A DNA stretch of 32,000 nt from Promethearchaeota archaeon. GTDB taxonomy: Archaea; Asgardarchaeota; Lokiarchaeia; Sigyniarchaeales; SOKP01. Position 1 is the stretch's first letter. Each line of letters begins with the position of its first letter. Location of the stretch: positions 150,001 to 182,000 of the forward strand of contig JAUWGH010000004.1 in assembly GCA_030606485.1 (NCBI GenBank). Reading direction: 5' to 3'. This document shows positions 1 through 32,000 of the stretch, in pieces. The translations under genes were made by a program, and so were the position numbers. A model generated the notes under the pieces. It was not told the origin of the DNA and ran no database searches. It was given only the letters and a program-made list of their open reading frames with translations.

Positions 1-109
1 GTAGAATAATTACATTCTATGAATTGGCTATTGAATTATATGAATAAATTTCCCAAAAATTAAAAAAAAATAGATAATTCTTAATAATATTATATTAAAA
101 AATTAATGC

Positions 110-180
110 GCGTTCGTTGTATAGAGGTAGTATTCAGGCCTTCCAAGCCTGTGGCCCGGGTTCGATTCCCGGCGGGCGCA
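110..180 (+). tRNA. tRNA-Gly(TCC), no intron, CCA not encoded
   Basis: Acceptor GCGTTCG/CGGGCGC; anticodon arm CAGGC-CT-TCC-AA-GCCTG; T-arm CCGGG-TTCGATT-CCCGG. Confidence 0.96.
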
Positions 181-313
181 TTTTCTTCTTATATTATTAA
201 ATCGTTTAGGGGACAAAACAATTATTACATAATTTTTTAAAATATTTTTAATTAATCAATAAAATATAATAAAAGAATAAATAAAAAAGAAAAATAAAAA
301 AAGAAAAACATAA

Positions 314-416
314 GCCAAGGTGGCGTAGCCCGGTAATGCTGGAGACTCCCAGTGTTGGGTATGAACGCACCAGACTGAAGATCTGGGTATCGCGAGTTCA
401 AATCTCGTCCTTGGCA
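314..416 (+). tRNA. tRNA-Phe(GAA) with a 29-nt D-loop intron
   Basis: Acceptor GCCAAGG/CCTTGGC; anticodon arm CCAGA-CT-GAA-GA-TCTGG; T-arm GCGAG-TTCAAAT-CTCGT. Removing 334-362 restores the D-arm GCGT-AGCCCGGGA-ACGC and a 74-nt tRNA. Confidence 0.95.
334..362 (+). other. tRNA intron at position ~19/20 (BHB motif)
   Basis: Central helix GCCC/GGGT, 3-nt bulges GGT and ATG, inner hairpin AATGCTGG/CCAGTGTT. Confidence 0.85.
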
Positions 417-493
417 TTTAATCTAATTTATTCTTGTCCAAGTTTAAAATAAATACTTAGTATAAATTAAAACAAGTTATAAAAATTAAATAA

Positions 494-1081
494 TTAGAGA
501 TCTACACCAAACTCCTTGAAGAGTTGTTGTATCTCTCGATCTGTAATGAAGCCTTTATGGTCAACGACTTCTTGGATTTTCTTTTGAACACCTTCATAAG
601 TATGTCCGACCGACAGATCAGACATCAGAGTTTTAATTTTATGTCTGAGTTCATTAACTTCATTTGATTTTTCATCTATAATTTCCTTTAATTTTTGTAC
701 TTCTCGATATCTTGATGATGCCTTTTCTTGCAATTCAGATGTATCTTCAGATTCTTTTTTTAATTGCTCTTCCATTTTAGAGATTTTTGCAATAGCATCA
801 TTTAAATCTGATTTAGCTGATTGTATCTCAGATTTAAGTTCAGTTATTTTCTTATCTGAATCATCATTTTCTTCTTTAAGAGCATTCAAACTATTTTCAG
901 TAGATGATAATTTTTCTTTGGTTTCATTTAAATCATTATTAGTTTTTTCTAAATTCATCTTAGCTGCAGAGAGTTGTTTTTCCAGATCATACGTTTTCTC
1001 TCGTAAATTTAATAACATATGACCTTCAATTTTATATTTTTTAGATGGACCCGATTCAATTTTAGGCCATTCAATACTCAT
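494..1081 (-). CDS. Coiled-coil protein, paralog 1 (195 aa), function unknown
   Basis: Heptad-rich rod. Shares the N-terminal W..IE..PSKK.K.EG..LL..R head and the C-terminal KGFITD.[ED]I tail with the two adjacent genes. Confidence 0.85.
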   Translation of the reverse strand: MSIEWPKIESGPSKKYKIEGHMLLNLREKTYDLEKQLSAAKMNLEKTNNDLNETKEKLSSTENSLNALKEENDDSDKKITELKSEIQSAKSDLNDAIAKISKMEEQLKKESEDTSELQEKASSRYREVQKLKEIIDEKSNEVNELRHKIKTLMSDLSVGHTYEGVQKKIQEVVDHKGFITDREIQQLFKEFGVDL

Positions 1082-1202
1082 TTGTAATTTCCCATCTTAA
1101 TATTATTATCAATTTTTTTATAAACGTTATAAAAATATATTAAACGAATTTCTATAAAAGATTAATGAAAAAAATCAAAATAAGATTTTTAAAATTAAAT
1201 TA

Positions 1203-2021
1203 TTAAAGCGATACGTTAAACTCACGAATTAACTTTTCAATTTCCTTGTCTGTAATGAAACCTTTCGAATCAACCACTTCCTGTATTCTGATCTGAACTT
1301 TCTGAAGCGTTTCTCCTACTGATAATTCGGACATTAATGTTTTAATTTTATGGTTAAGTTCATTTACCTCATTTGATTTCTCTTCTAATTCAGATTTTAC
1401 TGCATCTAAATCTCTCTCTTTAGATAATACTTTTTGCCCCAAATCAGATGATTTACCAAAAGTCGATTGTAATTGTTTTTCTAATTCTAAAGTTTTTAAT
1501 TTTGAAGCTTCAAGTTGCTTTTCCAAATCAAAATTTTTATTTCTTGTGTCATGTAATACTGATTTTGTTGATTCTAAGGTAGATTCAAGTTCAGTTGATT
1601 TATTAGTTAAAGCTTGTTTCTCTCCTTTAAATACATTTAAATTTTGTTCAAGAGAATCAATCTTTTCAGACGCTTCATTCAATTGCTGTCCTGTGGAAGA
1701 AAATTTTTCTTGAGTTTCACTTAGACTCTTCTCAGTAGAATTCAACTTTTCGTTTGTTTCATTTAAAATACTTTCAGTACTAACCAATTTTTCATTAACT
1801 TCATTTAAACTCTTTTCAGTTTTAGATAATTTTGTTTCAGTCTCTAATAATTTCGATTTAGTTTCATTTAATTCATCACTTGTTTTTTCTAAACCCGCTT
1901 TAGAAGATGTTAGCTGATTTTCTAAACTAGTTATTTTTTTTCGGAGATCCAAAAGCAAACTCCCATCAACTTTTCTTTTCTTACTTGGATTTGCTTCAAT
2001 ATCTGACCAATCGATGCTAAT
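1203..2021 (-). CDS. Coiled-coil protein, paralog 2 (~272 aa; probable ATT start, 21 codons upstream of the ORF-track start)
   Basis: The frame is open from 1958 up to ATT(2021-2019)-AGC-ATC-GAT-TGG = (I)SIDWSDIEANPSKKRKVDGSLLLDLRKK, collinear with the MSI.W heads of the paralogs. GAGGTG lies 7 nt upstream, and an in-frame TAA two codons upstream excludes an ATG start. Confidence 0.85.
   Translation of the reverse strand: MSIDWSDIEANPSKKRKVDGSLLLDLRKKITSLENQLTSSKAGLEKTSDELNETKSKLLETETKLSKTEKSLNEVNEKLVSTESILNETNEKLNSTEKSLSETQEKFSSTGQQLNEASEKIDSLEQNLNVFKGEKQALTNKSTELESTLESTKSVLHDTRNKNFDLEKQLEASKLKTLELEKQLQSTFGKSSDLGQKVLSKERDLDAVKSELEEKSNEVNELNHKIKTLMSELSVGETLQKVQIRIQEVVDSKGFITDKEIEKLIREFNVSL
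1641..1871 (-). repeat. 11 tandem degenerate heptads (consensus LxxTxxK/S) in paralog 2
   Basis: LNETKSK-LLETETK-LSKTEKS-LNEVNEK-LVSTESI-LNETNEK-LNSTEKS-LSETQEK-FSSTGQQ-LNEASEK-IDSLEQN. Confidence 0.85.
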
Positions 2022-2224
2022 TATTTAACACCTCTAAAATATTGAATTCTAAATTTATTTGTATATTTATCTTTCTATTTTACATTATTATAAATTTAAT
2101 TGTTAAATAAATCATTTTTTTTTATCTCTTTTAAGTATTAGCAATTATGTTTTATCTTAATTTCTCAATTAAATAGTAATAATTAAAAATTAAATAATAC
2201 CCTGAAAAATGAGGGATTTAATTA

Positions 2225-2253
2225 TAAGAGTTGAATAAATTAACCAACTCTTA
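2225..2253. terminator. 9-bp inverted repeat overlapping the stop codon of paralog 3 (possible terminator or processing hairpin)
   Basis: TAAGAGTTG-(11 nt)-CAACTCTTA. Function is not demonstrated. Confidence 0.3.
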
Positions 2254-3066
2254 GAATTCTTTGAAGAGGTCTTCAATATCCTTATCCGTAATAAAACCTT
2301 TCAATTCTGCAAGTTTTTGAATTTTTGCACACAGGCTTGGAAATTTATCTTCATCTGAAAGTTCAGTTTCAAGAGATTGAAGTTTATCGTTGAGTTCATT
2401 TATATTATTAATTTTTTCTTCTAATTCGCCTTTTAAATTTTCAATTTCCTTTTCCTTTGCCGAAATAATTCGCTCGGCATCAGTAACTAAATTGATTTTT
2501 CCTTCAAATTCCTTAAATCTTGTATTAGATTCAGATAATTGTTCTTCTAAATCTGAAATTTTAGTATTACTTTCTTTTAAAGTCAATTCAAGCTCAGAAA
2601 TTTTGTGAATTCCAATATCTTTATCATCCTTAATTGAATTTAATTCTTTTTCAAGAGAATTTATTTTCTCATTTGTTTCACTTAAATTTTGCTCAGTGGA
2701 AGCTAACCATTCATTAGTGGAAGCTAAATTTTTTTCTGTTAATTCATATTTCTCACTTATTTCCTTTAATTTCTTTTCTGTTGTTTCTAATTTCCCATTG
2801 GTTTCATTTAAACTCTCTTCTGTCGAAAATAATTTATCACTAGCCTCACTTAGATTCTTTTTACTTTCCGATAAGTTTTTCTCAGTCAATGATAATTTAT
2901 CCTTGGTTTCAGATAATTCACTTCTCATTTTATTTAATTCTGCATTATTTGAAGTCAACACTTTCTCTAAAGCATTTACCTTCTCTCGAAAATCTAATAA
3001 AATTCGACCCTCAACCTTGAGCTTTTTACTTGGATTGGTTTCAATTGAAACCCAATTAATACTCAT
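2251..3066 (-). CDS. Coiled-coil protein, paralog 3 (271 aa), function unknown
   Basis: MSINWVSIETNPSKKLKVEGRILLDFR head, long heptad rod, KGFITDKDIEDLFKEF tail. Confidence 0.85.
   Translation of the reverse strand: MSINWVSIETNPSKKLKVEGRILLDFREKVNALEKVLTSNNAELNKMRSELSETKDKLSLTEKNLSESKKNLSEASDKLFSTEESLNETNGKLETTEKKLKEISEKYELTEKNLASTNEWLASTEQNLSETNEKINSLEKELNSIKDDKDIGIHKISELELTLKESNTKISDLEEQLSESNTRFKEFEGKINLVTDAERIISAKEKEIENLKGELEEKINNINELNDKLQSLETELSDEDKFPSLCAKIQKLAELKGFITDKDIEDLFKEF
2644..2916 (-). repeat. 13 tandem degenerate heptads in paralog 3
   Basis: LSETKDK-LSLTEKN-LSESKKN-LSEASDK-LFSTEES-LNETNGK-LETTEKK-LKEISEK-YELTEKN-LASTNEW-LASTEQN-LSETNEK-INSLEKE. The DNA has an exact 12-nt repeat, AGTGGAAGCTAA, at 21-bp period. 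Confidence 0.85.
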
Positions 3067-3161
3067 TAAATCACATCAAATTATTTTTAATTATATTGAT
3101 CTATTTTTTTTTTAATCGTTATAAATTTATTTATTTCATTATTCTATATATTTCCAATCCC

Positions 3162-3680
3162 CTAAGTTTTACTGGGATCAAACTTTATATTCATGTTTTT
3201 TTCAAATAACTCACATTTTATAGTTATTGTCGGTAGGTTTTTTATATCTATAACTATATCATGTTTTCCTTTACTTTCTTCAAGCTTTTTCATGTCTGCT
3301 TCCTTTAATTTCAATAATATTGTTAATTTATCTCCTACAGCAACAGTTTGTCCAGCAAGTGCACCATCCAAAATGGAATTGAGTGTATAATTGTTTCCCC
3401 TGAAATAAAAACTTACATTTTCTCTTAAATATTTCATATCATAGATTTCTAAAGGTTCCAAATCGATCATAATTTGTATCATACCAGATAAGTCAGTCGT
3501 TTCTAAGTTAAAACCACCTAAGTCAATCGTTTCAGGGACTGTAAATGGTAAAATCCAATTTATAGCTTGAATTTGAATAGAATCAGATAATCCATCATCA
3601 TTTGTATCTACTAAGTTAATGCATTCTTTCGGGGGAAAGATTTTTTCAATCAAATAGGGAGGAAAATCAATACCTTCCAT
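3162..3680 (-). CDS. Hypothetical protein (172 aa) with a Dx[DN]xDG-type loop
   Basis: ATG-started ORF with typical composition; contains VDTNDDGLSD. No family recognised. Confidence 0.7.
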   Translation of the reverse strand: MEGIDFPPYLIEKIFPPKECINLVDTNDDGLSDSIQIQAINWILPFTVPETIDLGGFNLETTDLSGMIQIMIDLEPLEIYDMKYLRENVSFYFRGNNYTLNSILDGALAGQTVAVGDKLTILLKLKEADMKKLEESKGKHDIVIDIKNLPTITIKCELFEKNMNIKFDPSKT

Positions 3681-3829
3681 TATAATACTACAACCTTTTT
3701 AATATTATAAAAAATTTTATAATATCTTTAAAGTTTCTTGTTATTTATTAATTTCAGACCTTGAAACCTTTGAAATAAAATTGTATTTTTTCAGAAAAGA
3801 AGAAAATAAAAAAGCCAATTGTACTAATT

Positions 3830-4180
3830 TTAAGAAGATGAAACTATGCAATCATTAATTGTAGCGAAAATATCAGAGACATTTATCTGATCATCACATA
3901 ATATAATAATTAAGTGCTCCAAAATTTTCATACTCAAAATATAAAAGTTCTGACTATGAATGAGAGAAAAATCCGGTTTTTCAATCCCAATTTCAGAAGT
4001 TATATCCTCTGACGATTCATACGTCATAGACATATTAATAGCGATTTTTGCCGGATTAAATTCATCCTCATTGATATATGATCTTTCTACCACTCCATTT
4101 TCAGTAGTGATAAGAAGAAAATAAATCCCTGAAAATTTTTGAGTGATATTTTGTATAATTAGATCAAGATCTACACTCAT
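3830..4180 (-). CDS. Roadblock/LC7 domain protein
   Basis: 116 aa with the helix-strand-strand-helix-strand-strand-strand-helix pattern (LLITTENGVV..S; ..IA..MS..YE.SE.I..E.G; SLIHS.NFYIL). Confidence 0.72.
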   Translation of the reverse strand: MSVDLDLIIQNITQKFSGIYFLLITTENGVVERSYINEDEFNPAKIAINMSMTYESSEDITSEIGIEKPDFSLIHSQNFYILSMKILEHLIIILCDDQINVSDIFATINDCIVSSS

Positions 4181-4428
4181 AATGAACTCTATTCTTCTAT
4201 TCTCTTTTTACCTATATATATTTAATTTATCCAATAATAATATTAATAACTAATGTATAAAAATCCAATGAAAAATCCTTCTGTTAATATTTCGACTTTA
4301 ATTTTGATTGCCATATCTCATTAATTTAAATTTAATTGTATTTATTTATCTTAATGGAGGTTTTTTATTATTTTTTCTTTGTAATATTTCAAATTAAAGA
4401 AATATACTTTATTTTATTGAAATTCTAG

Positions 4429-4531
4429 TAGGAACGGAGGGATTTGAACTTTCGGAAAACCCCCGAAACGGGGATCTTTCCCCGACCCTTGGCTCCGAAG
4501 GCCACCGCTCTATCCGCTGAGCTACGTCCCT
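4429..4531 (-). tRNA. tRNA-Arg(TCG) with a ~30-nt intron in the T-stem
   Basis: Acceptor AGGGACG/CGTTCCT; D-arm GCTC-AGCGGATA-GAGC; anticodon arm TGGC-CT-TCG-GA-GCCA. Removing ~4450-4479 gives the T-arm GGGGG-TTCAAAT-CCCTC and a 73-nt tRNA. Confidence 0.92.
4450..4479 (-). other. tRNA intron at position ~52/53 (BHB motif)
   Basis: Central helix TCGG (47-50)/CCGA, 3-nt bulges, inner hairpin AAGATCCC/GGGGTTTT. Boundaries are uncertain by about 1 nt because of the G-runs. Confidence 0.8.
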
Positions 4532-4670
4532 ATAGAATACATATTATTATAAATCTCGATGTAATATATAATATTTTATTAATTTAACAAAAACACTTAA
4601 TCCTTACAATTTTATAAACAATATTATCTAATATTTTTTTAGAAATAATTTTTTGTAAAATGAAGATTCT

Positions 4671-4904
4671 ATGAGCGAAAATGATTCTAAAATTAAGGAA
4701 AAATTAAATAAAAAGGACTTATCGGATTTCTTTATAGCAAAGTCTGGAAAATTAAAGAATGAAGGAGCAACCCAAGATATTCATAAATTAATTCATCCAT
4801 TGAGTTTTAGCTATGATACCAAAAAACACCCAGATATGCAACTAATACCACCATGGTTCAAAAACAAGAAAAACTTAAAAGAATTATATTTCAAATTGAA
4901 ATAA
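4671..4904 (+). CDS. Small hypothetical protein (77 aa)
   Basis: ATG start, fills the gap between tRNA-Arg and a convergent gene. No family recognised. Confidence 0.55.
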   Translation: MSENDSKIKEKLNKKDLSDFFIAKSGKLKNEGATQDIHKLIHPLSFSYDTKKHPDMQLIPPWFKNKKNLKELYFKLK

Positions 4905-4935
4905 GCAAAAAATTTTTAAAAAAAATCATTTCCCT

Positions 4936-5352
4936 TTATTCAAGTATTTTGGATCCAGAATATTTAAGCAGTTTTCCGAGAAGGAGCGCATCTGAAACGC
5001 TTCCAATTATATTTATTTTACCTGCCATATAAGAAATTGCAGGGTCAATTTTTTCTAAAATAAAATCAGTAAGTACTTTCTTAGTCATGAGAATAACTAC
5101 ATCGGGATCCGGATGGATTTTAAATTCATATTCTATCTTACCATTAGAAATATCCACCCAAAAATTAAAATCAACATCACTTAATTTAACTTGAAAAACT
5201 TTTTGAATATCTTTAATAAAATCTATAAAATCAGGATCTGTTTCCGAATATTCTTTATTTAAATTAAGGTAATCTTTAAAATCTCTATCCAAATTAATGT
5301 TTCCTTTTTTGATCTTCTCAATCAAATCTTTTTTGATTTTATTATCAACCAA
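4936..5352 (-). CDS. SCP2 sterol/lipid-binding domain protein
   Basis: DPDVVILMT...IDPAISYMAGKINIIGSVSDALLL is the typical SCP2 C-terminal signature. TTG start. Confidence 0.85.
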   Translation of the reverse strand: MVDNKIKKDLIEKIKKGNINLDRDFKDYLNLNKEYSETDPDFIDFIKDIQKVFQVKLSDVDFNFWVDISNGKIEYEFKIHPDPDVVILMTKKVLTDFILEKIDPAISYMAGKINIIGSVSDALLLGKLLKYSGSKILE

Positions 5353-5694
5353 AATTTATGCACACAACCTTAAATAGATAAAAAACCTCAACGTTTTAAT
5401 AATGCAACTCTCAAATATATTAATTTTTTGGTTTTCCTTTAATTAAATAAAATTGATGCATTCATAAAAGGTTTTTTTAATAAAATATTGCTTTTAAAAT
5501 CGATATAATAAAATGTCAAATACTTGAGGGATTATTAACGAAAAATTGGGAGACCTTCATTATATATATTTGATAATTTCATATTGGTTATTACTAATAT
5601 TAAGTAAAATTATCTTGGGACGTAATAAGTTAGAAAAAATTATTGTCATAGAAAAAAAATAAAGAATTACTTAAAAAAATTGGTGTCATAAAAA

Positions 5695-6102
5695 ATGTAT
5701 AATTCTCTTAAAACATATAATAATAAAATTTATTCTGGTATGAAAATTGGTAATTCTCATCATTGGAATTACAAGAATGGTAAATGGTATGAAATTAAAA
5801 AAACTCCTGAAAGATGGGACTTTAAATTCAATTCCATAAAAACCAGAATCAACCCTGCACCTACCAATACTGGCGCCGCCATCAAAACAAAATTTCATTG
5901 GTATATAATAGCCGACCAAATAGCCACTAAAATAAATAATAATTCCTACATGACTTCCATGAATGGCGTGAAATTTAAACTGGGACATAAACGCCCCCAT
6001 TGGAAAACCTTCAGCTATAATTACCCCAATCAAACTCCATATAAAGAACGTATCATAAACATTCTGGAAGATATCATCAAAAAACTTAAAAATGAAAATT
6101 AA
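5695..6102 (+). CDS. Basic, aromatic-rich conserved hypothetical protein (135 aa)
   Basis: Motifs YSGMKIGNSHHWNY, FHWYIIADQ and KFKLGHKR. I recall a similar small uncharacterised bacterial family, but this is unverified. Confidence 0.75.
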   Translation: MYNSLKTYNNKIYSGMKIGNSHHWNYKNGKWYEIKKTPERWDFKFNSIKTRINPAPTNTGAAIKTKFHWYIIADQIATKINNNSYMTSMNGVKFKLGHKRPHWKTFSYNYPNQTPYKERIINILEDIIKKLKNEN

Positions 6103-6218
6103 AAAGAAATAAATAAACAACTTTTAAAACACAAATCTCCCCCTAAAAACTTGGTCCTAAAATTTCAATAAAATTTTTAAATTTTTTACTATTTATTATA
6201 TTATAATTTTTTACTATT

Positions 6219-6326
6219 GCCCCTATAGTGTAGCCCGGTCTTCGTAAACTCGATAATGAGTTCCGGCCGAGAGCATTCGGGACTGTCACTCCTGCGACGC
6301 GGGTTCAAATCCCGCTGGGGGCGCCA
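6219..6326 (+). tRNA. tRNA-Asp(GTC) with a 30-nt D-loop intron, CCA encoded
   Basis: Acceptor GCCCCTA/TGGGGGC-G-CCA; anticodon arm CGGGA-CT-GTC-AC-TCCTG; T-arm GCGGG-TTCAAAT-CCCGC. Removing 6242-6271 gives the D-arm GTGT-AGCCCGGTCTA-GCAT. Confidence 0.95.
6242..6271 (+). other. tRNA intron at position ~20b/21 (BHB-like)
   Basis: Central helix CGGT/GCCG, bulges CTT and AGA, inner hairpin AACTC-GATAAT-GAGTT. Confidence 0.75.
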
Positions 6327-6462
6327 ATATTTTTCTTAGATTGATATTTATCTTAGTTTATCTAATACCTATAAAAGAAAAAAAAATAAATTTAAATTAA
6401 TTTGGAAAAAAAAAGAAAAGGAAATTTTTTGTGTTACCTTATTAATTTACTTAAAGCTAAGC

Positions 6463-6897
6463 CTATAATTCGTCAAATAGATCTTCTGCAATTTCCATGG
6501 AAAGTTCAATAATCTCTTGGAAAAACATGGCATCTTGAAGATTTCCCTCAACAGTTATATCTCCCGCCATGTATGCACTGGTGGCATCAACTTCCCCGAA
6601 GAGCATCCCAATTCCGATTTTTTTAACTGCACTAAACGTGAATGTGGGATCTTCAACCATACCTTCGCCCCAGGTCATCTTTCCCTCCTCTACCTTTAAC
6701 CAATACTTATTATCAGCGTCCGTTAAAACCATTTGTACTCGGACGGTCGCATCGGCAATTTCATCTTGAATTTCTTCGTTCTCATTTGCTAGATCTACGA
6801 AAAAATCCCAGACAACAGGGATAGCATCAACGTCAGCTGCGTCAGCACCGGCTTCCATAAGGCTCTTCAATTTTACAAGTTTTTCTTTATCAACCAT
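6463..6897 (-). CDS. SCP2 sterol/lipid-binding domain protein
   Basis: YWLKVEEGKMTWGEGMVEDPTFTF...GEVDATSAYMAGDITVEGNLQDAM is a classic SCP2 signature. Confidence 0.92.
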   Translation of the reverse strand: MVDKEKLVKLKSLMEAGADAADVDAIPVVWDFFVDLANENEEIQDEIADATVRVQMVLTDADNKYWLKVEEGKMTWGEGMVEDPTFTFSAVKKIGIGMLFGEVDATSAYMAGDITVEGNLQDAMFFQEIIELSMEIAEDLFDEL

Positions 6898-7262
6898 TTT
6901 TTTAACACTTTTATGAATAATTTTTTTAACAATTTAATTTTCAAAAATAAATTGATTTTAATTGTTACAATTTTAATTTTTGATTGATTGATTTAAAACT
7001 TTTTTGTTCTTTTATTTAGCTATTTTGGATTAAGTTGTTTGCTTAAAAATTTTATTAAAATCTGAGTGGTTAATTTCAAATAATATATTGATTTTTAGAA
7101 AAATTTGTCGAATAAATGAATATAATTTTGATATAATAACTTAAAACGAATAATTAAGCTTACATTTAGCATTTTTTTCTTTATATATGTTCTTTTTATT
7201 TATGATTTATAGGATTTAAAACAACCCGTCTCAAATTTTAAGAACATAGTAATAAAAAAAAT

Positions 7263-8156
7263 ATGCGAGAGATGGAAATTAATAGTAAGATTATGAGTGG
7301 TAATGAAGAACCGAGATTTGGCAAAATGAATTTTTTAGGAGATTCGATTAAAGATATTCTTTTTGAGGAGAATTATTTAGCACTATTGAAAGAGAAGATT
7401 GTGAGATTAAACCAAAGCCAAATTCAACAAAGGGAATTAAAAAAGCTGATAATTAAGCACGGTTTTAAATCGGTAGAGGATATTAAAGAAGTAATTAAGT
7501 TATTTATTGAAGCAGAGATAAAGAAATATATTGAAAATACTACAACTCAGAAAGGTAGGTTGGAGAAATACAAGCAATTACTTAGTAAAGTTTCTTCCAG
7601 GATAGATAAAATATATAGAAAATTAAATAATTCCGATAAATTAGAACTTGATAAAATTACGAGTAAAAAAGTTCGCGATTCTTTGATCTCTGCTGAGAAG
7701 ATATTTGAATATTATAAATCAAATGATGATCTTCCTGATGCTTCCCCAATAATTAATAATTATGCTAAAGCGCTTGAAATTATGCTGGATGAATGTATTT
7801 CTGTTTATTTTAAGTCTTTAATTAAAAAGAAATATTTTCAAAAACAAATGTCTCCGGATATTTACAAGAAATTTGGATGGCTTAAAGATAATAAATCGAT
7901 TCCATTGGGAGGTTGGGTAAAAATTATCGAGTCTTTTGAGGATGAGGAGAGTTTAATCGAGATAAAGGAATTTAAGGATTGTTTATTGGATAAAATTGAT
8001 AATGGGATATTGAATATTATTAGAAATGCATGTTTATATTTAGCTGATTTGAGAAATTCAAAATCTCACCGTGAAACTATAACAATGGAGGAGATATTTT
8101 CTCATAGGCCGGAGATAATAAAGTTATTGAATCCAATTATTAATAAAATATACTAG
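7263..8156 (+). CDS. Hypothetical protein with a C-terminal HEPN-like domain
   Basis: Helical protein with DASPIINNYAKALEIML and an R-x4-H motif (LRNSKSH) near the C-terminus. Confidence 0.6.
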   Translation: MREMEINSKIMSGNEEPRFGKMNFLGDSIKDILFEENYLALLKEKIVRLNQSQIQQRELKKLIIKHGFKSVEDIKEVIKLFIEAEIKKYIENTTTQKGRLEKYKQLLSKVSSRIDKIYRKLNNSDKLELDKITSKKVRDSLISAEKIFEYYKSNDDLPDASPIINNYAKALEIMLDECISVYFKSLIKKKYFQKQMSPDIYKKFGWLKDNKSIPLGGWVKIIESFEDEESLIEIKEFKDCLLDKIDNGILNIIRNACLYLADLRNSKSHRETITMEEIFSHRPEIIKLLNPIINKIY

Positions 8157-8223
8157 TTTTTATTGAATTAAAGGAATAATCCTGGTAAAACTGATGAAAA
8201 TTTCAATAATTATTGTTAGAAGA

Positions 8224-8463
8224 TTATTTAAGAAGTTTTTTGAAGTCAATTTCATTTAGGAGTGCTTTATTCAGAGATTCAGTATTTATTTGATTAGTAT
8301 TACTAAATTTCATTAGATCAAGTTCCATTTGGTTGGTATGTTTCAGAAATAAATCTCCCTTTTTTCTTCCAATCTCTTTATATATTTCTTCTTTCATATT
8401 TTTTAGAGATTCCACTCTTTCAAGGCAAAAATTTACAAAAAAATTTCCTGTGTCTTGTATCAT
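8224..8463 (-). CDS. Small hypothetical protein (79 aa)
   Basis: ATG-started helical ORF. No family recognised. Confidence 0.5.
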   Translation of the reverse strand: MIQDTGNFFVNFCLERVESLKNMKEEIYKEIGRKKGDLFLKHTNQMELDLMKFSNTNQINTESLNKALLNEIDFKKLLK

Positions 8464-8650
8464 TTTATCATTCCATTTTTTTTAATTAATAATTGAATAT
8501 ATTTTATTAAAAAAGGGTTAAGAGTGGCGAATAAGTAATCAATCTAAAAAATAAAAATAAACACTAATATAAGACAATGAATAAATAGATAAACCACAAA
8601 TAGTATAATCAAAGTTTTTAATAATTTTAATAAATATTTGAGAAAATAGT

Positions 8651-9817
8651 ATGAGAAATTTTAATTATTATCAACCAACCCGTATTAGATTCGGATGGGG
8701 TCGTGTAAATGAAATAGGGAGAGTAGTTGCGCGTATTGGGAAGAGATGTCTTTTAGTAACGGTCAAATCCTTTCCAGCTTTACAACCATTATTTGAAAAG
8801 ATAAAAAATTTATGTACTGAGGCAGGTGTTGAATTATTTCATTTTGAGGGAGTTATTCCCAATCCAACAATTGAATGCATAAATCTTGCTTCTGAAATGG
8901 CTATAAAAAATAAAATTGATGTTGTTTTGGGAGTGGGCGGAGGCTCTAGCATTGATACTGCTAAAGCTGTGGCTGTCGGTGCAACTCATGAAGGAGAAGC
9001 ATGGGATTACCGTCTGGGGCAAAAGCGAATTGTAAATAAAAAGCTACTTCCAATTATTGCAGTTCCTACTATAGCTGGCACAGGTGCCGAAGTCACAAAT
9101 ATGTCAGTTTTAAAAAATGCAAATGAAAAAATAAAATCTGCGCTTGCTGATTGGTCTCTCTGTCCGAGGGTTAGTATTGTTGATCCTGAACTCACGTTAA
9201 CGGTTCCACCGCATATTACAGCTTCTGCTGGCTTTGATGCTTTTTGCCATTCATTTGAAAGTTATTTAAACATAAATGCATCATATTATATCGATCTTAT
9301 TGCGTTGGAATCAATAAAACTGGTAATCAAGCATCTTCCAATTGCTGTTGATGATGGGTCAAATAGGAAAGCAAGAGAAGCACTTTCTCTAGGTAGTACC
9401 CTTGGAGGTCTTTGTATTGCAAATGCAGGAACAACTTTGCCTCATGGAATAGGTATGGCTATTGGAGGGCATACAACAAAGATAATGCATGGAGAATCTC
9501 TTGCAATTATGTATCCTGAAATAAACCGATGGACGTGGAAGCATGCATTATCTAAATATGCAACGGTAGGAAGACTATTTAATCCTGAATTAGAAGATGA
9601 GTCTGATAAAATTGCAGCGGAAGAAGCATGTAATGAAATAGATATGTTTCTTAAAAAAATCGGTATGTGGATGGATTTTAAGGATAAAAATGTGCCTGAA
9701 AGTGATTTAAAAGCTATTGGTGATGATGCAATTAAACTTCGGAACTATACCATTCATCCCAAAGTTGCTACTCTTGAAGAAATAAACACTCTGATTAAAA
9801 GAAGCTACAAGAGGTAG
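8651..9817 (+). CDS. Iron-containing (group III) alcohol dehydrogenase
   Basis: GVGGGSSIDTAKA, AVPTIAGTGAEVT, GFDAFCHSFE and TLPHGIG...HGE motifs. Confidence 0.95.
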   Translation: MRNFNYYQPTRIRFGWGRVNEIGRVVARIGKRCLLVTVKSFPALQPLFEKIKNLCTEAGVELFHFEGVIPNPTIECINLASEMAIKNKIDVVLGVGGGSSIDTAKAVAVGATHEGEAWDYRLGQKRIVNKKLLPIIAVPTIAGTGAEVTNMSVLKNANEKIKSALADWSLCPRVSIVDPELTLTVPPHITASAGFDAFCHSFESYLNINASYYIDLIALESIKLVIKHLPIAVDDGSNRKAREALSLGSTLGGLCIANAGTTLPHGIGMAIGGHTTKIMHGESLAIMYPEINRWTWKHALSKYATVGRLFNPELEDESDKIAAEEACNEIDMFLKKIGMWMDFKDKNVPESDLKAIGDDAIKLRNYTIHPKVATLEEINTLIKRSYKR

Positions 9818-9857
9818 TAATTAAATATTTTCAGTCCATAAATGGAGTATTATTATT

Positions 9858-10487
9858 TTATTTTACTATCTTTGAATTTTTATAATAAAGGGATAAGGTA
9901 TTTTCAATGGGATAACCTAAAATTAAGCCTGTTTCCCATAATTTTGCACCTAACTCTGTGTCCCACGTGTCTATATATTCACTTAATTTTTTATATTTTT
10001 TTGCATCAATCTCTTTTACGATATCGTCAAAATCTGCATAATCTTTTTTAAGTGATTCAAGGTCAAATAAATCATATAAACTTCCCTTCTGACCGAGAAT
10101 AACTTGATAACTTTTTTCTCTTTTTTTATACTCACAAAATAGTCCTTTTAATTTCGCAACTTCACAATATTGTTTTGCTTCTTCAAGTGTATTTTGACAT
10201 AAAACGCCAAAGGGTTTTTTGCGATCTATGGTTCTCTGGAATATTTGTTTTTTCACATCTTCTTCAGTAGGCATTTCTGCGATGTACCATCCTCCACTAA
10301 GATGTTGATTGAAATCGTTTATCATTGGAGATTTGAAATATATTTTTTTGGGAATAAAATCGTATTGATATAATTTTTTACCTTGATCATAAATTATTTT
10401 GATGTTGAAAAACTTCCCCTCTTTTATAAAAATGCCATGTTTTTTTTTCTTCTTCATTGCAGTAATTTTTTTGGGGATATATTTCAT
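9858..10487 (-). CDS. Hypothetical protein (209 aa)
   Basis: Long ORF with a conserved-looking C-terminus (WD...LWETGLILGYPIENTLS). No family assigned. Confidence 0.7.
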   Translation of the reverse strand: MKYIPKKITAMKKKKKHGIFIKEGKFFNIKIIYDQGKKLYQYDFIPKKIYFKSPMINDFNQHLSGGWYIAEMPTEEDVKKQIFQRTIDRKKPFGVLCQNTLEEAKQYCEVAKLKGLFCEYKKREKSYQVILGQKGSLYDLFDLESLKKDYADFDDIVKEIDAKKYKKLSEYIDTWDTELGAKLWETGLILGYPIENTLSLYYKNSKIVK

Positions 10488-10564
10488 AAAATTAAATTAT
10501 TAGATTAAAAATATCGAACCTTTTTCTCAGATACAATCTAAGATTGATTATTTGAATTATTTTT

Positions 10565-10963
10565 TTAATTTTTTCGTCCTTTTTCTTTCTCTGATGCTTT
10601 TTTAAGTTTTTCAATGAAATCCTCGCGTACGGGGTAGAAAATATCAAGCATTATAAAGGGTTCATTACCAATGCAGGTATCGCTATGTGGAGTATTTGGT
10701 GGTATACAATAAAAATCACCCTTTTGAACAACTCGTTCCTCGTCGCCGATGCGTAATTTCGCTTTACCGGAATATACCATACCTATTTGTTCATATGGAT
10801 GGGAATGTAGAGGTACAGTGCTCCCTACTTTTGTTGTATTGAGCACCATCATCATCTTTTCACCATGTAGGCCTGTTAGAATAATAGTCTCAAGTTGTGG
10901 AATTTGACTTAACTTAGGCCCATCTTTTGGATCTATAAAGTAAGAAATTTTTCCTTGTTTCAT
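10565..10963 (-). CDS. Cupin domain protein
   Basis: PLHSHPYEQIGMVYSG...GDFYCIPPNTPH metal-binding cupin motifs. Confidence 0.93.
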   Translation of the reverse strand: MKQGKISYFIDPKDGPKLSQIPQLETIILTGLHGEKMMMVLNTTKVGSTVPLHSHPYEQIGMVYSGKAKLRIGDEERVVQKGDFYCIPPNTPHSDTCIGNEPFIMLDIFYPVREDFIEKLKKASEKEKGRKN

Positions 10964-11052
10964 TTATTTATCTCCTTTTATTTTTAATAATGTATTTAAT
11001 TTGATAACATATATTTAGGTATAGAACATATATTATGATTTGGGTGATGTGA

Positions 11053-11397
11053 TTATGAGAGATCATAATCGACAGTATTGTTTTTAACGTTATTTGCATT
11101 CTCTACACCATAATTTACCTTTATTATTTTTAAAAACTCAGCGGGTTCATTTCCCTCGTTTATCGGCACAACTGAATAATCCAAACCTATTTTTCCTCTT
11201 AAATCTTGACTTATTTGTGCTCCTATAAATTTCTTTCTAACGGATGATTCTGTCCTTTTCCATAACCAAATTGTTCGCTTAGGATGATCACTAATGATTA
11301 TGTATACTTCAGAAGTGTTTAAAATAACCCTTATATCTTTATTAATTTTTATTTCATCTGTTTCTCCCGAATCTAATACTTTTAATAGCTGAATCAC
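11053..11397 (-). CDS. Single-domain gelsolin-like protein (Asgard type)
   Basis: LNTSEVYII...RTIWLWK...SSVRKKFIGAQISQDLRG...INEGNEPAEFL matches the gelsolin-repeat pattern. GTG start. Confidence 0.8.
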   Translation of the reverse strand: MIQLLKVLDSGETDEIKINKDIRVILNTSEVYIIISDHPKRTIWLWKRTESSVRKKFIGAQISQDLRGKIGLDYSVVPINEGNEPAEFLKIIKVNYGVENANNVKNNTVDYDLS

Positions 11398-11638
11398 TAT
11401 TTATTTCACTCTGCTTTTATTGAAGAAAATTTTATTTTTCCATAAATGTGAAATATACTCATTTATTTTTTTAAAAATTTTTCCAATTTTTTTAATATTT
11501 TATAAAAAAATAGAGTTGCATTAAATAAAAAACAAATTAAAGGGGTTCTACCGGCAGAAAAGAGAACGTTTGGTATCAGGAAAAAAATAAGAAAAAAGAT
11601 TTTTTTTAATATATTTTGATTTCTTTCTAGGCCAGATT

Positions 11639-13012
11639 TTATCGAATGGATTCAAGTTTCTTTTTATGTATTTCCTCGAGTTTTTTTCTCATCTCTTCAA
11701 GTTTTTCGCCGTGCCATGGATAGAAATAAATGAATATCAGGCTAATCGCCGCAAGTATTGCTGGAACAAGTAGAAATAATATTTTTATGCCAATTAATGC
11801 TTCGGCTGATTGAGTATCTGCGCCCTGAACGAACCCAAAAGCTAGAAAAATTAAAGTTGCAATCACAGGCCCAATACTAGCGGCGGGTTTGGTAAATAGC
11901 GCATTAATCCCTAAAAACATACCTTCTCTACGAGTTTCTTGGTTTACCTCATCCTCATCCATAGACAATGCCATTAAAGATCCAGTTGTGAAAATTCCAT
12001 ATCCAGCAAAAAAGGTTAACCAAGCAAAACCAATCCATAGTAATAATTCTGATCCTGGTATTAATGCAAATATAAATATAATCACTCCACCTATAGCTCG
12101 CAATATACCAAACCTTAAGATTATTTTTCTCATACCCCATTTAGGTCGTAGCTTCATGCATACAATATAGGCACTATAGCCTACAAAAATAAATATTAAG
12201 AAATAGATGACAGTAACCATTGTAGAGTTTAATCCAAGGATAAACATATATGCGAATAAATAACTTAAACCTACGCTTCCTATAAGAATCCCAAAGAAAT
12301 TATATCCAATAAAGAGCAAAAATGATTTTAACTTAACGGTTTCTTTTATAGATTTCCATAATGGAAATGACTCATCTTTTCGAAATTCTGGTTTTTCTTC
12401 ACACATATAAGCTGTAAGCAATGCAAATGCAGTTGATATAATTGCTACAATAATTATTATAATTTGAAATTCTATAGAAGTTGCATCCATAGCCCCTAAG
12501 ATGAGTAAAAAAGGCACGACTGCTATAGCCCCTATAAGTAAGCTAATAAAATTTGCTTTATTCCGCTCATCAATATTTGAAGTCATTTCCGGTAATAATG
12601 CCATCCAAGCAAGAACAACGAGCGTAAACATTGTGTCGTATAAACAAATACTAATTGTAAAATGAATAAAAATTATAATTTGATCAGTGTAACTCCAAGG
12701 AAACCATATAAGCAGGAATGCTATTGCCCAAATAGGTGCGCCATATTTAATATAAATTAACCTACGACTACCCCACTTTTCTCGATTAGTCCGATCCGAA
12801 AGTTGCCCAAGTAACGGGTCGTTCAGAGCGTTTACAGTCATATATATAACTAGTCCAATTATAAAATATATTGGGAGCAAAAGTAAATCATTATAGAATA
12901 GTTCTATGTATTTAAGATTGAAGACATACATAAATAAACCCGCAGGAATAGAACCGAATCCGTATCCTATTAAATTCTTCCTACTTAACTTATCTGAAGT
13001 TTTATTTTCCAT
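11639..13012 (-). CDS. MFS transporter, GPH (MelB-like glycoside-pentoside-hexuronide) family
   Basis: About 12 TM segments; NALNDPLLGQLSDRT..KWGSRR; RREGMFLGINALFTK. Confidence 0.92.
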   Translation of the reverse strand: MENKTSDKLSRKNLIGYGFGSIPAGLFMYVFNLKYIELFYNDLLLLPIYFIIGLVIYMTVNALNDPLLGQLSDRTNREKWGSRRLIYIKYGAPIWAIAFLLIWFPWSYTDQIIIFIHFTISICLYDTMFTLVVLAWMALLPEMTSNIDERNKANFISLLIGAIAVVPFLLILGAMDATSIEFQIIIIIVAIISTAFALLTAYMCEEKPEFRKDESFPLWKSIKETVKLKSFLLFIGYNFFGILIGSVGLSYLFAYMFILGLNSTMVTVIYFLIFIFVGYSAYIVCMKLRPKWGMRKIILRFGILRAIGGVIIFIFALIPGSELLLWIGFAWLTFFAGYGIFTTGSLMALSMDEDEVNQETRREGMFLGINALFTKPAASIGPVIATLIFLAFGFVQGADTQSAEALIGIKILFLLVPAILAAISLIFIYFYPWHGEKLEEMRKKLEEIHKKKLESIR

Positions 13013-13308
13013 AATTTATCATACTTTTTTTTTAAATCAATAACTATTTTATTTTAAATAGATATAAATATTTTTAAAATGAGAAAAAAAGAAATTTCAT
13101 GATTAAAATTCTGAATTGCATTATTTTAAAAAAATAGTGAAGTGGTATTTTTACATTTATGTAAGCGTTTACTTGTTTGTTGCAGTCAATCAAAATGGTA
13201 ATGACAAAATAAACCTTTAAATAATAATAACTTTCTTTGTAAAACAGATAAAAAGTGTTATTTAGTATAAGATTATTTAAAAATATTTGATTTGAACCAA
13301 AGAAAATA

Positions 13309-13800
13309 TTGGGAGATGTATTTAATTTGAACCAACAAGATGCATTAAAGTTTTTTCATGCATATATTAATGAAATGATAAATCTTGGCGGAGAGAACCT
13401 ACCTCGAAGTATATCAACACGATTGGGTAGTAAATTGGCAAAAATCTACAAAGATCGAGAAATAGAGTCTCTAGAGCAGGCTTTAAGAGAATTATATGAA
13501 GTATTAGGGGCGGATGTAAAAGTAGAGAAAGTAAGTGAAAAAAAGTTCCATATAAGGATCAAACATGCTTACCAATTTTGTCCGATTGGAGGGCTATTTA
13601 ATCCTTCAAAAAGGGAAAGGTTTTTGGAAATTGTCTGTATTCCTTATACAATTGGATTTCTTAAAGAATTTAACCCCGTTAATGGATATCAAATAGAATT
13701 AAAGAATTGTATCCTACGGGATGGCGGTCAACTATGTGAATATGATTTAATTTTAAATCTAAAGGACCAATTGGGAAAATTACACAATGTCATATATTAA
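13309..13800 (+). CDS. V4R / methanogen-output-domain-like protein (HNOB/V4R/Bet3 superfamily)
   Basis: Helical N-terminal half, then four Cys in V4R-like spacing (FCPIGG, VCIPYTIGFL, KNCIL, LCEYDL). TTG start. Confidence 0.6.
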   Translation: MGDVFNLNQQDALKFFHAYINEMINLGGENLPRSISTRLGSKLAKIYKDREIESLEQALRELYEVLGADVKVEKVSEKKFHIRIKHAYQFCPIGGLFNPSKRERFLEIVCIPYTIGFLKEFNPVNGYQIELKNCILRDGGQLCEYDLILNLKDQLGKLHNVIY

Positions 13801-13853
13801 AAAGACTGAGACAATTTTATTTAAAATAAAAAAGGAATAAAAAAAAAAAATTA

Positions 13854-15539
13854 TTAAAATATTGCAATAGCCAACCAGAATAGGAGTAATCCGATTCCGA
13901 AATAGATAATAGAGCTAAGATAAGTTACGTGTTTTGAGTAATTTTTAAATTTCCTTCCACTTTCGGTTAAAATGTAATTCACTTGTACGTATGGTGTAGG
14001 AGCGCGTCTATACCAACCGAAAATTTGAACGTTTTGACCGATTAATTTATCAACTCGCATGATTGCCCAGAAGAAATCGACAATCCTCAGTCCAAATCTG
14101 TAATCTACAGTAATTAAGCCTGTCTCGTCTTGAACCACAAGGTCTTCTGAATACCACAGTCCTGGAATCCCTCTTCCGATTATCTTTCCCTGAAGAATTG
14201 TAGCAACTGGACGTATCGGACTTACTTTCACGTTAGTAACTAGTTCTGCAATTGTATAAGGTTGGAAACTTCCTCTGTATTTATAAAGTGTCCTGGCGAT
14301 AACGGCTAATCCCATAAGATTCAAACCGATTGCCCAAAAGAATAATATATTTATTCCGAGCAGCAATGTAGAATAATTAAATACTAAGTTAATAATCCAC
14401 AAAATCGTGAATCCGATACAAGAGATAAATACTAAGGAAGGAAGCCATAACCAGAATAAATCAGCTAAGAATTGATCCCATAAAGATTTTCCTGCCTGTT
14501 CTTCCGCTCTTTCCTTAGTTCTTGAGAGATTAATTTCAGGTTTTACATTAAATTCAGCACATCGTTTATTTAGTGCTAAAATTCTTTTTGCAGGAAGGGG
14601 GTGTGTGCTAAACACTTGATAATATTTAGCCCATGGATTATGAAGGTCCCATGCAGCCGCTGCTTCAATATTTTCTTGAGAAAACCCACCTGAGGCGCCT
14701 ACACTTGCTAATGCTAATTTTTTTGCATCTTTTTTATTATAGATACCTAGCGATCGTAATGTATGAACTTTCGATTTATACATTTCAGATGTCTTATCTT
14801 GAGCTTCAAGAAGTCCGTAGGCTATCTTGACTAATGCTGTAGATAAATAGTTCGGATTTTCCATCATTTCCGCGCTATTTTCATCAGCGTAGTATTCTCT
14901 GAATCTTGAGATTAACAATGTTATCAGATATCCAAAATAATATGCAAAGTAAGAAAGCACACCAATAATTAAAAGCGCTAAACCGAAATATCCACCCTTC
15001 TCATCCCTTCCACGTGTAGTAGAGCGTCCAGCGAAAAAACACCACCTAGCTACTACATATAGAAGTACTGGAATTGCGCTCGCTAATGTCATAATTATAA
15101 AGTCTGAATGAACTACATGACCCATCTCATGAGCGACTACAGATGCTTGTTCTTTTTTATTAAGATGTTGTAGAATCCCAGAGGTAATTACTACGCGGGC
15201 ATTGTTTTTATGATGGCCGAACGTAAAGGCATTAGGGTTTCCATCGTCAATTAAGCCCATTCGGGGAGTTCGGATATGAAATTTTCTCACATGTGCGTCA
15301 ACAATGTCTGCAAGGTGCGGATATTGACCTTTAAACTGATCAAACGGAATCCAGTCAATCCGATAGATCCAACCGATGATGTAGGGACCGATTAAATACT
15401 GGAAACCTATTATTATGAGAGTAATAGCTAACATGAGCCACAGGCTCCAATTAAGCCACCAACCAATCATATTTATGATTGCAAAAAGTAGTGCAAATAG
15501 GAAAAATAGCATAAAGCAAGACCTAATTTTATAGCCCAT
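13854..15539 (-). CDS. htpX: HtpX-like M48 membrane zinc metalloprotease, long form
   Basis: PNAFTFG, HEMGH, SRFREYYAD and STHP..AKRI motifs; TM segments; C-terminal extension. Confidence 0.9.
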   Translation of the reverse strand: MGYKIRSCFMLFFLFALLFAIINMIGWWLNWSLWLMLAITLIIIGFQYLIGPYIIGWIYRIDWIPFDQFKGQYPHLADIVDAHVRKFHIRTPRMGLIDDGNPNAFTFGHHKNNARVVITSGILQHLNKKEQASVVAHEMGHVVHSDFIIMTLASAIPVLLYVVARWCFFAGRSTTRGRDEKGGYFGLALLIIGVLSYFAYYFGYLITLLISRFREYYADENSAEMMENPNYLSTALVKIAYGLLEAQDKTSEMYKSKVHTLRSLGIYNKKDAKKLALASVGASGGFSQENIEAAAAWDLHNPWAKYYQVFSTHPLPAKRILALNKRCAEFNVKPEINLSRTKERAEEQAGKSLWDQFLADLFWLWLPSLVFISCIGFTILWIINLVFNYSTLLLGINILFFWAIGLNLMGLAVIARTLYKYRGSFQPYTIAELVTNVKVSPIRPVATILQGKIIGRGIPGLWYSEDLVVQDETGLITVDYRFGLRIVDFFWAIMRVDKLIGQNVQIFGWYRRAPTPYVQVNYILTESGRKFKNYSKHVTYLSSIIYFGIGLLLFWLAIAIF

Positions 15540-15877
15540 TATTTATCACATATTTTGTTTAGGTTTTTTTATTAATTTAAAAATTTTAATTTGTTATAGA
15601 ATTAGGAAACCATCTATACATATATTTTTTTTGTTTAACCCATGAAAACGGGTAGTTTATTTTATTCATATTAAAAAATAATAGAATAAATTTATATTAA
15701 ACAGAACTATTATTCATTAAATTTTTAGAGAAAAATCAAGAATTTTAAATCTAAAAACAGAGAAAATTGTTAAAGTAAAAAGAAATAATTATAAATTAAA
15801 TCTTATTAATTATGTAAAATTAAATATTATTTAACAATAAACACAAATAAAGTAATCCGATTATAAGTGAAATTTTA

Positions 15878-18424
15878 ATGTCGCTAAAAGAATTTACGAA
15901 GGAAGTATTTACGCAATATGGTTTTACCGAAGATATGATTGGTGTTTATTTAACTTTTCTAAGGCTTCCACGCGCTACGATAAGTCAAGTTTATATGTAT
16001 ATAAATAAAGATAAAGATATTGCGTTTGAAAGTTTAGAAGCGGATCTTCAGAAAATCACAGAAATTACAGCCGATTTAGAAAGTAAAGGATTTTTAAAGA
16101 AAGTCCCCGGCATAGTGGATCGATATATTCCGCTTGAACCATTTTTTGACTTATTTATAAAGCAATCTAAAGTTTTAAGAGATGAGATATCAAAAACTAA
16201 GGATGATGTTCTTGCTGATCAAAGTAATCGCTTTGAAACTTTGGAAGGTATTCAGGATAATACAATAAATGAAGTTACAAACGCCGTTGAGACTCAAATT
16301 AATGATTTTTTTGTCGATTCTGACAAAAAGGAAACCTATAAGAAGGAAAAAATTGACGCAGCAAACAAGAGGCTTACAGATACATTAAAGTCTGTTGAAA
16401 ATGAGTTGCATGGAACAGTTGATAAAGATTATTCTGAGTTAAAGAGTGATATTGATGAATTGGATTATGAGGTAAATTCTGAATTAGATAAAATCTCGGA
16501 AAACCATAATAAAGCAACGAAAACTTTAGAATTTAATTTTCACAACATACTTAACACACTAAATGAAACTGTTAAAAATATATCTAAAACTTTTGTTGAT
16601 ACTTCCGAGAATGGTACAACAACCGCAAAAAATGATATTAATTCAATCGTAAAAGCCTTACTTGATGATTTTTCAAATAGAATCTCAAACTTAGAGACCG
16701 AATTGAAAAAGGATTTAGATGCGCATGTAAATCATCATAAGGATGAGGCTGCAGATCTTAAACCAAAGATGGAGAAAATTTTAGAAAAATACATGGATCA
16801 AATGAACAAGGTCATTATTGACTTAAAAGAGAGAATTGATTCCTTATTTAAAGAGCATATATCTACTTTAAATATAACATCAACACAACTCCAAAATAGA
16901 ATTAAAGATCATGTAGATAATCGTCATAAAACACTAGAGGACCAAGTAAAACAATTTAGAGATACTACTCTGACATTAATGGATAATTTAGTATCTACCA
17001 GTGAACAACTTACTGATCTATCGTCTGAATTAAAAAAGAGAGGTGCTGCTTTTAAGGCGCTTTTCGCTGGAAAACATAAAAAATATAAAGCTATTTATAA
17101 AGAGATTCAAGAAAAAGTAGAAACAATTTCGGATAAATTAAAGCAAGAATTTTCACAATCAACTGAGATATATATTGAAGATACTTTTAAAACTACGAGA
17201 GATTTAAAAAATGATGTAACAACAACCATTTCTTTAGAAAATGAGGAATTTAATAAGCAAACAACGGATTTAAATTCAAGAGCACAAAGTACAATTGACG
17301 CAGATATGGGACCTCTTGCAAATGACCAGGTAGGTGAAATAGATTCCACTATAGATGAAGGTGTAAAACACTGTTCAGATACTTCTTTAAAATTAAAAGA
17401 TTCATTGGAAACTTCCCTACATCAACATCATGATGATTATAATAAGGCGATCACACGGCATAATGATGTCACAATAAAACATTATGATGATTCCGATGCT
17501 GATGTGAAGAGGTTAAATGAGGATTTTGTTAAAGATATGGATATTAAATTTAATGCTGGAGTAGCGGATGTAACAAATGAAGTTGGTATTCAAATAAAAG
17601 ATATTGATACCCATCGTGATAATTATAGAATAAAACAAAGAGAAATGTTTAATGAGCGTCTTAGCAAAATTCGAAGTGATTTCGATAGATCAAAGCAATC
17701 TACAACATCTAAAGTTGATGGAGAGATTAATTTCTTTAATAATGATTGCAGCGATTTAGATAAAAATCTATTTGATATGCTTGAAGATCATAAAAATAAA
17801 TATAAAGAGAATGCAACTACTCTGCAAAGTAGCCTTTCAAACACGGTTAAGGACACAATTCAAAACGTCAAGGATGCAATTGCGGATTTTACTCTAACAT
17901 TCATGAACTCAATAGATGATTGCAGTGAAACAGCCGAAAAGAACGAAGAGAAATTGAATGATATTGATCAAGCTTCAAGTGCAATCCCAGAAATTAAGAA
18001 GGTTAACACTTGGCATACAATTGGTGTGGAAGCGTTAATAGCTGCGATTAAAGATACAATTCATAGAACCAAAAGTTCCATTATTATCGTTACTCCAACT
18101 GTTATTCCAGAGATATTGCAATTAATCTCACAGGTTGCATTTCAAAAGAAAGCAGCCAGATTCTTATTGACTTCACACTGGAATCTTGCTCAATATGGTG
18201 ATATAATAACCAAAATGAAAACCTTGGGGAATATTCAATTCCGCCAGTTAAAATCCAAGGGAGACTTTTACGCAGTTACCAGGGATGCGGAAGAAGTTTT
18301 GCTTGCTCCAGCCTCTAAAAAGGACGAGGACATAGTGGCAGTAATTAGTGAAGAAGAAGGGTATGCAATACTCTATAGTCAATTTATAGGGCCTATCTTC
18401 CAAGCGAACTCGCGGCCCATCTAA
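15878..18424 (+). CDS. TrmB-like protein (N-terminal wHTH plus C-terminal effector/PLD-like domain) with a ~600-aa helical/coiled-coil insert
   Basis: N-terminus YGFTEDMIGVYLTFLRLPRATISQV...LESKGFLKKVPG..DRYIPLEP. C-terminus IKDTIHRTKSSIIIVTP...YAVTRDAEEVLLAP. The central region is amphipathic-helical. Confidence 0.75.
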   Translation: MSLKEFTKEVFTQYGFTEDMIGVYLTFLRLPRATISQVYMYINKDKDIAFESLEADLQKITEITADLESKGFLKKVPGIVDRYIPLEPFFDLFIKQSKVLRDEISKTKDDVLADQSNRFETLEGIQDNTINEVTNAVETQINDFFVDSDKKETYKKEKIDAANKRLTDTLKSVENELHGTVDKDYSELKSDIDELDYEVNSELDKISENHNKATKTLEFNFHNILNTLNETVKNISKTFVDTSENGTTTAKNDINSIVKALLDDFSNRISNLETELKKDLDAHVNHHKDEAADLKPKMEKILEKYMDQMNKVIIDLKERIDSLFKEHISTLNITSTQLQNRIKDHVDNRHKTLEDQVKQFRDTTLTLMDNLVSTSEQLTDLSSELKKRGAAFKALFAGKHKKYKAIYKEIQEKVETISDKLKQEFSQSTEIYIEDTFKTTRDLKNDVTTTISLENEEFNKQTTDLNSRAQSTIDADMGPLANDQVGEIDSTIDEGVKHCSDTSLKLKDSLETSLHQHHDDYNKAITRHNDVTIKHYDDSDADVKRLNEDFVKDMDIKFNAGVADVTNEVGIQIKDIDTHRDNYRIKQREMFNERLSKIRSDFDRSKQSTTSKVDGEINFFNNDCSDLDKNLFDMLEDHKNKYKENATTLQSSLSNTVKDTIQNVKDAIADFTLTFMNSIDDCSETAEKNEEKLNDIDQASSAIPEIKKVNTWHTIGVEALIAAIKDTIHRTKSSIIIVTPTVIPEILQLISQVAFQKKAARFLLTSHWNLAQYGDIITKMKTLGNIQFRQLKSKGDFYAVTRDAEEVLLAPASKKDEDIVAVISEEEGYAILYSQFIGPIFQANSRPI

Positions 18425-18512
18425 AGAAGGCTCTGATTTACTACGAGATTTAAGCAATTAGGCGAGATAGAATATATTTAAAACTCCCAGTGCAAACCTC
18501 CCTAATAATCGC

Positions 18513-18528
18513 TTTTTGTTTTTTTTTT
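18513..18528 (+). terminator. Oligo-T tract, probable archaeal intrinsic terminator
   Basis: TTTTTGTTTTTTTTTT about 90 nt downstream of the TrmB-like gene. T-tracts are common in this genome. Confidence 0.35.
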
Positions 18529-18790
18529 ATTTTTAAGAAATTCTTTAGATTTTAGAAATCCTCTAACTAAAATCTTTTATTTCTTCTTGTTTTTTTCTTA
18601 TTTAGATGATTATTTCCGTAATTAAACCTTATTTACAATTCAAATAGAAAATAATTTCAAGAAATCTAGGTCAAATTGGGAAAAGTTGAAATAAAGTTTA
18701 AATTAATTGTATTTATTAATTTGAAATATCTTAAAAGAGAATAAAAAACAATAAGAGATTATTGTTTTATTTTAATTTGTATTTTAATAC

Positions 18791-19825
18791 TTAATTAATT
18801 AATGTATTTGCATGTTTTAGGCATTTTTCAGCGTCTGAAACTATAGTATTAATTATTTCTGATACGTTTCTAACGCTTTTCATAATTCCTATACTTTGAC
18901 CTAAAAGCACGGCACCATCTTCCATGTTTCCATCATAAATCATTTCATAATATTTTCCTTCTTCTAGAACCTGTTGTAGTGTTAGACCCTGTTCCTCTGC
19001 CATCTTTTCTTCCTTACTTGCGACAAGTCCATGGTGTGCTGCATATTTATTTTTCCATAATCTAATCGGTCCTAGAAAACCAGTTACTAAAACAGTATCT
19101 TGAGCTCTTGCTGGTGGAACGATATCCTTGTAATCTGGGTGAAATTCACTTTCTTTTGAGGCTATAAATCTAGAGCCCATCGCGATTGCACCAGCACCCA
19201 TAGATAAAGCGGCGGCAAGACCTTCACCGGTTGCAAAACCTCCACACGCAATTATTGGCATATCAGGATGTTTTTGTCTAACTTGTTGCAAAAGAACTAA
19301 TGAGCTTATTTTCTCATAGGATTGATGACCACCACCTTCTCCTCCTGTGATAACCATGCCATCAACCCCTGTAGTAACACACTTATTAGCAAGCCATAGA
19401 GCTGGCGCTACATGGAAATGTTTTATTTTTGAACCGCTTTCTCTTAATCTTTGGAAAGGTTTTGTATATATCAGTTTTGAAGAACCAGCACTTGTAATCA
19501 CATAAACACATTGTTCTTTTATTTTTGGGTTGTTCATAATAAATTTTGGAACATTTCTGCAAAGATTTTGGGCATCAAGTTGCATTCTTCCGGTTCTAAT
19601 ATTCAATCCGAAAGGTTTGTCGGTATGTTCGACAATATATGTCATGTCCTCTTTCATTTGATTAAGACTATTTTTACCGTACATATTAGTATGACTAATA
19701 ACACCAAGCCCACCTGCTTCAGAAACCGCAACTGCTAATTTGGTTGTATAGAAAGGACCCATAGGTGCCGCAATAATTGGATGTTTTATCCCTAACATTT
19801 TAGTTATATTTGTTTCAAAAACCAC
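18791..19825 (-). CDS. Nitronate monooxygenase / FabK-like FMN-dependent oxidoreductase
   Basis: HPIIAAPMG, AVSEAGGLG, EGGGH and IACGGFATGEGLAAALSMGAGAIAMGSRF. Confidence 0.92.
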   Translation of the reverse strand: MVFETNITKMLGIKHPIIAAPMGPFYTTKLAVAVSEAGGLGVISHTNMYGKNSLNQMKEDMTYIVEHTDKPFGLNIRTGRMQLDAQNLCRNVPKFIMNNPKIKEQCVYVITSAGSSKLIYTKPFQRLRESGSKIKHFHVAPALWLANKCVTTGVDGMVITGGEGGGHQSYEKISSLVLLQQVRQKHPDMPIIACGGFATGEGLAAALSMGAGAIAMGSRFIASKESEFHPDYKDIVPPARAQDTVLVTGFLGPIRLWKNKYAAHHGLVASKEEKMAEEQGLTLQQVLEEGKYYEMIYDGNMEDGAVLLGQSIGIMKSVRNVSEIINTIVSDAEKCLKHANTLIN

Positions 19826-19941
19826 TAATAATCACTTTTTATTCTTATACTATTTTTTTTTGTTTAAGTTTGCTGATAGAATAAAATGATATAGTCTTAA
19901 AAATTTTATACTGCAAATCTATTATTTTATTATTAAGAAAT

Positions 19942-20586
19942 ATGAAGAATCGTCATGAACATAATATGGATTTACAGGTTGATTCGGAGGGTACAGCATT
20001 TTTAATTTTTGATAAGGGTTTCAGTCTTTTTACTATATCTAAACCGAGTTATTGGAAACACCAAGATAACAGCGAATTAATTTCATATTCATGTGTAGGT
20101 GGTAAATTGGAAGAGGGAGAAAGTGCCATAGAGGCTGGAAGAAGGGAAGCTTATGAAGAGTTAGGCATAGATGTTCGTATTCATTCATCAAAAGTCACTT
20201 ATTTAATAGATTTTCAATTAAATAAACAAGTAATTGAATTTAATCAATCAATTAAACCATTTGCAATTTATTATACAAAATTTTCAGAAAAACCGGGGGA
20301 GGATTCAGAAAATTGGTCTCTTTTGGGGAGAGTATATGTTTATTTTGCGAGTCTTTTAGGAGATCCTTTCCCATCATCAGAAATTCCTGCATTATTATGG
20401 TTAAAATGGGAAGATATGTTATTTAACATATCAAATCCTATGCGTTTTAATGAGATACTTTCAAAGGGACTAATAATCGAAAAAGTGGAAATCCCAAACA
20501 ATTCATACTTTATACCAGTAATGACACCTGAGATTATTGGTAAAGTATTTGGAAAAATAACAGGGAACTTAAAGTATATTAAATAG
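19942..20586 (+). CDS. Nudix hydrolase
   Basis: Nudix box GGKLEEGESAIEAGRREAYEELG. Confidence 0.9.
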   Translation: MKNRHEHNMDLQVDSEGTAFLIFDKGFSLFTISKPSYWKHQDNSELISYSCVGGKLEEGESAIEAGRREAYEELGIDVRIHSSKVTYLIDFQLNKQVIEFNQSIKPFAIYYTKFSEKPGEDSENWSLLGRVYVYFASLLGDPFPSSEIPALLWLKWEDMLFNISNPMRFNEILSKGLIIEKVEIPNNSYFIPVMTPEIIGKVFGKITGNLKYIK

Positions 20587-20610
20587 AAAATTAAAGAGGC
20601 TTATAATAAT

Positions 20611-21876
20611 TTATTTATTTGCCTCGTCATCATCCGTGTGGATTCTTTTAAGGTCTATTTCACTATATCCGGGCAAGGCATTTATGAGGTTTCTCATAGA
20701 TCGTTCAACATCCTTACTTGAGGTAATGTACCTTCCAATAATTAATATATCTGCTCCCATTTTAATTGCATATTTAGCAGTCTCGGGTTCTATCCCTCCT
20801 GCAACAGCTACAAGTACTCTATCTCTCCCAGAAACAAATTTTTTATCTTTATAAAATTCTTTGATTTTTGGAACCCATGCCCACTTTTGACGTTGAATAT
20901 CGTTAGTTTCGACACTTTCGGTATCAATTCCTCTATGTAATATTACTACATCGGGAATTTCTTTTAGTTGTGATAATTTTACAATGGGATCATCAACTTC
21001 CATCATATCTACATACGCATAGATACCAACTCTGTGCGCTTCAAATAAGAATTTATCAAGCATAACCGGAGATGCAAGACCTGAAGCAACCACAGCATCT
21101 GCGGTGGCATCAAAAGCAAAATCCACTTCTAGTTTTCCAACATCTAAAGTTTTTAAATCAGCGACTAAAAATACATCAGGTAATTTTTCTCTTAGTTTTA
21201 CAACTGCATCCATTCCATATTTTTTTATCAAGGGAGTTCCGGCTTCAATAATTATTCTATCACTTCTTGGTAATTGGGAAACAACTTTCATTTGATGGTC
21301 TATTGAGGGATGATCCAATGCTACTTGAATATAAGGTGGTCTCCATAGACGTGGCATCTTGATTCCAGAGACTGGGTGTTTTGCTCTATCTTTATCATAA
21401 AATATTTTCTTAATTGTTGGATATTTTTCAATTGCTCTTTTGATTGCTAATTTTGTTGCACCATAATTATATTGGTAAATTCTTCTATAATCTGAAGCAC
21501 CTGGGTGAATAAAACAGCTAACTACAATCACCCAATCGTCGGCTTTATTGATAGGGATCACTCCTTCTTCTAAAGAATCTGCTACAGCTTTGGCGATTGC
21601 TGCCTGCGCCGGTCCAAAAATCTTACTTGCATCCTCTAGGTTTCCAATGGTAACTTTCGGAATTATTAAGGTTTGGGGTTTAGGTGTTAAATTAGGTCGA
21701 ATTACAGCTAATAGAGCGCCGTGACCTACACTAGGTTGGGTCAATGCATTTGCAAAAGCTTGTCCAACAGGACCGTTTTTAGATCCAATCATTAAGTCAA
21801 TGTGAGCTAGGTTTTCTTTCTCACCAAGGAGCGCTTCACCTATCAAAAATTCATCTTTAGCAGGCATATAAACCAT
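20611..21876 (-). CDS. fae-hps: Bifunctional formaldehyde-activating enzyme / 3-hexulose-6-phosphate synthase
   Basis: Fae half: IGEAL.G...AHIDLMIG...FGPAQAAIAKAV. Hps half: IEAGTPLIK, ADLKTLD, HRGID, VAGGI. Confidence 0.95.
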   Translation of the reverse strand: MVYMPAKDEFLIGEALLGEKENLAHIDLMIGSKNGPVGQAFANALTQPSVGHGALLAVIRPNLTPKPQTLIIPKVTIGNLEDASKIFGPAQAAIAKAVADSLEEGVIPINKADDWVIVVSCFIHPGASDYRRIYQYNYGATKLAIKRAIEKYPTIKKIFYDKDRAKHPVSGIKMPRLWRPPYIQVALDHPSIDHQMKVVSQLPRSDRIIIEAGTPLIKKYGMDAVVKLREKLPDVFLVADLKTLDVGKLEVDFAFDATADAVVASGLASPVMLDKFLFEAHRVGIYAYVDMMEVDDPIVKLSQLKEIPDVVILHRGIDTESVETNDIQRQKWAWVPKIKEFYKDKKFVSGRDRVLVAVAGGIEPETAKYAIKMGADILIIGRYITSSKDVERSMRNLINALPGYSEIDLKRIHTDDDEANK

Positions 21877-22008
21877 TTTTTTATTAGTTATTCTAAAATA
21901 TTATCCACTATGTAAAAAGAGATTATCAATTTATTAAAACTTAAGTAATATGAGAGTATTAGTTTAAGGTAAATTTAAAAGGGATTTTTTTTTTTAACTT
22001 ATTCTAAA
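21874..22008. repeat. Diverged direct repeat of a stop-spacer-start junction (21874-21897 and 21983-22008)
   Basis: CAT-T6-ATTAG-TTATTCTAAA versus GAT-T10-AAC-TTATTCTAAA. Confidence 0.55.
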
Positions 22009-22859
22009 TCAATTTTATCTTTATTAACTTTATTAACATTTAGTTGTTCTTTTATTGGCTCTTCGATTAATTTTTCAGGAATTTTCATTGAATTAAAAAT
22101 AGAATTCATTTCTCCAGGTTGATGGAATTTTTCTTCCATAAAAATTGGAATTTTTATTTGTTCGCCCTTGACTTTTAAATCTTCTGGAATATAATATTCT
22201 ACTGCCTGAACTTTACCATCTTTTATTATTAATCTTATAGAATACTGGTATGTATTATCAAAATAGAAGCCATTAGGAATTTGGCCTAATTTTTTTATAG
22301 TTTTTATTTCATCGATTTTAGTTATATATGAATTTAGTTCAGATTCATAGGAATAGAAATCCCCTCCTATAAGAATAATTTTAGGATGGAAATCTTCTGG
22401 TTGAGGGATGGATTTAAGCAATTCAATTGCATCTTTTTTATTAATACCGGTATGTACACACAAATCTGTAAATTTTGTAGCTTTTTCTCCTGGTATAGTA
22501 TAACTATTATAATCTTCTCGTGTAATAACTCGAGCCCTACCAGGTCCAACTTGTTGTTCAAATATTTTCTGAATTGATCTATCATCATAAGAATATTCAT
22601 TCATATTAGAAATTCTATAAAATAATCTAAGTTGGGCTCTAAATTTTCTTGCTAAAATTCCCCCAAACATCTGTAGTTTTAAGGAAGTTTTTGGTCCATA
22701 GTAAGTCCAAATTCTTTTTTCATTATGATCAATTAAAATTAATACTTTCTGATTATCAATTAGATCTTTAACGGTTTCTTCTTTAGATATATCTGCAAAT
22801 AATTCTTTTGTTTCCATATACGGTGGTTCTTTAAGTTCAATAACTTCAAATATTTGCAT
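21999..22859 (-). CDS. Protein with an N-terminal gelsolin-like domain and an unknown C-terminal domain
   Basis: LIDNQKVLILIDHNEKRIWTYYG.KTSLKLQMFGGILARKFR resembles the Asgard gelsolin repeat. The remaining ~170 aa are unassigned. Confidence 0.65.
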   Translation of the reverse strand: MQIFEVIELKEPPYMETKELFADISKEETVKDLIDNQKVLILIDHNEKRIWTYYGPKTSLKLQMFGGILARKFRAQLRLFYRISNMNEYSYDDRSIQKIFEQQVGPGRARVITREDYNSYTIPGEKATKFTDLCVHTGINKKDAIELLKSIPQPEDFHPKIILIGGDFYSYESELNSYITKIDEIKTIKKLGQIPNGFYFDNTYQYSIRLIIKDGKVQAVEYYIPEDLKVKGEQIKIPIFMEEKFHQPGEMNSIFNSMKIPEKLIEEPIKEQLNVNKVNKDKIDLE

Positions 22860-22879
22860 GAGTTACCTCATAATCTTTT

Positions 22880-24238
22880 TTATTTAAGTGCTACTCTTCC
22901 AATAGCTCTAAAAGTTAATTCTTTATCAAATTCTTCAAAAGAAAAAATTCTTCTTCCGTCAATAACAAATGGATTTTTCATTAATCTTATGAATTTGCTA
23001 GGTTTCAGTGTTTTAAATTCATCCCATTCTGTTGTAATTATTGCACAATCAGCATCTTTTAATAATTCCTCAATATTATTGGCATATTCAATTTTATTTC
23101 CCAATACTTCTCTTGCTGATTCTTTAGCTTTTGGATCATATCCAATAATATTAGAAGCATTTCTTTTATTTAATTCATTAATAATTCTTATACTTGGAGC
23201 CTGTCGCATATCATCAGTGCCAGGCTTAAAAGCAAGTCCCAATAATGCAATTTTCTTATTTGAAAGATCATTTAAGGTGTTTTCTGCAAGATCTACAATG
23301 TGAATTGCTTGGTCATCGTTAATATCAAGTACTGCATTTAATAATCGTGGATTATATCCTTTAGATTGTGCAAATGCTTTAATTGCATTAATATCTTTTG
23401 ATAAACAAGAACCTCCGAATCCAACTCCGACTCCTAAAAATCTTTCACAAATCCTGTAGTCAAGACCGACACCCTTCATAACTTGAACTACATCCACTCC
23501 AGGAACAAGTTCTGCTAAATTGGCAAATTCATTAGCATAACTAATTTTTGTTGCTAATAAACAATTATTCCCATATTTAACTAACTCCGCACTCTCCAAA
23601 TTCATTCTTAATATGGGTGCTTTTTTTAAGTGATCTCCATAAAAAGACTCATAGAATTCCTGTAAAATATCACCACTTTTTTTATCAAATTCTCCAATTA
23701 TAATCCTGTCTGGATAGAAAGTATCCTCAATAGAACGTCCCTCAGCTAAAAATTCGGGTTGCATACATAACCCAAAATCCTTCCCTGGTTCCTTTCCACT
23801 AATTTTTTGAATTGTGTCTCCGACAATGTTTCTTGTCGTCCCTGGAACAACTGTCGACCTAACAACTATTAGATGATAATTATCGTTCATTCTCAACACT
23901 TCGCCAATTTCTTTAGCAGATTTTTCCATAAAAGTTAAATCTATTCTTTTATCTTCTCCCAACGGAGTTCCAACGATAATCATTGTAATATCAGTATCTA
24001 GAATAGCTTGCTCTCTTCCCACCAAACACTTAAAATTTCCATCATTTCGATTTACTACTTCTTTCAATATCTCTTCTAGCTCTACTTCATAAAAAGGAGC
24101 AATCCCTTGATTAATCAAATCAGCTTTCTTTTTATTATGAGTTGAAGCAATAACCTTTATTCCCCTATGAGCAAAACAAACAGCTGAAACAAGACCGACA
24201 AAACCAGTACCAAGGATTGAGACACTTAATTTCTTCAT
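22880..24238 (-). CDS. ugd: UDP-glucose/GDP-mannose dehydrogenase family protein
   Basis: GTGFVGL, STVVPGTT, PEFLAEG, GFGGSCL.KD and LGLAFKPGTDDMR motifs. Confidence 0.95.
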   Translation of the reverse strand: MKKLSVSILGTGFVGLVSAVCFAHRGIKVIASTHNKKKADLINQGIAPFYEVELEEILKEVVNRNDGNFKCLVGREQAILDTDITMIIVGTPLGEDKRIDLTFMEKSAKEIGEVLRMNDNYHLIVVRSTVVPGTTRNIVGDTIQKISGKEPGKDFGLCMQPEFLAEGRSIEDTFYPDRIIIGEFDKKSGDILQEFYESFYGDHLKKAPILRMNLESAELVKYGNNCLLATKISYANEFANLAELVPGVDVVQVMKGVGLDYRICERFLGVGVGFGGSCLSKDINAIKAFAQSKGYNPRLLNAVLDINDDQAIHIVDLAENTLNDLSNKKIALLGLAFKPGTDDMRQAPSIRIINELNKRNASNIIGYDPKAKESAREVLGNKIEYANNIEELLKDADCAIITTEWDEFKTLKPSKFIRLMKNPFVIDGRRIFSFEEFDKELTFRAIGRVALK

Positions 24239-24364
24239 AAAATATATAAAAGAATTTGGTCTTTAAATTTTTTTATTTCTTTTATCTTTAGAAAATCTTT
24301 TAAGTTTTGAGACACTTAATTTCTTTATAATATAGAAAAATTTTATTTTGGTTATCTTTAAATG
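24212..24364. repeat. Diverged tandem duplication of the divergent ugd/rps6e junction (24212-24269 and 24302-24364)
   Basis: TTGAGACACTTAATTTCTT[C/T]ATAA is 23/24 identical at 24217 and 24307; both units end in TTTGG..CTTTAAAT. Confidence 0.85.
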
Positions 24365-24787
24365 TCCGAAAAGCCCTCTTATAAATTAAATATCTCTGGT
24401 GGCAACTCTGGTCCCGGCAAAGGAAAAACAAAATTAATTCAAGTAGATCAGTCAAAAGTAAATTTAAAGGGTTTAAAAATTGGAACCACGATTAAGGGGG
24501 ATCAAATAGGTCTTGTTGGATATGAGTTAATAATTACTGGTGGATCAGATAACAGCGGTTTTCCACTGAGAAGAGATATAGATGGGCCTTTAAAGAAAAG
24601 AATTCTCATTTCAAAAGGAATAGGTTATAAACCAAAGAGAAAAGGGGAACGAAGACGAAAAACTATGCGTGGGAATGAAATATCTTTTGATACAAGTTTA
24701 GTTAATCTAAAGATTATAAAATATGGAAGTTCTAAATTTTTTAGCAAAACAGAGAAGAAAGAACCTATAGAAAAAGAAAAAAAGTAA
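24362..24787 (+). CDS. rps6e: 30S ribosomal protein S6e
   Basis: LIITGGSDNSGFPLRRDI...GERRRKTMRGN. Confidence 0.97.
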   Translation: MSEKPSYKLNISGGNSGPGKGKTKLIQVDQSKVNLKGLKIGTTIKGDQIGLVGYELIITGGSDNSGFPLRRDIDGPLKKRILISKGIGYKPKRKGERRRKTMRGNEISFDTSLVNLKIIKYGSSKFFSKTEKKEPIEKEKK

Positions 24788-24828
24788 TACATATTCATTA
24801 ATACTTTTAAAAATTGGAGAAAATAAAG

Positions 24829-25011
24829 ATGGTCAAAGTTAGAAATTGCTCATTCTGTGGTTATAACATCCCGGTTGGACGGGGAATAATGTATATAAAA
24901 AATGACGGAAATATTCTAAACTTTTGCTCAAATAAGTGTCGTAAAGCAATGATTAAATATAAAAAGAATCCAAGGAAAACCCGTTGGACTAAATTTTATG
25001 GAAAACAATAA
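24829..25011 (+). CDS. rpl24e: 50S ribosomal protein L24e
   Basis: CSFCG..I..GRG.MY...DG....FCS.KC...PRK.RWT. The ATG at 24829 is preferred because GGAG lies 9 nt upstream. Confidence 0.96.
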   Translation: MVKVRNCSFCGYNIPVGRGIMYIKNDGNILNFCSNKCRKAMIKYKKNPRKTRWTKFYGKQ

Positions 25012-25016
25012 TTTTT

Positions 25017-25220
25017 TTATTGTAAGCGCGGAAATTTTAAGATTTCATCAATTAAATTTATATGACTAACGATCATACGCTTACAGCAAAATCTGGAAAT
25101 ATTTAATTTTTTAAAAGCATCTTCCGAGGGAATCCCTTTTTTAACTGTCATTTCAATATATGGTTCGTATAGATCTCCAATTAATTTTCCACAACTAAAG
25201 CATCGGATTGGAATAATCAA
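25017..25220 (-). CDS. rpo10: DNA-directed RNA polymerase subunit Rpo10 (N)
   Basis: IIPIRCFSCGK...RFCCKRM. TTG start. Confidence 0.97.
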   Translation of the reverse strand: MIIPIRCFSCGKLIGDLYEPYIEMTVKKGIPSEDAFKKLNISRFCCKRMIVSHINLIDEILKFPRLQ

Positions 25221-25454
25221 TTAATTTTTTCAGCTTTTCCCTTTTTTTTTTGTATTTACTTAACTAATTTATAGTTATTAACTAGCAATATATCCTTCCT
25301 AAAAAATTTTATTAATAGAGAGGATTTTTATTTTTTAAGAAAGTCAATATTTTTAATAGATTATTAATTTTCCAAATAATTTTTATGTTTATATAACTTT
25401 TTTAATTTAATTTTATTGAATTTGATATCACTTTAAGTTATAAATAATTATAAA

Positions 25455-26939
25455 ATGTCTCAAAGTACAAGTAAATTCTTAAGGTTCTTCTCCCCATTTA
25501 TCCGAGCAATGCCGGAAATAAAAACTCCAGATAGAGAAGTCTCTTTTAAAGAAAAAATAATATGGACAGTAGTTGCTTTAATTATTTATATAGTTATGAG
25601 TAATATCCCTTTATTTGGGGTTGATATTCAAGAAACTGAAGACTATTTCTATTGGTTGCGAGTTATTTTAGCCTCTCAGAGGGGAACATTAACGGAGCTG
25701 GGGATAGGTCCGATTGTTACTGCAGGTCTTATTATGCAGTTATTAATGGGTTCAGGTATTATAAAGATAAATATGGCAGATCCTTATGATCGAAGCATGT
25801 TTACTGGAGCCCAAAAAATTTTAGCAATATTTCTTACGGTATTTAATACTATTGCATATTTAATTGGAGGTGCTTTTGGAAATGTTGCAGAAATTGGCCC
25901 TGCAGCAATTATATTTATCTTTCTCCAACTATTTTTCTCGGGAATAATCATAATTTTACTAGATGAAATGTTACAGAAAGGTTGGGGTATTGGCTCAGGT
26001 GTTTCTCTCTTTATTGCAACTGGAATTGCAGGACAAGTATTTTGGAACTGTTTTAGTTTTGTTCCTATGACTGGAGAACATTTTGATGGGATGCCTCGTG
26101 GTATAGTTATAGCGTTTTTTCAAGCAATTTTTAATCCTGCTGATTCTGTTCCAATTGGGGATTTATGGTTTCGTCCTTCCAATTTGCCTGGACTTATGAG
26201 TATCATAACAACAATTGGAATATTTGTTGTCATTGTATATTTTGAAAGTGTTACTATTGACATTCCTCTGGCTTATAGTGGTTATCGAGGTTTCAAAGGA
26301 AAATATCCAATCAAATTATTATACGTATCAAATATTCCAGTTATTTTAGTATCAGCTCTATATGCAAACATAATGTTTTTAGGTCAAATGATTGCAGGAC
26401 CAAATTCAGCTCTCCGTGGTGGGGATTTGGATTTCTTTTTAAATTTTATTGGCCAGTACGGAGATCCAGGACAGAGTCCGGGAGGAAGTTATTTAAACCC
26501 AGTAGGGGGACTAATTTATTTAATGACACCTCCACAGGGATTTCAATCAGTTATTGATGATCCTTTACGAGCCGTCATTTATTTAGTGATATTCATAGTA
26601 TTGTGTATAGGATTCGGGAGAATTTGGGTTGAGGTTTCTGGATTGGCTCCACGGGATATTTCGAGACAAATTATCGATAGTGGAATGGAGATTCCAGGTT
26701 TTAGAAGATCCGAGAAGATTATTGAGCAAATATTATCAAGATATATACCTACATTGACGATATTATGCGGAATAATAGTTGGATTACTTAGTTTCACCTC
26801 GGATGCGTTGGGAGCACTTTCTTCAGGAACAGGGTTATTAATTGCCATTGGAATTATTCATCAGTATGCCGAGTCAATTTCAAAGGAAGCTGCTGCGGAA
26901 CAATACCCGGCTCTTCGTGGTTTCCTAGGATTAGATTAA
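25455..26939 (+). CDS. secY: Preprotein translocase SecY / Sec61-alpha
   Basis: GTLTELGIGPIVTAGLIMQLL, LDEMLQKGWGIGSGVSLFI and YPIKLLYVSNIPVIL. Confidence 0.98.
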   Translation: MSQSTSKFLRFFSPFIRAMPEIKTPDREVSFKEKIIWTVVALIIYIVMSNIPLFGVDIQETEDYFYWLRVILASQRGTLTELGIGPIVTAGLIMQLLMGSGIIKINMADPYDRSMFTGAQKILAIFLTVFNTIAYLIGGAFGNVAEIGPAAIIFIFLQLFFSGIIIILLDEMLQKGWGIGSGVSLFIATGIAGQVFWNCFSFVPMTGEHFDGMPRGIVIAFFQAIFNPADSVPIGDLWFRPSNLPGLMSIITTIGIFVVIVYFESVTIDIPLAYSGYRGFKGKYPIKLLYVSNIPVILVSALYANIMFLGQMIAGPNSALRGGDLDFFLNFIGQYGDPGQSPGGSYLNPVGGLIYLMTPPQGFQSVIDDPLRAVIYLVIFIVLCIGFGRIWVEVSGLAPRDISRQIIDSGMEIPGFRRSEKIIEQILSRYIPTLTILCGIIVGLLSFTSDALGALSSGTGLLIAIGIIHQYAESISKEAAAEQYPALRGFLGLD

Positions 26940-27085
26940 ACAATATATAGGTGATTAGAAATGAGTCTTCTTTTCTTCTTAATTCTCTAAAAGTTTATTT
27001 TTTAGCATGACCTAAAAGTAATTATACCCAAAATTTTTTAACTTTTTAGGATTAGATTAATAATAAAAAGGAGGTTAGAAATTTG
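26904..27085 (+). repeat. Diverged tandem duplication (121-bp period) of the secY 3' end + SD + start junction
   Basis: TAGGATTAGATTAA is exact at 26926 and 27047. The copies encode YPALRGFLGLD* and YPKFFNFLGLD* in register, and each is followed by an SD motif and TTAGAAAT. Confidence 0.85.
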
Positions 27086-27763
27086 ATAATATTAATTTTT
27101 CAGGAAACAACCAACTTTCTTGATTTAATTAGTTATCCTTTAGGATCAACTATTTTTGTTATGTTATTATCGCTAACGATTGCGCTTTTTTCTTCATTTT
27201 TAACAAAGAAGTTAGTTGATACTGAAGAAATAGAGAGAAAACAGAAGCTCATTAAAAAACATAAAGATGAAAAGAAAAGGATAATAAAACTCGCAGAAAC
27301 AAACCCAAAACAATATAGAAAGAAGAAAATTAAATGGCAAAGAAAGGATCAATTTATAAAAAACATCGAACGAGGAATGTCTATGCAACGAATGAAACCA
27401 ATGTGTTTCACTTTTTTACCGATGATGATAATGTATGGATTAATGAATCTTTTTTTTGAAAGAAACCCCATTGCTTGTACACCCATGAATGCAAACGATG
27501 TCATGTTAATTGGTGAATATATTTGGGCTGCAACAAATATCGATGAACTCCCGCCTGCATGGACTGCATTAGTTTGGGGGGAAGCACGTCATATTGGTAA
27601 ATTCGAAGGATGGATTGGTTTTACTGCGTGGTATTTCTTGAACTCCTTATGTTTTAATACTATAATCAATCGATTATTAGGAATACAATCACAAACTACT
27701 GGTGGTATGGAAGGAATGTTTAAGGGAATGGGAGCAGAAGCACAAGAATTTCCTGATATTTGA
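27083..27763 (+). CDS. EMC3/TMCO1 (DUF106, Oxa1 superfamily) membrane protein
   Basis: TM1, a Lys-rich coiled coil, MQRMKPMCFTFLPM, then WYFL.S..F. GGAGG 8 nt before TTG; downstream of secY. Confidence 0.9.
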   Translation: MIILIFQETTNFLDLISYPLGSTIFVMLLSLTIALFSSFLTKKLVDTEEIERKQKLIKKHKDEKKRIIKLAETNPKQYRKKKIKWQRKDQFIKNIERGMSMQRMKPMCFTFLPMMIMYGLMNLFFERNPIACTPMNANDVMLIGEYIWAATNIDELPPAWTALVWGEARHIGKFEGWIGFTAWYFLNSLCFNTIINRLLGIQSQTTGGMEGMFKGMGAEAQEFPDI

Positions 27764-27791
27764 TATTTCTTTTAAGAGATTTAAAAATTAG

Positions 27792-27908
27792 CGCAGATGG
27801 AGGGATTTGAACCCCCGAGCGCTTTCACGCACTGGCTTTATAGGTAAAATAATCTTTTACTATTTAATTGCTCCAAGCCAGCGTCTTACCAGTCTAGGCT
27901 ACATCTGC
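27792..27908 (-). tRNA. tRNA-Ser(GGA) with a 33-nt intron at 37/38
   Basis: Acceptor GCAGATG/CATCTGC; anticodon stem CTGGC/GCCAG; long variable arm GCGT-GAAA-GCGC; T-arm GGGGG-TTCAAAT-CCCTC. Confidence 0.93.
27838..27870 (-). other. tRNA intron at canonical position 37/38 (relaxed BHB/BHL)
   Basis: AT-rich insert with an internal hairpin GTAAAA-GATTA-TTTTAC. Removing it restores the 7-nt loop TTGGAGA. Confidence 0.82.
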
Positions 27909-28010
27909 TTATTGTATATTTTTAATGTTCTTTTTAATAATTATTAGATTTTAGATATTAAAAAATGAAAATTAAATTTTAGTCAAAAAACGAGTGTGTT
28001 GAAATGGAAG

Positions 28011-28283
28011 TCATAATGAGATTTTTATTATTTCTTTCATTTTTTTTTCTATTTTTGCATTTTTAATTGCTTTTTCAATATCTTCGTGTTTTGCTCCTTT
28101 AGAAATTTTTACTTTGTCTTTTAATGGCTCTAAGTGTTTAAAATTAACTCTTCTTCTTTTAACTACAAGTCCATCAACAAGAGCGAAATTTTTATCAATA
28201 ATTTCGATGATTACACATTTTTTTCCAGCTTCTCTTCCCGTTGTCTTTACGCAGACTCTTCCTATTTCGTATATTGTGCTCAT
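28011..28283 (-). CDS. rpl14e: 50S ribosomal protein L14e
   Basis: EIGRVCVKTTGREAGKKCVII..ID.NFALVDG..VKRRRVN..HLEP. Confidence 0.97.
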   Translation of the reverse strand: MSTIYEIGRVCVKTTGREAGKKCVIIEIIDKNFALVDGLVVKRRRVNFKHLEPLKDKVKISKGAKHEDIEKAIKNAKIEKKMKEIIKISL

Positions 28284-28378
28284 TTTTAGGATTCACAACT
28301 TTTTAAATTTAATATTATCAATAATTTTTAAAATAATAATTTTTTTATTTTAGGAAGAATTAAATAATATTTTAAAAT

Positions 28379-28912
28379 TTAAGCCTTTTTGATTTCAGCA
28401 ACAATATTATCCACAATTTCTTCAATTGATAATTTTTCTGTATCAATTATGATATTATATAATTCTCTGATGACTTTTTCATCTTGTAAATCGATATTAT
28501 ATAATTTTTTAAATCTTCTTGCTTCACTCCATTCTCTACGTAATGTCTCATCTATTTTCTCTTTATAATTAGTTTCATCTCGGTTACTCATCCTTTTTAT
28601 ACGAGTTTCAAGAGGACAACGAAGTAATATTTTAAAATTGGCTTTATCCTTAAGAATGTAAGCACTTAATTGGCTATCAATAATGATATTCCCCATACTT
28701 GCGATATTATTTATTTTTTTATCCAGCATAATATCTATTTCGGGGTTTTTTTCAGCAAATTCAGTAAATTCTTTAAGAGACATATTTTGTTCTTTTGCAA
28801 GTTCCCTGAAAGCATCACCTGTAGAATAATAACGTAAATTAAAGGTTTCAGCGATTTTTTTACCTATTGTTGATTTCCCTGTTCCATGAAGTCCAGAGAT
28901 AGTAATTATCAA
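28379..28912 (-). CDS. cmk: Cytidylate kinase, archaeal type
   Basis: ITISGLHGTGKST...STGDAFRELA; lies between rpl34e and rpl14e as in the conserved archaeal order. TTG start. Confidence 0.95.
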   Translation of the reverse strand: MIITISGLHGTGKSTIGKKIAETFNLRYYSTGDAFRELAKEQNMSLKEFTEFAEKNPEIDIMLDKKINNIASMGNIIIDSQLSAYILKDKANFKILLRCPLETRIKRMSNRDETNYKEKIDETLRREWSEARRFKKLYNIDLQDEKVIRELYNIIIDTEKLSIEEIVDNIVAEIKKA

Positions 28913-28948
28913 AAAATCACTTAATGAATTATTGTTCCAATAAAATAA

Positions 28949-29224
28949 TTAAGATCCCTCAGCCCAAATTGATTCCTGAATCAATTTTTGAAGGCAAGAA
29001 GCACAAAATTTTCCACTATAGGGCCTTGTTGCCTTACGAGCAGTCTTAGGAATTTTTTTCATTTTCGAAGGTCTAACTCGCGGAATACCTTGCAGAGGGC
29101 GTTTACAGAGCATACAATGAGCTTTTTTTGGTTTTCTCCGTGAATAATGGATAACATTCTTATTTCCTGGTGTTGTTCTTTTATGGCGTGCTAAAGAATG
29201 ACTTCGATATGCTGGTTTTACCAT
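28949..29224 (-). CDS. rpl34e: 50S ribosomal protein L34e
   Basis: RTTPG...IHY.RRKP..AHC.LC..PL.GIPR...RPYSG.FC..CL. Confidence 0.96.
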   Translation of the reverse strand: MVKPAYRSHSLARHKRTTPGNKNVIHYSRRKPKKAHCMLCKRPLQGIPRVRPSKMKKIPKTARKATRPYSGKFCASCLQKLIQESIWAEGS

Positions 29225-29358
29225 ATTTAAGCATTACAAATTTTTTTAATATCTATCCGAATTATTATTTTAACTAAATATTCTTAATTTAATTAATTTT
29301 ATCCTTTTCCAAATATTTAATTTAAAGCATTTATATAATTGATTAAACAATACAGAAA

Positions 29359-30006
29359 TCAGAGATTTAATTTGTTTTTGAACTCTTTAAAAATTAAATA
29401 GAGTTTTTCTGCTAAATCATCTTGTTCTTGAGGAGTTAGTATAATATCATTCGAGATATTTTTAATTTTTATATAAAATGAATCAATTTTTTCCTTTATT
29501 GAATCAAGCCCAGGAAATTTTTCTAAAGAGATTAATAAATCCAGAAATAATTTTTTTAGTAGTTTACCAGTTGCAATATCTCTTAATTTTAATGCATCCA
29601 TTAAAGTAATAAAACTACTAGTAATTTCTGTAGAGATTCCCGGTAACTCAAGGACTGCTTGTTGAAGTTTAGGTTTTAGATTTTTATCTATAGTAGCTAT
29701 TGTCTTGTAATTTATATCTACTTGGTTTGGATTAAATTTCAAGTTGGCAACATTGTTAATAATATCAATTGCCATATGATAATCTTCAGAAAACCCCATT
29801 TTTTCTAAAAATATATTTAAATTTAACCCCTTATCTTGTAATTCGAAGTTAAATTGAATTAATTCTTGGATTGTGGACTTTATTGATTTTAAGTAGAAAT
29901 TTTCTTGAATTTCTCCCTTTGTATATTTTTTATGTATATTTATAATAGTTTTGACTAAAGCAAATAATTCTGATTCAATTTCAAGGATTGATTTATGGTC
30001 TTTCAT
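29359..30006 (-). CDS. vps28: Vps28-like protein (ESCRT-I subunit homologue)
   Basis: N-terminal ELFALVKTI....K.Y..G.I....Y and C-terminal ITSSFITLMDALKL...DL..SL.K....LT..EQ.DL...L...F match the Vps28 N-terminal and four-helix C-terminal domain patterns. Confidence 0.82.
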   Translation of the reverse strand: MKDHKSILEIESELFALVKTIINIHKKYTKGEIQENFYLKSIKSTIQELIQFNFELQDKGLNLNIFLEKMGFSEDYHMAIDIINNVANLKFNPNQVDINYKTIATIDKNLKPKLQQAVLELPGISTEITSSFITLMDALKLRDIATGKLLKKLFLDLLISLEKFPGLDSIKEKIDSFYIKIKNISNDIILTPQEQDDLAEKLYLIFKEFKNKLNL

Positions 30007-30027
30007 ATGAATCTATTTTTATGTTTA

Positions 30028-30975
30028 TTATAACGTCCCTAAAATCGTAGGTTTTAGTAAAAAGAATATGATTGCAGTGATTATTCCTATAGAAACAGAG
30101 GATAAATATACTCGGAAAGTAGATGAATTGGCGAGTTCTCTTATTGCAATTGTCATATTCATTGGGATCCAAACAATTAGCACAATAGCATCAATAATAT
30201 CTAACGCCATCCAGGTTGGAGACTGAAAAATTGTATCAAACATAGTGCTGTAAAAAGAAAAGTTAAAGGGGAGGGATATTTGTTGAGTAGGTAATGCAAT
30301 TAGGATAATTAATACTTTTATTAATCCTGTAATTATAAGAGGTGTAAAAGCACAGAATAACATATTGTATTTATTAGCTTCTTGTTTTTGCAGTAGAGTC
30401 CCTGATTTATATATACTAAATACAGATGCTTCTTCTGCCAATTTAGCCCTTTCTTTTTCATCTCTATCTTTTTTTTTCCCAAAACGGTCTTCTAATCTTT
30501 CAGTAAAACCTATAGAGTAATTTGCTCCTTTTATAAAAAAGTAGGACAAAACTACAAGAAGTAGAATGTAATAAACAAAGCCAAAGGCAAAAAATGCTAA
30601 ATAAACAGTTAAAAAATAACCAAATAAGATGGTTACATCATAAGGATTAACAGGAGTTCCATTAATATCAATAATTTGAAAATGAGAAAATAAAGCTAAC
30701 CCAAAAAGTCCATAAATTAATGAATTAAAAAGTATGATAAAAAAACCAGGGGCGGAATCTCGTTTATGATTAATATCCCAGAATGCTTTCGCAGGATTGG
30801 TGATTAAGAGATATAATCTAGCTAAAAAACTCTCTGGATTGCTCCATTCTGCCTCATATCTCTTAAAAAATAAAAATTTTTCAATACGTTCTATACGCAA
30901 TCTCTTACCACAGAAAGTACAGACATAAGAATCCCTTGGTGGAGCATTTCCACATCTCGGGCAGCGCATTGACAC
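30028..30975 (-). CDS. Zinc-ribbon + Yip1-domain membrane protein
   Basis: CPRCG...CTFCG ribbon, LITNPAKAFWDI Yip1 entry motif, about 5 TM segments. GTG/ATG start. Confidence 0.75.
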   Translation of the reverse strand: MSMRCPRCGNAPPRDSYVCTFCGKRLRIERIEKFLFFKRYEAEWSNPESFLARLYLLITNPAKAFWDINHKRDSAPGFFIILFNSLIYGLFGLALFSHFQIIDINGTPVNPYDVTILFGYFLTVYLAFFAFGFVYYILLLVVLSYFFIKGANYSIGFTERLEDRFGKKKDRDEKERAKLAEEASVFSIYKSGTLLQKQEANKYNMLFCAFTPLIITGLIKVLIILIALPTQQISLPFNFSFYSTMFDTIFQSPTWMALDIIDAIVLIVWIPMNMTIAIRELANSSTFRVYLSSVSIGIITAIIFFLLKPTILGTL

Positions 30976-31184
30976 AGATATTCTACTTTTTTTTTAATTT
31001 TTTGTTATATTATAGATATTGTGTTCTATATTTTTATTTTTATTTCATTATTTTTTACCCAGATAATTTTAACTACAAAATAAATTTTTATTGTGAATAA
31101 CCAATAAATGTGAAGATCTTGTGATATTTCAAGAAAAAAATAAAAAAAAAAGAATAGTAACTTAAATAAAAATTAAGTGTTCTT

Positions 31185-31418
31185 TTACCTAGTAGCGTTT
31201 CGAATATCTAAAGCAGTAATACGCTTCCTTTTATCGGCTTTAGTTAATTTTATAGATTCTTTGGTAATATCAGCTGCCGCTTTTTCTAAATATCCAATTA
31301 ATTTATTAAGAGCTTCTGCTGCTACTAATTTAGCACCTTGTGATTTCATTAAGCGTCTAATAGGTGCTTTCGCGATATATACTGCACCTTTTTTCTTTGC
31401 AGGTTCTTTTTTTGCCAT
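31185..31418 (-). CDS. Archaeal histone-fold protein with a 12-aa Lys-rich N-terminal tail (77 aa)
   Basis: AKAPIRRLMK..GA.LV..EA...L...LE...RKRIT..DI. GGAGG lies 8 nt upstream of the ATG at 31418, so the TTG start at 31433 is rejected. Confidence 0.93.
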   Translation of the reverse strand: MAKKEPAKKKGAVYIAKAPIRRLMKSQGAKLVAAEALNKLIGYLEKAAADITKESIKLTKADKRKRITALDIRNATR

Positions 31419-31688
31419 AATATTTTCCTCCAATTTTTTTTTATCAAAATACTATTTTTTAAAAAAATTTTTTTCTAAATAAACCTATACCTTTCTAATA
31501 TATAAATTTCACGATTCAAATAGCAATAATCTTTAATTCTATTATATTTTTTTGATTGGTTGCAAATAATTTTAATGTATAAATTCCGACAAAATAAAAA
31601 ATCAAATTTAAAAAAAAAGCATTAAATATAAAAATTGGTTTAAAATTCACATAAAGAAGAATTAATTTTCTTTATTTCATATTTGTTT

Positions 31689-32000
31689 TTATTTCAGTTT
31701 TACTAGAATTCCATTACTCTCTTTTAAAATTTTATATTCCTTCAAATTAAATTTTTTAAGTAATTCTAAATTTGTCTTCAAATGACTTGTTATTTCAGAA
31801 ACTCTTATTCGAGATTCTCCATTAGCTATTGACATAATTGGGATTAATTGATCAGCTAGATAATTATCCACAGGTATATTATTTTTAATATGGGAAATAA
31901 TTGCATTTGCAGCATGTTTTCCTACCTTTTCGGACGAAATACCTCTTTCTCCCAAGATTGTTCCTGAACTAATACAAGCATTTGTATCTGACTCAGACCA
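31689..32000 (-). CDS. rtcA: RNA 3'-terminal phosphate cyclase, C-terminal part (5' end outside the window)
   Basis: LGERGISSEKVGKHAA...VDNYLADQLI..MSIA.G.S.I.V..IT.HL.TN. The frame is open to the window edge. Confidence 0.9.
   Translation of the reverse strand, partial: WSESDTNACISSGTILGERGISSEKVGKHAANAIISHIKNNIPVDNYLADQLIPIMSIANGESRIRVSEITSHLKTNLELLKKFNLKEYKILKESNGILVKLK

Follow-up and report, generated by a model that had tools for sequence, protein, structure and literature searches.

Proteins related to the cytoskeleton are under close study in the Asgard archaea, the nearest relatives of eukaryotes known so far. Three adjacent minus-strand genes for coiled-coil proteins lie in the window analysed here (a 32,000-nucleotide stretch of a Promethearchaeota genome), and they raise the question of whether such proteins build cytoplasmic filaments, as a sequence-only reading had proposed, or work in another way. 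That the three are co-oriented paralogues is confirmed by blastp, with similarities far beyond chance (E values of 8.6e-46 for A/B, 5.1e-57 for B/C and 2.9e-31 for A/C); a search of the genome matched C with B at E 1.3e-42. The genes, and the ribosome-binding site that fixes the start of B, are as follows.

494-1081, minus strand: paralogue A, 195 aa from an ATG start; head, 22-heptad rod and KGFITD tail.
1203-2021, minus strand: paralogue B, 272 aa from an ATT at 2021-2019; head, 33-heptad rod and KGFITD tail.
2029-2034, minus strand: GAGGTG Shine-Dalgarno site of B, 7 nt before the ATT.
2251-3066, minus strand: paralogue C, 271 aa from an ATG; head, ~33-heptad rod and KGFITD tail, ending ...FKEF.

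Paralogue B appears in the ORF list as 1203-1958, from an internal TTG, and its head is missed by ORF callers because the start is placed at that TTG (1958). The frame is open up to 2024 and encodes the same head, with the ATT at the Met position and a TAA two codons before it. Starts of this kind, an ATT preceded by a GAGGTG Shine-Dalgarno site, recur regularly in this genome, and ATT or ATA serves as the start codon in about half of the family's genes, a finding that corrects start-site calls for the family. All three genes have an SD-like motif, plus T-rich sequence downstream. The upstream SD-like signals reported earlier are thus present at each gene; the TATA-like strings reported with them carry no weight at 27% G+C.

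The head, about 40-42 aa long, is nearly invariant (x-S-I-D-W-x6-P-x7-G leading into LLDLRxK..LE), and the tail is a helix-KGF(I/L)(S/T)D-helix module that reads KGFITD in the trio. Between them runs a heptad register that is unbroken from L23. The segments map as follows.

956-1081, minus strand: head of A, residues 1-42 (head profile, E 8.1e-25).
1896-2021, minus strand: head of B, residues 1-42, first codon ATT (head profile, E 4.1e-24).
2941-3066, minus strand: head of C, residues 1-42 (head profile, E 6.2e-25).
890-931, minus strand: two Leu-a/Thr-d heptads of A, residues 51-64 (heptad register).
1662-1871, minus strand: ~10 Leu-a/Thr-d heptads of B, residues 51-120 (heptad register).
2665-2916, minus strand: ~12 Leu-a/Thr(Ser)-d heptads of C, residues 51-134 (heptad register).
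509-679, minus strand: rod end and KGF tail of A (tail profile A5, E 2.2e-21).
1215-1391, minus strand: rod end and KGF tail of B (tail profile A5, E 1.1e-20).
2251-2427, minus strand: rod end and KGF tail of C, stop codon included (tail profile A5, E 7.1e-20).

The rods span about 150-230 residues, roughly 23-34 nm. The length difference between A and B is exactly 77 aa (11 heptads), which leaves head and tail in one heptad phase; C has 3 residues extra. Counting LxxT-type heptads from L51 gives about 2-3 for A, 10-11 for B and 12-13 for C, and weak DNA repeats lie within the runs of B (a 21-bp tandem repeat, 1814-1864) and C (a 42-bp tandem repeat x2.3, 2727-2823). The AF2 model of A (mean pLDDT 90.5) contains a short helix at 5-10, a single helix at 20-176 with pLDDT above 90, a GFIT turn and a helix at 181-190. 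The products are hydrophilic and acidic (pI 4.8-5.4) with 0, 0 and 1 Cys in A, B and C, and none has a TM or signal-like segment (highest 19-residue Kyte-Doolittle mean 0.52). Much of the sequence-only description is borne out by these data: the head and tail motifs that it quoted are correct in alignment A1, its heptad counts of 2, 11 and 13 are right to within about one, and the unbroken heptads, single predicted helix and lack of a signal peptide or TM segment agree with cytoplasmic-looking head-rod-tail coiled coils. Its statement that Leu-a/Thr-d cores are typical of trimers is not established; going by the GCN4 variants reported by Harbury, a core of Leu at a plus beta-branched residues at d would fit a tetramer at least as well. 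A complex prediction with two copies of the head (residues 1-60) and two of the rod end and tail (130-195) gave 0.13 and 0.28, relative to a mark of 0.32, and weighs on neither side of the question of binding.

We defined the SIDW-head coiled-coil family operationally, by a profile A2/A3 head at the very protein start (key columns W5, P12, G20, LL23-24, R27 and LE33-34) followed by a heptad rod. With head scores of 87-89.5 bits (E about 1e-24), the trio falls within this family. Within the order, 40/41 genomes (23 genera) carry the head in 1-6 copies. An HMM search of a 301-genome phylum sample of Asgard archaea matched 78 genomes, all from one class; by taxonomic family these are f1 (68/68), f2 (7/7), f5 (1/1) and f6 (1/1), and the remaining genomes of the sample, from other families, gave no match. 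Every genome sampled from the Lokiarchaeia-type class has the family, including two closed single-contig genomes. An exhaustive HMM search of 1.84e9 representative proteins returned 204 head matches at E<=1e-3, where the full head always sits at the first residues of proteins of up to about 470 aa and the matches in proteins over 650 aa cover coiled-coil columns alone. A word search of 5.8e9 proteins with the head alone found no match, the word index being too coarse for a 45-aa query. Relatives are annotated at source only as 'coiled-coil domain-containing protein [Promethearchaeota archaeon]', and Atlas feature searches gave nothing beyond unnamed Promethearchaeota or generic coiled-coil clusters. 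No curated family matches the trio; Pfam, NCBIfam and the PDB yield only generic coiled-coil matches below cut-off, and searching the PDB by sequence with profiles of the head and of the KGF tail brought up nothing but coiled coils of designed or generic kind (E at or above 0.03). The head defines a real, undescribed family limited to one Asgard class (Lokiarchaeia-type Promethearchaeota); the sequence-only reading had anticipated a possible undescribed Asgard element that pipelines would label 'SMC-like hypothetical'. The matches of the trio in curated libraries are to SMC-, Rad50- or tropomyosin-like models, all below threshold.

The tails of this family are modular. On the same head we find a Zn ribbon, the KGF module, RDYDFFKK..ERAERA, EGEEPxNFP and others. 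The two further head-bearing paralogues in this genome, at C10:169075-169941 and C13:42090-42848, end in a C-terminal (CxxC)2 zinc ribbon with the conserved loop Tyr (residues 240-289 in paralogue P0004). This "Zn domain" was described on the Lokiarchaeota gelsolin 2DGel (PDB 7WHG; Akil et al. 2022, PMC9433394), and our Zn tail profile A6 matches residues 283-332 of that protein (7whg_G) at E 2.2e-5. A Zn HMM found 7 ORFs in the genome, A, B and C not among them; here the domain forms the C-terminus of a gelsolin (C4:18186-19160), of a weak Ras-like ORF, of a headless coiled coil and of the two head proteins of Zn type. Multi-copy use of the Zn domain and the head family are both found in the same class only. 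The KGF tail was found in taxonomic family f1 only (22/24 genomes; f2-f4, 0/16). Weak tail-like matches to the C-termini of two aldolase/synthase-like enzymes (G014 and G020, E 2e-4 to 5e-4) were set aside, as they seem to reflect a widespread helix-turn-helix ending and not homology.

In another explanation, the rods could be associated with nucleic acid or chromatin, the ribbon or the two-helix KGF tail binding DNA or RNA and the rod bridging or spacing. A Foldseek search with the Zn-tail model returned only generic zinc ribbons (TFIIS, RPB9 and eIF2-beta-like, all with E at or above 0.16), a stand-alone 51-aa relative reaches 23.5 bits on Pfam Zn_ribbon_TFIIS (cut-off 21), and the KGF tail resembles helix-extension-helix/SAP motifs. 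However, a Pfam search of the tail that admitted E values up to 10 detected no SAP/HeH or other DNA-binding family, the trio is acidic with a pI of about 5, and the presence of this Zn domain at the end of a gelsolin does not point to a function on nucleic acids. We regard this explanation as very unlikely.

The finding of one head on quite different tails lowers the odds of a shared head-tail interface for polymerisation and raises those of an adaptor whose head is constant and whose tail can be exchanged. The trio are tandem paralogues of an Asgard-class family, each with a head, a continuous heptad rod and a small C-terminal module. The ancestral module is a TFIIS-type zinc ribbon, the Loki Zn domain, which is found at the end of gelsolin 2DGel and of further proteins as well; the window trio carries the derived helix-KGF(I/L)(S/T)D-helix version. 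The reading that we favour, at roughly even odds (about 0.5), is that these soluble proteins form parallel coiled-coil oligomers and act as rigid spacers or adaptors whose length is fixed. The head, the same throughout, would cap the oligomer or bind a partner shared by all, the choice of a second partner would lie with the tail, and the distance would be set by heptad blocks gained or lost.

The filament proposal has coiled-coil dimers or trimers linked head to tail, with all three paralogues entering shared cytoplasmic filaments of an intermediate-filament-like kind. The conserved ends and long unbroken rod give a fitting layout, tandem paralogues are retained in many genera, and the family occurs in every sampled genome of the class. 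Nonetheless, the head also occurs on unrelated tails, Zn ribbon and others, which makes a single conserved head-tail interface unlikely. The Pfam scores are low, with Filament (PF00038) at 17.5 bits for A and 22.9 for C (cut-off 40; B not listed) and the crescentin rod Rod_CreS (PF19220) at 17.8-22.2 bits (cut-off 100). The tandem pairs, moreover, are often recent lineage-specific duplicates and not old obligate partners. Taken together, we consider co-assembly into filaments unlikely.

The phylogenetic tree separates a Zn clade from a KGF clade with 100/100 support each and places the window trio in its own clade. The Zn-type tail is the older, ancestral module and the KGF tail is derived. 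KGF-tail genes usually occur as tandem pairs, which arose repeatedly; those of other genera stem in part from independent duplications. The rods had been described as heptad-tunable, and the heptad blocks that separate A from B fit this description; it is not a strict rule of the family. Across the family, head-to-tail distance is only weakly heptad-phased (a single phase takes in 22/55 sequences and 8/31 distinct lengths), and drift of rod length, instead of tuning, may therefore be at work. Rod indels are absent from metagenome contigs of four studies, and there is thus no sign of population-level length switching. A joint of 2448 to 2923 in the X8 metagenome was not trusted, its depth of 2.3 being too low.

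The gene neighbourhood gives no clue, as the flanks of KGF-type genes show no synteny outside the genus. A roadblock-like gene and a 172-aa gene upstream of the trio were rejected as partners because they are not conserved next to relatives. Small GTPase genes were likewise rejected; they lie near 4/16 loci, by estimate about chance level in GTPase-rich Asgard genomes. A look-up for RNA evidence at the locus found no holder.

The Zn domain that the sister paralogues share with Loki gelsolin hints, by sequence comparison, at a spacer or adaptor role near the cytoskeleton. The Zn domain of Loki2DGel did not co-sediment with rabbit F-actin (PMC9433394), and the putative cytoskeletal tie accordingly comes from shared use of the domain only. 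In a bolder version, which we think improbable, the invariant head would bind the Loki Zn domain or Lokiactin. Members of the Zn type could then chain head to tail and recruit gelsolin and other Zn-tagged proteins, and the KGF trio would provide length-defined caps or branches. The outcome, if true, would be a network of coiled coils that is specific to Lokiarchaeia and linked to the actin cytoskeleton. The family has neither a name nor a studied member. It shares a class-expanded C-terminal module with Loki gelsolin, and its members are concrete candidates for the partner of the Zn module and for structural elements seen in Asgard cells. Should they be generic spacers only, a clean family definition still replaces misleading 'SMC-like' labels.

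SMC/Rad50 is the label that automatic pipelines tend to assign to such proteins, and the likeness lies in the heptad composition of the coiled-coil arms. Curated SMC/Rad50 models match these arms only, at 16-48 bits against cut-offs of 567-1087 (the NCBIfam SMC models at 29-48 bits against 567-729), and the trio, at merely 195-272 aa, lacks the ATPase head, hinge and zinc hook. The Loki Zn-domain protein 2DGel resembles the sister paralogues in its strictly C-terminal (CxxC)2 domain with conserved loop Tyr; the trio, in contrast, has no Zn domain, and its N-terminal part is a coiled coil instead of gelsolin repeats.

Tropomyosin is likewise an unbroken coiled coil of similar length with conserved ends. 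A side binder of Lokiactin could overlap head to tail along the filament with its rod length counted in actin subunits, 77 aa being about two. Tropomyosin (PF00261) is the top Pfam match for A and B and the second for C after HOOK, the rod is unbroken with both ends conserved, a domain is common to the sister paralogues and gelsolin, and 195 and 272 aa come close to the sizes of short and long tropomyosins. However, the trio's scores (34.6, 27.3 and 31.6 bits) all fall under the cut-off of 38.6 and are of the kind given by any coiled coil. Fourier analysis of charge and of small residues in 92 family rods brought out no family-wide peak and no robust period of 19.7 or 39 residues, the spacings that mark actin-binding zones; the trio alone gave weak power at 38-39 residues (2.15, z 3.1), which loses its significance once the number of tests is allowed for. 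Such a tropomyosin-like role thus seems highly improbable.

The bacterial coiled-coil-rich proteins crescentin, FilP and Scy and the eukaryotic intermediate filaments have in common with the trio a head-rod-tail layout, a long heptad rod, a cytoplasmic location and the lack of a nucleotide-binding domain. They are unrelated to it in sequence, and the trio's rods are much shorter. Unlike these intermediate-filament-like proteins, the trio's family, known here from sequence, combines a head far more conserved than its rod with tails that are exchangeable.

The three head-rod-tail paralogues A, B and C belong to a real, undescribed and class-restricted coiled-coil family. Their genes are arranged head-to-tail on the minus strand:

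494-1081, minus: A, ORF of 195 aa
1203-2021, minus: B, ORF of 272 aa, counted from an ATT (2021-2019)
2251-3066, minus: C, ORF of 271 aa

The ORFs and pairwise blastp comparisons (A/B 8.6e-46, B/C 5.1e-57, A/C 2.9e-31) confirm the three co-oriented paralogues of the sequence-only reading, and the head and tail motifs it described are recovered in alignment A1. Heptad rows begin at L23 and continue, with Leu/Ile/Val at position a, nearly up to the tail in all three proteins. A Leu-a/Thr-d run from L51 is short in A (about 2-3 rows) and longer in B (10-11) and C (12-13), ranges that contain the 2, 11 and 13 LxxTxxK copies counted earlier. A and B differ in length by exactly 77 residues, or 11 whole heptads, so that their heads and tails stay in one heptad phase; in C there are three additional residues. 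Weak tandem repeats of 21 and 42 bp are found inside the Leu-a/Thr-d runs of B and C. All three proteins are acidic and very hydrophilic and contain no TM-like stretch, in line with the lack of a TM segment first noted. An AlphaFold2 model of A, built from 29 aligned relatives (mean pLDDT 90.5), predicts a short helix (5-10), a loop, a single unbroken helix (20-176), the GFIT turn and a final helix (181-190).

Two further head-bearing genes in the window's own genome (contig C10:169075-169941 and contig C13:42090-42848) encode a rod and end in a CPxC...CxxC zinc ribbon, not the KGF tail of the trio. A profile built from the five heads of this genome matched 40 of 41 genomes (23 genera) of the same order, at 1-6 copies each. 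Searching Asgard genomes for the head, as suggested with the sequence-only reading, places the family in 78 of 301 evenly sampled genomes of the phylum, all 78 in one class. Every sampled genome of that class was positive, and the other classes of the 301-genome sample gave no match. When 1.84 billion representative proteins were searched exhaustively with an HMM of 49 heads, 204 proteins matched at E<=1e-3. The full head is always at the extreme N-terminus, in proteins of at most about 470 aa, and the few long matches cover coiled-coil columns only. W5 and P12 are invariant, and I3, G20, L23, L24, R27, L33 and E34 nearly so. The only source name of the relatives is 'coiled-coil domain-containing protein [Promethearchaeota archaeon]'.

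Upstream of the trio and on the same strand are ORFs of 116 aa (window 3830-4180 (-)) and 172 aa (3162-3680 (-)). The former has a weak roadblock/LAMTOR3-like match under the cut-off (MAPKK1_Int, E 1.4e-3), the latter has no family match, and neither shows synteny with the head family outside the genus. The window also contains a pair of SCP2 sterol-carrier-like paralogues (4936-5352 (-) and 6463-6897 (-), ~1 kb between them; Pfam SCP2 3e-9 and 9.6e-10), and its sole tRNA called by ARAGORN is Gly-TCC (110-180 (+)).

The ORF listing places the start of B at TTG 1958, inside the gene. Upstream of that codon the frame remains open as far as a TAA (2027-2025), and the added codons specify the head seen in A and C, with ATT at the position of their ATG and GAGGTG 7 nt upstream. 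The conserved first codon in 51 relatives, preceded by a GGTG-type SD, is ATT (17), ATA (6), ATC (1), ATG (15), TTG (3) or GTG (3). Within the window's genome, 18 ORFs that follow GGTGA and have no available canonical start begin at ATA (9), ATT (7) or ATC (2), vs 35 at ATG, and the spacing from SD to start is 6 nt in nearly all. These sites are window 2019-2034, contig C10:169941 and 16 more. Several such ORFs encode enzymes whose N-termini look complete by comparison with what is usual in their families; reading the sequences by eye, we take them to include SDR-, TetR-, PfkB-, EtfA- and acyl-CoA-ligase-like genes. Because relatives and other ORFs of this genome likewise begin at ATT, ATA or ATC after an SD, we read the ATT of B as a working start and not as decay. 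The three codons seem to be regular starts after a GGTGA SD at 6-nt spacing in this genome. In relatives, roughly half of the genes of the coiled-coil family likewise start at ATT, ATA or ATC.

Head-bearing proteins carry at least four recurrent C-terminal endings:

zinc ribbon (Zn tail)
KGF(I/L)(S/T)D(K/R)E, borne by the window trio (KGF tail)
RDYDFFKK..ERAERA ending
EGEEPxNFP ending

The tails are modular. The KGF tail is present in 22 of 24 genomes of the window's own taxonomic family and in 0 of 16 from the order's three other families. Its genes mostly form a tandem pair in that family and, in the window's genus, a trio. In a maximum-likelihood tree the Zn and KGF types fall into two separate clades (100/100 support each). 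A, B and C form a clade of their own in which A+B group together, sister to C. In three relatives (G006, G011, G026) the pairs are likewise lineage-specific, and an older pair is common to genera g2 and g11. Tandem duplication has therefore happened repeatedly, and where the members of a pair are equally long, this mostly reflects recent origin. The head-to-tail distance in 55 KGF-type proteins ranges from 93 to 276 residues, with weak heptad phasing (one phase common to 22 of 55 sequences and 8 of 31 distinct lengths). In contigs of four metagenome studies the locus is near identical, with no rod indels. Thus paralogues differ in length, and so do lineages, but members of one population do not.

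A KGF-like ending, KxF(I)SEKELEDxxKK, was also seen on ORFs of 403-406 aa (E 2e-4 to 5e-4) at L046:1647-2858 and L047:370-1590, loci from the relatives' genomes G014 and G020. By eye we take these ORFs to resemble DRE-TIM (HMGL-type) aldolase/synthase enzymes, and the ending is probably a convergent helix-turn-helix.

The Zn-tail profile matches residues 283-332 of 'Lokiarchaeota gelsolin (2DGel)' (PDB 7WHG chain G, E 2.2e-5), a sequence match that identifies the tail as the known, unexplained Loki 'Zn domain'. This module is C-terminal on Loki gelsolins and on unrelated multi-domain proteins, has a conserved loop tyrosine and showed no F-actin association in vitro; the authors describing it suggest that it binds some cellular feature or complex (PMC9433394). 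Of the seven ORFs of the window's genome that end in it, two encode the head proteins and one a gelsolin (Pfam Gelsolin 7e-27); the others are an ORF with weak Ras similarity, a coiled coil lacking the head and a pair of small ORFs. The Ras-like ORF (contig C12:156566-157564, L049; 333 aa, Ras-family E 1e-3), with the Zn domain at its C-terminus, may encode a small GTPase-like protein with gelsolin's C-terminal module. In the phylum sample, genomes of the head-bearing class have 2-13 Zn-domain copies, mostly as a C-terminal module. Outside that class it is mostly one stand-alone gene of about 51 aa in many Asgard genomes (MPCPKCGS...YAKK..C.DCGYEW; L052:241-393 in G076, L053:240-395 in G067). 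Multi-copy C-terminal use and the head family thus occur in the same class. Akil et al. 2022 did not consistently detect the domain outside Loki (PMC9433394).

Beside the Zn-type head-rod gene, and transcribed divergently from it, stand two tandem genes (L003:1854-3190 on contig C10) that are conserved at 18 of the 21 Zn-type loci of relatives; read by eye, both products have a TM-like hydrophobic segment at the N-terminus. In the first, the C-terminal part is of the hexapeptide (left-handed beta-helix) type (31.9 bits on Pfam Hexapep vs a cut-off of 27); the ORF of the second continues past the locus edge and matches nothing in Pfam.

A head that stays constant and tails that are exchanged, joined by a stiff rod, suggest a spacer or adaptor. 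The head end would always meet the same partner, or cap a parallel oligomer, while the tail end would vary. At 0.15 nm per residue, the spacing fixed by the rod would be about 23 nm in A and 34 nm in B and C. The sequence-only reading had proposed co-assembling filaments or length-defined tethers, a possible undescribed cytoskeletal element, and is partly supported. A filament assembled through one conserved contact between head and tail is less likely, given that unrelated tails occur on the same head. We infer that a spacer or adaptor role fits the evidence better than filament formation, and the link of the Zn domain to gelsolin is the best lead for experiments.

That reading had allowed for a match of head and tail to a characterised non-filament family; the head and KGF tail have no family in Pfam and no relative in the PDB. 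A Fourier test of 92 family rods showed no family-wide period of 19.7 or 39 residues like that of tropomyosin, and the trio alone gave a weak, non-significant signal at 38-39 residues. The trio's generic coiled-coil matches in Pfam fall under threshold, save one: Tropomyosin scores 27-35 bits vs a cut-off of 38.6, Filament 17-23 vs 40 and Rod_CreS 18-22 vs 100. The SMC/Rad50 arms of NCBIfam score 16-48 bits vs cut-offs of several hundred. The single Pfam match above cut-off is that of C to the HOOK model (38.9 bits vs 35), itself a coiled-coil region, on which A scores only 19.6 bits.

Follow-up and report, generated by a model that had tools for sequence, protein, structure and literature searches.

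Repeated gene termini at two junctions of an Asgard archaeal genome look like scars of DNA spliced in at gene boundaries

How can the boundary between two genes be present twice while both genes stay whole? This question is raised by a 32,000-nt stretch of a Promethearchaeota archaeon genome, hereafter the window, in which an initial annotation had described four junction duplications. Two of them are real, namely J2 (24212-24340), between ugd and rps6e, and J3 (26922-27082), between secY and an EMC3-like gene. The other two, J1 (21874-22008) and J4 (28281-28382), neither assigned to a strand, contain no real feature and score at chance. J1 amounts to a run of T and a brief AT-rich match (21876-21897 compared with 21987-22008); its score of 22 and the J4 score of 24 are reached in 44% and 23% of comparisons with other intergenic regions, respectively. 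The J1 and J4 spacers have a constant length in three sister genomes, with no single-copy state there, and the ATG at 21874-21876 used in support of J1 is missing from genomes G001-G003, the conserved start being at 21867. Within J2 and J3, each copy does retain one gene's signal, as had been noticed. Since reciprocal decay of redundant signals is expected from selection on any junction-spanning duplicate, this decay identifies no mechanism. J2 and J3 look like scars of extra DNA spliced in at a gene boundary; they do not indicate a new molecular mechanism that dissolves operons.

At J3, a 14/14 core and the Shine-Dalgarno spacer are repeated with a period of 121/120 nt, with an empirical p of ~0.004 for the ungapped match and a gapped score above those of all 1000 shuffles. 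The real extent of the repeat is ~40 nt (26922-26962 versus 27043-27082) rather than the 59 nt first attributed to it, and the upstream extension read as 'YPKFF' falls within a 51-nt segment of foreign origin. The proximal copy (26922-26962, plus strand) is diverged. In it, the terminal 18 nt of the live secY (stop at 26937-26939) are followed by a 23-nt spacer whose Shine-Dalgarno sequence is weakened (GGTGA). Compared with this copy, the single junction of lineage L068 has 8 differences in 40 positions and that of G001 has 5. Four synonymous changes located at -22 to -15 from the secY stop are unique to the genome under study (G000). The distal copy (27043-27082, plus strand), composed of a ghost of the terminal 18 nt of secY and a 22-nt spacer, has kept the ancestral sequence: it is identical to L068 over its 40 positions, the X2-X4 relative has no listed difference, and its intact GGAGG serves the TTG start (27083) of the EMC3-like gene.

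The two copies are separated by an 80-nt filler (26963-27042, plus strand) that matches neither flank and contains oligo-T runs; a dead 9-codon mini-ORF (26961-26990) begins in the proximal copy and extends into it. The best in-register identity of the filler to both flanks is 24-25/62, against 18.9 +/- 3.9 for random sequence, and a BLAST search found no further copy of it in G000. Inside the filler, a 51-nt segment (26988-27038, plus strand) shows 96% identity to contig C396 of G003, the closest sister genome, which is not assembled across J2 or J3, and to an environmental relative. This segment occurs once in G000 and elsewhere only in G003 and the environmental relative, in three contig records with unlike flanks; in G003, it belongs to accessory DNA and adjoins a stretch that occurs in G002 as IS copies, ~420 nt from a TnpB gene. 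Pattern searches with the filler returned the G003 contig only among genome contigs and nothing among viral contigs.

Comparison with relatives reveals the state that preceded the gain. Five related lineages (G001, G002, G004, L068 and an environmental relative) carry a single tight secY-EMC3 junction, consisting of the stop, 17-23 nt with GGAGG and the start, and a contig of the X2-X4 relative joins 26921 directly to 27043, skipping exactly 121 nt. The 121-nt gain is found in 8 independent assemblies of the species, all 8 conspecific; in three strains, the core of the ghost has already undergone a G>A change. Apparent secY ghosts spotted by eye in G008 and G017 are not significant. A single short ancestral junction, predicted by the initial annotation, thus holds for secY/EMC3 but not for J2, where a long ghost-free spacer is ancestral.

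The J2 repeat (24212-24250 versus 24302-24340, 90 nt apart, with a 23/24 core) ranks 5th among 2332 intergenic regions by best internal direct repeat. It contains the live start of the UDP-glucose dehydrogenase gene ugd (24217-24240, minus strand, ATG at 24238-24236), which matches the ghost at 24307-24330 at 23 of 24 positions. This ghost, with its ATG changed to ATA, constitutes the first 24 nt of allele B (24307-24367, plus strand), a derived 52-for-42-nt replacement patch situated just upstream of the rps6e ATG (24362); no source for the 3' half of this allele was found in G000-G004. The intervening spacer segment (24239-24306, no strand assigned) is near-invariant in G000, G001, G002 and conspecific strains and bears a TATA-like motif, which is probably the rps6e promoter; a related promoter-like motif is present upstream of rps6e in five other genera. 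Since the patch is polymorphic within the species, with allele B in G000, L041, L042 and L048 and the ghost-free allele A in L045-L047, as well as in G001 and G002, no short ancestral spacer got duplicated. A candidate older, degenerate ghost in allele A scored at chance. The description of J2 as a duplicated short bidirectional spacer is therefore abandoned, allele A being long and ghost-free in G001, G002 and conspecific strains, and it leaves the picture together with two of the four original examples. An Rfam search of J2 and J3 revealed no RNA family, the only match being an intron-bearing tRNA.

Genome-wide counts extend these observations; they are approximate, since genes were predicted with a home-made ORF caller, which misses small ones such as L24e. 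A best internal direct repeat score of at least 40 is reached in 15 intergenic regions (1.2 expected), and gene-terminus ghosts with a score of at least 40 occur at 6 of 4404 termini (0.1 expected), and are thus rare and non-random. Both frequencies exceed the null and uphold the proposal that gene termini are recurrently and non-randomly duplicated in this genome. The same topology is seen in about 14 repeat pairs of 56-174 nt, located 0.1-13 kb apart, in which one member is the live 3' end of a gene and the other is intergenic; the one pair checked among them has an empty site in G003. Short events have repeats of 36-61 nt and inserts of 51-85 nt, and the repeated fraction of the period is ~40/121 nt at J3, 58/110 at C2:258378 and 36/122 at C10:301761. 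The fillers of J3, C2:258436 and C10:301797, compared with both flanks in register and by local alignment, gave nothing above chance; by BLAST, the C2 filler has no other copy in G000 and the C10 filler matches only low-complexity AT-rich DNA there. At three loci, the distal ghost differs from the sister's single copy at 0/40, 2/58 and 2/36 positions, versus 8/40, 11/58 and 6/36 for the live copy, and this unequal divergence is significant at J3 (Fisher p = 0.001). Furthermore, the live copy of C2:258378 carries the allele of G002, and its ghost that of G001, at ~7 of the 11 sites that distinguish them.

A larger arrangement is observed at C8:6558. Its filler is the 3' end of a gene that is a tight convergent neighbour in G003, it matches a live helicase end 7 kb away, and the ghost is followed by a 6.8-kb TreT/ABC-transporter island; a single overlapping join explains this structure. 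A Pfam scan detected no integrase or transposase in the inserts C8, C10:309434-311737, C10:460077-465361 and C3:57858-59553, and the two PF00589 (tyrosine-recombinase) matches of the genome, C1:146684 and C1:390705, both lie outside the inserts. The repeat of the C10:309375 cassette, the only large cassette checked for asymmetry, is not alignable to the empty site or gene end of G003. Conspecific strains are identical apart from dense 40-60-nt patches, which point to active short-patch recombination with diverged DNA.

The best reading of the real repeats, to which we would give an even chance, is that they could be scars of one-sided homologous, illegitimate recombination, of the type named homology-facilitated illegitimate recombination (HFIR). 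A fragment from a related lineage would enter and pair by homology within a conserved gene, such as secY or rps6e, and its other end would be linked some tens of nucleotides away at a site lacking homology, the spliced-in DNA being foreign or from elsewhere in the genome. Since incoming and resident DNA would overlap at the junction, the junction would become present twice, with extra DNA between or beside the copies. Survival only of those outcomes that leave both flanking genes whole would, in turn, result in one intact terminus per gene and in decay of the redundant signals. How the DNA recombined, which way it was transferred and whether transcription changed are matters we infer.

Foreign or ectopic DNA beside a homologous anchor, a feature of HFIR, is found in the 51-nt piece of J3 and in the 6.8-kb island of C8. 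A donor-type allele near the anchor could explain live copies that are diverged or carry the allele of another lineage, though patch recombination after insertion would look alike; lineage-mixed copies could likewise arise from a plain duplication followed by short-patch recombination, so that the asymmetry is no proof of origin. Microhomology at the joints, TTG on the left side of J2 and T5 on the right side of J3, is short and AT-rich. Since the DNA has 29% GC and such matches are expected by chance, it is uninformative. Counting against HFIR, no source was found for 26963-26987 or for the C2:258436 and C10:301797 fillers, and scans of the genome collection did not reveal a donor genome in which the J3 proximal copy is joined to the filler. 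Among the three candidate mechanisms put forward at the outset (slippage, recombination and insertion-type processes), an insertion-type process fits best, whereas simple slippage or tandem copying is at odds with the unrelated filler and the unequal divergence.

The leading idea of the initial annotation, which now appears unlikely, was that replication slippage or unequal crossing-over had copied the junction locally in tandem, with later decay of the redundant halves and turnover between the copies. As in slippage duplications, the copies have a direct orientation and lie a short distance apart (90-133 nt), and they could have become unequal later by short-patch recombination. C8:6558 could even represent a wholly repeated period, its 133 nt corresponding to the terminal parts of gene 1 and of the former convergent neighbour taken together. 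On the other hand, slippage repeats the whole period, whereas at J3, C2:258378 and C10:301761 the unit is far shorter than the period; only 36-59 nt of 110-122 nt are repeated at J3, C2:258436 and C10:301797, and the remainder matches neither flank. Moreover, the J3 filler derives in part from a locus that G000 lacks, and J2 is a replacement patch to which no unit was added. An unconstrained copy should also diverge at least as fast as the functional one, yet at three loci the non-functional ghost is the less diverged, a relation that later recombination could blur. J3 was accordingly rejected as a slippage duplicate, with ~40 nt repeated, 80 nt between the copies unrelated to the flanks, and an ancestral ghost facing a diverged live end. 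Chance matching in AT-rich intergenic DNA, which is true of J1 and J4, is very improbable as an account of all four repeats and is refuted for J2 and J3: both exceed the real-intergenic null and the shuffles, and both are derived states by comparison with relatives.

Mobile elements offer another origin. Archaeal and bacterial integrative elements enter tRNA or protein genes at the 3' end and generate attL/attR direct repeats, so that the scars could have been left by mobile elements, site-specific integrative ones or others, which brought a replacement gene end and were then mostly or wholly lost, leaving a remnant. Here too, the insert lies between direct repeats derived from the 3' end of the target gene, with a diverged live end beside the gene and the displaced ancestral end past the insert, and the core of the J3 filler adjoins TnpB-associated IS DNA in G003. 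We nevertheless consider such footprints rather improbable. Integrases and transposases are absent from the inserts examined, both PF00589 matches lying elsewhere; targets and repeat lengths (40-174 nt) vary by locus, without a common core among the repeats inspected by eye; and the fillers do not recur elsewhere in the genome. Several inserts are too small for an element, and the four short events with 51-85 nt remnants would require repeated near-complete internal deletions, while IS200/IS605-type elements make no target duplication at all. Transposon target-site duplications are short and of fixed length, usually 2-15 bp, and flank an element with defined ends, whereas the repeats measure 36-174 nt and are variable. 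Off-target integration of CRISPR spacers would produce a duplicate of constant CRISPR-repeat length around a spacer-sized insert; in the short events, the repeats vary from 36 to 61 nt, with inserts of 51-85 nt. The duplicates could instead have been retained for use, the J3 spacer uncoupling secY from the EMC3-like gene by a terminator plus a new promoter or leader, with the ghost as part of the 5' leader. Two relatives show the same sequence as the distal copy, its 18-nt secY ghost included, the filler has oligo-T runs and AT-rich TATA-like words, and the gain is fixed (8/8 conspecific assemblies). However, the G>A change has already reached the ghost core in three strains, ghosts at other loci follow terminal genes, where they could have no such role, and a function accounts for persistence and not for origin; we find this explanation highly doubtful.

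HFIR, favored here, has been demonstrated experimentally only in bacteria, to our knowledge. It is described in Acinetobacter, Streptococcus pneumoniae, Pseudomonas stutzeri and E. coli conjugation, and the HFIR papers found concern bacteria (PMC3240628). The structures compared here share with it one homologous anchor and one non-homologous joint, the addition of foreign DNA beside a conserved gene, possible duplication or replacement of resident sequence at the joint, and an insert without a dedicated recombinase. They differ in that bacterial experiments are set against a comparative-genomics inference in an Asgard archaeon, and in that some inserts are tiny (51-85 nt). Rhs/CdiA toxin tips likewise undergo 3'-end displacement that leaves orphan remnants. 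In the T6SS effector/immunity arrays of Vibrio cholerae, displaced gene 3' ends are similarly left as 'orphan' remnants (PMC5361080). In both systems, as here, the incoming segment brings a new live 3' end and the old end remains downstream, with short homology to the live gene. However, variable toxin tips are swapped there under diversifying selection, whereas housekeeping or ordinary genes (secY, an ACT-domain gene) are concerned here, and what is displaced amounts to just 18-58 nt of almost identical coding sequence.

A broader proposal is more tentative, and we hold it somewhat less than evenly probable: Loki-type Asgard archaea may routinely acquire DNA, in pieces ranging from tens of nucleotides to multi-gene cassettes, through a one-sided homologous capture at conserved gene ends that needs no integrase, each event leaving a 40-170-nt terminus ghost. 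Such ghosts would be datable markers of horizontal gene transfer, and tight operon junctions such as secY/EMC3 would occasionally be split. If this is true, terminus ghosts could serve as a cheap, sequence-only marker of where, and roughly when, a lineage took in DNA, and would also show which end of an insert was homology-anchored. Since integrases are few in this genome, ghosts would be useful for the question of gene acquisition in Asgard archaea. Operon dissolution would concern at most one junction, if any, and that one supplies a dated case, in which the two sides of a translationally coupled secY-EMC3 junction came to lie 121 nt further apart within one genus.

The flagged stretch, in the window C2:150001-182000 of this 3.75-Mb genome (G000; 29% GC), carries Fae-Hps (20611-21876), a 286-aa gene to which no function was assigned (21999-22859) and UDP-glucose dehydrogenase, ugd (22880-24238), all on the minus strand, followed by rps6e (24362-24787), rpl24e, rpoN (minus strand), secY (25455-26939), an EMC3/TMCO1-like (DUF106) gene (27083-27763), an intron-bearing tRNA gene, rpl14e and cmk. 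The initial annotation had described junction repeats at four places, 21874-22008 (J1), 24212-24364 (J2), 26904-27085 (J3) and, weakly, 28281-28382 (J4), and had proposed a genome-wide self-alignment of intergenic regions against a null. Genes were called by a simple ORF and codon-usage method. For each of 2332 intergenic regions of 40-500 nt, taken with 60-nt flanks, the best internal direct repeat was then compared with an equal search space drawn from other intergenic regions that shared its orientation class. High-scoring repeats are clearly in excess, with 15 regions at a score of at least 40 against 1.2 expected. J2 and J3 were recovered by the repeat finder and gapped alignments and stand out from the null. 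J2 pairs 24212-24250 with 24302-24340 (core 23/24) and ranks fifth among the 2332 regions; the copies of J3, with a 14/14 core and a spacer bearing a Shine-Dalgarno (SD) motif, are 121 nt apart and rank 31st ungapped (empirical p ~0.004). J1 and J4 have to be dismissed, because 44% and 23% of the null comparisons, respectively, reach their scores of 22 and 24, their spacers keep a constant length in alignment with three sister genomes, and the ATG read at 21874-21876 in J1 is unconserved in this alignment, the true start being 21867. The original observation was a careful one, with two false members.

At J3, a coupled secY/EMC3-like junction has become a 143-nt spacer with T-runs. In the sister genomes G001 and G002 and the more distant G004, all of one genus with G000, the junction is single and tight: the secY stop is followed by 17-23 nt with GGAGG, then by a start codon, TTG or GTG. 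The same layout is observed in a metagenomic relative (L068) whose secY is ~96% identical, and in a public contig of a relative ~94% identical, 26921 is joined straight to 27043, skipping exactly 121 nt. The single short junction predicted as the ancestral state is thus seen in all these relatives. Since the relatives are single-junction and eight independent assemblies of the species (99.2-100% identity) carry the 121-nt gain, it is a real and derived gain that has become fixed in this species. Three of the eight assemblies have a G>A change in the core of the ghost, that is, the displaced, redundant copy of the gene terminus.

J3 is not the simple tandem copy that had been claimed. Only ~40 nt are repeated (26922-26962 versus 27043-27082), and the 80 nt of filler between the copies match neither flank (best in-register identity 24-25/62 versus 18.9 +/- 3.9 at random). 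When public contigs were aligned to the stretch, 26988-27038 was found in others with unlike flanks. The same 51 nt occur at 96% identity in the sister genome G003 (contig C396); G000 has no second copy. In C396, the segment abuts DNA that is also present in G002, as several IS copies, and the distance to the TnpB gene (354 aa) of an IS200/IS605-like element is ~420 nt. The bases previously read as an upstream extension of the ghost ('YPKFF...') are part of this imported piece. The TnpB gene itself (C396, locus L102, 1918-2982, minus strand) is multicopy in G002 and occurs at least once in G003, and no DNA-level copy of it was found in G000; the ORF at 925-1326 of the same contig may be MazF-like, as judged by eye.

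The two J3 copies are unequal. Compared with the single junction of L068, the distal ghost with its functional SD spacer shows 0/40 differences, versus 8/40 for the live proximal copy. Four of these eight are synonymous changes unique to G000 within 8 nt of secY, and the spacer of the live copy is nearer the G001 type. At sites assumed neutral, 10/31 changed in the live copy versus 0/27 in the ghost (Fisher p = 0.001). Elsewhere in secY, 17 differences between G000 and L068 fall in one 60-nt window ~800 nt before the stop, in a patch-like manner.

The reading of J2 as a duplicated 30-bp bidirectional spacer does not survive comparison with sisters and strains. Indeed, the ugd/rps6e spacer of the sister genomes is nearly equal in length to that of G000. 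A ghost-bearing 52-nt allele B occupies 24310-24361 in G000 and the conspecific strains L041, L042 and L048; in its place, strains L045, L046 and L047 as well as G001 and G002 carry a 42-nt allele A, whose resemblance to the ugd start is at chance level. The first 24 nt of allele B reproduce the ugd start, except that ATA replaces ATG, and a search of G000-G004 found no source of its 3' half. On these alignments, J2 is a recent replacement patch. Between strains that are otherwise identical (99.2-100%), nearly all differences fall in dense patches of 40-60 nt (23401-23437, 24310-24367 and 24469-24511), the first two being in a derived state in G000. Clusters of this kind are the mark of gene conversion or short-patch recombination. 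The neighbouring 24239-24306 (68 nt, intergenic) is nearly invariant across three species, exceeding the coding DNA on either side in conservation. Its TATA-like motif recurs ahead of rps6e in five further genera, so this stretch is probably the rps6e promoter. Since in other genera of the family a homologue of the 286-aa gene divergently precedes rps6e, with the shared TATA-like motif upstream, ugd is a newcomer, an insertion specific to the genus, and the long rps6e leader is ancestral.

Terminus ghosts are rare and non-random across the genome. Each of 4404 gene termini was compared with the adjacent intergenic DNA, against a null of other intergenic regions; six ghosts score at least 40 (0.1 expected) and eight at least 36 (1.3 expected). 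Three more cases, all at 3' ends, were set against the sister genomes. At C2:258378/258488 (period 110), G003 shares the duplicate, and the site is single-copy in G001 and G002; at ~7/11 sites where the copies differ, the live copy has the G002 allele and the ghost the G001 allele. C10:301761/301883 (period 122) is single-copy in G001, G003 and G004, and the conserved copy is again the ghost. Around it (C10:299700-302700, L079), a ~1.5-kb gene has tandem paralogues in G003, and ghosts follow two neighbouring genes, at C10:300201 and C10:301797. At C8:6503/6636 (period 133), the filler corresponds to the final ~25 codons of a helicase gene. In G003, this helicase gene is the tight convergent neighbour, at a distance of 5 nt; the ghost and the live helicase of G000 and G001 are separated by a 6.8-kb island with trehalose synthase and an ABC transporter. 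This island (C8:6640-13424, L100), between an ACT-domain gene and the helicase gene that are tightly convergent in G003, encodes TreT, an ABC sugar transporter (binding protein, fused permease, MalK-like ATPase) and a 156-aa unassigned protein. Furthermore, self-BLAST gave ~14 direct-repeat pairs (56-174 nt, separated by 0.1-13 kb) in which an intergenic copy is matched with the live 3' end of a gene; only ~4 such pairs concern 5' ends. The one pair checked brackets a single 714-aa gene; the site is empty in G003, and the repeat gave no alignment to the gene end there.

The common anatomy is a live end, extra DNA of ~50 nt to several kilobases, a ghost end and ancestral downstream sequence. 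Because of this anatomy, the conservation of the ghost and the lack of recombinase in the checked inserts, one-sided homologous (illegitimate) recombination with DNA of related lineages fits, and we give roughly an even chance that the ghosts are its joints. The process is known from bacteria as homology-facilitated illegitimate recombination (PMC3240628), and the ghosts resemble the orphan fragments left by 3'-end displacement in Vibrio T6SS arrays (PMC5361080). Incoming DNA from a related lineage would pair by homology on one side, within a conserved gene; good anchors would be genes as strongly conserved as secY and rps6e, which may account for two events 3 kb apart. That each flanking gene keeps one intact terminus is trivially explained by selection. 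No donor of the inserted DNA was found, nor a genome with the J3 proximal copy joined to filler, and the joint microhomologies at J2/J3 are uninformative in AT-rich DNA.

Plain tandem duplication of the junction, after which later short-patch recombination could yield the asymmetry of the copies, seems unlikely given the short repeated part of J3 and a filler foreign to its flanks and partly derived from DNA present in G003. Remnants of integrative or mobile elements are a slightly weaker candidate still: an integrase may have acted in trans, but the scanned inserts contain neither integrase nor transposase, and the two tyrosine-recombinase matches of the genome both lie outside them. A selected regulatory role of the duplicates is the least probable, and we regard it as quite doubtful. 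J2 and J3, the real cases, are ordinary in kind, being recombination or insertion scars. With one-sided recombination as the preferred reading, terminus ghosts could usefully mark where this Asgard genus has gained DNA without an integrase.

Two further loci were recorded. A two-gene cassette lies between the copies of a 106-nt direct repeat of 92% identity (C3:57755-57857 and 59554-59659, L116), one of which forms the live 3' end of a gene for a 93-aa zinc-ribbon protein; one cassette gene has a weak SMODS nucleotidyltransferase match, just under the Pfam cut-off, that hints at a defence function. The tRNA gene (27792-27908, minus strand), detected by Rfam at 40.7 bits and missed by ARAGORN, is 117 nt long and therefore contains an intron of ~45 nt; its homologue occupies the same position in G004.
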